Sequence record: SRR9188676_970 | Length of the DNA: 42,607 nucleotides | Strand: one strand, 5' to 3' | Program-made: the position numbers and the translations under genes | The notes under the pieces: model-generated | The model's database searches: none | What the model saw: the letters and a program-made list of their open reading frames with translations, nothing else | What the model was told of the DNA's origin: nothing | In this document: piece by piece, positions 1 through 42,607 of the stretch | How positions within the stretch are numbered: the first letter of the stretch is position 1 | Layout: every line of letters starts with the position of its first letter

Positions 1-40
1 TTGAAATTTCAATCTGGTCTTTATATTTATGTTCGCTCAT
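1..40 (-). CDS. 5' end of a gene running off the left edge (MSEHKYKDQIEIS...), product unknown
   Basis: ATG at 40-38 on the minus strand, 26 nt downstream of the rfaD stop and open to the window edge; only 13 codons visible. Confidence 0.45.
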   Translation of the reverse strand, partial: MSEHKYKDQIEIS

Positions 41-66
41 TGCTCAAAACTCAAAGCTAACAGCTA
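35..66. repeat. Degenerate 7-bp tandem repeat
   Basis: gctcatt-gctcaaa-actcaaa-gctaaca-gcta fills the spacer between rfaD and the next ATG. Confidence 0.5.
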
Positions 67-1032
67 CTAATAATATTTCTCAGCGACTAAATAGTTTTGT
101 ACATAGTCGTTCACGCCTTCTTCTAATGTTGTAAAGTTTTTATCATATCCTATTGATTGTAATTTAGACATATTTGCTTCTGTAAAGTATTGGTATTTAT
201 CTCTGATATCTTCAGGAGTATCGATAAATGAAATGTTTTCAGGAACATCCAATGCTTTGAAAGTATTTTTTACCAAATCCAAGAAAGTACGAGCTTTGCC
301 AGAACCTAGATTATAAATGCCAGAATTACGGCGATGGTGCATTAAGTAAATACATACTTCTACTACATCTTTCACGTAAATAAAATCACGCATTTGCTCG
401 CCATCTTTGTAGTCATCATTGTGCGAGCGGAAAAGCTTCATCTCGCCAGTGTTTTTGATTTGGTTAACAGTATGCCAAATCACTGATGCCATTCTACCTT
501 TATGAAATTCGTTTGGTCCATATACATTGAAGAATTTTAAGCCAGCCCAAAAGAAAGGTTGCTCTTCTTGTTTCAATGCCCAAATGTCAAAATCATTTTT
601 AGATTCACCATAAGGATTCAAAGGCTTTAATTGTGGAATTAAAGACTCGTTATCATCATAGCCAAATTCACCCAACCCATAAGTAGCAGCCGACGAGGCA
701 TACACTAATGGAATTTGGTAATCGTGACACTTCTTCCAGATTTTCTTTGAGTAATTCAAATTCAATTTATTGAAAATATCAATATTGAATTCAGTAGTAT
801 CTGTTCTCGCACCGATGTGAAAACAGAACTCAACTTCCTGATAATTTGCGTCTAGCCACTCAAAAAAGTGTTCTCTATCAACTCTTTCCTGAATTTTTTT
901 ACCATCAAGATTTTTATTTTTCTGTTCGTCAGAAAAATCATCAACGGCGATGATATAATTGAAATTATCTTGATTCAAACGCTGAATCAAGCAACTTCCA
1001 ATAAATCCTGCGGCACCCGTAACAATAATCAT
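67..1032 (-). CDS. rfaD: ADP-L-glycero-D-manno-heptose-6-epimerase
   Basis: Extended SDR: TGAAGFIG, YASSAATYG, catalytic YGESK, FNVYGPNEFHKGRMASV, YQYFTEAN; typical HldD/RfaD motifs. Confidence 0.93.
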   Translation of the reverse strand: MIIVTGAAGFIGSCLIQRLNQDNFNYIIAVDDFSDEQKNKNLDGKKIQERVDREHFFEWLDANYQEVEFCFHIGARTDTTEFNIDIFNKLNLNYSKKIWKKCHDYQIPLVYASSAATYGLGEFGYDDNESLIPQLKPLNPYGESKNDFDIWALKQEEQPFFWAGLKFFNVYGPNEFHKGRMASVIWHTVNQIKNTGEMKLFRSHNDDYKDGEQMRDFIYVKDVVEVCIYLMHHRRNSGIYNLGSGKARTFLDLVKNTFKALDVPENISFIDTPEDIRDKYQYFTEANMSKLQSIGYDKNFTTLEEGVNDYVQNYLVAEKYY

Positions 1033-1088
1033 AGAGTAGCAATTATTAAAATTGTATTTATACGTGTTAGGTAATTTTAAAAAACTAT

Positions 1089-1096
1089 CAAAATTA
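1089..1096 (-). promoter_or_regulatory. Bacteroidota sigma-A -7 element for rfaD
   Basis: TAATTTTG (TAnnTTTG) on the minus strand, 56 nt upstream of the ATG. Confidence 0.55.
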
Positions 1097-1301
1097 AAAT
1101 TAAGTTTCCATTTAAACTATACACTGATTTTGGAAAAAATATAATCTTTCCAAGATTTGTGTGAGTTTTTTACTTTTATAATTAAGTTCTTTACTGATTT
1201 TGTTCAAAATCGCTAAGTAAAAATGCTTATTGACGAAGATTGAATTTATTCATGAAAAGCGCATATTCTTTGATTTAATTTTTTTGAGAATAAATTCATC
1301 G

Positions 1302-1309
1302 TAATTTTG
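1302..1309 (+). promoter_or_regulatory. Bacteroidota -7 promoter element for PTPS-lpxB
   Basis: TAATTTTG 75 nt upstream of ATG 1385. Confidence 0.6.
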
Positions 1310-1384
1310 CACCCTATTCATATTTATAGGTACTTATTGCTACTGTTTTCCCAATAATACCTTCACTTGTAAACACTGAAAACA

Positions 1385-1807
1385 ATGGTTTATGTAAGTC
1401 GTAAAGAGCATTTTAATGCTGCGCACAGATTGTATAATTTGAGTTGGTCTGAGGAGAAAAATCGTGAAGTTTTCGGACCTTGTGCTAATGTTAATTGGCA
1501 TGGTCATAATTTTGAATTAATTGTTACAGTAAAAGGTAAACCAGACCCAGACACTGGTTTTGTGATTGATTTAAAAGTATTAGGCGATATTATCAAACAA
1601 GAAGTCATTGAAAAAGTAGATCATAAAAACCTGAATCTTGACGTAGATTTTATGCAAGGTAAAATGGCAAGTTGTGAAATTTTTGTGATGGAAATCTGGA
1701 AAATATTAGCACCAAAAGTATTAGAAGCTTCGGCTACAGCTAAATTGCATAGTCTTCAATTATACGAAACACAAAAGAATTTTGTAGAGTACTTCGGTGA
1801 AGAGTAA
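1385..1807 (+). CDS. 6-pyruvoyl-tetrahydropterin synthase / 6-carboxytetrahydropterin synthase family (T-fold)
   Basis: FNAAHRL, C-x5-HGH (CANVNWHGH), DHKNLN, LYET motifs. Confidence 0.9.
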   Translation: MVYVSRKEHFNAAHRLYNLSWSEEKNREVFGPCANVNWHGHNFELIVTVKGKPDPDTGFVIDLKVLGDIIKQEVIEKVDHKNLNLDVDFMQGKMASCEIFVMEIWKILAPKVLEASATAKLHSLQLYETQKNFVEYFGEE

Positions 1808-1815
1808 TGATACTA

Positions 1816-1896
1816 TTGATTTTGGATTTCGGAAATACGAAATTCGATGTATTTTGGGAAAAGTTCCGAAGTCCAAAATCCGAAATCCAAAATCAA
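1816..1896. repeat. 18-bp perfect inverted repeat built of heptamer-like units
   Basis: ttgattttggatttcgga (1816-1833) / tccgaaatccaaaatcaa (1879-1896), plus a tandem copy tccgaagtccaaaa (1865-1878). Confidence 0.85.
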
Positions 1897-3006
1897 ATGA
1901 AATATTATATCATTGCTGGTGAACGTTCGGGAGATTTACACGGCTCGAATTTGATTAAAGGTATTCGAAAGCACGATGAATCTGCAGAAATCCGTGCTTG
2001 GGGTGGCGATATGATGCAACATGCTGGTGCAGAAATCGTAAAACATTATAGAGACCTTGCCTTTATGGGCTTCTTCGAGGTCGTTAAAAATCTTCCAACC
2101 ATTTTAGGGTTTCTTTCTTTTTGCAAAAAAGATATTTTGCAATTTCAACCCGATGTTGTGATTCTGATTGATTATGCAGGATTTAACATGCGAGTGGCCA
2201 AATTTGCGAAGCTCAAAGGCATCAAAACATTCTATTATATTTCTCCAAAAGTGTGGGCTTGGAATCAATCAAGAGCTTTGAATTTGAAAAAGTATGTCGA
2301 TAAATTATTCGTCATCTTTCCTTTCGAAAAAGATTTTTTCAAAAAGTATGATTATGAAGTAGATTATGTAGGCAATCCATTATTTGATGCCATTGCAGAT
2401 TTTACGCCAGCCAAAGATTTTAGAAAAGAAGCAAGATTAGGACAAAAACCAATCATTGCCATCTTGCCAGGAAGTAGGAAACAAGAAATTGAAGGAATGT
2501 TGGCGATGATGCTGACACAAGTATATCAATTCCCTGAATATCAGTTTGTGATTGCGGCAGTATCTAATTTGCCCAAGGAATTATACGCCCGTTGGCAATC
2601 GATTTTCCCAGTGAAAATTGTGGTGGATGATGCTTATAATTTACTATCTGTAGCTGATGCCGCTTTGGTTACTTCTGGCACTGCAACTTTAGAAACGGCA
2701 TTGTTTAATGTGCCACAAGTAGTTTGTTATCGAGGAGGTTGGGCGGCTTATCAAGTTTATAAAAGAGTGATTAGAGTACCTTTTGTTTCTTTAGTGAATT
2801 TGATTGCTGAGAGAAAGGTTGTTACAGAATTACTCCAATATGATTTGACGAAAGAAAATCTTCAAACAGAATTGACAAAAATCACAATTGATAAAGAAAG
2901 TAGAGAAGAACAATTGAAAGGCTACGAAGAAATCAGAAATCTACTTGGCACAAAAGGCGCATCCGAAAAAGCTGGCGCTTTGATGGTGAATTATCTGAAA
3001 CAGTAA
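1897..3006 (+). CDS. lpxB: Lipid-A-disaccharide synthase
   Basis: AGERSGDLHG, IDYAGFN, SPKVWAW, VGNPL, LPGSRKQE, SGTATLE; the family N-terminus starts at ATG 1897 (an in-frame ATG at 1807 also exists). Confidence 0.95.
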   Translation: MKYYIIAGERSGDLHGSNLIKGIRKHDESAEIRAWGGDMMQHAGAEIVKHYRDLAFMGFFEVVKNLPTILGFLSFCKKDILQFQPDVVILIDYAGFNMRVAKFAKLKGIKTFYYISPKVWAWNQSRALNLKKYVDKLFVIFPFEKDFFKKYDYEVDYVGNPLFDAIADFTPAKDFRKEARLGQKPIIAILPGSRKQEIEGMLAMMLTQVYQFPEYQFVIAAVSNLPKELYARWQSIFPVKIVVDDAYNLLSVADAALVTSGTATLETALFNVPQVVCYRGGWAAYQVYKRVIRVPFVSLVNLIAERKVVTELLQYDLTKENLQTELTKITIDKESREEQLKGYEEIRNLLGTKGASEKAGALMVNYLKQ

Positions 3007-3021
3007 AATAAGATTTAATAT

Positions 3022-3051
3022 AAAAGGCTTCACCGAAATGAAGCCTTTTTT
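3022..3051. terminator. Bidirectional intrinsic terminator between convergent lpxB and acyltransferase
   Basis: aaaaggcttca-ccgaaa-tgaagcctttt(tt). Confidence 0.8.
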
Positions 3052-3054
3052 GTT

Positions 3055-3612
3055 TTAGTATTTTAAGTAATTGCTCACCCAAGTTTTTTTGTAGCCACCT
3101 ATTTTATCGAAAAATAGCGCAATTTGTTTTAAATCAGCATGAGAATCAGTGCTTGTATAAAAAGGTTCACTGATTACAATTCCTTTAATAGAGTAATCAA
3201 AACCAATCATTACAATTGGGATTTCTGAGTTTTTTGCAATAAAGTAAAAGCCCATTTTTAATTTATCGACATCTTTTCTTGTTCCTTCTGGTGCAATTAC
3301 TAAATGTAATTCCTCTTTAGAATTGTATAAAGTAGTCACAGCTTTTACTACTTGATTATTACTTGAACGATCGACAGGATAACCACCAAGCCAACGGAAC
3401 ATCCAACCAAATGGACCTTCAAATAATTCTTTTTTGCCAAGAAAGCTCATTTTTACACCAATCGCAGCACGAGCACCAATTCCTACTGGAAAATCAACTG
3501 ATTGCGCATGTGGAGCAACAATCAAAATACTTTTTTTAATATGTTTGGGAAACTCACCAACTAATTTCCAGCCAGCTAGTTTGAAAAGAAATTTGAATAA
3601 AAAATTAAACAT
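3055..3612 (-). CDS. 1-acyl-sn-glycerol-3-phosphate acyltransferase family (PlsC-like)
   Basis: PHAQSVD (HxxxxD), PVDRS, APEGTR motifs. Confidence 0.85.
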   Translation of the reverse strand: MFNFLFKFLFKLAGWKLVGEFPKHIKKSILIVAPHAQSVDFPVGIGARAAIGVKMSFLGKKELFEGPFGWMFRWLGGYPVDRSSNNQVVKAVTTLYNSKEELHLVIAPEGTRKDVDKLKMGFYFIAKNSEIPIVMIGFDYSIKGIVISEPFYTSTDSHADLKQIALFFDKIGGYKKTWVSNYLKY

Positions 3613-3652
3613 TTTAATATGAATTGAAAATTAATATTTGCGTTCAATAACG

Positions 3653-3697
3653 ATTGGCTATGTTTTGAAATTAATGCTTTCAAAACCAATAGTCAAT
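3653..3697. terminator. Imperfect hairpin after the site-2 protease gene
   Basis: attggctat-gttttgaaa / tttcaaaac-ca-atagtcaat; poor U-tail, so possibly a processing or stability stem. Confidence 0.4.
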
Positions 3698-4887
3698 TAT
3701 TTAGCAGAAAAATCAATTTGCATAAATGGATAAGGGGTAAAGCAAAGGATAAAAATAATCAATGAAAGCCAACCTAATAATTGTCTTTTGAAATCTAAAG
3801 GTTCATCAATTTCAACTTCTGGATGGTAAATGCCCAAAAATCTACCAAGTAAAAATAAAAATGGCAAAAAGCCTGAAAAACCTTGTATGCTTGCAACAGA
3901 TGGTATGTAAGTTAATAATAATTGACCAACAACTACGCTTAAACTTAATACCCAAGAAGTAAGTTGATTATCGGAAATTCTTGAAAAACAAATTCTTAGG
4001 AAAAGTACATAAGCCAATAACCAAGTAAAAAAATCTGACTCAGACTGATAATAACCTGTTGCTCCAATGTTTTTTATGTCTTCAATTGTGAACAATCCAA
4101 AACCTGCAAAAAAGGCAAAAGCGATAAAAATAACTGGAGAAATGATATTGAAATTCTTTTTACCAATTAATCCATACAAAATATGTCCGCCATCTAATTG
4201 CCCGATTGGGAACAAATTCAATGCTGTAAAAAACAATGATAAATATCCAGCCCAAATCAAAGGATAGTGCATGATTTCAAAATTAGGAGGCAAAAGATTG
4301 GGGTCAGCAACGTAATTTTTAAAGAATTTGAAGAGTAAATTATCACCCAAAACCATTTGTCCATTCATAAACTTCGGAATTCTCATTACCTCACTCGGAT
4401 AATTTTTTCCAAATTGTTGATAATCTGGATGAATTGAAAAAATATGTTCAAATGGGGGCAAATGTGTGAAACCATAGTATAAGACAACTAAAGCCACCAC
4501 AAAACCAGCTAATGGGCCAGCTATACCAATATCAAAATATTGTTTTCTTGAACGAGTTTTTCCTGTAATGCGTATAACAGCACCTAAAGTACCAATATTT
4601 ATGGCAGAAAAAACGCTTAGAAACATTGGAATGTAGTAAGGTAACGAGGTTTTAATCTTGTAATACCTTGCGGTGAAGTAATGACCAAATTCATGGCAAG
4701 TAAGAATACCTAAAAAGGGAAGAGAGAAATTTAATCCTTGCCAGAAATCGTCAGGAAAATGTAAGAGAAAAGGTTCTGGAACAAAGAAAAAAGCCTTGGC
4801 AGTCATTGCTTCTGCGCCTGCCAAGGTTGTTGTGATTAAAGTAACGATGAAAAGAACCGCTTGAATAATCTCTTTTTTATACTTCAT
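3697..4887 (-). CDS. Site-2 protease family (M50) intramembrane metalloprotease
   Basis: HEFGH, IAGPLAG, NLFPIGQLDGGH; many hydrophobic segments. Confidence 0.9.
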   Translation of the reverse strand: MKYKKEIIQAVLFIVTLITTTLAGAEAMTAKAFFFVPEPFLLHFPDDFWQGLNFSLPFLGILTCHEFGHYFTARYYKIKTSLPYYIPMFLSVFSAINIGTLGAVIRITGKTRSRKQYFDIGIAGPLAGFVVALVVLYYGFTHLPPFEHIFSIHPDYQQFGKNYPSEVMRIPKFMNGQMVLGDNLLFKFFKNYVADPNLLPPNFEIMHYPLIWAGYLSLFFTALNLFPIGQLDGGHILYGLIGKKNFNIISPVIFIAFAFFAGFGLFTIEDIKNIGATGYYQSESDFFTWLLAYVLFLRICFSRISDNQLTSWVLSLSVVVGQLLLTYIPSVASIQGFSGFLPFLFLLGRFLGIYHPEVEIDEPLDFKRQLLGWLSLIIFILCFTPYPFMQIDFSAK

Positions 4888-5497
4888 TTGAAAATAAATC
4901 TAAAATCGTAAATTCTTGGGGAACAATTTGCTTGGTTTGAATACCTAAAGTAGCTGCTCCTTCTAAATTTGCTAACAGGTCATCCAAGAATAAGGTTTCA
5001 GAAGCAACAAGGTTTGCTTGTTTGAGAACCTCTTCATAAATATCCACTTCAGGTTTTAGTTTTCCCATTTCATAAGATAGAAAAACATGATCAAAAATTT
5101 CACTGAAATGTTTTACGCCTGCACAACGTTCTAAAATTCTTTCAACTTCCAAAAAATGGATATGACTAGTATTTGAAAGGATATAAATTTTATATTTTGT
5201 TGCTAATTTTTTGATGAGTTCAATTCTTGCAGGGTCGATATCCATCAATAAACCGCAAAAAGCAGTATCAATTTGTTCATCACTTGCACTAATTTTGAGT
5301 TCCTCACGAATCTCCGCTCTGAATTCAGCATCAGTCAATTGCCCTTTTTCGTATCTCGACCAGATTTGTTTTTCTTTCAAAATTCTTTCACTTTCTCGCC
5401 AATTTACATTTTCAGAGATTTCAGTAAAAGCTTTGAATGTTCTTTCAAAGTCAATGTCGATAATGACGTTTCCTAAATCGAAGATGATATTTTTCAC
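4877..5497 (-). CDS. HAD-family phosphatase (YihX-like)
   Basis: IFDLGNV, LSNT, KP, FLDD motifs; GTG start overlaps the accA stop (TAGTG). Confidence 0.85.
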   Translation of the reverse strand: MKNIIFDLGNVIIDIDFERTFKAFTEISENVNWRESERILKEKQIWSRYEKGQLTDAEFRAEIREELKISASDEQIDTAFCGLLMDIDPARIELIKKLATKYKIYILSNTSHIHFLEVERILERCAGVKHFSEIFDHVFLSYEMGKLKPEVDIYEEVLKQANLVASETLFLDDLLANLEGAATLGIQTKQIVPQEFTILDLFSNEV

Positions 5498-6447
5498 TAA
5501 TTGTATGCACCCATACCACCGAATTTGTCAACTCTTTGATTGATTCTTTCAGTTGGACTAAGTTTTTGAAGTTCAGAAATAGTATTTAGAATTACTTTTT
5601 TAACGGTTTGTGTGGCAGTTGCATAATCAAGATGTGCGCCACCAAGTGGTTCAGGAATAATTCCATCAACCAAACCATTGTTCAACATATCCGTTGCTGT
5701 TAGTTTCAAAGCTTCTGCTGCTTGTTCTTTGAAATCCCAAGAGCGCCACAAAATTGAAGAACAAGATTCCGGAGAAATTACAGAATACCAAGTGTTTTCT
5801 AGCATCAATACTCTGTCGCCAATGGCAATACCTAATGCACCACCTGAAGCACCTTCTCCAATAATGATACAAATTACAGGTACTTTCAACATGAACATAT
5901 CACGGATATTTCTTGCGATTGCTTCACCTTGACCACGTTCTTCGGCTTCTAATCCTGGAAACGCACCCGGAGTATCAATTAAAGTAACGATAGGTTTTCC
6001 AAATTTTTCCGCCATTTTCATTAAGCGAAGTGCTTTACGATAACCTTCAGGATTTGGCATTCCGAAATTACGTAATTGACGTTGTTTGGTATTTCTACCT
6101 TTTTGCTGACCGATAATCATGACCGTTTCGCCATCAATTTTACCAAAACCACCAACCATTGCTTTATCGTCTCCAACGTTTCTATCGCCATAAATTTCGA
6201 TAAATTCATCGCAGATGTTTTCGATATAATCTAAAGTATAAGGGCGTTCTGGATGACGAGAAAGCTGTACTCTTTGCCAGCGGGTTAGATTTGTAAAAGT
6301 TTCTTTTTTTAATTGTTCGATGTTTGCTTCCAATTGCGAAGCCGCAACAGTAACATCAACATTATTATCAATTGCCAATTTTTTCATTTCAGCTAGTTTC
6401 GACTCTAGCTCGGCAATGGGTTTTTCAAAATCTAATAAAGTACGCAT
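5497..6447 (-). CDS. accA: Acetyl-CoA carboxylase carboxyltransferase alpha subunit
   Basis: [48 protein letters not shown]. Confidence 0.97.
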
Positions 6448-6540
6448 ATTTAGTTTTTTACGGTTATAAAATTATCCGTTGACTATTTTTAGGAAAGGTA
6501 AATTTCAGTGATTTCAACTGAAGTTTAAAAAATATTCTCG

Positions 6541-6548
6541 CAAAATTA
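6541..6548 (-). promoter_or_regulatory. -7 promoter element for the accA operon
   Basis: TAATTTTG on the minus strand, just downstream of the upstream gene's terminator. Confidence 0.6.
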
Positions 6549-6563
6549 GACAAATATCAACCT

Positions 6564-6612
6564 AAAAGAAAAGACTGACCAAATTTTTGAGATTTGAGCA
6601 GTCTTTTCTTTT
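6564..6612 (-). terminator. Intrinsic terminator of the MBL gene
   Basis: aaaagaaaagactg ... cagtcttttctttt, 14-bp inverted repeat right after the stop. Confidence 0.75.
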
Positions 6613-6613
6613 A

Positions 6614-8041
6614 CTATAAAATATATTCTTGTCCCATTTCTGGAATTTCAATATCAGAATATCCTTCGTCTTCAAGCAAAGCTTTGAAAGTATTCATACT
6701 TTCTTCTTCGCCATGAATTAAAAATACTTTTTTAAGCTTTTTAGGCGATTGTTTTTTGACAAAATTAAGTAAATCTGTTTGGTCTCCATGACCCGAAAAA
6801 ATATCTATTTTCTCAACATTTGCCAGTACTGGATATTCTACATCCTTGATTTTTAGGGATTTCTGTCCGTTCATTAAACGCCAACCTAAAGTTCCTTCAG
6901 AAGAATAACCTACCAATAAAATAGTACAATATACATTGTTGATATTGGCGGCAATATGCTGTTCTACTCTACCACCAGAAATCATTCCTGAAGCCGAAAT
7001 AATAATACAAGGCTCGGCATAATTCGAAATGGCTTTACTCGATTTTTCACTTTGAATGTATTGTAAATTTTCAAAATCAAATAAAGAATCATTTTCTTCT
7101 TGAAAATCTCTGGCTTCTTTGTTGAGTTGCTTGATATTTTTCTGATAAACTTTAGTAGAAGCATAAGCTAAAGGGCTATCGCTGAATACTTTAATAGGAG
7201 TAAAGCCTTTTTCAGAATACAATCTGTTTAAAGTATAAAGTAACGCTTGTGTTCTCCCGATTGAAAAAGCTGGGATAATTAATCTTCCCGGAATATCAAT
7301 ACAAGTACGTTGAATAATTTCAGCTAAAGCATCTTCTGGTGTTTTTTTATCTTCGTGCAGTCTGCCACCATAAGTAGTTTCACAGAGTAAATAATCTACT
7401 TCTGGAATTTCAGTAGAAGGGTCAATATGAAGTGGATAATCTTTTCTACCAATGTCTCCAGAAAAACAGATACTTTTCATTTCACCATTTTCTTGCACTT
7501 CAACGATAATGTGTGCTGCACCAAGTAAATGCCCAGCAGGAATAAATGTAACCCAAGCATTATCGGCAACTCTGAAACGTCTATGAAATTGAAGTGTGAC
7601 AAAATTTGTCATGGCATCTTCAACATCTTTTTGTAAATATAAATCGCCCTTGATGAGCAATCTATCCATCTTTTTTTTCTTCTTCTTGCTATCTCCTTCG
7701 GCTTGTTTTACTTTTTTTAAGTTTAAGTTAGCCGCATCGTATAATAAAAGACTAGTTAAATCAGCGGTTGCTGAAGTACAAAGTACTTGTCCTTCATAAC
7801 CTTCACGATATAACATGGGTATATTTCCAGAATGATCTATATGTGCGTGTGTAAGTAGAACTAAATTTACTTGAGAGGCCTCAAAAGGGAAAAATGCTTT
7901 ATTGGTAACAGGTTGTGTATAATCAACTTCTCGCCCCATATTTCTTCCACAATCAATTAGAATCTTAAACTCATCATCTAATTCAAGTAAATACATACTA
8001 CCCGTCACCTGCCTCGTAGCTCCCCAAAAAGTTAATTTCAT
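6614..8041 (-). CDS. MBL-fold beta-CASP metallo-hydrolase (putative ribonuclease)
   Basis: VTGS, DCG, HAHIDH, AGHLLG, SGDIG, ETTYG, PAFSIGR, FSGHGD, LIHGE. Confidence 0.9.
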   Translation of the reverse strand: MKLTFWGATRQVTGSMYLLELDDEFKILIDCGRNMGREVDYTQPVTNKAFFPFEASQVNLVLLTHAHIDHSGNIPMLYREGYEGQVLCTSATADLTSLLLYDAANLNLKKVKQAEGDSKKKKKKMDRLLIKGDLYLQKDVEDAMTNFVTLQFHRRFRVADNAWVTFIPAGHLLGAAHIIVEVQENGEMKSICFSGDIGRKDYPLHIDPSTEIPEVDYLLCETTYGGRLHEDKKTPEDALAEIIQRTCIDIPGRLIIPAFSIGRTQALLYTLNRLYSEKGFTPIKVFSDSPLAYASTKVYQKNIKQLNKEARDFQEENDSLFDFENLQYIQSEKSSKAISNYAEPCIIISASGMISGGRVEQHIAANINNVYCTILLVGYSSEGTLGWRLMNGQKSLKIKDVEYPVLANVEKIDIFSGHGDQTDLLNFVKKQSPKKLKKVFLIHGEEESMNTFKALLEDEGYSDIEIPEMGQEYIL

Positions 8042-8090
8042 TATATGTATTTTATGTTTTAAATCCTTGTTGGTAATTAGTGCAATCCTA

Positions 8091-8098
8091 CAAAGATA
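8091..8098 (-). promoter_or_regulatory. -7 promoter element for the MBL gene
   Basis: TATCTTTG on the minus strand, 49 nt upstream of the ATG. Confidence 0.6.
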
Positions 8099-8176
8099 TT
8101 AAAAAGAGCTTCAAAAGTCATGGATGTATTTTCTCAAAATTGAAAATATAACCGAAAGTATTTGTCAATCTGTGAT

Positions 8177-8842
8177 TTATCCTCCAAAATTTTGTGTGAT
8201 TCTACTAAAAGGACTGTTTTCAGTTTTGTATGGATTTTTACTAAGACGAATGGCGCATCCCATTACTTTATAATTTTTGTTTAAAAGATTGGCACGATGT
8301 CCGGGCGAACTCATCCATTCGTTTACAATATTGGTTGCCAGTTCTTTATAGGTTTGCATTGGGATTACTTTTTCTGTGTCGCAATCAATATATTGAAAAT
8401 CTCCACCTTTTCTTTTGGGTTCAATAATACAAAAAGTATCGTACTTCGACTGGATGATGTCAAATTCCGCAATATTTTCAGCCATTTGAGAAAACTCATT
8501 GGTTTGGCTCAATACTCTTTTCGATAAATTTCTATTGTTTTTACTGTAAGGATTCTCGTGGCTATAGAAATTCTTGGAAATCATAGCTTCTGAGTGTTCA
8601 CTAGCGATACGGTGTAATATCGGAGAATATGAAAAGAGCGGGAGACGATATTTCTTTCTTTGCAAATTACTAGCCTGAAATAGGGCAGCATCTAATAATT
8701 CATAATTCGGATTTCGAGCATCAATGACTTGATTGGCAATTGCAGATTTCAGAAAAGCATCCGCATTGCTTTCATAAAGAGAAGAATCTGATTGGAAAAA
8801 GATACTTTCAATACAGATTGCGATTAAAAAAAGATACTTCAT
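8177..8842 (-). CDS. CAP/SCP domain secreted protein
   Basis: N-x-x-R, HSEAM, FYSH, AENI, WMSSPGHRANLL, ITQNFG; hydrophobic N-terminus. Confidence 0.85.
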   Translation of the reverse strand: MKYLFLIAICIESIFFQSDSSLYESNADAFLKSAIANQVIDARNPNYELLDAALFQASNLQRKKYRLPLFSYSPILHRIASEHSEAMISKNFYSHENPYSKNNRNLSKRVLSQTNEFSQMAENIAEFDIIQSKYDTFCIIEPKRKGGDFQYIDCDTEKVIPMQTYKELATNIVNEWMSSPGHRANLLNKNYKVMGCAIRLSKNPYKTENSPFSRITQNFGG

Positions 8843-8890
8843 ACCTATTAAATGTTTTATTATTTAAACGTATGAAGTATCTATGATAGT

Positions 8891-9934
8891 CTATTTTGCA
8901 AAATCAGCCGCTAATTTATTTAACGTTTCATCAGAAGCTTTTCCAGAAGTAATCACGGTGCGATAACGGAAAGTAACCGATTGTTTTGGGGCTAAAGTAA
9001 AATTTAATTCTTTTTTATCCTTGCTGAAAACTTTTTCACCCAAAGGATTGGCGGCAAAAAGACCATAACCACGAGCATGCCAAAAAGTAGGATAATTTAC
9101 ATTTTTAGGATGGTCGATGATAGCGATAGAAATATCTTCATCTTTGATTTTTCCAGCTAAGTTTGTCCACTTTCCACGAGTACTCCAAACATTTTCACCT
9201 TCAATGCCTTCGCTACTTCTATAATTACCAGTAATCCCAGTATTGTCTAATTTATCAACTTTAGTTTCAATGCCACTTGCATCTACAAAAACATCAGGTT
9301 TATCTGATGGGTGTTCTAATTCACGAGCTACTCTGATGGCAAAGAAGCCATCTTTTACGTCTTTGAAAACTACTTCTTTATCTTGAGCCGTTAAAGTCGT
9401 AATTCTATCAATAATACGTTGGTCACCTTTTGAATGGAAAACATAAGTAGTTTTTTCTTTCAATAATAAATTGCCTTTCCCGTCATTATCAATCCAATCT
9501 GCCGTAACAGCTAAACTAGCTTTGCCATTTCCACCTTTACTTTCTACGATGCCAGTATGTTTAATTGTTCCATATTTAGAACGGTCTTTGATTGCTGTAG
9601 AGTTATTCCAAAAATCGAATCCATTTACAGATTCATAATTAAGCCACATTCCAACATGATGCGGGTGGTCAACTCTTTCACCAGCACGAGTAGCAAAAGG
9701 ATATCCACGTGTAATGGTCGTTCCTTTCGATGTGAGAATAGGAAATAATACTGGTTTTTTTAGAATAGCATCACTTGGATAGAAATAAGAAGTAAAAGGT
9801 TTGTTATCTACCAATACATCTACTTTGTTTTCAGCTTCTTTAACAACAAGTTTGATTTGGTCTTTTTTCTGTTGAGCCATTCCGAATTGATAGCCAAATA
9901 AAAGTGAACAAAGTAATAAAACGTTTTTTTTCAT
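8891..9934 (-). CDS. Secreted 'PmoA-family' (PF14100/DUF6807-like) protein
   Basis: Signal peptide; KPVLFPI, TRGYP, DHPHHVGMW, DHPKN, WHARGYGLFAANP. Confidence 0.75.
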   Translation of the reverse strand: MKKNVLLLCSLLFGYQFGMAQQKKDQIKLVVKEAENKVDVLVDNKPFTSYFYPSDAILKKPVLFPILTSKGTTITRGYPFATRAGERVDHPHHVGMWLNYESVNGFDFWNNSTAIKDRSKYGTIKHTGIVESKGGNGKASLAVTADWIDNDGKGNLLLKEKTTYVFHSKGDQRIIDRITTLTAQDKEVVFKDVKDGFFAIRVARELEHPSDKPDVFVDASGIETKVDKLDNTGITGNYRSSEGIEGENVWSTRGKWTNLAGKIKDEDISIAIIDHPKNVNYPTFWHARGYGLFAANPLGEKVFSKDKKELNFTLAPKQSVTFRYRTVITSGKASDETLNKLAADFAK

Positions 9935-10002
9935 GTGTATTTTGTTTGAGAGTTATTTCATTTAATTGTTTTATGCTATTCAAAGCAAAAAATGCTTTTT
10001 TT

Positions 10003-11268
10003 TTACTTGAAAGAGTCAAAACTTCGCTCTTTTCTGATGACCAAATTCAGCCAATACAATACTCCGACGAAAATAATAATTTCAAAAGCGTATTCTAAGG
10101 TGAAACGTATTTCAGCAAAATCTTTAAATTGAAGGAAAGGTTTGCCCGTTCTGAACCATAAAGAAGGTTGAAAAGAAGCGACAAATTGTATGAAAAAAGT
10201 AATGATTAAGAATTTTTTATCTTTAAAAAAATTAAAGCCGAAAAGTAAAGGCATTGCATAGATGAAAATATAATTGGCATAAGAACCAATTTGAATAATC
10301 ATCATCAAACCAAAAATTACTATCCAGATTTTTGGTACAAATTGCTGAATATTTAAATTCTTACTTAAATACGTTTGCCATAAAGCAAAAGAAAGAATGA
10401 CGAAAAGCCCAAGCCAATTCAGAAGTTTGATATTATTAGTAAGATTTAATGACCAAATAAAAGGATTAGCAATCGACCAGAAATTAGGTGCCATCGGTTC
10501 TTGAGCAAGGCGAATAGGCATCAAGAAAGAAGTACCACCATAGTAAAATAAAAAGATAAGTACTGGCAAACCAACGATGCAATTACCAATGATAAATTTT
10601 ATTTTATTATTGACTTTCAGAAATACCAAAGGAATAAATAAAACAAAAAAGGCTTTGGTGGTTAATAAACCTAAACCTGTGATGATGCCTAATATCAAAT
10701 CAGATTTTTTTCTTTGCCAACAATAAATCATCAAACAAGCGAAGCCCCACATCCAAATATCTTCTTGCCCACCAATAATACAAAAAACAAAAGGAGCTGG
10801 CAAGAGTAAGTAAATTAATGCTTTAAATAAATCAGAAGCTTGGTTTTTGGAAGAGAAAGTATTTAACGTAAGCCATAGAGTCAATAATTCTACTAAAACC
10901 ATTGTTAAAGTTACAGCTTCGGAAGTATCCCAAATATATAATAACAAAGCAGTAATATATGGAAAGAATGGAGAGTACAAGGATTCAAAATCTTTGTAAA
11001 CCAATTTGAATTTACTGGCTTCTTGTGCTGATTTCCAGAAAATATAAACATCAGATTGTGCCTTTAGATGAAGTACAATATAAATGATAACAAATGGAAT
11101 TATCCTAAACAAGACTGATATTAGCAGGAAAGATTTTAATTTTCCCAGATTACTAAAAAGTTGTTCTAGCGTTGTTCTGAATTTGAACGATAAGAAAGCA
11201 AGAAAGCAAAGTCCTGAGGCGATTAGTACTTTAAGGTAAACAATTCCATAAGTAGAGATGTCCATCAT
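10003..11268 (-). CDS. Polytopic membrane protein, probable GT-C fold glycosyltransferase (GT87-like)
   Basis: About 11-12 hydrophobic segments; acidic loop QSDVYIF, YxxF...Y-x-P, GQED motif, later TK. Confidence 0.55.
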   Translation of the reverse strand: MMDISTYGIVYLKVLIASGLCFLAFLSFKFRTTLEQLFSNLGKLKSFLLISVLFRIIPFVIIYIVLHLKAQSDVYIFWKSAQEASKFKLVYKDFESLYSPFFPYITALLLYIWDTSEAVTLTMVLVELLTLWLTLNTFSSKNQASDLFKALIYLLLPAPFVFCIIGGQEDIWMWGFACLMIYCWQRKKSDLILGIITGLGLLTTKAFFVLFIPLVFLKVNNKIKFIIGNCIVGLPVLIFLFYYGGTSFLMPIRLAQEPMAPNFWSIANPFIWSLNLTNNIKLLNWLGLFVILSFALWQTYLSKNLNIQQFVPKIWIVIFGLMMIIQIGSYANYIFIYAMPLLFGFNFFKDKKFLIITFFIQFVASFQPSLWFRTGKPFLQFKDFAEIRFTLEYAFEIIIFVGVLYWLNLVIRKERSFDSFK

Positions 11269-11387
11269 ATTTTAAATATTATTATTTATACCGATAGGGT
11301 TTCTTTTTAGGTTTTTGATTTATTTGAAGGAAATCAAAGATAATGGGTAAGGAAAGATTTTAAATAAATTACTTGTTTAAGCATAGA

Positions 11388-11395
11388 CAAATTTA
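11388..11395 (-). promoter_or_regulatory. -7 promoter element for the GT-C gene
   Basis: TAAATTTG on the minus strand, about 120 nt upstream. Confidence 0.45.
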
Positions 11396-11699
11396 GGGCT
11401 GTTTTATTTAAAAATTGAATTTTAATAAGTTTCAAGTAATAAAAATACATTGACTGCTTTTATTGGAAGACTAAATAAAATAAATAAACATTGAAAAATG
11501 AAGACAAAATTATATTTTTTCAAGATAGCTTTTGAAAGCAAGTGTTTAGCCTTATTTTTGAATTCTAAATTGGTTGTGTAGTTGTTTTTATTAGTTTTTA
11601 GTTGTTGATTTACCCAAATTTTATCAGAGTTAATCACAATTTGGCAAATAGCTATTTAACCATTTACCAAAAACAGTAAATTTTCCTATAATAATAAAA

Positions 11700-13370
11700 A
11701 TGGCAGAAATCATAACCATGCCCAAAATGAGCGACACCATGACAGAAGGTGTTGTTGCAGAATGGCTCAAAAAAGTTGGTGACCCTTTAAAGACTGGTGA
11801 CGGCTTGATTGCAGAAATCGAAACAGATAAAGCGACTATGGAGCTTGATTTGGACGAAAGAATGGATTTGAGCAATTTCAAAGATTGCCGAATTTTATAC
11901 ATTGGTTTAGAGAAAGGTAAGGCCGTACCAGTAGATAGCATTATCGCTATTATCGGTGAAAACGGTGAAGCTTACGAGCATCTTTTGACTGGCGGTACTC
12001 CTGCCAAAGCGGATGTTCCTGCTACTCCAGAAGCACCAGTGGCAGTGGCTGAAACAGCTGCTCCAGCTGTAGATACTTCTAATATTAAAGCAGAAGTAAT
12101 TGGAATGCCTAAGATGTCGGACACGATGATGGAAGGTACTTTGGTTACTTGGTTAAAGAAAGTTGGTGACTCAATCAAAGCGGGAGATGCTCTTTTGGCT
12201 GAAGTTGAAACCGATAAAGCTACAATGGAATTTGATTTAGATAATTTCATTGATGTTACTAAATACAATCCTTGTACTTTATTGTACATTGGTATTGAAG
12301 AAGGTAAAACAGTAAATGTAGATGATGTTATTGCAGTAATCGGAGAACCTGGTGCTGATTTCCAAGCTTTATTAAGTGGTGGAAAAACAGCTTCTGCTCC
12401 AGCAGCGGCGGCTCCTGTTGCTTCAGCAACGCCTGCACCAGCAGCAAAAGCGGAAGAAGCTGTAGTTGTATCTGATGCAGATGGAAGAGTAAAAGCTTCT
12501 CCATTAGCAAAAGCTTTAGCGAAAGATAAAGGTATTAATATTGCACAAGTAAAAGGAACTGGTGAAAACGGTAGAGTAGTTAAAGCTGATGTTGATAGCT
12601 TTGTTCCAGCTGCGGCTGCTCCGAAAGCAGAAGCACCAGCAAAAGCTGCTGCGGCTAAACCAGCTTTTGTTCCAGTAGTTACTGGCGAAGAAAGTTATGA
12701 AGAATTCCCAGTGAATCAGATGCGTAAAACGATTGCACGTCGTTTGGCAGAATCTAAATTCTCTGCGCCAGAATTCTATTTAACCATGGAAATCAACATG
12801 GATAAAGCAATGGCTGCAAGAGTATCAATGAATGAAATTTCACCAGTAAAAATTTCATTTAACGATATGGTAATCAAAGCTGCTGCTGCTGCCTTGACTA
12901 AACATCCAAAAGTGAATTCTTATTGGTTAGGAGATAAAATCAGAATCAACCATCACGTACATATTGGTATGGCTGTGGCTGTTGAAGATGGTTTATTAGT
13001 TCCAGTAATTCGTTTTGCTAACACTAAATCACTTTCTCAGATTTCTGCTGAAGCGAAAGATTTAGGTGGAAAAGCTAAAAATAAACAATTACAACCTAAG
13101 GATTGGGAAGGAAATACTTTCACGGTAAGTAATTTGGGTATGTTTGGAATCGACGAGTTTACTTCTATCATTAATCAACCAGAATCTTGTATTTTGGCAG
13201 TTGGTGGTATCAAGGAAACTGTTGGTGTGAAAAACGGACAATTCTATGCTACTAACGTAATGAAAGTAACACTTACTTGCGACCACCGTACAGTTGATGG
13301 TGCAACAGGAGCTGCTTTCTTACAGACTTTCAAACAATTATTGGAAGATCCATACAAATTGTTAGTCTAG
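11700..13370 (+). CDS. pdhC: Pyruvate dehydrogenase E2, dihydrolipoamide acetyltransferase with two lipoyl domains
   Basis: Two ETDKATME lipoyl motifs, Ala/Pro linkers, E3-binding ASPLAK...GTGENGRV, catalytic DHRTVDG. Confidence 0.95.
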   Translation: MAEIITMPKMSDTMTEGVVAEWLKKVGDPLKTGDGLIAEIETDKATMELDLDERMDLSNFKDCRILYIGLEKGKAVPVDSIIAIIGENGEAYEHLLTGGTPAKADVPATPEAPVAVAETAAPAVDTSNIKAEVIGMPKMSDTMMEGTLVTWLKKVGDSIKAGDALLAEVETDKATMEFDLDNFIDVTKYNPCTLLYIGIEEGKTVNVDDVIAVIGEPGADFQALLSGGKTASAPAAAAPVASATPAPAAKAEEAVVVSDADGRVKASPLAKALAKDKGINIAQVKGTGENGRVVKADVDSFVPAAAAPKAEAPAKAAAAKPAFVPVVTGEESYEEFPVNQMRKTIARRLAESKFSAPEFYLTMEINMDKAMAARVSMNEISPVKISFNDMVIKAAAAALTKHPKVNSYWLGDKIRINHHVHIGMAVAVEDGLLVPVIRFANTKSLSQISAEAKDLGGKAKNKQLQPKDWEGNTFTVSNLGMFGIDEFTSIINQPESCILAVGGIKETVGVKNGQFYATNVMKVTLTCDHRTVDGATGAAFLQTFKQLLEDPYKLLV

Positions 13371-13395
13371 TCTTTGAATACAATATAGTATAGTA

Positions 13396-13435
13396 AAAGC
13401 GGGTGAAGATTTATTTCTTCACCCGCTTTGTTTTT
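13396..13435 (+). terminator. Intrinsic terminator of pdhC (probably bidirectional)
   Basis: aaagcgggtgaaga / tcttcacccgcttt followed by gttttt. Confidence 0.85.
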
Positions 13436-13446
13436 ATGAGATTCTG

Positions 13447-15204
13447 TTACTTAAAATTCAGGAAAGTATAAAAATAATCTTTATCAGCTTTGGGAATTTG
13501 TTTTAATGCTGTGTTTTTATAAGTAGGATTGGTTGTTTCCCAAGCGTCTGGAGTGATGTGTATTTCTTGATAAACACCATCTACATTGGCTCTGAGCCAT
13601 ACTTCAGTTGGTTCGACACCTTCGGTTCTCCAACACATAGCCTCTAGTTTTTTCTTTCCTACTTTTGTACGGCAAGGTAGAATATTTGGTGAATTTGCCC
13701 ATTCTACAGCCTTATGTTTAACCCAATGAACATGGTCGTAACTTTGTTCGGTTTCCCAATATTGAGGAACCATGTCAAGATAAGCATCAGCACCACCATT
13801 TGTCATTAACATTTTTATTCCTGCAAAAAAACCAATGTAAGTATCATGTACTTTATTATCAATAAATGAATTTTTATCCCATTGATGTAAATCAACATTA
13901 TTCATGTAATTGATTGTAACAATATCAAAAGCATAGTGTCTTCCTGCCATTCTGCCTCTATGTCCCATTACTGCATCTGGAACAATATTCCCATTAGCTA
14001 ATTTTACATAAGGATTTAAGCCTATTGGACCTTTATCAGCAATCACTTTGGTTAACATCTTATTTCGGCGGTTATTGAGTTTGTACCTGCAATACCATGA
14101 TTGCCATTCTAGTAAAGTACCTGCTCTGGCTAAGAAATGCTCAGTATTTCTCGTTATTCCGTATTTATTAATAATGATGCTATTTCCATTGCCTAAATCA
14201 AAATTTTCACCCTGTCTTGAAAATTCATTCGAATAAAACGAAACTTCGTTACTTGGAATAATATTGGAGTAATCAATCGGTCTTTTATTGACAACTCCCT
14301 TTGAAGGAATTGAAATAGGAGGGGTGGATGCTTGCCAATCTTCAGAGAATTTAGCTTTTCTACTGGTATAATTGCCCTCACTATCTGGATAATAGAACAT
14401 TGTATTTTCGCCAGTATCTCTATCATGGATATACCCTAAAGTATTTATTGGACCACCATAATCTGAAGAAATATCGCCTGTAGTATTTTCAGCCATGCCG
14501 ATAAGTAATGCTCTGTGAAGTTCATCACCATAATCGGCTGTTCCATCTTCTACATCAATCGCCACCAATCCTCTGTGTGATTTTCCTTTGATATTATCTC
14601 CCCAACCCATCGTAGCATCCAAAACAGTAGAACGTCCAAAATCATAAGCTCCTTCTATACCGATACTAGACAACTTTTGTCCACCAGCTAAGTTTCCCTC
14701 AAAAAATCTATGCTGATATGGAATTGTACTAATAAACTCTTGATAACTTTTACCAACTACTGGGTCGATATCGTTTTGCCAAGCTGTTCCATGTGCAATA
14801 TCATATGGCAAAATATAATCTACTCCTCTTTTGCCGTAACCGCTATAAAAGTCAGGATTTACATTTGCATTGCCCATTAAACCAACCTCCCAAGGATTAA
14901 TGTGATTATCCGTAAAAGGCTTTCCCCAAAAATTCCACCATACAGCCCATTTCGGTCTGATATAACCTTGGGCATTTGTATAGCTAGGTATTTTAAAAGT
15001 ACCAATTAGGTTCAATGGAAGTTCATTTACTTTTGTTTGGATGGCGATTTCCTTTGCTACATTACTAATTGATAAAGGAGTATTAATGATTGTTTTTGTA
15101 GGAAGTGCTAGTGTTTTTTTTGAAACATCATTAATCTTTTTATCCGATTGTTGTGCGCATGAAACAAAAGAAATGAGAAAGAATAGCGAGAATGTTTTTT
15201 TCAT
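13447..15204 (-). CDS. Hypothetical lipoprotein (~585 aa), possible TIM-barrel glycoside hydrolase-like
   Basis: Long ORF; MKKTFSLFFLISFVS-C lipoprotein signal from ATG 15204; aromatic-rich, with WAVWWN and GLVAIDVE. Confidence 0.7.
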   Translation of the reverse strand: MKKTFSLFFLISFVSCAQQSDKKINDVSKKTLALPTKTIINTPLSISNVAKEIAIQTKVNELPLNLIGTFKIPSYTNAQGYIRPKWAVWWNFWGKPFTDNHINPWEVGLMGNANVNPDFYSGYGKRGVDYILPYDIAHGTAWQNDIDPVVGKSYQEFISTIPYQHRFFEGNLAGGQKLSSIGIEGAYDFGRSTVLDATMGWGDNIKGKSHRGLVAIDVEDGTADYGDELHRALLIGMAENTTGDISSDYGGPINTLGYIHDRDTGENTMFYYPDSEGNYTSRKAKFSEDWQASTPPISIPSKGVVNKRPIDYSNIIPSNEVSFYSNEFSRQGENFDLGNGNSIIINKYGITRNTEHFLARAGTLLEWQSWYCRYKLNNRRNKMLTKVIADKGPIGLNPYVKLANGNIVPDAVMGHRGRMAGRHYAFDIVTINYMNNVDLHQWDKNSFIDNKVHDTYIGFFAGIKMLMTNGGADAYLDMVPQYWETEQSYDHVHWVKHKAVEWANSPNILPCRTKVGKKKLEAMCWRTEGVEPTEVWLRANVDGVYQEIHITPDAWETTNPTYKNTALKQIPKADKDYFYTFLNFK

Positions 15205-15388
15205 TTTTAAAGGAATTAGATTCAATTCATCACATAAATATTGAATGTCATTACAATGTAAGCTTAAATTTTACTGATAACGAACAAGAAGACAAACTAG
15301 CGCATTTTTATTAAATATTAGAAACTGATTTTCTAGAAATAAGATTTTTAAGAGAGAAAAATGACCGAAGGATTTGAAAACTGTAGTA

Positions 15389-15431
15389 AAAATAAAACGA
15401 CACTTTCAGGATGAAAGTGTCGTTTTATTTT
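15389..15431 (-). terminator. Terminator downstream of tRNA-Glu
   Basis: 20-bp perfect inverted repeat aaaataaaacgacactttca / tgaaagtgtcgttttatttt. Confidence 0.85.
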
Positions 15432-15447
15432 GCTGAAATAGCTCTTG

Positions 15448-15519
15448 TAGTCCGTACGGGAATCGAACCCGTGTTTCATCCGTGAAAGGGACGTGTCCTA
15501 ACCCCTAGACGAACGGACC
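15448..15519 (-). tRNA. tRNA-Glu (anticodon TTC), CCA not encoded
   Basis: Minus strand GGTCCGTTCGTCTAGGGGTTAGGACACGTCC-CTTTCAC-GGATGAAACACGGGTTCGATTCCCGTACGGACTA folds as a cloverleaf with a GGTTCGA T-arm. Confidence 0.97.
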
Positions 15520-15571
15520 ATTGGGTTAAAACTTTTTCGATATTTGGTATCGCTGTTCGTTTTTCGTGGTG

Positions 15572-15602
15572 CAAAGGTAGAGAGAATATTTAGAATACAC
15601 AA
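15572..15602 (-). promoter_or_regulatory. tRNA promoter (-33 TTG, -7 TACCTTTG)
   Basis: TACCTTTG at 15579-15572, with TTG 20 nt upstream. Confidence 0.7.
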
Positions 15603-15789
15603 CCACAAAATGAAAAAAAAGCAAACAAATTGTTAAAGTTGTTGATAATCAAAACATTGTAGGGTGTTTTTTTTGAAAAATATTTTTTATGATAATGAAA
15701 CCAATATTCTACTTTTTTTAAATATAAATATATTCTAAATTTAAACTCAGAAAATACCATTTTTATAAATCAAAATTCCTTCCTAAATA

Positions 15790-17373
15790 ATGATTCAGTC
15801 AAAAATAAACTCACTAAATTCAAAGATTGCTTGGGAAAAAATCCGTGCAGACACAGAGCTTTTCGACAATTTTGAAAAAAATGTTTTACCGGCTTACATG
15901 AATACTTGTAGATGGTTTGCTGGAAAAGCCAGAATCCAAAAGGCTTTTAAAGTAACAACAGCTTTGGAAATTCCAATTGAAGAATCAATGGCATTATTGA
16001 TGATTGTTACTGTTTCTTATGAAGATGGTGAGATTGAAAATTATTTATTACCTGTTTCATTTATTGATGCTAGCCATAATAAAGATATTGCTCCAAAAGG
16101 AATCATTACTTTGGCATATATCAATAATAAAAGAGGAATTATTGTGGATGCGATTTATGATGAACGTTTTCAACAAGCTATTTTTTATCATTTAGCACAT
16201 GCAGAAAATATTGGACAAGCTAAAGGGAAAATAGATTTTACTCGTGGCAAGGGTTTTTTAGGAGAAGATATCAATGCACCGATTTCTTCAAGGGTTTTGC
16301 CAGTTGATTCTTCAAATTCTGCGATTGTTTTTGGCGATAAATATTTTTTGAAGCTTTACAGGAAATTGTTTACAGAAACCAATCCTGAAGTAGATATGGT
16401 TGAATTCATTACTGAACATTCCAATTTTGCTTTTATTCCTGCTTTTGCAGGGAGTTTGGTATGGAAAGAAGACCATAAGCCAGATATTACGCTTGGTATG
16501 ATGCAGAGAATGGTAGAAAACCAAGCAGATAGTTGGGTACAAACGGGCGAACAATTGGAAGATTTTGTTGAAGCTTTTATGGCAAAATCATTTTCAATTA
16601 AGGAAGAAGTATTTCAACAAGTAGAATTACTGGCGCAACGAACCGCTGAAATGCACTTGGCTTTGTACAATTCTGATGCAGAGAAAATGTTTGTTCCTGT
16701 AAATTTTGATGATATTTATCGCAAGTTTTTGCACGATAGATTAACCAGCCTTTTAGATAAAAGATATAATTTACTCATTGATAATTATACAAAAATCACA
16801 GATGCCGTGACCCGAAAATTAGCTTGGGATTTTATGGAAGCCAGAGAATTGATTGATGAATTTGCAGATGGAATTTTAACCAAACCAATTCTTTCTCAAA
16901 GAATCAGAATTCATGGAGATTATCATTTGGGACAAGTATTAGCCACACAAAACGATTATATAATTATTGATTTTGAAGGAGAGCCAGAAAGCTCTATTAC
17001 CGACAGGAAAATTAAACATTCTCCTTTAAAAGATGTAGCTGGAATGATTAGGAGCTATCATTATGCTATTTCAGCAAAAATGTTGAATGATGCTATTGCA
17101 TTAAAATTTGAACCTCATCGAGTACAAACGGTAGCAGACCGCTGGTATAAATTGATTCAGCAAACTTTTATGGATAAGTATTTGGATACTTTTGGGCATC
17201 CGCACCCATTGTTCAAGAATAATAATGAAATAAATTTTTTGATGTTGATTTACTTATTAGAAAAAGCCGTTTACGAATTGGGCTATGAAATTAATTATAG
17301 ACCCGATTGGGTTAAAATACCATTGAAAGGAATTGTGAATGTGATTCGTGAAATTGAGAAATTAAAAATGTAA
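15790..17373 (+). CDS. Maltokinase (Pep2/Mak type, stand-alone)
   Basis: RWFAGKAR N-cap, SSNSAIVF, FLKLYRK, NPEVDM, RIHGDYHLGQV, DFEGEP, DVAGMIRSY, EKAVYELGYE. Confidence 0.88.
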   Translation: MIQSKINSLNSKIAWEKIRADTELFDNFEKNVLPAYMNTCRWFAGKARIQKAFKVTTALEIPIEESMALLMIVTVSYEDGEIENYLLPVSFIDASHNKDIAPKGIITLAYINNKRGIIVDAIYDERFQQAIFYHLAHAENIGQAKGKIDFTRGKGFLGEDINAPISSRVLPVDSSNSAIVFGDKYFLKLYRKLFTETNPEVDMVEFITEHSNFAFIPAFAGSLVWKEDHKPDITLGMMQRMVENQADSWVQTGEQLEDFVEAFMAKSFSIKEEVFQQVELLAQRTAEMHLALYNSDAEKMFVPVNFDDIYRKFLHDRLTSLLDKRYNLLIDNYTKITDAVTRKLAWDFMEARELIDEFADGILTKPILSQRIRIHGDYHLGQVLATQNDYIIIDFEGEPESSITDRKIKHSPLKDVAGMIRSYHYAISAKMLNDAIALKFEPHRVQTVADRWYKLIQQTFMDKYLDTFGHPHPLFKNNNEINFLMLIYLLEKAVYELGYEINYRPDWVKIPLKGIVNVIREIEKLKM

Positions 17374-17386
17374 GATATTTAATTGG

Positions 17387-17422
17387 AAAAAACCTAAGCC
17401 TCAAACAAGCTTAGGTTTTTTT
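17387..17422 (+). terminator. Intrinsic terminator of maltokinase
   Basis: aaaaaacctaagc / gcttaggttttttt. Confidence 0.8.
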
Positions 17423-17662
17423 ATGTGTTTTTGAAGACAAAGTACTTTGACTTTTGTTTCATAATTCCTTTAAACAAGGCTTGTAATTGGTGTTTTTTAA
17501 AATGTATTAAGTAAAAAAAAGATTAGATATGTAAGTTTTTTTGTTTTTTGACCACGAACAGATTAATATTGTCCACAAAATTTGCTTCTTCAGAAGATTA
17601 AGCAAATTTCTTTCTCCAATTAAACTTAGCACTTTTTAGAAAGAAAACTAAGATTTTTATAA

Positions 17663-18490
17663 ATGACAAAGTCGCAGCTTTTTGAGCAAATTTTACAAAA
17701 ACAATCATATCTATGTATTGGTTTAGATACTGATATTCAGAAGATTCCCCGACATTTACTTCAAACAAAAGACCCAATTTTTGAGTTTAACAAACAAATT
17801 ATTGATGCTACTCATCAATATGCGGTTTCATATAAACCCAATATCGCTTTCTATGAGGCTTTTGGTGCTAAAGGCTGGGAAAGTCTTCAAAAAACATTAG
17901 AATACATTCCAAAAGAATGCTTTACTATTGCTGATGCAAAAAGAGGTGACATTGGAAATACTTCAGGTTTATATGCTAGAGCATTTTTTGATGAACAATC
18001 ATCAGGATTAAACTTTGATTCTGTTACTGTGGCACCATACATGGGCGAAGACTCTGTAAAACCTTTTCTTGAATTCGCTGATAAATGGGTTATCTTGCTA
18101 GCACTTACGTCAAATGCTGGGAGTAAAGACTTTCAAACACTTTCATTAACCAATGAAAAACAACTTTTTGAGGAAGTTCTTACAAAATCTCAGGAGTGGG
18201 GCAGTTCAGAACAATTAATGTATGTAGTGGGTGCTACTAAAGCAGCAATGTTACAGAAAATTAGGAGTATTGTTCCTGAACACTTTTTATTAGTACCGGG
18301 TGTTGGAGCACAAGGAGGAAGTTTAGAAGAAGTATCTAAATTTGGGATGAATAAACAATGCGGTTTATTAGTTAACTCATCAAGAGCAATTATTTATGCC
18401 TCATCTGGTGAAGATTTTGCTGAAAAGGCAGCTCAAGAAGCGAAAAAAGTACAAACAGAAATGCAAACGTATTTGGCTACTTATTTATAA
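17663..18490 (+). CDS. pyrF: Orotidine-5'-phosphate decarboxylase
   Basis: [49 protein letters not shown]. Confidence 0.96.
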
Positions 18491-18516
18491 AAAAATTGGA
18501 CTTTAAACCCATCAAT

Positions 18517-19188
18517 ATGCAAAATCAAAGTGAAATAAAACTTCTTGCTGAAGCTCCTTGGCATTTAACAGGGAATGCTTACGCTATGATTTATAAGTTT
18601 CCGAAAGAGTTTGTTATTGGAAATGGATTTATGGAAGATTTTCAAAAAAGTAGATTTCTAGGATATTTTGGAACAGTAATGTTAGTCGATTACCAATCTT
18701 CAAATGTTGGTAAATATCAAGAATTACTTTTTATTCCTGGTATGTTTACTTTTGATTGGGCAAAAGTATTTTCAATCAGTAAAATATATGTTTCTTCTGA
18801 TGAAAGTGTTTTAAACGGAAGAAAAAATTGGGGAATTCCAAAAGAAAAAGCTGATTTTGAATGGTCAAATGAAGCAGATGGTAAAACAAGTGTAAAGGTA
18901 AGGTTAGATAATAAAATTATTTTTGAGGCAAAATTTAATAAAAACTTTTTGTCTATTCCATTAAAAAATAACTGGTTCACTTTTAAATTGGCTCAAAAAT
19001 CAGAGAATAATTTAATGATTACTCCTTTTAGTTTTAATGGAAAAATTAAACTTTCAAAAGTTAATAAAGTATTGGTTGATGGAACTCACTTTCCTGATGT
19101 TTCACGGTTATCACCATTATTAACTATTCAAGTAAGTAATTTTAAGATGAACTTTGAGGCTGCAAAGATGAAAGAAAATTATTTTTGA
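18517..19188 (+). CDS. Acetoacetate decarboxylase-family protein
   Basis: APWHLTG, VDYQSSNVGKYQEL, IYVS, GRKNWGIPK (Schiff-base Lys position); ATG 18517 preferred over TTG 18496. Confidence 0.75.
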   Translation: MQNQSEIKLLAEAPWHLTGNAYAMIYKFPKEFVIGNGFMEDFQKSRFLGYFGTVMLVDYQSSNVGKYQELLFIPGMFTFDWAKVFSISKIYVSSDESVLNGRKNWGIPKEKADFEWSNEADGKTSVKVRLDNKIIFEAKFNKNFLSIPLKNNWFTFKLAQKSENNLMITPFSFNGKIKLSKVNKVLVDGTHFPDVSRLSPLLTIQVSNFKMNFEAAKMKENYF

Positions 19189-19229
19189 TAATACTTATTG
19201 GTTTTATCTAATAAATAATCCCTGAAATT

Positions 19230-19260
19230 TTTGTTGATTGTAAAATGAGTTATATATTTG
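19230..19260 (+). promoter_or_regulatory. Consensus Bacteroidota promoter with no downstream CDS
   Basis: TTTG (19230-19233), 19-nt spacer, TATATTTG (19253-19260). Confidence 0.7.
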
Positions 19261-19264
19261 TTAA

Positions 19265-19585
19265 AGAGATTATTAATCAAGTTATGGTTGACAATTAAGA
19301 GCAGTTAATATTCTCTATACTTGTACTTAATAACATTCCGCCAAGTGTTAGGATAAGATAAGAAAAAGCTTATATCATTTTGATAGCTTTATTGATTTCT
19401 TCTTTTATAGAATCCTCTCAACTTGCGGTCTCAATCTAACATTACGAACAATTAATTTTCTGTGATTTACTTATAAAGTATTTCATCTAAAAATACGAGA
19501 AAAAATATTGGGCTATGCCCTAAAGATTACTACTTAGGCGGATTGTGTAAAGACTCGGAGCAATGCATCGAGTCTTTATTTTTTT
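19265..19585 (+). ncRNA. Candidate ~320-nt structured ncRNA (RNA-A)
   Basis: Promoter upstream; 5' stem 19265-19276/19305-19316; hairpin taacatt-CCGCCA-agtgtta (19331-19350); long-range pairing 19333-19346/19532-19546; terminator at the end; only tiny ATG-initiated ORFs seen. Confidence 0.55.
19548..19585 (+). terminator. Intrinsic terminator of RNA-A
   Basis: taaagactcg / cgagtcttta followed by T7. Confidence 0.8.
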
Positions 19586-19820
19586 ATAAATTTCACAACC
19601 ACTAATAGACTTATTGATGAAAATTTGATTAAGAAATCTAAATTAAAAGACACTTAAATCATCATATTTTTTCGCTCAAACAACAAATTCTTAAAATTCA
19701 CATCAAAATTTTAGCTTGGAATGGCTAAATTCTTACTTCGTGTAATTCTTGTAAAAATCATAGCATTTTAAATACAACATCGGTGGATTTGTGTTAATTT
19801 TACTTAATCAAATAACAAAA

Positions 19821-19885
19821 TTATGGCGGTAATTTACTATTTGATTACTACAGTAATATTTTTAGATTCTATTTTATGGCGGTAA
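19821..19885 (+). repeat. 12-bp direct repeat TTATGGCGGTAA, two copies
   Basis: Copies at 19821-19832 and 19874-19885. Confidence 0.85.
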
Positions 19886-19950
19886 AAAAGAGTTCTAAAA
19901 TATTATTTACAGACAAGTAAATTTATTTTATTTGTTGTATGATGATTTTG

Positions 19951-19991
19951 AAAAGACCCTTGAATTGGCGGATTCATAGGTCTTTTTTTTT
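19951..19991 (+). terminator. Intrinsic terminator with a TGGCGG loop
   Basis: aaaagacc-ct-tgaat-TGGCGG-attca-ta-ggtctttt, T run to 19991. Confidence 0.75.
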
Positions 19992-20004
19992 GTTTATACT
20001 CTAT

Positions 20005-20045
20005 AAAAAAAAGGGATGATACTTTCTTTCGTATCATCCCTTTTT
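20005..20045 (-). terminator. Intrinsic terminator of glgB
   Basis: aaaaagggatgatac / gtatcatcccttttt, with U8 on the minus strand. Confidence 0.85.
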
Positions 20046-20048
20046 AGG

Positions 20049-22067
20049 TTATTTAACTTTAAGAATACTTGCTCCGAGTGGAGGTATCGTTAAAGAAATG
20101 GAATAGGCTTTTCCTTGCCAAGCAATTTCTTCAGCCATAATTACTGATTTATTGGTTTTCCCGCTTCCTCCGAAATGGTGTTCATCGGAGTTCAAAACTT
20201 CATTCCAAATTCCTTGCATTGGTACGCCAATTCTATAATTATCTCTAGGAACTGGCGTCATATTCAAGATAATGATAAGCTGTTCTTTATTGACATTTCC
20301 TTTTCTTGCATATACAACAACTGAATTATCTCTATCAGAAGTATCAATCCATTCAAAACCTTCATGTGAGAATTGCTTTTCGTATAAAGCAGGCTCTGTT
20401 TTGTATAAATTATTTAGTGCTTTCATAAGGTTTTGGATACCTATATGCGGGGCATGATCTAATAACCACCAATCTAATCCTTTTTCAAAATTCCATTCAG
20501 ATGTTTGTCCGAACTCTCCACCCATAAAAATCAGATTTGTACCTGGGTGAGTAAACATGTATGAAAAGAGGAGCCTTAAATTCGCAAACCTTTGCCATTC
20601 ATCACCTGGCATTTTTCCTATTAAAGATTTTTTGCCATAAACAATCTCATCATGAGAAAGCGGAAGCATAAAATTTTCGGTGAATGCGTAAACCGTAGAG
20701 AATGTTAATTGGTCTTGATGATGACGACGATACATTGGGTCTCTTTGGAAGTAATTTAATGTATCATTCATCCATCCCATCATCCATTTCTGACCAAAGC
20801 CTAAACCTCCAGCATAAATCGGTCTTGAAACGCCCGTAAATGAAGTAGATTCTTCTGCGATAATTTGAATATCTGGAAACTGAGAGTAAATCGTTTCATT
20901 CAATTCTTTGAAAAGAGAAATGGCTTCAAGGTTGTGATTTCCCCCAAAAATATTAGGTTCCCACTCACCATGTTTTCTTGAATAATCTAAATAAAGCATT
21001 GAAGCAACAGCATCAACTCTTAAACCATCAGCATGGTAGCGTTCTAACCAATAAATTGCATTAGAAATCAAAAAGCTACGCACTTCGTTTCTACCATAAT
21101 TGAAAATATAAGATTTCCAATCTGGATGATAGCCTCTACGCATATCTGGGTGTTCGAATAAATGAGTTCCATCGTATTCGTATAACCCGTGTGCATCGCC
21201 CGGAAAATGAGAAGGAACCCAGTCGAGTAATACTCCAATATCGTTTTTATGGCATTCTTCTACCAAATACATGAAATCCTGAGGTGTTCCAAAGCGAGAC
21301 GAAGGAGCAAAATATCCAAGTACTTGGTAACCCCACGAAGGCTCATAAGGGTGTTCCATAATTGGCATGAATTCGATGTGCGTGAAGCCCATTTCTTTTA
21401 CATAATTCACCAATTGGTCTGCTAATTCTACGAAGGTAAGTTTTTCATTTCCTTCTTTTCTTCTCCAAGAACCCACATGTACTTCATAAACAGACATCGG
21501 TGAAGTCAAAGAGTTTTTTGTATGACGCTTTGCCATCCAGTCTGAATCTGTCCATTCATACCAGTTGTCCCAAACTACAGAAGCGGTGCGTGGAGGTGTT
21601 TCAAAGTGTTGGGCATAAGGGTCCATTTTTTCAATAAAACGGTTATCCTGAGTTTGGATACAGAATTTGTAGGTTTCTCCTTTACCAATGTAAGGAATAA
21701 AGCCTTCCCAAATACCTGAAGCATCCCAACGTACAAATAAATGATGGCTACCTTTATCCCAATAGTTAAAATTCCCGATGACAGATACTGATTTTGCTGA
21801 AGGAGCCCAAACTGCAAAATAGACACCTTGTACGCCCTGACATTCTGTAATGTGTGAGCCAAACTTTTCAAATAATCGGTAATGTTTTCCAGCTTTAAAG
21901 AGATCAATGTCGAAATCAGAAAAACGACTGAATACTTCTACATTTTTAAGAATTACTGGAGCACTTGGAGTCTGAATTACTTCTGGTACTTCTACAACTT
22001 CTTTTTTACTTACTTTTTTCTTAGTTGTTTCGGTTGGTTGAGTAGTTGTTTTGGACGTTTTTGCCAT
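20049..22067 (-). CDS. glgB: 1,4-alpha-glucan branching enzyme (GH13_9)
   Basis: FAVWAP, YEVHVGSW, SWGYQ, DWVPSHF, LRVDAVASM, IAEEST, LSHDE. Confidence 0.96.
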   Translation of the reverse strand: MAKTSKTTTQPTETTKKKVSKKEVVEVPEVIQTPSAPVILKNVEVFSRFSDFDIDLFKAGKHYRLFEKFGSHITECQGVQGVYFAVWAPSAKSVSVIGNFNYWDKGSHHLFVRWDASGIWEGFIPYIGKGETYKFCIQTQDNRFIEKMDPYAQHFETPPRTASVVWDNWYEWTDSDWMAKRHTKNSLTSPMSVYEVHVGSWRRKEGNEKLTFVELADQLVNYVKEMGFTHIEFMPIMEHPYEPSWGYQVLGYFAPSSRFGTPQDFMYLVEECHKNDIGVLLDWVPSHFPGDAHGLYEYDGTHLFEHPDMRRGYHPDWKSYIFNYGRNEVRSFLISNAIYWLERYHADGLRVDAVASMLYLDYSRKHGEWEPNIFGGNHNLEAISLFKELNETIYSQFPDIQIIAEESTSFTGVSRPIYAGGLGFGQKWMMGWMNDTLNYFQRDPMYRRHHQDQLTFSTVYAFTENFMLPLSHDEIVYGKKSLIGKMPGDEWQRFANLRLLFSYMFTHPGTNLIFMGGEFGQTSEWNFEKGLDWWLLDHAPHIGIQNLMKALNNLYKTEPALYEKQFSHEGFEWIDTSDRDNSVVVYARKGNVNKEQLIIILNMTPVPRDNYRIGVPMQGIWNEVLNSDEHHFGGSGKTNKSVIMAEEIAWQGKAYSISLTIPPLGASILKVK

Positions 22068-22363
22068 TTTAATTATGGTTAATGGATTTTTTGCAAAGCG
22101 AATTGATGTCTTTTTGTAAATATAAAATTTCTTTTGAAATAGATTCGGTTAAGCTCATAGAATTTTATTTCATCATTAGTTAGTGAAGCGTAAAATACCG
22201 ATAATAAAATTGAAATGAGTTTGATTGTTCTTTTTTGTTTACAATTTCGTGGAATAGTCTATTTTTTTATCAAATATACAATATTTTGCCTTTTTTAGAG
22301 CTTGAATGGTAATTTTATAAAAATAGAAAAAAAGAAATGAGAAAAGGAACAGGAAGAAAGAAG

Positions 22364-22398
22364 CTTACTCATAGCATTGTAGGAATACTATGAGTAAG
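22364..22398 (-). terminator. Terminator of pyrR-pyrB
   Basis: cttactcatag / ctatgagtaag, followed on the minus strand by a long pyrimidine tract. Confidence 0.65.
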
Positions 22399-22406
22399 AA
22401 AAGAAA

Positions 22407-23333
22407 TTAGTTTTGACCAGCCAATAAATAAAGTACTGCCATTCTTACAGCAACACCATTTTCAACTTGGTCAAGGATAATTGAATGATGAGAATCTGCG
22501 GCATCAGAAGTAAGTTCAACCCCACGGTTTATTGGTCCCGGGTGCATTACGATGATTTCTTTATTTAAATCATCCAACATCTTTTTGTTGATACCAAAAT
22601 ATAAAGAGTATTCTCTAAGCGTAGGGAAATACTTTATTTGTTGTCTTTCTAATTGAATTCTCAGTACATTGGCTACATCGCACCAAGCTAAGGTTTCTTT
22701 TACATTATGTGAAACTTTTACGCCTAATTCATTCACATAACGTGGAATCAAGGTTGATGGTCCACAAAGTGTTACTTCGGCTCCTTGTTTGCGAAGCGCA
22801 AAAATATTTGATAAGGCTACTCTTGAATGTAAAATATCACCAATAATTGCGATTTTCTTTCCAGCTAAATCTGTTCCTAATTTTTCACGCATTGAAAAAG
22901 AATCTAACAATGCTTGTGTTGGATGTTCGTGGGTTCCATCTCCAGCATTGACAATATTGGCAGAAATATGTTTTGAAAGAAAATGAGGAGCGCCAGGACT
23001 AGCATGACGCATCACAATCATATCTACTTTCATTGCCAAAATATTGTTTACAGTATCAAGAAGTGTTTCTCCTTTTTTAACAGAACTTCCAGAAGCGGAA
23101 AAATTGATAGTATCAGCAGATAAGCGTTTTTCTGCTAGTTCAAAAGAAAGCCTAGTACGAGTTGAGTTTTCAAAAAATACGTTAGCAATTGTTACATCAC
23201 GTAGGGAAGGTACTTTTTTGATGGGGCGATTAATTACTTCTTTGAACTCCTTGGCAGTAGCCATAATGAGTTCGATGTCGTCGGGTGTTAAATCCTTAAT
23301 CCCCAAAAGATGTCGAGTACTTAGTTTTTGCAT
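22407..23333 (-). CDS. pyrB: Aspartate carbamoyltransferase catalytic subunit
   Basis: FFENSTRT, KGETL, NAGDGTHEHPTQALLD, RIQLER, HPGPINRG. Confidence 0.97.
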   Translation of the reverse strand: MQKLSTRHLLGIKDLTPDDIELIMATAKEFKEVINRPIKKVPSLRDVTIANVFFENSTRTRLSFELAEKRLSADTINFSASGSSVKKGETLLDTVNNILAMKVDMIVMRHASPGAPHFLSKHISANIVNAGDGTHEHPTQALLDSFSMREKLGTDLAGKKIAIIGDILHSRVALSNIFALRKQGAEVTLCGPSTLIPRYVNELGVKVSHNVKETLAWCDVANVLRIQLERQQIKYFPTLREYSLYFGINKKMLDDLNKEIIVMHPGPINRGVELTSDAADSHHSIILDQVENGVAVRMAVLYLLAGQN

Positions 23334-23334
23334 G

Positions 23335-23871
23335 CTATTTTGTAATTAACCAAATGTTATCGGCTTCATGCCCTTGTTCTTTCCATTCTACTAATACTTT
23401 TTCGGTAGCAAGGGTATTTACTTTTTTACCAACATAATCAGGATTTATGGGTAAATCTCGGTTGTAAATTCTGTCAATCAATACACATAATTCAACCTTA
23501 CTTGGACGCCCAAAAGCTGTCATAGCATCAAGTGCTGCTCTTACCATTCGGCCAGTTGCCAAAACATCATCAACTAAAATTACTTGTTTGTTTTCAATGA
23601 TGAAAGGTACTTTGGTAGCATTGGCTTTCACTAATTCACGGCGACGATAATCATCACGATAGAAAGTAGCGTCTAAATAACCAATAGGAATTTTAACACC
23701 AGTAATTGATTCTAGTTCTTGATGTATTCTTTCAGCAAAGAAAATACCTCTTGGTTGTAAGCCAATAATCACAGAATTTTCGAAATTCTGATGATTCTCA
23801 ATCAATTCTTGACAGAGACGACTAATGGTAATACCTAGTAGAGGACTGGATAGGATGAGTTTGTGTTGCAT
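23335..23871 (-). CDS. pyrR: Bifunctional pyr regulator / uracil phosphoribosyltransferase
   Basis: LDATFYRDD, VILVDDVLATGR, RAALDA, GRP, LIDR..RDLPI.PDYVG; adjacent to pyrB; ATG 23871 preferred. Confidence 0.9.
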   Translation of the reverse strand: MQHKLILSSPLLGITISRLCQELIENHQNFENSVIIGLQPRGIFFAERIHQELESITGVKIPIGYLDATFYRDDYRRRELVKANATKVPFIIENKQVILVDDVLATGRMVRAALDAMTAFGRPSKVELCVLIDRIYNRDLPINPDYVGKKVNTLATEKVLVEWKEQGHEADNIWLITK

Positions 23872-23916
23872 TGAGTTTTTGTGATTAATTGACCTCGATG
23901 CCAGAGAATCGTGGCA

Positions 23917-23924
23917 CAAAGATA
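23917..23924 (-). promoter_or_regulatory. -7 promoter element for pyrR-pyrB
   Basis: TATCTTTG 45 nt upstream of ATG 23871. Confidence 0.65.
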
Positions 23925-24040
23925 GTATCCTTTGCGGATTGCTGAATGATGGAAGTAGAAATTTTTATTTTATGATACTTCTGAACAATCACTAGCCATC
24001 AATTTATTGTAAATTCGAAAAAGATTTTTAAGAATCAAGT

Positions 24041-25381
24041 ATGAAACATATTGTCATTGTAGGAAATGGAATTGCGGGAATTACTGCGGCTAGGCATATC
24101 AGAAAACTAAGCGATTACAAAATCACGGTTATTTCATCAGAATCAACACATTTTTTTTCAAGAACAGCACTCATGTATATTTATATGGGACAAATGAAGT
24201 ACGAACATACCAAACCTTATGAAGATTGGTTTTGGGAGAAAAATCGTATTGAATTAAAGTATGATAAAGTGGAATCAATCAATATTGAAAGAAAAAATCT
24301 TCAGTTAACTAAAGAATTACTTGAGTACGATCAATTGATTTTAGCAACAGGTTCAAATTATAATACTTTGCCCAATATTAATCCTGATATAAAAGGAGTG
24401 CAAGGACTTTATCATTTACAAGATTTAGAGAAGTTAGAAGAGAATACTAAAAACATTAAAAAAGCGGTAGTTGTAGGAGGAGGTTTGATTGGAGTAGAAT
24501 TAGCCGAAATGTTGATTTCTAGAAATATTGAAGTTACTTTTCTAATCCGTGAAAATACTTTCTGGGGAAATGTACTGCCGATTGAAGAGGCTAATATTGT
24601 TACTCAACATCTAGCGAAAATGGGTGTTAAAGTATTAATAAATACTGAATTAAAGGAGGTTTATTGTTCTGTAAATCAGTGTGTTGTTAGTGTTTTGACG
24701 TCAAAAGATGAAAAGATAGATTGTGAATTTGTTGGATTGACAATAGGAGTTAGCCCAAATATTGATTTAGTGAAAAATACTTCAATTGAAAGTAGAAAAG
24801 GTATTTTAGTGAATGAGTATTTAGAAACGAGTGAGCCAGATATTTTTGCCATCGGCGATTGTGTAGAACACAGAAATCCTCCGAATGAAAGAAAGGCGAT
24901 TGAGCAGATTTGGTATTCCGGAAAATTAATGGGTGAAACTGTTGCGAAGAATATTTGTGGAAATACAACGAAGTACGAACCTGACATTTTTTACAATTCT
25001 GCAAAGTTTTTCGAGGTAGAATACCAAGTTTATGGTAAAATAGCACAGATTTTACCTACGAATGAACGAACATTCTACTGGGAGAATCCAGAGAATAATA
25101 ATTGTTTAAGAATTAACTATGATACTGAAAGTGAAAGGATTATTGGAATTCATGCTTTTGGCATTCGTTTGAGACAAGAAACTTGTGAAAAATGGATTCG
25201 AAATAAAAGTACAATCAAATATGTGCTAGAACATTTAGACGAAGCCAATTTTAATCCAGAGTTTTCAAAACCTTTTATTAATGCTATACTTGAAAAGTAT
25301 AATCTGGAGCATCCTGAAAAGCCCATTATGATAAAAAAGAAGAAAAATATCGCAAATCTTATTTCAAGGATTTTTAATTAG
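24041..25381 (+). CDS. NAD(P)/FAD-dependent oxidoreductase (rubredoxin/ferredoxin reductase-like)
   Basis: GNGIAG, LATGS, GGGLIGVE, TSEPDIFAIGDC. Confidence 0.88.
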   Translation: MKHIVIVGNGIAGITAARHIRKLSDYKITVISSESTHFFSRTALMYIYMGQMKYEHTKPYEDWFWEKNRIELKYDKVESINIERKNLQLTKELLEYDQLILATGSNYNTLPNINPDIKGVQGLYHLQDLEKLEENTKNIKKAVVVGGGLIGVELAEMLISRNIEVTFLIRENTFWGNVLPIEEANIVTQHLAKMGVKVLINTELKEVYCSVNQCVVSVLTSKDEKIDCEFVGLTIGVSPNIDLVKNTSIESRKGILVNEYLETSEPDIFAIGDCVEHRNPPNERKAIEQIWYSGKLMGETVAKNICGNTTKYEPDIFYNSAKFFEVEYQVYGKIAQILPTNERTFYWENPENNNCLRINYDTESERIIGIHAFGIRLRQETCEKWIRNKSTIKYVLEHLDEANFNPEFSKPFINAILEKYNLEHPEKPIMIKKKKNIANLISRIFN

Positions 25382-25386
25382 ACGAA

Positions 25387-26460
25387 ATGAATAATAATTA
25401 TATTTTTCAAAACCCAGCAACAAATAGAGGATGGCTTGGAATGCTGATTGGCAGTCTGTTAATTATATTCTACATACTTCTTTACTGGTTTCCTGCATCA
25501 ATTCAAGGGCTTATTTCTTTGACAGACCCGATAAGTATAATGCTTAAAGGCAAAGTTGCTGATCAATGGTTTTTTTATGGTTTCATTTACACGATTGCTA
25601 TTTTAGGAATGGGAATCAGAATGATTCGTAAATATCGCCACAACAATTATCAGAAAATAAGAACGATTTCGGTAATGTTTTTTCAAACCTGCTTCGCTTT
25701 TTTAATTCCAGAATTACTTGCTCGTTTGAATTTACCTTATCAAGACTTTAAAAATATATTCCCTTTAGATTATGCCTTCTTTTTTGATTATAATATAGAA
25801 AAGAAAATAGCTGCGGGTACAATTGGTTACTTTATGTTGGCTTGGGGTATTTTTCTGTTTATTGTTGGCGTTCCAGTAATGACTTACTTTTTCGGAAAAC
25901 GATGGTATTGTTCTTGGGTTTGCGGTTGCGGAGGATTAGCAGAAACTGTAGGAGACCCATTCAGGCAATTATCAGATAAATCTTTAAAAGCATGGAAAAT
26001 TGAACGCTATTCAATTTATGGAATACTAGCTTTTTCTTTAATCATGACTGTAGGAGTACTTTATACTTTTTTTTCCAAAGAAAGTAAACTCTTCGGAATT
26101 ATTGACACCAATTTTATCCGATACATTTATGGCTTTTTGATTGGAAGTATTTTTGCTGGAGTGGTCGGAACAGGCTTTTATCCATTAATGGGCAACCGTG
26201 TTTGGTGTCGATTTGGTTGCCCTTTGGCAGCTTATTTAGGAATTGTTCAGCGATATAAATCAAGATATAGAATCAGCGTAAATGCTGGTCAATGTATTTC
26301 TTGCGGAAATTGCTCTACTTTTTGCGAAATGGGCATTGATGTAAGAGCTTATGCGCAAAAAGGACAAGATATTGTTAGGGCTTCTTGTGTTGGTTGTGGA
26401 ATTTGTTCAGAGGTTTGTCCTCGTGGAGTCCTAAATTTGGAAAATTTCTCAAGAAAATAA
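25387..26460 (+). CDS. Membrane-bound 4Fe-4S polyferredoxin (NapH/MauN-like)
   Basis: Several TM segments; WYCSWVCGCG, WCRFGCP, CISCGNCSTFCE, CVGCGICSEVCP. Confidence 0.88.
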   Translation: MNNNYIFQNPATNRGWLGMLIGSLLIIFYILLYWFPASIQGLISLTDPISIMLKGKVADQWFFYGFIYTIAILGMGIRMIRKYRHNNYQKIRTISVMFFQTCFAFLIPELLARLNLPYQDFKNIFPLDYAFFFDYNIEKKIAAGTIGYFMLAWGIFLFIVGVPVMTYFFGKRWYCSWVCGCGGLAETVGDPFRQLSDKSLKAWKIERYSIYGILAFSLIMTVGVLYTFFSKESKLFGIIDTNFIRYIYGFLIGSIFAGVVGTGFYPLMGNRVWCRFGCPLAAYLGIVQRYKSRYRISVNAGQCISCGNCSTFCEMGIDVRAYAQKGQDIVRASCVGCGICSEVCPRGVLNLENFSRK

Positions 26461-26465
26461 CTTTA

Positions 26466-26912
26466 CTACATTTTACTAATAATTCTTCTGTGATAGTTAA
26501 TTTGTCCGAGATGATAAGTAAGATGTCCATGTAAATGAATCAAGAAATACTCGATACTCATTTCATAACCCAATACATTTTCTGGATAAGTATTTGATAA
26601 TTGTTCGGGGCTTAATTGAGCAAGCGTAATTGTTACAGATTCTAATGTTTCATTGATGGCTTGGAGTACTTCTTGTCGTGGAATATTCTTTGCTGAAAAT
26701 TCAAGTTCACGATTTCTGATATATTCAATGTTCCCTAGATTTTTGCCGATATAAGTTTTCAGATTTCCGACCAGATGTAACGCTAAGTTTCCAGCGGAAT
26801 TATTTATTCCATTTACTGTTTGCCAAATAAGATTTTCGTCAGGATACTGTTCTATTTCTTTGATAAGAACTTTTAAATCTCTTTGGAATAATGTTAATAT
26901 TGCTTCTTTCAT
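26466..26912 (-). CDS. DinB/DUF1572-family protein
   Basis: NSAGNLALHLVGNL, RNRELEF, HLTYHLGQINYHRR. Confidence 0.85.
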   Translation of the reverse strand: MKEAILTLFQRDLKVLIKEIEQYPDENLIWQTVNGINNSAGNLALHLVGNLKTYIGKNLGNIEYIRNRELEFSAKNIPRQEVLQAINETLESVTITLAQLSPEQLSNTYPENVLGYEMSIEYFLIHLHGHLTYHLGQINYHRRIISKM

Positions 26913-26926
26913 GTTAGGATGATTTT

Positions 26927-26964
26927 AAAAGACCTTTTCTTATTTCTGAAGAAAAGGTCTTTTT
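26927..26964 (-). terminator. Terminator-like hairpin after glgE
   Basis: aaaagaccttttctt / aagaaaaggtctttt. Confidence 0.7.
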
Positions 26965-26969
26965 GTTTT

Positions 26970-28928
26970 CTAAATATCTTCAATTCTAAATAAGTGCATT
27001 GGCATAATGTGTGGATCTAAATCAATGAAGTTGTATTCGCCACGCCAAACATATTTTGCACCAGTAATCAAATCATGAACGATATATTCTTGGTCAGGAT
27101 GTTTATGAATTAAATGCAAGGGAATTCTTACATTTCCTCCCTGACGATTGTGAGGGTCAAGATTAACGGCGCATAAAATCTTATTTCCGTTTGAATGCGT
27201 TTTCAAATAAGCCAATACTTGGTCATTCTGAATATCACAGAAAGTAATATTATTGGTTCTTTGTAAAGCTGAATTTTCAATCCTCGCTTCATTGGTTTTA
27301 CGGATAACATGGGTTAGTTTATTTTCCATTTGCCAATCCCAATGTCTTATTTCGTATTTCTCAGAATTTTTGTACTCTTCTTTATTAGGATTTCCTTCGT
27401 TAATCATGTATTCATAAACAGGTCCGAAAATTCCATAGTTAGACGAAAGTGTAGCTGCCATGAAGTAACGAATAATAAACATTGGCTCAAGCCCTGTTTG
27501 TAAGCACCAAGGAAGAATATCATGCGTATTTGACCAGAAGTTTGGACGCATATATAAAGCTTGTTCGGTTTTGGTCAATTCATTCATGTAGCCAATTAAT
27601 TCCGCCTTTGTATTTCGCCAAGTATAATAAGTATAAGAATGTGTATAGCCCAATTTAGCTAATTGTGCCATTACTTTAGGTTTTGTAAATGCCTCAGCCA
27701 AGAAAATCATGTCAGGATACACAGTTTGTACTTCGGCAATAACCCATTCCCAAAATCCAAAAGCTTTAGTGTGTGGATTATCAACACGAATAATTCTGAT
27801 TCCCCATTCAGCCCAAGTCATAATTACCGTTTTCAATTCTTCCCAAAGTCCTTGCCAATTTTCAGACTCAAAATTGATTGGATAAATATCTTGGTACTTT
27901 TTCGGAGGATTTTCAGCATACTGAATTGTTCCATCAGGGCGAATCTTGAACCATTCTGGATGTTCTTTTGCCCAAGGATGGTCGGGAGAACATTGAATCG
28001 CCAAATCCAAAGCCAATTCAATTCCCATTTCGTTACAAGTAGCAATTAAATGTTTTAGGTCATCTAATGTTCCTAATTCTGGTAAAATAGCGGTATGTCC
28101 ACCTAGTTCTGAGCCAATTCCATAAGGTACTCCCGGTTCGTCCTCTTCACAAGTGGTACTGTTGTTTTTCCCTTTTCTGAATTGCTTACCGATTGGATGA
28201 ATTGGCGGAATATATAAAACATCAAAACCTAATGATTTTAAACGAGGAAGTACATTTTCTTCGACATCTTTAAATGTTCCGTGCTGTCCTTTTTTAGAGG
28301 AGGCAGAACGTGGAAACATTGAGTACCAAGACGAGAATGCTGCTTTTTCTCTATCAACCCAAAGTTTTAGTTCTTTATGAGTAGCTATAAACTGTTTATC
28401 TGGATATTGTTCAATCCAATGGTGCATTTTTTCACTATGAGTAAATGCGATGGCTTCGTTGTAAGTATTTTTGTCTCTGAAAATTTTTGCAGTAGCTTTC
28501 AATTCAGTTTTATCTTCTTTTGAAGCTATTTTAGCCATTTTGTCAAGAATGTTAGCACCCATCAAAAGTTCAACATTGACTATTTGACCATCCTTGATTT
28601 TCATATCAATTTCATGTTCCCAAGTAGCAGCATGATCAACCCATGCTTCAATCGTGTAAGTATAAAAACCATTTTTAGTAACTTCAAAAGATGCCTCATA
28701 TCGGTCATTATTGACGAAACTCATTTTTTTCTCAGTCCAAGCTTCATCAGTTGAAAACTTGTAAAGTAATCTTGCGCTTAATTGGTCATGTCCATCCAAG
28801 AAAATATCAGCTTCAACCTTGATAGTATCGCCTATAAAAGCTTTTACAGCAAAGCGTCCTGCATCTAGTTGTGGACTAACATTTTCAATGATTACCCTTT
28901 GTTGTCCTTGAATTGTTTTTGAAATCAT
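26970..28928 (-). CDS. glgE: Alpha-1,4-glucan:maltose-1-phosphate maltosyltransferase (GH13_3)
   Basis: DGHD, WYSMFPRS, PPIHPIG..RKGKNN, QCSPDHP, YAENPPKKYQDI, RVDNPHTK, LAEAFT, NTHDIL, SEKYE. Confidence 0.95.
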   Translation of the reverse strand: MISKTIQGQQRVIIENVSPQLDAGRFAVKAFIGDTIKVEADIFLDGHDQLSARLLYKFSTDEAWTEKKMSFVNNDRYEASFEVTKNGFYTYTIEAWVDHAATWEHEIDMKIKDGQIVNVELLMGANILDKMAKIASKEDKTELKATAKIFRDKNTYNEAIAFTHSEKMHHWIEQYPDKQFIATHKELKLWVDREKAAFSSWYSMFPRSASSKKGQHGTFKDVEENVLPRLKSLGFDVLYIPPIHPIGKQFRKGKNNSTTCEEDEPGVPYGIGSELGGHTAILPELGTLDDLKHLIATCNEMGIELALDLAIQCSPDHPWAKEHPEWFKIRPDGTIQYAENPPKKYQDIYPINFESENWQGLWEELKTVIMTWAEWGIRIIRVDNPHTKAFGFWEWVIAEVQTVYPDMIFLAEAFTKPKVMAQLAKLGYTHSYTYYTWRNTKAELIGYMNELTKTEQALYMRPNFWSNTHDILPWCLQTGLEPMFIIRYFMAATLSSNYGIFGPVYEYMINEGNPNKEEYKNSEKYEIRHWDWQMENKLTHVIRKTNEARIENSALQRTNNITFCDIQNDQVLAYLKTHSNGNKILCAVNLDPHNRQGGNVRIPLHLIHKHPDQEYIVHDLITGAKYVWRGEYNFIDLDPHIMPMHLFRIEDI

Positions 28929-29184
28929 ATTTGTATATCAAAATGGTTAAAAATGTAATTATAAAGTACTTAGAAGTACAATATTCTAAAATTAGACTAA
29001 AAAAATGAGATCTAATTACATCAATTTTTATGTAATTATAGTAAAAAGTAATTAATTTCACATGGTTGCCTGATTTAATAAGATAAGAGTATATGTTTTT
29101 TATTATCTGATGAAAAACTTGTACTTATTTGTGATATTCTAAGTAGTATATTGTTAGCTTTAAATTTATAAATTAAAAAACGCT

Positions 29185-30003
29185 GTGAAAAAGATCATCG
29201 CTTACTCAACCCTATTTTTATTGGTAAAAGCTTCCTCCTTTGCCTCTATCATTGAACAAATTCCTACAAAAAGCTTTGCCGAAGAAGGCATTGCTCGTTA
29301 CTATGCGGCTCATCTCAAGGGTAAATATACCTCTTTTGGTGAAAAGTATGATGATACTCAGCTCACCGCTTCACATTCTAGGTATCCTTTGAATACTATT
29401 TTAAAAGTGGTTAATCTCGAAAATAATCATGCTGTAGAAGTAAGAGTAAATGATTATTGCGAATGCGAGAAAGAGGACAGAATTATTAATCTTTCCAAAG
29501 AAGCTGCTTCCAGGCTTGGTATGATGGCAAGTGGAAAAGCAAGAGTACGGATTGAAGTACTTTCGCCAATGACTTCGAATACTCATAAAAGAGCATCAGA
29601 TAGAATTGCAGAAAGTATAATGCCTGAAAGGAGAGAAGTACTTTCAAAAGATAGTGGAAAGAGTTATGAAAACAATCTTTACATTAACTCAATAGCAACA
29701 AATCCTCCATTTTCAGCTGAAAGAACTTATGATATTGATGGTACAGAGAAATTCCCCAAAGGATATGCTGTGCAAGTTACTGCATTGACAAATTTAGGTT
29801 TTGTAAGAGATTTATATGATGAGTTACTAAAAATGGGAATACCTAAAGAAGAAATTTTTATACAAGTTGCTCTCAAAGAAAATGCTAAGTTATATAGATT
29901 GCTCTTTGGAGAATATTATTCAAAAGAACTAGCGAATGAAAAAACCGTTTGGCTTTCACAACAAGGTTATACGGGCGTTGTTCGTTCTCATTATAATTTA
30001 TAA
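29185..30003 (+). CDS. rlpA: RlpA-family DPBB domain plus C-terminal SPOR-like domain
   Basis: GIARYY, TSFGEKYD, LTASH, VRVND, RIINLS..AA..LG; C-terminal YAVQV...YRL..G; GTG start. Confidence 0.8.
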   Translation: MKKIIAYSTLFLLVKASSFASIIEQIPTKSFAEEGIARYYAAHLKGKYTSFGEKYDDTQLTASHSRYPLNTILKVVNLENNHAVEVRVNDYCECEKEDRIINLSKEAASRLGMMASGKARVRIEVLSPMTSNTHKRASDRIAESIMPERREVLSKDSGKSYENNLYINSIATNPPFSAERTYDIDGTEKFPKGYAVQVTALTNLGFVRDLYDELLKMGIPKEEIFIQVALKENAKLYRLLFGEYYSKELANEKTVWLSQQGYTGVVRSHYNL

Positions 30004-30041
30004 AAAAATGGATGTCAGAATTTACCTGACATCCATTTTTT
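30002..30041. terminator. Bidirectional terminator
   Basis: aaaaaatggatgtcag / ctgacatccatttttt between convergent genes. Confidence 0.85.
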
Positions 30042-30056
30042 GTGAAGACGAAGATT

Positions 30057-31499
30057 TTACTTTGTTTTAATCAGGAGTAATCCGATAAAAGTAATTGCGC
30101 CATTCAGCAATAATTTCTCAAATCCAAATTGATAACCATTTAACCATTCTTTTGAATTAACGTCGATTACATAAGTTAGGATAGGAGCTGCGATACAAAC
30201 AAATGGAACGAGTTTGTCTTTAATGGGCATTTTGGTGAAAAGTCCAAAAGAAAATAAACCTAAAAGTGGTCCGTAAGTATAACCTGCAATATTAAAAACT
30301 GTTGAAATAATAGACTGACTACTTATTGCATTGAATATCAAAATGATGATAAAGAAAAGCGCAGAGAAACCGATATGAGTATAATGTTTGATACTATTTC
30401 TTTGTTTTTCTTCATATTTTTCGATGTGCATGAAATCTATACAGAATGCGGTAGTCAATGCTGTTAAAGCAGAATCAGAACTTGCATAGGTTGCAGCTGT
30501 GATACCTAATAAGAAAGTAACAGCAGCTAAAATGCCAAATTCGCCACCTAATGCTAATTTTGGATATAATAAATCTGTTCTTTCTGGAATTGGAAAACCA
30601 ATTTTGTCTGCATAGATATAAAGTAAAGCCCCTAAACAAACAAACAGCAAAGTGGTTACAGCGAAAGTACAGCAAAACCAAAACATATTCTTTTGTGCTT
30701 CGCCGATATTTTTACAAGTAAGGTTTTTTTGCATCAAATCTTGGTCAAGCCCAGTCATGACAATAGCAATAAAAATACCTGCGATGAAATCTTTACTGAA
30801 ATGATGTTTGTAAGAAAAATCATCAAAGAAGAACATTTTCGAGTATTTACTTTCTTGAATGGTAGAAACTAATCCGCCTACACCTAAATCTAGTTTGTTC
30901 GCAATCAAGAAAATTGTTAATACCAATGCTGTTAAAAGGAAGAACGTCTGTAAAGTATCTGTAACGATAATTGTTTTTACGCCGCCACGGTAAGTATAAA
31001 CCCAAATCAATGCAATTGTTACCAAAGCTGAAACCCAGAAAGGAATATTCCAAGCATCGAAAATGGCTAATTGAAGTACTTGAACGGCCAAAAATAAACG
31101 AGCAGCAGAACCCAAAGTACGGGCTAACAAGAAAAAAGAAGAGCCAGTTTTATAAGACATCTTCCCTAATCGTTTATCTAAATACGTATAAATTGAAATT
31201 AAGTTTAATCGGTAATATAAAGGAAGTAAAACCGTTGCAATTACAAAATAACCAACTAAATTGCCTAATATAATTTGATAATACGAAAGCGATACTTTAC
31301 CAACATCACCCGGTACTGAAATGAACGTAACCCCAGAAATTGACGTTCCAATCATACCGAAAGCTACTAACCACCAAGGAGATTGTTTGTTTGCTGTAAA
31401 AAAAGTATTGGTGTCGGCACCTTTAGAAGTGTAATGGGCAACAATTATAAGCATTAGAAAGTAAACGGCTAAAATCCCGAAAGCTAATCCTGTAGTCAT
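30057..31499 (-). CDS. Sodium:solute symporter (SSS/SLC5 family)
   Basis: SGVTFISVPG, SIYTYL..R, YTYRGG.K....TD.LQ, GLDQDLMQK; ~13 TM segments; ATG 31499 preferred. Confidence 0.9.
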   Translation of the reverse strand: MTTGLAFGILAVYFLMLIIVAHYTSKGADTNTFFTANKQSPWWLVAFGMIGTSISGVTFISVPGDVGKVSLSYYQIILGNLVGYFVIATVLLPLYYRLNLISIYTYLDKRLGKMSYKTGSSFFLLARTLGSAARLFLAVQVLQLAIFDAWNIPFWVSALVTIALIWVYTYRGGVKTIIVTDTLQTFFLLTALVLTIFLIANKLDLGVGGLVSTIQESKYSKMFFFDDFSYKHHFSKDFIAGIFIAIVMTGLDQDLMQKNLTCKNIGEAQKNMFWFCCTFAVTTLLFVCLGALLYIYADKIGFPIPERTDLLYPKLALGGEFGILAAVTFLLGITAATYASSDSALTALTTAFCIDFMHIEKYEEKQRNSIKHYTHIGFSALFFIIILIFNAISSQSIISTVFNIAGYTYGPLLGLFSFGLFTKMPIKDKLVPFVCIAAPILTYVIDVNSKEWLNGYQFGFEKLLLNGAITFIGLLLIKTK

Positions 31500-31547
31500 A
31501 AATTTTTGGTATTCAGTTTTGTGAACATCAAATTTGATATTTTTTGT

Positions 31548-31555
31548 TAAATTTG
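31548..31555 (+). promoter_or_regulatory. -7 promoter element for clpS-recR
   Basis: TAAATTTG 31 nt upstream of the clpS ATG. Confidence 0.55.
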
Positions 31556-31586
31556 CTATCATTTTAAAAGATAAATATTTTTACAA

Positions 31587-31868
31587 ATGCAACCATTTGA
31601 ACAATTCGAAGAAGAAGTTGATGTATTAGAAGAAGTTGTTGGTGTGGATCAATATGATCTTGTAGTGTTTAATGACGAAGTAAATACATTCGATTTTGTG
31701 ATTGAAACACTTATAGATGTGTGTGGACATTCGGCTGAACAAGCAGAACAATGTACATTATTGATTCATTTCAAGGGTAAATGTGCTGTAAAAAAAGGTA
31801 CTTTTGAAGAACTCGCTCCGATGAGAAATGATATTTGCCGTCGTGGCATTGCAGCGGAGGTTCAATAA
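31587..31868 (+). CDS. clpS: ATP-dependent Clp protease adaptor
   Basis: LVVFNDEVNTFDFVI, QAEQCTLLIHFKGKC. Confidence 0.9.
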   Translation: MQPFEQFEEEVDVLEEVVGVDQYDLVVFNDEVNTFDFVIETLIDVCGHSAEQAEQCTLLIHFKGKCAVKKGTFEELAPMRNDICRRGIAAEVQ

Positions 31869-31924
31869 GTGCACTTTTTCAGTATAATTATTCAATTACT
31901 TCAAAATCAACATTCCCAAAACCC

Positions 31925-32542
31925 TTGAATTATCCATCCAAACTCATAGAGAATGCTGTTGAAGAAATCTCAAAATTACCAGGCATTGGAAAAAAGACAG
32001 CATTGAGAATGGCTTTACATCTATTAAAAAGAGATGAAAAGCAGACACTTCATCTGTCTGAAGCCTTAACGGCTATGAGAACAAAAACACAGTACTGTCG
32101 CCAATGTCATAATATTTCAGATGATACCCTTTGTGGAATCTGTACCAATCCTAAAAGAGATGAATCTGTACTTTGTATAGTTGAAGATACCAGAGATGTA
32201 CTAGCGATAGAAAACACTTCTCAATTCCGTGGACTCTATCATGTTTTAGGAGGAATCATTTCACCATTAGAAGGAATTGGCCCAGGAGATTTGAATATAG
32301 ATTCATTACTTAATCGTATTGCAGAGAAACAAAATACCTATGCAGCGATAAAAGAAATTATTTTAGGACTTAGTCCTACAATGGAAGGAGATACTACAGC
32401 GTTCTATCTTACAAAGAGGCTTAAATCTCTTAATGTAAAAATTACAACGATTGCTAGAGGAATACCTATCGGTGGAGATTTAGAATATGCAGATGAAATA
32501 ACGTTAGGAAGAAGCATCGTAAGCAGAATTGTATATGAGTAA
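31925..32542 (+). CDS. recR: Recombination mediator RecR
   Basis: LPGIGKKTA, C4 zinc finger CRQC...CGIC, YHVLGG.ISP, EGDTTA, LEYADE; probable TTG start at 31925. Confidence 0.95.
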   Translation: MNYPSKLIENAVEEISKLPGIGKKTALRMALHLLKRDEKQTLHLSEALTAMRTKTQYCRQCHNISDDTLCGICTNPKRDESVLCIVEDTRDVLAIENTSQFRGLYHVLGGIISPLEGIGPGDLNIDSLLNRIAEKQNTYAAIKEIILGLSPTMEGDTTAFYLTKRLKSLNVKITTIARGIPIGGDLEYADEITLGRSIVSRIVYE

Positions 32543-32576
32543 AACTTAATGATAAAATTTGTAAAACCTGTTAATC

Positions 32577-32954
32577 ATGAAAAAAATCTCAATTATTGTT
32601 CTTTTGGCTATTATCCCTACGTTTGTTAAAAGCCAAATCTTGTTAAAAGCACCGTCAGATTCATCTGCTTTATCGTTGTTATCTCCAATGATGAAAGATT
32701 ACTTACATTCGTATCAGCAGAAGAACAACTTAAAACGATTTCCACAAAAGCCAATCGGTTTAGCTGAAATTAAAAAATCTGTAGAAAATATTGATAATTT
32801 AATTATTGTAAAGCCAGATTTGGCTCAAATGTCAAAAATGCCAGTTGTTCAGCCAACAACAGATATTAATCATCATTTAATAATTATTTCTCCAAAAGAA
32901 CCGAATCGAATTACTCCTGAAAATAATCTTGAATTATTTAAAAAGGAAAATTAG
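32577..32954 (+). CDS. Hypothetical secreted protein
   Basis: MKKISIIVLLAIIPTFVKS-Q signal; repeated hydrophobic-Pro motifs (LIIVKP, MPVVQP, LIIISP). Confidence 0.7.
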   Translation: MKKISIIVLLAIIPTFVKSQILLKAPSDSSALSLLSPMMKDYLHSYQQKNNLKRFPQKPIGLAEIKKSVENIDNLIIVKPDLAQMSKMPVVQPTTDINHHLIIISPKEPNRITPENNLELFKKEN

Positions 32955-32984
32955 ATTTCATTAACATTTCAAACAAAATCTCCA

Positions 32985-33734
32985 ATGAACCGTAAAAATT
33001 TCTTAAAGACAACTTTGGCATCGGCTTTTGCTTTGTCTGGTTTAAATTCATTTAGTTTTTCATTAAGAAGAAGTTATAACGATAAATTACCAAAGCTTAC
33101 TTTGGATGAAGTTGTTTTAGAATCAGCTCCTTTTTCATTAGCAGCATTGCCTTATGCTCCTGAAAGCTTAGAACCAAGTATTGATAAATTGACGATGGAA
33201 ATTCATCATGGGCGTCATCACAAGGCTTATGTAGATAACCTTAACAAAGCGATTGTAGGAACTCCTTACGAAAAATTGTCTTTATGGGATATTTTAAAAG
33301 AAGCAGGCAAAGCTCCAGCTGCTATTAGAAATAATGCAGGTGGACATTGGAACCATACTTTTTTCTGGAATGTGATGTCTCCTAAAGGCGGAGGAACACC
33401 TAAAGGAGAATTGTTAGAAGAAATCAACAAAACTTTTGGTTCGTTTGATAAATTCAAAGAAGAATTTGCGAAAGCTGGAACTACTCGTTTTGGTTCTGGT
33501 TGGGCTTGGTTAATTGTTCAAGACAAAAAGTTAGTGATTAGTTCAACTCCAAATCAAGACAATCCTTTGATGGATGTTGCTGAAAAGAAAGGTTCTCCAA
33601 TTTTAGGATTAGATGTTTGGGAACACGCATATTATTTAAAATATCAAAACAAACGTGCGGATTACATTACTGCATTTTGGAATGTTGTAAATTGGGATGC
33701 TGTTTCAAAGAATTTTGAAAACATCATTAAATAA
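32985..33734 (+). CDS. sodA: Fe/Mn superoxide dismutase (Mn-type signature) with a Tat-like leader
   Basis: [37 protein letters not shown]; leader MNRKNFLK. Confidence 0.9.
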
Positions 33735-33738
33735 TATT

Positions 33739-33776
33739 TTAGGTTCTGTGCATACTTTATGTACAGAACCTAATTT
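33739..33776 (+). terminator. Hairpin after sodA
   Basis: ttaggttctgtgcata / tatgtacagaacctaa; short U-tail. Confidence 0.6.
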
Positions 33777-33842
33777 GAAAGCTTGAAAACGTTTATCATT
33801 TTTAAAAACCATCATGAAATTTGATAAATAACATTTACTAAC

Positions 33843-34820
33843 ATGAATTCTGAAACACTTCTCGACACAATTCCATCACTTGATTTAGCAGATTTTCTTT
33901 CGGATAATCCCGAACGTAAAGAAAAATTTGTACAAGATTTAGGAGCTGCTTTTAATAATATTGGTTTTGTAGCCATCAAAAATCATGGTTTAACCAATGA
34001 TGATACTGAAAAACTTTATGATAATGTTCAGAAGTTTTTCTTTTCTCCAGATGAATTAAAAATGCAATATGCCATTGAAGGAATTGCTGGACAAAGAGGT
34101 TATATTAGTAAAGGGAAAGAAACTGCTAAAGGTTTTAAAGTACCAGATTTAAAAGAATTTTATCACGTTGGTCAGCCTAAAATTGATGATGGTGACCCAA
34201 TTTGGGAAGAATACCCAGATAATGTTTTTCCAAAAGAGCAACCAGATTTTGGAGAATATACACTTCATACTTACAAAACGTTAGAAAATGCGGGTAAGAC
34301 CTTATTAAAGGCCATTGCTTTGTATTTAGAATTACCAGAAGATTATTTTGAAGAAAAAGTAAAACATGGAAACTCTATTTTAAGAGCCATTCATTATTTC
34401 CCGATTCTTAATCCAGAAGCATTACCAGAAGGAGCTGTGAGAGCTGCTGCACATGGAGATATTAATTTGATTACTTTACTGATGGGTGCTTCAGCGGAGG
34501 GACTAGAAGTTCTAAGAGCCGATGGTGTTTGGATTCCGATTACTTCTTTACCAGATTATGTTGTGGTAAACGTAGGAGATATGTTAGATAGGCTGACAAA
34601 CCATAAATTAAAATCAACGATTCATCGTGTGGTAAACCCACCTAAAGAAAAATTAGGTACTTCTCGTTTTTCTATTCCTTTCTTTATGCACCCTCGCTCA
34701 GAAATGAATCTTACTTGTCTGGAATCTTGTATTGATGCTACTCATCCAAAAATGTATGTTGATATGACAGCAGGGGAGTTTTTGAATGAAAGACTAATTG
34801 AATTAGGCTTAAAGAAGTAA
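33843..34820 (+). CDS. Isopenicillin N synthase-like 2OG-Fe(II) oxygenase
   Basis: GFVAIKNHG, RGY, AHGD (HxD), NVGDML, STIHRV, RFS (RxS). Confidence 0.9.
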   Translation: MNSETLLDTIPSLDLADFLSDNPERKEKFVQDLGAAFNNIGFVAIKNHGLTNDDTEKLYDNVQKFFFSPDELKMQYAIEGIAGQRGYISKGKETAKGFKVPDLKEFYHVGQPKIDDGDPIWEEYPDNVFPKEQPDFGEYTLHTYKTLENAGKTLLKAIALYLELPEDYFEEKVKHGNSILRAIHYFPILNPEALPEGAVRAAAHGDINLITLLMGASAEGLEVLRADGVWIPITSLPDYVVVNVGDMLDRLTNHKLKSTIHRVVNPPKEKLGTSRFSIPFFMHPRSEMNLTCLESCIDATHPKMYVDMTAGEFLNERLIELGLKK

Positions 34821-34837
34821 TTTTGTTATTTATATGG

Positions 34838-34878
34838 AATCCATGAGATGGTTAAATATCTCATGGATTTGTTTTTTA
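34838..34878 (+). terminator. Intrinsic terminator
   Basis: aatccatgagat / atctcatggatt followed by tgtttttt. Confidence 0.7.
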
Positions 34879-34904
34879 ATTTATAAAAGCTATTTATTAT
34901 CCAA

Positions 34905-36071
34905 ATGAAAAAAATCAGAAGACTCATCTTTCTCCAAGACGTTCTGATTCTTGCTTGTACTTCTTTTGGAGGACCACAAGTACATTTGGCAATGTTTATT
35001 GACCGTTTTGTAAAGAAAAGAAATTATCTCACAGAAGCTGAATTACTTGAACTTCAAGCATTATGTGGATTTCTTCCCGGACCTACTTCTACACAAACAA
35101 TTACTGCATTAGGTTACAAAATCGGTGGGCCAAATTTAGCATATCTGACTTTACTTGTTTGGATTACTCCAGCGGTTACAGTAATGACTGCCGCCGCTTT
35201 TGGAATGACTTATCTTCAGAATAGAAATATCATTAGGTTTATACAACCGATAGGAGTTGCCTTTATTATTCATGCAGGTTTTGTATTAGGACATAAAGTT
35301 ATTAAAAATGTTTCTGGAATAATTTTGATGATACTTGCCGCTGGCTTTGCATTCTATTTTCAGTCACCATGGGTTTTTCCTATCTCATTGATAATTGGAG
35401 GGACATTTACAGCATTCAATTATAAAGATTATCCCCATCAAACAAAACATAAAATGGTTATTCCTTGGGCTAACTTTAATTTGTTTTGGATTTTTTTATT
35501 GTGTTTAGCATTACTTGGGCATTTTACAGATTATGAACCCATTCGATTATTTGAAAACTTTTATCGAAATGGTAGTTTAGTTTTTGGCGGAGGACAAGTA
35601 CTAGCACCAATTCTTTATACTGAATTTGTAGAATTTAAAGAATTAGTAAGGGCTGATGATTTTTTGACTGGGATGGCACTTTCCCAAGCCTTGCCGGGGC
35701 CAGTTTTTGCATTTACTTCTTATTTAGGAACTTTAGTAATGAAAGAAGGCACTTGGTGGGAACAATTATTAGGAAGTGCTGTTGGGGCTGCAGGTATTTT
35801 TTTGCCGGGGACTTTTTTGATATTTTTTGTGTATAGAATCTGGGGACAACTAAAACAATACAGGGGAATTAGAGCTTCATTAGACGGAATAAATGCCACT
35901 TCGATTGGATTGACTTTAGCAGCAGCCGTCACTTTCATTGTTCCAATGGTCAAGCAAGTAGATATTGTTGGTATAGTAACCGTAATTGCTACGTTTTTAA
36001 TCTTACAATTTACCAAAATACCAAGCTTTTTTATTTTCTTGGGGGGATTGATATTGGGCTTTATCTTCTGA
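34905..36071 (+). CDS. chrA: Chromate efflux transporter (long-chain CHR family)
   Basis: SFGGP, LPGPTSTQ, duplicated VFGGG and QALPGP, IFLPG. Confidence 0.88.
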   Translation: MKKIRRLIFLQDVLILACTSFGGPQVHLAMFIDRFVKKRNYLTEAELLELQALCGFLPGPTSTQTITALGYKIGGPNLAYLTLLVWITPAVTVMTAAAFGMTYLQNRNIIRFIQPIGVAFIIHAGFVLGHKVIKNVSGIILMILAAGFAFYFQSPWVFPISLIIGGTFTAFNYKDYPHQTKHKMVIPWANFNLFWIFLLCLALLGHFTDYEPIRLFENFYRNGSLVFGGGQVLAPILYTEFVEFKELVRADDFLTGMALSQALPGPVFAFTSYLGTLVMKEGTWWEQLLGSAVGAAGIFLPGTFLIFFVYRIWGQLKQYRGIRASLDGINATSIGLTLAAAVTFIVPMVKQVDIVGIVTVIATFLILQFTKIPSFFIFLGGLILGFIF

Positions 36072-36089
36072 TACTATAAAATTTGATTT

Positions 36090-37097
36090 TTATTGTAATT
36101 TTCTATCTTCCATTTCAAATACTCCAGTTTTTGAAATAATATCATGGAGTTTGTATCCGAGAATGAAGGCAATGCTTTCAAAGGGTATAAGCCGTGATAG
36201 TGTTCTCTGAATAATATTGTTGAACGATGGTTTTTTATAATCGTTGTTTAAGATTCCAGTTTCAAGTAATATTTTGGCAGGAGTGGTATTAAAAGAAAGT
36301 TCATGAATTAAGTAATAGAAGAAAGTAGCAAACGAATTATATAAAATGACAGAAATTTTTTGATATTCAATCAAAAAATCTTGATTCTTGGAAAGAATTA
36401 TCATCAACAAAAAATATATGGAAAGCTTCCACCCGTAAATAACAATCAAGATCATTTCAATTATTCTCCCTAATATTCTTTTTTCTAGAGATGCTTCTTT
36501 GAATTTATTGTTCTCAGTTTTAAATGTTTTCTTAGCTAATAAGAACTTGACTATGAAGTATAAGAATGTCAGATAAAAAGAATTTATTATTGTCCAACGT
36601 AGTAAATATAAAGTCTCCAAATCTTCGATATTATGGTATAGGTTTAACCCAGTGAAGTTATCATAGACAAGCCTAACATTCAAAAAATAATTTACAATAA
36701 CAAATACTAGATTTGTGAAATAAGAAAAAAAGGAAAGCGATAGAACAAATGTTAGAATAGTTATTTTATCTTTTTTTAGGTACTGCAAAGTTCCAACCAG
36801 TAGCAATATCCATAGAATTATGAAATAACAATGTGGTGAATATCTCATATATAGGTCATCAACAGGTACATTGAAATAAGCAGACTTATATATTGTGTCA
36901 AATTTGAAAGAATCGCCAAATGGTATTTGAGGGAAAAAGCCAAGTATAAAAGAAATAATCTTAAAAATGCTACTTTCAACAATAGTTCGCATTTTATCTT
37001 GATTCCACTCAGATAAAATCGATTCTAATTGACCAATTGAGCCAATTGTTAACATAGCAGTAGAATAAGTAAGAACTATATTTTTTGAAAGTTTCAT
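36090..37097 (-). CDS. Membrane protein with a C-terminal RDD domain
   Basis: ASLEKRILGRIIE, YYLIHE...TPAK, RTLSRLIPFE, LHDIISKTGV. Confidence 0.7.
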   Translation of the reverse strand: MKLSKNIVLTYSTAMLTIGSIGQLESILSEWNQDKMRTIVESSIFKIISFILGFFPQIPFGDSFKFDTIYKSAYFNVPVDDLYMRYSPHCYFIILWILLLVGTLQYLKKDKITILTFVLSLSFFSYFTNLVFVIVNYFLNVRLVYDNFTGLNLYHNIEDLETLYLLRWTIINSFYLTFLYFIVKFLLAKKTFKTENNKFKEASLEKRILGRIIEMILIVIYGWKLSIYFLLMIILSKNQDFLIEYQKISVILYNSFATFFYYLIHELSFNTTPAKILLETGILNNDYKKPSFNNIIQRTLSRLIPFESIAFILGYKLHDIISKTGVFEMEDRKLQ

Positions 37098-37145
37098 TTT
37101 TATAGTTTAGAGAATTTTTTCACGTTTTATTAGAATGCCATCATA

Positions 37146-37194
37146 AAAAAACAGCAAAAAGACATTTCAACAAATAATATCATTTTGCTGTTTT
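37146..37194 (-). terminator. Probable terminator of galE-rfbB-rfbA
   Basis: aaaacagcaaaa / ttttgctgtttt with an A-run on the left. Confidence 0.55.
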
Positions 37195-37235
37195 GATTAA
37201 GCTAATCATCTGAAAGATTTTAAATTATTATACTT

Positions 37236-38096
37236 TTATTTCAACAAACCCAAAAGATACTTACCATATCCACTTTTTACCAGTGGTTCTGCTACTTTTC
37301 TGAGTTGCTCTTCATCAATGAATCCCATTCTGTAAGCTACTTCTTCAATACAACCTACTTTCAATCCTTGTCTTTCTTCAATGACTTGTACAAATTGTCC
37401 TGCTTGCATTAAAGAAACAAAGGTTCCAGTATCTAACCAAGCTGTTCCTCTGTTCAATACACCAACTTTTAGTTTTCCTTGTTTTAAATACTCTTTGTTT
37501 ACATCCGTGATTTCATATTCTCCTCTTGGTGAAGGTGCTATGTTTTTAGCAATTTCAACTACTGAATTATTATAGAAATACAAACCTGGTACTGCATAAT
37601 TAGATTTTGGTTCAACTGGCTTTTCTTCAATAGAAAGTACATTGAAATCTTCATCAAATTCTACTACTCCATATCTTTCTGGGTCATGGACTTGGTAAGC
37701 ATATACCACACCACCTTCTGGGTCGTTGTTAGATTGAAGTAATTTACTTAATCCACTTCCATAGAAAATATTATCTCCTAACACTAAGGCTACTTTATCA
37801 TCACCAATAAACTCTTCGCCAATAACAAAAGCCTGAGCTAATCCATTTGGTAAAGGTTGTTCTGCATATTCAAATCTACAACCCACTTGCGAACCATCTC
37901 CCAAAAGCTTTTTGAAATGCGGTAAATCGTGAGGAGTAGAAATAATTAAGATTTCTTTGATACCCGCCAACATCAGAATTGAAAGCGGATAGTAAATCAT
38001 TGGTTTGTCGTAAACAGGCATTAATTGTTTACTTACTGCTAAGGTTAGTGGATGAAGACGAGTCCCCGAACCACCAGCTAAAATAATTCCTTTCAT
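37236..38096 (-). CDS. rfbA: Glucose-1-phosphate thymidylyltransferase
   Basis: [56 protein letters not shown]. Confidence 0.97.
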
Positions 38097-38107
38097 TTTT
38101 TCTTGGT

Positions 38108-39166
38108 TTATCGGTTTGTGTACATTGAATCGTAATATTTCTGATAATTTCCCGAAGTAACATTATCAAGCCATTCTTGGTTGTTCAAAAACCAATCTAC
38201 GGTTTTCTCAAGTCCTTCTTCAAATTGCAAAGATGGTTTCCAACCTAATTCGTTCATGATTTTTGTAGCATCAATGGCGTATCTTAAATCATGTCCAGCA
38301 CGGTCAGTTACATAAGTAATTAACTGTTCAGAAGTACCTTCTGGTCTTCCAAGTTTACTGTCCATCGTTTTACAAACCAACATAACGATGTCTATATTTT
38401 TCCATTCGTTAAAACCTCCAATATTATAAGTTTCACCAAGTACTCCATTATGGAAAACTGTATCAATTGCTCTAGCATGGTCAACCACAAACAACCAATC
38501 TCTCACATTTTCACCTTTCCCATAAACAGGTAATGGTTTATTGTTCAAGATGTTGTGAATCATTAAAGGCAATAATTTCTCCGGGAAATGATTTGGACCG
38601 TAGTTATTAGAGCAGTTCGTAATCACTACTGGTAACTTATAAGTATTACCATAAGCTCTTACAAAGTGGTCAGAAGAAGCCTTTGAAGCAGAGTAAGGAG
38701 AACGAGGGTCATAAGGAGTTGTTTCTGTAAAGAAATCTTCTGGATTGTGTAACTCTCCATAAACCTCATCCGTAGAAACATGATAAAAACGCTTTCCTTC
38801 ATAACCAGATTCTTTCCAAGTATTTTTAGCAGCGTTCAATAAATTACAAGTACCTACAACATTGGTCATGACAAAAGCCATTGGTTCAGAGATAGAGCGG
38901 TCAACATGTGATTCAGCAGCTAAGTGAATAACCCCATCAAACTGATGTTCAGCAAATAAAGCGTCGATAAAACTAGCATCAACAATATCGCCTTTTACAA
39001 AAGTATAATTAGGTTGATTTTCAATATCTCTTAAATTCTCCAAATTCCCAGCATAAGTCAATTTATCCAAATTGAAAATTTGATAATCGGGATACTTTGT
39101 AACAAATAGTCTGACAACATGTGAGCCAATGAATCCTGCTCCACCCGTGATTAATAGTTTCTTCAT
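38108..39166 (-). CDS. rfbB: dTDP-glucose 4,6-dehydratase
   Basis: [54 protein letters not shown]. Confidence 0.97.
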
Positions 39167-39198
39167 AAACAAGTATTTTGTAAGTAAATGGTTATTCC

Positions 39199-40215
39199 TT
39201 ATTTTTCAATTAGCTTTTTCTGCCAGTTCCAAGCATCGCCTAAGGCATCTGTTAACGTTTTTTCAGTTTTCCAACCTAAAATTTCATTAGATTTTGTGCA
39301 ATCTGCATAAACAGCTACAACATCACCATCACGTCTTGGTTTGATACTATAATCAACTTTTAAACCAGTTGCAGCTTCAAAAGCATTGATTACATCCAAA
39401 ACTGAACTGCCTGTTCCTGTTCCAATATTGAAGAAATCATAATATTGTCCTTCTGGTTGTTTCAACAATAAATCCAGTGCTGAAACGTGTGCTTTTGCTA
39501 AATCAACAACATGAATATAGTCACGAACTGCAGTTCCATCTGGTGTTGGGTAATCATCGCCAAAAACTGCTAAAGCTCCTCTTAATCCTGCAACACTTTG
39601 AGTTAAGAAAGGTACAAGATTAGCTGGAACACCTAATGGTAATTCACCAATCAAAACACTTTCGTGAGCCCCAATTGGATTAAAGTATCTTAGTGAAATA
39701 GCATGAAAGTTCTTTTCACTTATCACCGTATCTTTAATGATTTCTTCGCAAACTTGTTTCGTGTTTCCGTAAGGAGACATTGCAGGTTGTACGGCTGAAT
39801 TTTCTGTTACTGGTAAAGTGTCGGGTTGACCGTAAACTGTACATGAAGAAGAAAAAACTAAGTTTTGCACACCATATTCCAACATTTTTTGAAGCATCAG
39901 AACTGTTGCTGAAATATTGTTTTTATAATATTTCAAAGGATTTGCTACCGATTCACCAACGGCTTTATTCGCAGCAAAGTGAATAATACCATCAATTTTT
40001 TGTTCAGTGAATAATGTATCCCATGTAGCTGCTTCAGAAATATCTCCTTCATACAAAGTAACTGATTGACCGATGATTGTTTCGATGCCAGTAATGGCAC
40101 TTTTTTCAGAGTTTGAAAAATTGTCAACTAGGACAGTTTCGTATCCAGCATTGTGAAGTTCAACTACTGTGTGAGACCCAATAAAGCCTGCACCACCTGT
40201 TACTAAAATTTTCAT
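39199..40215 (-). CDS. galE: UDP-glucose 4-epimerase
   Basis: [55 protein letters not shown]. Confidence 0.96.
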   Translation of the reverse strand: MKILVTGGAGFIGSHTVVELHNAGYETVLVDNFSNSEKSAITGIETIIGQSVTLYEGDISEAATWDTLFTEQKIDGIIHFAANKAVGESVANPLKYYKNNISATVLMLQKMLEYGVQNLVFSSSCTVYGQPDTLPVTENSAVQPAMSPYGNTKQVCEEIIKDTVISEKNFHAISLRYFNPIGAHESVLIGELPLGVPANLVPFLTQSVAGLRGALAVFGDDYPTPDGTAVRDYIHVVDLAKAHVSALDLLLKQPEGQYYDFFNIGTGTGSSVLDVINAFEAATGLKVDYSIKPRRDGDVVAVYADCTKSNEILGWKTEKTLTDALGDAWNWQKKLIEK

Positions 40216-40316
40216 ATTTTAAGTGAATCCAGAAAAAAGGAAGAGTTAAGTCAAGTTATTATCGCTTGTACAAAATATTCTGCACCAATTGATAATAAGT
40301 ATGAGGTTGTGAAAAA

Positions 40317-40324
40317 CAAATTTA
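40317..40324 (-). promoter_or_regulatory. -7 promoter element for the galE operon
   Basis: TAAATTTG on the minus strand, about 100 nt upstream. Confidence 0.5.
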
Positions 40325-40457
40325 GCATAAAGCCTTTCTAAAACAAAAAATATATAATTGCTTTTTAAATAAGAATTATCATTAAAAAAGAACCTGAAGC
40401 CCAAATTTGCACTTTTGAATAAGAAATGTTATTTTTAATCAATTTAAACGTGACAAT

Positions 40458-41294
40458 ATGAAGCAATCAGAAATTAAGGCTTTGGTTTCCTTATTAGAGG
40501 ACGATGATAACGAAGTATTAAATCTTGTAGAAAATAAAATTAGATCTTTGGGTGGGTCGGTAATTCCGTTTTTAGAAGACCGTTGGGAGGAATCTTCTTT
40601 GAGCCCTTATACCCAGAAAAAAATTGAAGATTTAATTCATGATTTACAATATGAAGCCTTTTTTTCAAGATTAGTTACTTGGAAAGAAAATGGTGCGGAA
40701 GATTTATTAGAGGGAATGTGGGCAATCGCTACTTATCAATATCCTGAGCTTTCTATTGAAAAACTACGTCAAGATTTACAACAGATTTATTATGAGGTTT
40801 GGTTAGAAATTAGGGACAATATGCACCCGATGGATCAAATCAAAACGCTAAATTCTGTGATTTTTGGGAAGTTGAAATTTGGTGCCAATACCAAACATTT
40901 TCACTCAGCTTCCAATTCAATGCTGAATGTAGTGATGGAATCAAAAAAAGGAAATCCAATTTCACTTTGTGTGATTTATTTATTGATTGCCCAAAAACTA
41001 AGATTACCTGTTTGGGGAGTAAATCTTCCTAATTTGTTTATTTTGACTTATAAATCTGAACAAATGCAATTTTATGTCAATGTTTTTAATAGAGGTTTAG
41101 TTTTTAGCAAAGTTGATATTGATAATTATATTTCACAATTGAATATAGCTCAAAACGACATTTTTTATCAACCTTGTAGTAATTTGGATATTATCAGACG
41201 AGTACTCAGAAACCTGACTTTAGCTTTTGAAAAAGTAGGAGATGATGATAAAGTGCAAGAAATCGAAAAAGCACTAAAAGAAATGATGAAGTAA
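40458..41294 (+). CDS. SirB1 / transglutaminase-like (Transglut_core2) protein
   Basis: ALVSLLEDDD, F.AN...FH...NS, KGNPISL..IY, GVNLPN.F, RRVLRNL. Confidence 0.8.
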   Translation: MKQSEIKALVSLLEDDDNEVLNLVENKIRSLGGSVIPFLEDRWEESSLSPYTQKKIEDLIHDLQYEAFFSRLVTWKENGAEDLLEGMWAIATYQYPELSIEKLRQDLQQIYYEVWLEIRDNMHPMDQIKTLNSVIFGKLKFGANTKHFHSASNSMLNVVMESKKGNPISLCVIYLLIAQKLRLPVWGVNLPNLFILTYKSEQMQFYVNVFNRGLVFSKVDIDNYISQLNIAQNDIFYQPCSNLDIIRRVLRNLTLAFEKVGDDDKVQEIEKALKEMMK

Positions 41295-41295
41295 A

Positions 41296-41331
41296 AATTT
41301 GTTGCTCAAACATTGATTTGAGCAACAAATT
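41296..41331. terminator. Hairpin between convergent genes
   Basis: 15-bp perfect inverted repeat aatttgttgctcaaa / tttgagcaacaaatt. Confidence 0.7.
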
Positions 41332-41420
41332 AAGTATTCTATTTAAAATAAATGGTATTGTGTATGAATACAAGTGCAGTACGTTGATATTCAAATTCAC
41401 AACTCACAATTAATCATTCT

Positions 41421-42056
41421 TTAAGTGACTGTCAATACATAATCATCAAAATAAATTACTAAAAGCTGGTGTTCTGTTTTTAGTTGACCTTCAATAAAGA
41501 TTTCGCCTTTTAACCTACTTGGCTTTTCTTCAAAAGGCTCAATGTAAATATTTTCTTTGAGGGATAAATTCTTTTTTCCATACCATTTATACAAACTTTC
41601 CTTTGCACACCAGTAAATACAAAGTTTTACTAAATCATTTTCTGAATGTTCAAGTTCAGAAGTACTCAGAAATTTGTGTGCAACTCTACTTAGCTTGTCT
41701 GAAATTCTTTCTAAATCAATTCCTACTTCTTCGTCTAAACTAATTACCACAGCAGCATACTCATTGGTATGCGTTAAAGAAATGTAGGCAGTATGATTAT
41801 TAATGAGATACGGGTTTTTGAATGAATCTTTACCAATACCGTGATAGTTTAAATCAAACAATTCCATTGTGTGTTTTGCACAAGTTCTGCTGGCTAACCA
41901 TTCTAATTGTTTGGTAGGATGGCTCACATTTGAAAGACTGATTAAGTCTTTTTCATTAATCCCAAGATACTCCAAATAGAATGAGATTGTCTCTTCAATT
42001 TTCCAAAGAGTTAATATACTTTTTTCAGAAATATTTTTACAAAAAATTATTGCCAT
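41421..42056 (-). CDS. 4'-phosphopantetheinyl transferase superfamily (Sfp-like)
   Basis: ISLTHT, VGIDLE, WCAKESLYK. Confidence 0.88.
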   Translation of the reverse strand: MAIIFCKNISEKSILTLWKIEETISFYLEYLGINEKDLISLSNVSHPTKQLEWLASRTCAKHTMELFDLNYHGIGKDSFKNPYLINNHTAYISLTHTNEYAAVVISLDEEVGIDLERISDKLSRVAHKFLSTSELEHSENDLVKLCIYWCAKESLYKWYGKKNLSLKENIYIEPFEEKPSRLKGEIFIEGQLKTEHQLLVIYFDDYVLTVT

Positions 42057-42181
42057 TTAACTATCCTGTAATTCAAAGCAATACAAACTCTTGAAGAGCT
42101 TAAGCAGCTTTGATTGTTGTCATTAGACGCAAAATAAACTATTTTTGCTTAAATAAAGATTTAAAATTTTAAACACTACTT

Positions 42182-42607
42182 ATGCAAGTTGATAGAATAG
42201 ATACATTTTCTGGTCATCGTGACTGTGTTTATACACTTGAAGGTAGTGCAGATGCTACAGAGTTTTTTTCGGCTGGTGGCGACGGACTTGTGGTAAGATG
42301 GAATTTACAAAAGCCAGATTTAGGAGAATTAATCGCACAAGTTCCTGCTTCTGTTTATGCAATTTGTTTGGATAAACAGAGAAATCAGCTTTGGGTAGGA
42401 CAGAATTTTGATGGCATTCATCTCATAGATGTTGTACACAAAAAAGAAATAAAATCTTTAAAAATTACTTCAGCTTCTATATTCGATATTAAAATACATG
42501 AAAACATAGCTTTAATCGGTTTATCTGATGGCATAATCGTTGTAATGGATGTCGATACTTTTAGTGTAAAAAAGCATTTAAAAGCTTCTGAAAAAAGTGT
42601 TAGAAGT
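42182..42607 (+). CDS. WD40-repeat protein, truncated at the right edge
   Basis: MQVDRIDTFSGHRDCVYTL...FFSAGGDGLVVRWNL, a GH...W WD40 pattern; open to the window end (not in the ORF track). Confidence 0.8.
   Translation, partial: MQVDRIDTFSGHRDCVYTLEGSADATEFFSAGGDGLVVRWNLQKPDLGELIAQVPASVYAICLDKQRNQLWVGQNFDGIHLIDVVHKKEIKSLKITSASIFDIKIHENIALIGLSDGIIVVMDVDTFSVKKHLKASEKSVRS

Follow-up and report, generated by a model that had tools for sequence, protein, structure and literature searches.

In ColE1 RNA I and RNA II, and in other plasmid antisense pairs, several complementary loops kiss at once and pair over their full length. The RNAs of such pairs are read from the two strands of one DNA, are complementary throughout, and control plasmid replication. 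The hexaloops of TAR/TAR*, which consists of a viral hairpin and its engineered partner, are exact 6-nt complements that pair at all six positions. A repeated loop motif is also found in CsrB and RsmZ, each of which carries many hairpins sharing one loop sequence. To our knowledge, there is almost no work on the small-RNA biology of Bacteroidota beyond the gut Bacteroides. As described in a review (PMC8383071), Staphylococcus aureus RNAIII pairs with the rot and coa mRNAs through its hairpins H7, H13, and H14, and it needs no Hfq to make two or more loop-loop contacts with a partner. The same review describes sRNA sponges, non-coding RNAs that titrate another RNA by pairing with its seed and that can have their own promoters; examples are SroC or AgvB with GcvB, 3'ETS-leuZ with RyhB and RybB, RbsZ with RybB, and RsaI with RsaG, RsaD, and RsaE (PMC8383071).

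We analyzed a 42,607-nt stretch of DNA (the window) from a freshwater Arcicella-type bacterium, in which an 860-nt spacer between an ADC-like gene and glgB contains two plus-strand RNA genes, RNA-A and RNA-B. The two genes are structured and read from the same strand, they are adjacent and co-occur in relatives, and they carry complementary loop hexamers that are conserved. About 220 nt separates them, and their complementarity is confined to the loops. This layout of adjacent genes with complementary hexaloops is previously undescribed and, from its sequence, suggests docking. It differs from the ColE1 type in that both RNAs lie on the same chromosomal strand and their loops alone are complementary. 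The TAR/TAR* kissing complex is a precedent showing that the proposed six-position hexaloop geometry is physically possible, but the pair proposed here is a natural bacterial one. The repeated motif differs from the GGA of CsrB and RsmZ, a complementary RNA is present, and a search of five genomes did not reveal CsrA. The likeness to S. aureus RNAIII lies in several stable hairpins with the same GC-rich loop motif (PMC8383071). However, the partner of RNAIII is an mRNA that it contacts over the ribosome-binding site, whereas the proposed partner here is an adjacent non-coding RNA; the hexaloops are UGGCGG and CCGCCA, the host belongs to the Bacteroidota, and a sequence or Rfam relation is absent. 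Known sponges use single-stranded, usually single sites and mostly depend on Hfq or ProQ, whereas here both partners carry repeated preformed hexaloops, their genes are neighbors, and Hfq was not found (five genomes).

Two RNA genes in the pyrF-glgB region

The locus occupies a syntenic place among relatives, 3' of pyrF and adjoining glgB; its flanks hold alpha-glucan genes (glgB, glgE, and maltokinase) and pyrimidine genes. The spacer has a GC content of 0.263 over its 860 nt and contains no plus-strand ORF of at least 40 aa; a 16-codon ORF at 19724-19774 was rejected as a gene because relatives lack it. Its conserved blocks differ by indels whose lengths are not multiples of three. An earlier reading of this DNA (the sequence-only reading) had offered an antitoxin-like pair as one possibility, which the indels and the lack of a conserved ORF make unlikely; the adjacent conserved toxin ORF of a type I or type III toxin-antitoxin RNA is missing. 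That reading had also placed both units on the plus strand, and in this it was right: the U-tracts, the G.U pairs of the stems, and the promoter boxes all agree. G.U pairs outnumber A.C pairs by 23:4 in the UGGCGG hairpins and by 39:0 in the CCGCCA hairpins, indicating that both kinds of hairpin are read from the same strand and that the complementarity does not arise from one element in two orientations. The G.U pairs of the RNA-A terminator would likewise become A.C on the minus strand. As both units are on the plus strand, they do not form a cis-encoded antisense pair of the ColE1 RNA I/II or CopA/CopT type. The features of the locus are collected in Table 1.

Table 1. Features of the RNA-A/RNA-B locus (positions in the window)
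Feature	Position	Strand	Description
RNA-A promoter	19230-19260	+	Bacteroidota sigma-A type; -33 TTTG/TTG at 19230-19236; -7 TATATTTG at 19253-19260
RNA-A	19268-19588	+	~320 nt; 5' end inferred; hairpin H1 plus 3' S module
Hairpin H1	stem 19331-19337/19344-19350	+	Hexaloop CCGCCA at 19338-19343; from fold
Small hairpin GGGC-UAU-GCCC	19510-19520	+	Start of S module; from fold
17-mer ACUACUUAGGCGGAUUG	19529-19545	+	Invariant; predicted unpaired; contains GGCGG; presumed seed
RNA-A intrinsic terminator	19547-19588	+	Stem 19547-19579, then U-tract
Conserved box GTGTAATTCTTG(T/A)AAAAAT(C/T)ATA	19740-19763	+	~80 nt upstream of RNA-B loop 1; presumed regulator-binding site
RNA-B -7 box	19795-19802	+	TAATTTTA here; TAATTTTG in most relatives
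RNA-B	19808-19991	+	~185 nt; 5' end inferred; three UGGCGG-hexaloop hairpins
RNA-B hairpin 1	19818-19835	+	Loop UGGCGG at 19824-19829; closing pair A-U in 17 sequences, G-C in 1
RNA-B hairpin 2	19852-19907	+	Long stem; loop UGGCGG at 19877-19882; z = -5.36
RNA-B terminator hairpin	19950-19991	+	Loop UGGCGG at 19966-19971; U-tract 19983-19991; z = -4.56

Promoters and covariation bear out the proposal of two separate structured plus-strand RNA genes. The RNA-A promoter boxes are the most conserved upstream columns in an alignment of five sequences from the window's species group (A3); the TAnnTTTG/TTTG consensus behind this call is one that we take from the Bacteroides promoter literature. All 19 aligned sequences share the TAATTTT of the RNA-B -7 box, distant congeners have a TTTG 19 nt upstream of it, and the conserved box farther upstream recurs at an equal relative position in Arcicella and Pseudarcicella, with a variant in Flectobacillus. 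RNA-A and RNA-B were each found on separate RNA-library contigs in at least two studies. The contigs of X13 and X14, which have identical figures and may be one data set, cover 19275-19534 for RNA-A and 19818-20011 for RNA-B, and those of X15 cover 19276-19505 and 19829-19970, respectively. Contigs of this kind give neither strand nor transcript ends, may include DNA carry-over, and do not prove transcription. No RNA-library contig covered 19585-19817, which does not speak for absence.

The fold z score was -5.65 for RNA-B and -2.78 for the S module of RNA-A. In an alignment of 18 RNA-B sequences (A1), 93.7% of the cells were paired, compared with 36-53% when the partners were slid; 29 of 42 pairs had changed on both sides, and none of 500 shuffles reached the observed values. 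Compensatory changes affected 14 of 17 pairs in the outer helix of hairpin 2 and 7 of 11 in the terminator hairpin, the stems of which are rewritten in Pseudarcicella and a MAG around an unchanged loop. RNA-B had one match in the nearest genome used for comparison (G001). Within RNA-A, the H1 loop was fixed in 17 distinct homologous sequences, in which the closing pair was U-A, U.G, or C-G and other stem positions also varied. Counterparts of the GGGC-UAU-GCCC hairpin occur at the same site in other species as GGG/CCC, GAG/CUC, or GGGU/ACCC, and the terminator shows a compensatory change from CUCGG/CCGAG to CUUGG/CCAAG. The 17-mer was identical in 21 of 21 aligned sequences and was unpaired when the S module was folded alone.

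Loop hexamers and their conservation

CCGCCA and the three copies of TGGCGG lie exactly where the sequence-only reading had put them, and the 8-nt complement that it had noted is present, between TCCGCCAA (19337-19344) and TTGGCGGA (19965-19972). Its shared 3'-end word GGCGGATT was also confirmed, at 19537-19544 in RNA-A and 19967-19974 in RNA-B; the RNA-A copy contains the fourth GGCGG of the spacer, at 19537. As in a sponge pair, complementary sites are present: CCGCCA is complementary to all three UGGCGG loops, and over 8 nt to the RNA-B terminator loop. By computation the duplexes are stable, at -9.9 kcal/mol for the 6-bp pairing and -12.8 kcal/mol for the 8-nt one. A stem of five to seven pairs directly closes each of the four locus hexamers, and, except for a U.G pair that may close within them, the loops of RNA-B are predicted to be open.

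The GC-rich words do stand out in this interval. The spacer contains five GGCGG/CCGCC words, and its 5000 dinucleotide-preserving shuffles contained a mean of 0.098 and a maximum of two (0 of 5000 reached five). TGGCGG or CCGCCA occurs 13 times in the window, and only the four locus copies and a weak case at 35585 are closed by a stem. Counting locus copies, 71 of 122 and 80 of 138 copies of the two hexamers were in hairpins, compared with 4 of 52 and 0 of 23 in 317 kb of flanking DNA. Presentation of the hexamers in hairpins is thus specific to this locus.

In four genera, the loop hexamers are constant over stems that have been rewritten. The 68 distinct UGGCGG hairpin contexts had closing pairs of A-U (34), U-A (17), and G-C (17), and the 53 distinct CCGCCA contexts comprised 35 different 5-bp stems. 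Other Arcicella species have three to five CCGCCA hairpins and five to six UGGCGG hairpins at the locus, and a terminator-like hairpin sets the CCGCCA units apart from the S module in most of them. The window's lineage lacks an extra CCGCCA unit and an extra upstream UGGCGG unit; these lost units flank the retained H1, one on each side. The upstream UGGCGG unit of one species (unit 0 of L109) was considered as an inverted unit and rejected because its CCGCC copies lie within a gene. The expectation that the two units would be conserved together held: RNA-B was present in every one of the 18 loci with a CCGCCA hairpin and a downstream flank of 650 nt or more, a co-occurrence that represents few independent evolutionary events. 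Whether the loops co-vary in related genomes had been proposed as a check, and here compensatory loop-loop changes were not found. As the loops are nearly invariant, covariation cannot support their pairing. The exceptions are one-sided. Three Flectobacillus species (F. longus, F. roseus, and F. rivi) have CCGCA(CA) and CCGCUA as RNA-A loops and still carry UGGCGG three times in RNA-B; CCGCUA could pair with UGGCGG through G.U, and CCGCA could form only 4 bp. One Arcicella species (L020) has decayed single loops (UAGCGA, CCACCA, and CCGUCA) with the partner unchanged.

A total of 92 genome stretches, belonging to Arcicella, Flectobacillus, Aquirufa, Pseudarcicella, and Sandaracinomonas, contained the 17-mer, as did 28 of 151 family genomes; the GGCGG-seed sRNA occurs in 8 of 44 sampled genera of the family. 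In Aquirufa and Sandaracinomonas, the GGCGG seed module occurs without a CCGCCA or UGGCGG hairpin RNA. RNA-A is a composite, the 3' GGCGG module of which is an older sRNA that stands alone in Aquirufa. A CCGCC at -95 in Aquirufa was rejected as an RNA hairpin because it sits in the spacer of the sRNA promoter.

Interpretations of the complementary loops

We give roughly even odds (a probability of about 0.5) to chaperone-free loop-loop ("kissing") pairing of RNA-A and RNA-B as an sRNA and its antagonist. The spacer would encode two independently transcribed, Hfq-independent small RNAs, and the CCGCCA loop or loops would kiss the UGGCGG loops through 6 G/C-rich bp, or 8 with the RNA-B terminator loop. 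One RNA would titrate the other, as regulator and antagonist or sponge; the output would be set by the RNA-A:RNA-B ratio, and the two promoters differ. Loop-loop binding, the identity of the regulator, and the downstream mRNA targets are all points that we infer. In favor of kissing are the exact complementarity of locally enriched hexaloops, loops that hold over changing stems, a shared strand, hairpin presentation confined to the locus, co-occurrence, and stable computed duplexes. Against it count the lack of compensatory loop changes, the drifted C-loops of three Flectobacillus species, the one-sided loop decay in L020, the small number of independent events behind the co-occurrence, the solitary GGCGG module of Aquirufa, and an MFE fold of full-length RNA-A that engages its CCGCC with its own GGCGG. 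Neither Hfq (PF17209) nor CsrA (PF02599) was found in the five genomes searched, and both searches detected their controls (five genomes for Hfq; E. coli, B. subtilis, and T. maritima for CsrA). Their absence from these genomes is consistent with GC-rich loops that are preformed and need no chaperone to pair, and it argues against an Hfq-dependent trans-acting sRNA. If true, kissing between RNA-A and RNA-B would provide a clean natural case of chaperone-free sRNA-sRNA control through repeated preformed hexaloops, and of two trans-encoded RNAs in multivalent kissing contact.

Alternatively, each type of loop, UGGCGG (together with the GGCGG seed) and CCGCCA, might seed mRNA targets of its own without RNA-A and RNA-B acting on each other, in which case the complementarity would be a side effect, for instance of related sites being regulated in opposite directions. 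We regard this as doubtful. The seed module standing alone in Aquirufa and Sandaracinomonas speaks for it, as it suggests that GGCGG has partners besides RNA-A, and so does the retention of UGGCGG in Flectobacillus despite drifted C-loops. However, the chance of an exact reverse-complement hexamer is about 1 in 4096 per register, and the adjacency, shared multiplicity, and joint loss of the units would be left unexplained. Moreover, when five genomes were searched for the 15-nt complement of the seed with up to two mismatches, sites were no commoner than those of a reversed-pattern control, and the sRNA gene itself gave the only exact match. The partner of the H1 loop could also lie in RNA-A: the MFE fold of 19268-19588 pairs 19338-19342 with 19537-19541 (unpaired probability ~0), so the loop may be occupied in cis, and a single RNA-library contig (19275-19534) spans both elements. 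H1 would then mask the GGCGG seed of the same RNA, and RNA-B would be a mere GGCGG paralogue or a competitor that opens the mask. Such a switch seems unlikely to us, because the varied closing pairs (U-A, U.G, and C-G) are covariation in favor of a local H1, UGGCGG and UUGGCGGA fit the loop better than the seed context AGGCGGA does, and in most Arcicella species the terminator-like hairpin separates the CCGCCA units from the S module.

Many identical loop motifs on stable hairpins are the architecture of a protein-sponge RNA, and pairing alone would not demand such strict conservation of the loop sequences. The repeated hexaloops could accordingly titrate one RNA-binding protein, or two, in the manner of CsrB and RsmZ, but we find this quite improbable: CsrA was missing from the five genomes, loops 1 and 2 of RNA-B are UGGCGG with U flanks and without GGA, and an exact complement on a second RNA would be unexplained. 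Very improbable is a purely structural or terminator-like role without action in trans, in which the conserved GC-rich loops would be stable caps. One of the three UGGCGG loops does lie in a terminator, and the folding program favors a U.G-closed GGCG tetraloop. Such a role is, however, hard to reconcile with the units' own promoters and conserved upstream box, with a loop sequence fixed over four genera while stems were rewritten, and with the near absence of hairpins around the hexamers elsewhere.

Kissing between RNA-A and RNA-B may have a more elaborate form. In a multivalent, chaperone-free docking system of the Arcicella clade, which we consider rather unlikely, up to five CCGCCA loops on one or two RNAs would face five to six UGGCGG loops on two others, all from one island. 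Multivalency on both sides could let the RNAs cross-link into assemblies of higher order. Alternatively, they could act by titration as a very steep switch between promoters under different regulation, namely sigma-54-like ones for the C-loop RNAs of most species and, for RNA-B, the conserved upstream box. In either form they would be a natural bacterial counterpart to designed kissing-loop RNA scaffolds.

Family status and copy number

The only match to Rfam 15 at the gathering score in the whole window was a tRNA (15448-15519), and all 19 matches obtained at E values up to 10 in 19100-20150 were far below gathering scores; five related loci gave tRNA only. As no Rfam family matches RNA-A or RNA-B, the sequence-only reading's statement that it knew of no described system stands. 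A search of the open literature found neither small RNAs described for Arcicella, Flectobacillus, or Spirosomataceae nor kissing or sponge RNAs described for Bacteroidota. No phage relative was found among viral contigs: the single viral match to the 17-mer lies in a coding region, and 20 viral matches to a double TATGGCGGTA pattern represent either Tyr-Gly-Gly repeats in coding sequence or a tandem repeat that is unrelated. The locus holds three new RNA families that can be added to family libraries, the GGCGG-seed sRNA, RNA-B, and the CCGCCA-hairpin RNAs. Near-single copy number per genome and a syntenic place set them apart from mobile or repeat elements (MITE/REP); the 17-mer is single-copy in 27 of its 28 holder genomes, and the remaining one (G089) carries a further copy that has one mismatch.

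Two small RNA genes in one spacer

The locus is an 860-nt spacer (19189–20048; 26% G+C) holding two neighboring small RNA genes, RNA-A and RNA-B. A sequence-only reading had placed CCGCCA at 19338 and TGGCGG at 19824, 19877, and 19966, and we found all of these positions to be right; the 8-nt complement that it noted (TCCGCCAA/TTGGCGGA) holds, and GGCGGATT lies near both 3' ends as it stated. GC-rich words do stand out, with five GGCGG/CCGCC in the spacer versus a mean of 0.098 and a maximum of 2 in 5000 dinucleotide-preserving shuffles. The two hexamers occur 13 times in the 42.6 kb window, and direct closure by a stem of 5–7 pairs was seen only at these four copies and in one weak case, a TGGCGG (35585–35590) inside a chromate-transporter gene whose 5-pair flanking stem depends on G·U pairs and which is probably due to chance. 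At gathering scores, the only Rfam match in the window was a tRNA outside the spacer; at E values up to 10 there were 19 matches at the locus, all far below threshold. The observation of complementary loops is confirmed and much strengthened.

Features of the two-RNA locus and its borders (window coordinates unless stated otherwise)
Feature	Position	Strand	Remarks
Acetoacetate-decarboxylase-like domain gene	ends 19188	plus	borders spacer
RNA-A promoter	TTTG at 19230; TATATTTG at 19253–19260		best-conserved upstream columns in five sequences of the window's species group
RNA-A	about 19268–19588	plus	
Hairpin H1 of RNA-A	19331–19350		hexaloop CCGCCA, from fold
RNA-A 3' module	19505–19588		loci L021–L112
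Small hairpin	19510–19520		start of RNA-A 3' module
Unpaired 17-mer ACUACUUAGGCGGAUUG	19529–19545		RNA-A 3' module
Strong terminator of RNA-A	19547–19588		
Conserved box	19740–19763		~80 nt upstream of first RNA-B loop
RNA-B -7 box, TAATTTT(A/G)	19795–19802		invariant in 19/19 aligned sequences
RNA-B	about 19808–19991	plus	
RNA-B hairpin 1	19818–19835		UGGCGG cap
RNA-B hairpin 2	19852–19907		UGGCGG cap
RNA-B hairpin 3 (terminator)	19950–19987		UGGCGG cap
glgB terminator hairpin	20008–20045		outside the two-RNA system
glgB-like gene	ends 20049	minus	borders spacer on other side
Sigma-54-like boxes	~330 nt upstream of 17-mer (L088); ~330 nt upstream (L044/L068/L080); 850–870, 1020–1040 (L011, oriented)		

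The hairpins are well supported as RNA structures. When 18 RNA-B sequences (Arcicella, Pseudarcicella, and one MAG) were aligned, 93.7% of cells were paired, versus 36–53% with slid partners; 29 of 42 pairs had both-sided changes, and none of 500 column shuffles matched any of five measures. All three UGGCGG loops were invariant in this alignment, and in Pseudarcicella and the MAG the terminator stem was rewritten while the loop was unchanged. Across all loci, UGGCGG hairpins occurred in 68 distinct contexts (closing pairs A-U 34, U-A 17, G-C 17) and CCGCCA hairpins had 35 different 5 bp stems among 53 distinct contexts; the H1 closing pair alternated between U-A, U·G, and C-G in 17 distinct sequences. 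Within the locus, 71 of 122 CCGCCA and 80 of 138 TGGCGG copies lay in hairpins, versus 4/52 and 0/23, respectively, across 317 kb of sequence flanking it in the same records; hairpin presentation of the hexamers is specific to the locus.

Because a UGGCGG-loop hairpin is a CCGCCA hairpin on the opposite strand, we tested the trivial explanation that a single element, present in either orientation, accounts for all of the hairpins. On the 17-mer's strand, stem G·U outnumbered A·C by 23:4 (UGGCGG hairpins) and 39:0 (CCGCCA hairpins), which places both on the same strand and rules this explanation out. U-tracts and promoter boxes agree with the counts that both units are on the plus strand, as had been proposed; at the RNA level, the loop complementarity is therefore genuine.

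We compared RNA-library runs containing parts of the spacer over 18900–20300. Runs X13 and X14, whose identical figures may reflect one data set, gave contigs at 19275–19534 and 19818–20011, and X15, from another study, at 19276–19505 and 19829–19970; X16 contained pieces of RNA-A and pieces of the RNA-A 3' module from a relative. Contigs started at 19275/19276 in two studies, and such contigs give neither strand nor ends. The appearance of RNA-A and RNA-B as separate contigs in at least two studies, with DNA carry-over possible, only hints at expression.

Distribution and co-occurrence

BLAST comparison of the spacer with 41 related genomes gave matches in 22 of 25 from the same genus and 0 of 16 from other families; the conserved islands were exactly H1, the RNA-A 3' module, and the RNA-B promoter, hairpins, and terminator. 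A scan of one genome per species with the 17-mer and the start of the terminator as query gave 92 stretches, from Arcicella, Flectobacillus, Aquirufa, Pseudarcicella, Sandaracinomonas, and freshwater Cytophagales MAGs. With at most one mismatch, the 17-mer was present in 28 of 151 family genomes (8 of 44 genera), once in each except for one genome with a second copy carrying one mismatch. R1, a covariance model built on RNA-B hairpins 1 and 2, matched 14 of the 151 (coded genera g1, 9/9; g20, 2/6; single genomes in g25, g53, and, weakly, g46); elsewhere in the order, 141 genomes representing the 21 other families sampled gave no match. The R1 match in Flectobacillus longus was weak, yet the sequence clearly shows an RNA bearing UGGCGG on three loops; it is located 2 kb downstream of the 17-mer and, once more, adjoins the 3' end of glgB.

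The covariance-model search found no RNA-B match in Aquirufa, whose 17-mer module forms a short sRNA (~105 nt); this has a separate TAnnTTTG box and follows pyrF and a gene for a small membrane protein. The 3' module of RNA-A represents a wider sRNA family, stand-alone in Aquirufa, and lies downstream of pyrF in the window as well. From this distribution across genera, the RNA with the GGCGG seed is the oldest part, and only the Arcicella/Pseudarcicella/Flectobacillus branch has RNA-B and the CCGCCA hairpins. Two groups of Aquirufa loci also carry CCGCC, one (L042, L053, L056, and 11 more) in the sRNA promoter spacer, 95 nt upstream of the seed GGCGG, and the other (L022, L033, and 9 more) right after the terminator, 45 nt downstream of it.

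The window shares its motif spacing with Arcicella rosea and A. lustrica and is therefore Arcicella-like. Most other Arcicella species have a larger island, made up in order of an upstream UGGCGG RNA (with two or three such hairpins and a terminator of its own), H1, an extra CCGCCA unit (three CCGCCA hairpins, an unpaired UUUUCCGCCAAG, and a terminator-like hairpin), the 17-mer module, and RNA-B. In the window's lineage (L001–L006), H1 is retained, but the units on either side of it, the upstream UGGCGG one and the extra CCGCCA one, are missing.

The two units are co-conserved, as kissing partners would be. At least one CCGCCA hairpin lay upstream of the 17-mer in 23 of the 92 loci, and all 18 of these with at least 650 nt of downstream flank had an R1 match, 17 with three exact UGGCGG hairpins and one with two plus a variant. 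An exact CCGCCA hairpin was absent from 69 loci, of which 66 had no set of three UGGCGG hairpins; the exceptions were two Flectobacillus loci with variant C-loops and L021, whose upstream end is cut. Because the species are related, these counts represent few independent events.

Proposed loop pairing and its alternatives

As the loops are exactly complementary, repeated, borne on stable stems, on the same strand, side by side, and gained or lost together, the simplest account is that the hexaloops of RNA-A and RNA-B would pair with each other. We give about even odds (roughly 0.5) to an sRNA/antagonist pair acting through kissing loops. The computed energy of the six G/C-rich pairs is -9.9 kcal/mol, and that of the 8-nt match between H1 and the RNA-B terminator loop is -12.8 kcal/mol; folding predicts open RNA-B loops, save for a possible U·G closure. 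In the TAR/TAR* complex, hexaloops are paired over all six positions. Searches for Hfq and CsrA in five genomes from four genera were negative (control genomes were detected), which fits fast, chaperone-free loop-loop recognition. The proposal of kissing partners is supported in part, by structured same-strand RNAs, conserved complementary loops, and co-occurrence. Against it, relatives showed no compensatory changes between the loops, because the loops hardly vary, and such variation as exists is not mirrored in the partner: three Flectobacillus species have variant C-loops beside unchanged UGGCGG loops, and one Arcicella species has single decayed loops on both RNAs, which do not match each other.

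The two loops may instead be independent seeds for separate mRNA targets. The seed module stands alone in Aquirufa, so GGCGG has other partners, and Flectobacillus longus, F. roseus, and F. rivi keep UGGCGG three times despite variant C-loops (CCGCA(CA), CCGCUA); we nonetheless consider this account rather doubtful. CCGCCA loops fit UGGCGG and UUGGCGGA better than the seed context AGGCGGA, and the A–B contact therefore seems to be the tailored one, rather than a loop-seed contact. A multivalent RNA docking or assembly system is unlikely. In its minimum-energy fold, full-length RNA-A pairs CCGCC with the GGCGG of the same molecule, which allows for a switch in cis that would mask the seed, but covariation in H1 favors the local hairpin; we consider such a switch quite unlikely. 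CsrA is excluded as the target of a protein decoy, and a decoy for other proteins is very unlikely; that these are plain structural hairpins is highly improbable.

We compared the proposed kissing-loop pair with ColE1 RNA I/II, TAR/TAR*, CsrB, and its nearest working analogues. The latter, described in a review (PMC8383071), are RNAIII of S. aureus, which engages rot and coa mRNAs at two or more loop-loop contacts through its hairpins H7, H13, and H14, and sRNA-sRNA or sponge pairs (RsaI with RsaG, RsaD, or RsaE; SroC or AgvB with GcvB; 3'ETS-leuZ or RbsZ with RybB). Unlike all of these, both partners here are trans-encoded neighboring non-coding RNAs, both carry repeated preformed hexaloops, complementarity is limited to the loops, and the host lacks Hfq. 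The RNAs did not fit Rfam families or the cis-antisense, Csr, Hfq-dependent, toxin-antitoxin, or repeat-element classes, and a search of the open literature found nothing on small RNAs of these genera. The locus represents a new set of RNA families and, with pairing predicted from sequence, would be a new form of sRNA-sRNA antagonism.

Control regions and neighboring genes

We read the RNA-A boxes against the Bacteroides promoter consensus. Ahead of H1, Pseudarcicella, Flectobacillus, and most Arcicella have a sequence resembling a sigma-54 promoter, TGGCA(C/T)-N5-TTG(C/T/A). Another such box, TGGCA(C/T)GAAACTTGAC, lies between the upstream UGGCGG RNA and a tiny hairpin-terminated RNA. Neither sigma-54-like box occurs in the window's species group, where on our reading the promoter of H1 was probably replaced by one of sigma-A type. 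The control regions of RNA-A and RNA-B thus read would differ, with the conserved upstream box belonging to RNA-B. This box has an inverted TAATT..AATTA core, is kept upstream of RNA-B in three genera, and is likely a regulator-binding site.

The hairpin just beyond the glgB stop has 15 pairs flanked by A-runs and T-runs and resembles a two-way terminator between RNA-B and glgB. A ~42-nt tandem repeat in a viral contig (L129, 4780–4960) contains ATGGCGGTAA, in flanks and structure unrelated to RNA-B. Two window ORFs (10003–11268, 421 aa; 13447–15225, 592 aa) matched no Pfam family at E values up to 1e-5. Surrounding the RNA locus are genes of the GlgE alpha-glucan pathway (maltokinase-like, 15790–17373; glgB, 20049–22067; glgE, 26970–28928); in Arcicella, Pseudarcicella, and Flectobacillus, RNA-B and glgB are arranged tail to tail.

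Follow-up and report, generated by a model that had tools for sequence, protein, structure and literature searches.

The stretch of DNA analysed here (the window; 42,607 nucleotides) comes from an Arcicella-like bacterium (Cytophagales). Two convergent genes, an acetoacetate-decarboxylase-like (ADC-like) gene and a glgB-like branching-enzyme gene, enclose a spacer of 860 bases (19189-20048), which holds the RNA referred to below as RNA-C together with an upstream RNA on the same strand, RNA-B, whose 3′ part is the element B2. The genes beside the locus (Mak_N_cap/APH, pyrF, ADC-like, glgB and pyrB) include none for an RNA-binding protein. The features are as follows:

up to 19188, plus strand: ADC-like gene (end)
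19230-19260, plus strand: RNA-B promoter, as read from the sequence (TTTG at 19230-19233, 19 nt, TATATTTG at 19253-19260)
19265-19590, plus strand: RNA-B, about 320 nt, with a 5′ CCGCCA hairpin and the 3′ B2 element
19331-19350, plus strand: CCGCCA hairpin of RNA-B, loop at 19338-19343, seven pairs including one U-G
19518-19589, plus strand: B2, with single-stranded ACUACUUAGGCGGAUUG (AGGCGG at 19536-19541) followed by a terminator (19549-19586)
19740-19751, plus strand: upstream box GTGTAATTCTTG; distance to the putative RNA-C start about 55-70 nt
19771-19795, plus strand: hairpin 1, an inverted repeat in the promoter region, loop CGGTGG at 19781-19786
19795-19802, plus strand: putative -7 box of RNA-C, TAATTTTA, start expected near 19808-19810
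about 19808-19991, plus strand: RNA-C, about 185 nt, 5′ end inferred
19805-19846, plus strand: H2, UGGCGG loop at 19824-19829 (fold and orthologue alignment)
19852-19906, plus strand: H3, a long hairpin, UGGCGG loop at 19877-19882 (fold and orthologue alignment)
19907-19939, plus strand: motif-free hairpin in the variable region of RNA-C (fold; absent from the predicted consensus structure)
19952-19991, plus strand: intrinsic terminator of RNA-C, UGGCGG loop at 19966-19971, U run (fold and alignment)
down to 20049, minus strand: glgB-like gene (end)

Between RNA-C and glgB, a hairpin of 15 pairs (20008-20045), flanked on either side by runs of A and T, probably serves as bidirectional terminator of glgB. 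At the other border of the spacer, a contig of RNA sequencing run X1 stops at 19166 and continues with 21 A; this end reflects either the tailed 3′ end of an RNA or priming on the A-rich stretch before the stop codon of the ADC-like gene.

Conserved UGGCGG hairpins in RNA-C

On the plus strand, the word YGGYGG occurs at 19781, 19824, 19877 and 19966, that is, four times at distances of at most 190 bases inside a spacer of 24-30% G+C. The window as a whole contains 43 copies on both strands versus 19.4 +/- 4.4 in shuffled sequences. Folding of the plus strand of region 19740-19995 yielded a free energy of -63.1 kcal/mol (z = -5.6), which none of 200 shuffles equalled, and all four words are placed in hairpin loops, whereas the minus strand folds more weakly (-45.4 kcal/mol, z = -4.9). 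The original prediction had described four hairpins with a shared YGGYGG loop. The words and the fold are present, but the loop of hairpin 1 varies among relatives, as detailed below, so that three UGGCGG loops remain. These three hairpins, H2, H3 and the terminator, are real and conserved.

An alignment of 15 RNA-C orthologues, comprising the window and 14 genomes, was analysed with RNAalifold and gave 38 consensus pairs, 18 of them supported by compensatory changes. The loops of H3 and of the terminator read UGGCGG in all 15 orthologues and that of H2 in 14, the exception being a genome of 77% completeness (G002) with UAGCGA. The conservation of the loops in orthologues, as had been anticipated, thus holds for these three and fails for hairpin 1. 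In the stem of H3 many pairs are changed on both sides and the outer pairs of the terminator covary, while in H2 and H3 alike the closing pairs UUA...UAA do not vary within the alignment. Counting unique hairpins with helices of at least four pairs, the helices below UGGCGG loops comprise 306 Watson-Crick, 10 G-U and 1 A-C pairs, a count in which instances share descent and to which several different hairpins contribute. Since the stems covary under invariant loops and the G-U pairs mark the plus strand, the repeated motif is a feature of the RNA, and the earlier proposal of selection on RNA structure is borne out.

With UGGCGG in at least two unpaired loops on distinct stems, RNA-C has the layout of an sRNA with multiple loop seeds. 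The Rfam search suggested in the original prediction, performed with the window at the gathering threshold, with region 19100-20150 at E values up to 10 and with six related loci, returned no relevant match. RNA-C represents a new sRNA family that lacks annotation and repeats one seed in its loops. The sole match at gathering score in the window is a tRNA gene at 15448-15519 on the minus strand.

Hairpin 1 and the putative promoter of RNA-C

The loop of hairpin 1 reads CGGTGG in the window, in the nearest genome G001 and in G014, CGGTGT in G020, CGCTGG in G007 and ctatg in G011. The loop therefore differs even between genomes with 86-99% overall identity. The stem is retained or even improved, and more distant species contain no counterpart of the hairpin. 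Hairpin 1 is located between the GTGTAATTCTTG box and the putative -7 box and hence probably lies upstream of the start of RNA-C. Given the loop changes among close relatives and this probable position, hairpin 1 does not belong to the UGGCGG set; the motif is UGGCGG rather than YGGYGG, and the number of loops is three rather than four.

Promoters of Bacteroidota follow a consensus of TTTG combined with a -7 box TAnnTTTG. Contrary to the earlier statement that a clear promoter is missing, relatives show TTTG-N19-TAATTTTG just upstream of H2, exemplified by G021 with TTTG 19 nt before TAATTTTG. The latter element, a match to TAnnTTTG, occupies the site at which the window contains TAATTTTA (19795-19802). 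From this arrangement we infer a start of RNA-C near 19808. The GTGTAATTCTTG box is kept in all Arcicella islands printed, with similar forms in two other genera, and may represent a putative transcription-factor site.

The region is present in RNA libraries, in line with the transcription presupposed by the original prediction. Contigs from two studies cover 19818-20011 and 19829-19970, show the highest depth locally and are separate from those of RNA-B; all contigs used here, being metatranscriptome assemblies, define neither strand nor level nor exact ends. Two studies have no contig over 19535-19817, and such gaps are not evidence of silence.

RNA-B, the B2 element and RNA-A

In run X1, a template-switch adapter abuts position 19265 on the plus strand and thereby marks the 5′ end of RNA-B. 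Contigs of two studies extend over 19275-19534 and 19276-19505. With a promoter and a terminator of its own, the 5′ end at 19265 and contigs apart from those of RNA-C, RNA-B looks as would be expected for a sponge that is made as a separate transcript, the titration itself being putative. The loop of its 5′ hairpin (19331-19350), CCGCCA, is the exact complement of UGGCGG, and the U-G pair in this hairpin on the plus strand would be C-A on the minus strand.

CCGCCA hairpins are located upstream of RNA-C in all 15 islands (window and 14 genomes). The window and the five closest species contain one such hairpin, and nine distant Arcicella genomes contain two to five, in most cases three to five. 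Among the exceptions, G005 is devoid of one C-loop and G023 reads ccgccg in another. For eight genomes, the CCGCCA cluster was modelled as three hexaloop hairpins followed by a U-run terminator; the 47 pairs of this structure include 10 compensatory ones, and G-U pairs that do not vary occur as well. Read on the strand of RNA-C and counted in the same manner, again over several different hairpins whose instances share descent and are not independent events, the helices below CCGCCA loops comprise 248 Watson-Crick and 40 G-U pairs and no A-C pair. The ratio of 40 to 0 argues that the CCGCCA hairpins are transcribed from the plus strand and rules out that the set consists of UGGCGG loops on the opposite strand. 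In the clade of the window, three G-loops in RNA-C are thus faced by only one C-loop in RNA-B. In the nine distant genomes a further RNA, RNA-A, is encoded upstream; it contains two or three UGGCGG hairpins and has a terminator to itself.

Using blastn, B2 was detected at 80-91% identity in 8 of 51 genera of the family that were sampled with 121 genomes. In three genera with small genomes, B2 has a promoter of its own and forms, beside glgB, a separate RNA of about 80 nt. B2 is itself an sRNA family that lacks annotation. Within the window, the search for a perfect partner of the B2 seed retrieved the seed itself and nothing else.

The promoters of RNA-B differ between clades. Homologues in genera g34 (L258, L259), g25 (L250) and g20 (L243-L248) are preceded by sigma-54-type promoters of the form TGGCAC-N5-TTGCA, and Arcicella islands carry the form TGGCAT-N5-TTG, instead of which the window's clade has TTTG/TATATTTG. 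Judged from these motifs, the promoter swap suggests a change of regulatory input between clades.

A second stretch of complementarity was observed in distant species, where the words GCCUAAG and CCCAUAAAA occur in the variable region that corresponds to 19907-19939. GCCUAAG(UA), present in both RNA-C and RNA-A of these species, complements (UA)CUUAGGC of B2 over up to 9 nt; the counterpart in B2 of the window lies at 19530-19538, and the RNA-C of the window has lost the GCCUAAG word. This match would make a second contact between the RNAs possible.

Distribution of the locus and background of the motif

The nearest genome, G001 (6.1 Mb), is 99% identical to the window over the spacer and contains TGGCGG 2118 times. 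In 400 kb of this genome, three of 117 TGGCGG sites are flanked by at least five pairs, and permuted words gave no fewer. Against this low background, three TGGCGG loops within about 150 bases are far beyond chance. The genome scan for other UGGCGG-loop hairpins envisaged in the original prediction therefore showed no enrichment over these 400 kb. The missing genome-wide enrichment (3/117) implies that any regulon is small, and a widespread protein-binding UGGCGG motif was rejected because the rate equals that of the permuted controls. In the window, two further TGGCGG sites, at 35585 on the plus and 37964 on the minus strand, have five to six flanking pairs only when G-U pairs are included and are probably due to chance.

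By blastn, the region was found in 19 of 25 genomes of the genus, with G017 as a twentieth, and in none of 16 other families of the order. The complete arrangement, an RNA-C with UGGCGG loops together with B2 and CCGCCA loops, recurs in two further genera, g25 and g59. In genus g20, B2 is preceded by CCGCCA and CCGCUA loops, and the locus lacks RNA-C; loops of the UAGCGG type, complementary to CCGCUA, were matched in g20 in coding regions only. As judged from these homologues, the RNA-C family comprises Arcicella and at least two or three related genera.

CCGCCA hairpins in front of start codons

A covariance model of the bare hairpin was used to score 150 of about 1100-2200 candidates per genome, so that the resulting list of targets is a lower bound. 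Among the candidates scored in G001, at least four were strong matches, two of which are located in RNA-C and two elsewhere. CCGCCA hairpins precede the ATG in at least two unrelated mRNA families among the candidates scored, and at these two leaders the complement of the RNA-C loops is, by its sequence, located at the translation start.

The first family encodes a small lipoprotein with signal peptide and lipobox; its match to lipocalins is weak and does not reach the Pfam cut-off. On the mRNA strand, gaatttaaCCGCCAttaaatttc-ATG is preceded by a promoter of the form TTTG-N19-TATATTTG. All six genomes of the window's clade have the hairpin, one of them together with a 43%-identical protein and a diverged promoter, and none of the 17 orthologous loci examined at greater distance has it. 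In the second family, caattaaCCGCCAttaattg is positioned 8-10 nt before the ATG of a surface protein with SdrD_B domain in four of four orthologues (G021, G005, G009 and G016). Both mRNA hairpins have A-U closing pairs like H2 and H3, and eight pairs are possible between AUGGCGGU, found in H2 as well as in H3, and ACCGCCAU, which both mRNA hairpins contain. Likewise, UUGGCGGA of the RNA-C terminator matches UCCGCCAA of the RNA-B hairpin in the window over 8 nt.

When 40 matches in the genus were inspected, about 22 were located in long open frames, as defined from stop to stop and not by annotation, or were devoid of a hairpin, and were counted as chance. A secure sense UGGCGG hairpin at an mRNA start was not found among the candidates scored.

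Outside the island, several loci resemble sRNA genes (L126 and L131 in G005 and G016, L125 in G005, L132 in G012 and L112 in G013); one of these contains three CCGCCA loops and a terminator, two carry CCGCCA in the terminator loop, and one forms a perfect 15-bp hairpin. The loci G001 C4:14251 (L044) and L121 resemble the 5′ hairpin of RNA-B. Moreover, in Arcicella and g20, a single UGGCGG/CCGCCA hairpin is located between a uvrA-like gene and a convergent open reading frame of about 90 codons (G001 C9:126893, L042; L136, L143, L144 and L138; G093, L265).

Predicted pairing between the loops and alternative readings

In the two genomes of genus g34, the RNA-C homologue has a single motif loop, which reads UGGCAG, and the hairpin upstream of B2 contains CUGCCA. 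All six pairs are thus preserved by two changes in the two RNAs, which count as a single evolutionary event. The nearest-neighbour model assigns energies of -9.9 to UGGCGG/CCGCCA and -8.4 to UGGCAG/CUGCCA, versus -5.7 and -7.7 to the mixed combinations. Compensation of this kind between two RNAs, as deduced here from their sequences, would be expected from direct pairing. The predicted core between RNA-C and its partners comprises 6 bp, or 8 bp together with the closing pairs. At the level of whole molecules, 30 of 100 shuffles formed duplexes as good as that of RNA-C with the lipoprotein leader and 22 of 100 as good as that of RNA-C with RNA-B; AU-rich sequences produce spurious long duplexes, which deprives this comparison of information.

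We see an about even chance that RNA-C is an sRNA with several seeds, which kiss CCGCCA loops and for which RNA-B competes. In this model, RNA-C would present the UGGCGG seed three times, in the loops of H2, H3 and the terminator, and would dock by loop-loop (kissing) pairing on CCGCCA hairpin loops. Its partner sites would lie in RNA-B, just upstream on the same strand, and in a few mRNA leaders before the start codon, namely those of the lipocalin-like lipoprotein in the window's clade and of the SdrD_B-domain surface protein in other Arcicella. Contact at these leaders would cover the region of ribosome loading and could alter translation or stability of the mRNAs. RNA-B, which copies the mRNA hairpins, would compete as a sponge for the G-loops. 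The pairing, its direction and the assignment of regulator and sponge are predicted from complementarity and conservation. The invariant UUA...UAA closing pairs count against the model because a sequence-specific protein could explain them as well. The short core, the missing enrichment, the exceptions in G002, G005, G023 and g20, and the single C-loop of RNA-B opposite three G-loops in the window's clade weigh against it, too. Two other partners of the motif were rejected by inspection: the 3′ end of tRNA (GCCA), which offers only 4 free nucleotides in the tRNA, and the anti-Shine-Dalgarno sequence, since GGCGG mismatches CCUCC.

A protein could be the addressee of the loops instead, with UGGCGG hairpins and their invariant closing pairs titrating an RNA-binding protein as CsrB does CsrA. 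In favour of this reading, distinct stems present one and the same loop, the closing pairs are kept more strictly than a 6-nt seed would require, and lone UGGCGG hairpins occur elsewhere, for instance beside the uvrA-like gene in two genera. Besides, as the original prediction had stated for studied Bacteroidota, neither CsrA (PF02599) nor Hfq was found in any of the 25 genus genomes, while the control search for CsrA matched E. coli, B. subtilis and T. maritima and the positive controls for Hfq were likewise matched; other RNA-binding proteins must therefore exist. However, a decoy should copy the site in the mRNAs, and the mRNA starts carry CCGCCA on the sense strand, not UGGCGG. As the mRNA sites are the complement of the RNA-C loops, a decoy role fits RNA-B better than RNA-C. 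Moreover, the compensation of UGGCAG by CUGCCA in two RNAs is unexpected for a shared protein site, and no candidate protein was found, either among the neighbouring genes or otherwise. We therefore regard titration of a protein by RNA-C as unlikely. Of the two options in the original prediction, a decoy for a protein or for an sRNA, the former has lost ground, whereas the latter fits the CCGCCA sites at mRNA starts and in the neighbouring RNA.

The roles could also be reversed, so that the RNAs with C-loops regulate and RNA-C is the sponge, or that RNA-C, as a competitor for the 5′ CCGCCA hairpin of RNA-B, frees the conserved GGCGG seed of this RNA. Three sites in one RNA, as in RNA-C, are common in sponges, and RNA-B stands behind sigma-54-like promoters in most relatives, as would be expected for a regulated effector. 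In addition, the minimum-energy fold of the window's RNA-B pairs CCGCC (positions 74-78) with GGCGG of B2 (273-277), and further sRNA-like loci display CCGCCA loops, in some cases in terminator loops. On the other hand, mRNA hairpins bearing CCGCCA can pair with G-loop but not with C-loop RNAs, and the candidates scored did not include a secure case of an mRNA that starts with a UGGCGG hairpin in sense orientation. We consider this inversion quite improbable.

That the spacer yields one long RNA whose loops kiss within or between copies, or that the repeats are DNA operators, is very improbable: the G-loops (five to six, RNA-A plus RNA-C) are similar in number to the C-loops (three to five) in most Arcicella and the X1 contig runs from 19265 past 20400, yet promoters and U-run terminators of their own separate the parts and the contigs are separate with the gap at 19535-19817 in two studies, and an operator role at the DNA level is unlikely, since a dimeric DNA-binding protein keeps the arms and varies the centre of its site, whereas here the arms vary around a fixed centre, and since the G-U pairs are strand-specific.

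Returning to RNA-C as a kissing sRNA with RNA-B as its competitor, the model can be extended to the whole spacer beside glgB, which would then be an RNA-only module of tandem sRNAs with two complementary hexaloop 'colours' that gates surface-protein mRNAs. We offer this extension tentatively and hold it to be rather doubtful. The G-loop side would consist of the B2 seed, RNA-A and RNA-C, and the C-loop side of RNA-B, which has as many as five sites and in most species would depend on sigma-54. Through multivalent kissing, the module would control the number of G-loops available for docking on the single CCGCCA hairpins at start codons and would provide, in this lineage, a translational code in place of control based on Shine-Dalgarno pairing, Hfq and CsrA. 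As for the window's clade, the B2 seed could be hidden by the CCGCCA hairpin to which B2 is fused, until RNA-C takes this hairpin away.

Relation to known systems

RNAIII of staphylococci, sRNAs of the RsaE/RoxS type and the cuckoo RNAs of rhizobia repeat a C-rich loop motif that targets the Shine-Dalgarno sequence of several mRNAs, and the pairing of RNAIII with its mRNAs is partly loop-loop. Similarly, RNA-C repeats its motif in loops on unrelated stems, with the complement at mRNA starts. In contrast to RNAIII, RsaE and the cuckoo RNAs, its motif is the G-rich UGGCGG and the putative targets are dedicated CCGCCA hairpins, and neither sequence nor Rfam relates it to them. Bacteroidota, as far as is known, hardly use Shine-Dalgarno pairing.

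Known sponges, such as RosA for RoxS and FsrA or SroC for GcvB, carry sites complementary to the seeds of their sRNAs. RNA-B likewise contains seed complements, copying the mRNA hairpin up to five times, and may titrate in the same manner. Unlike RosA and SroC, it is arranged in tandem with the sRNAs in one spacer, and its sites are hexaloops, which would permit multivalent kissing.

RNA-C shares with CsrB/RsmZ the combination of many hairpins, one loop motif and variable stems. It differs from them in that it lacks GGA repeats in the loops, its sole GGA spanning the border of loop and stem of the terminator, in that it has no match in Rfam, and in that the mRNA sites, among the candidates scored, bear the complement and not the same motif. 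Recognition through several complementary loops, as proposed for RNA-C, is known from RNAI/RNAII of ColE1 and from CopA/CopT. The latter are cis-antisense RNAs and fully complementary, whereas RNA-B and RNA-C are both encoded on the plus strand, have unrelated stems and match in their loops only.

Rfp18 of Flavobacterium psychrophilum is a structured sRNA; for its third stem-loop, pairing with several mRNAs of proteases and adhesins has been predicted (PMC9723704). This organism also belongs to the Bacteroidota, to a different order than Arcicella, and Rfp18 is compared here with RNA-C by its description. The main text of PMC9723704 contains neither GGCGG nor CCGCC. Searches for literature on sRNAs of Flavobacterium or Arcicella and on sponge or kissing RNAs of Bacteroidetes, at the level of search listings, did not reveal a description of RNA-C.

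Implications

To our knowledge, post-transcriptional control in Bacteroidota outside Bacteroides is almost unexplored. The locus described here offers a compact system of three short RNAs and two mRNA leaders, with proposed contacts of six to eight loop bases. B2, located beside glgB in eight genera, constitutes a second unannotated RNA family and merits an Rfam entry. Should the pairing model fail, the UUA-UGGCGG-UAA hairpins would be a bait for a new RNA-binding protein. If it holds true, the locus would represent the first sRNA regulon, including a built-in sponge, for the Cytophagales, in which targets would be recognised by dedicated hairpin-hairpin kissing instead of single-stranded seeds.
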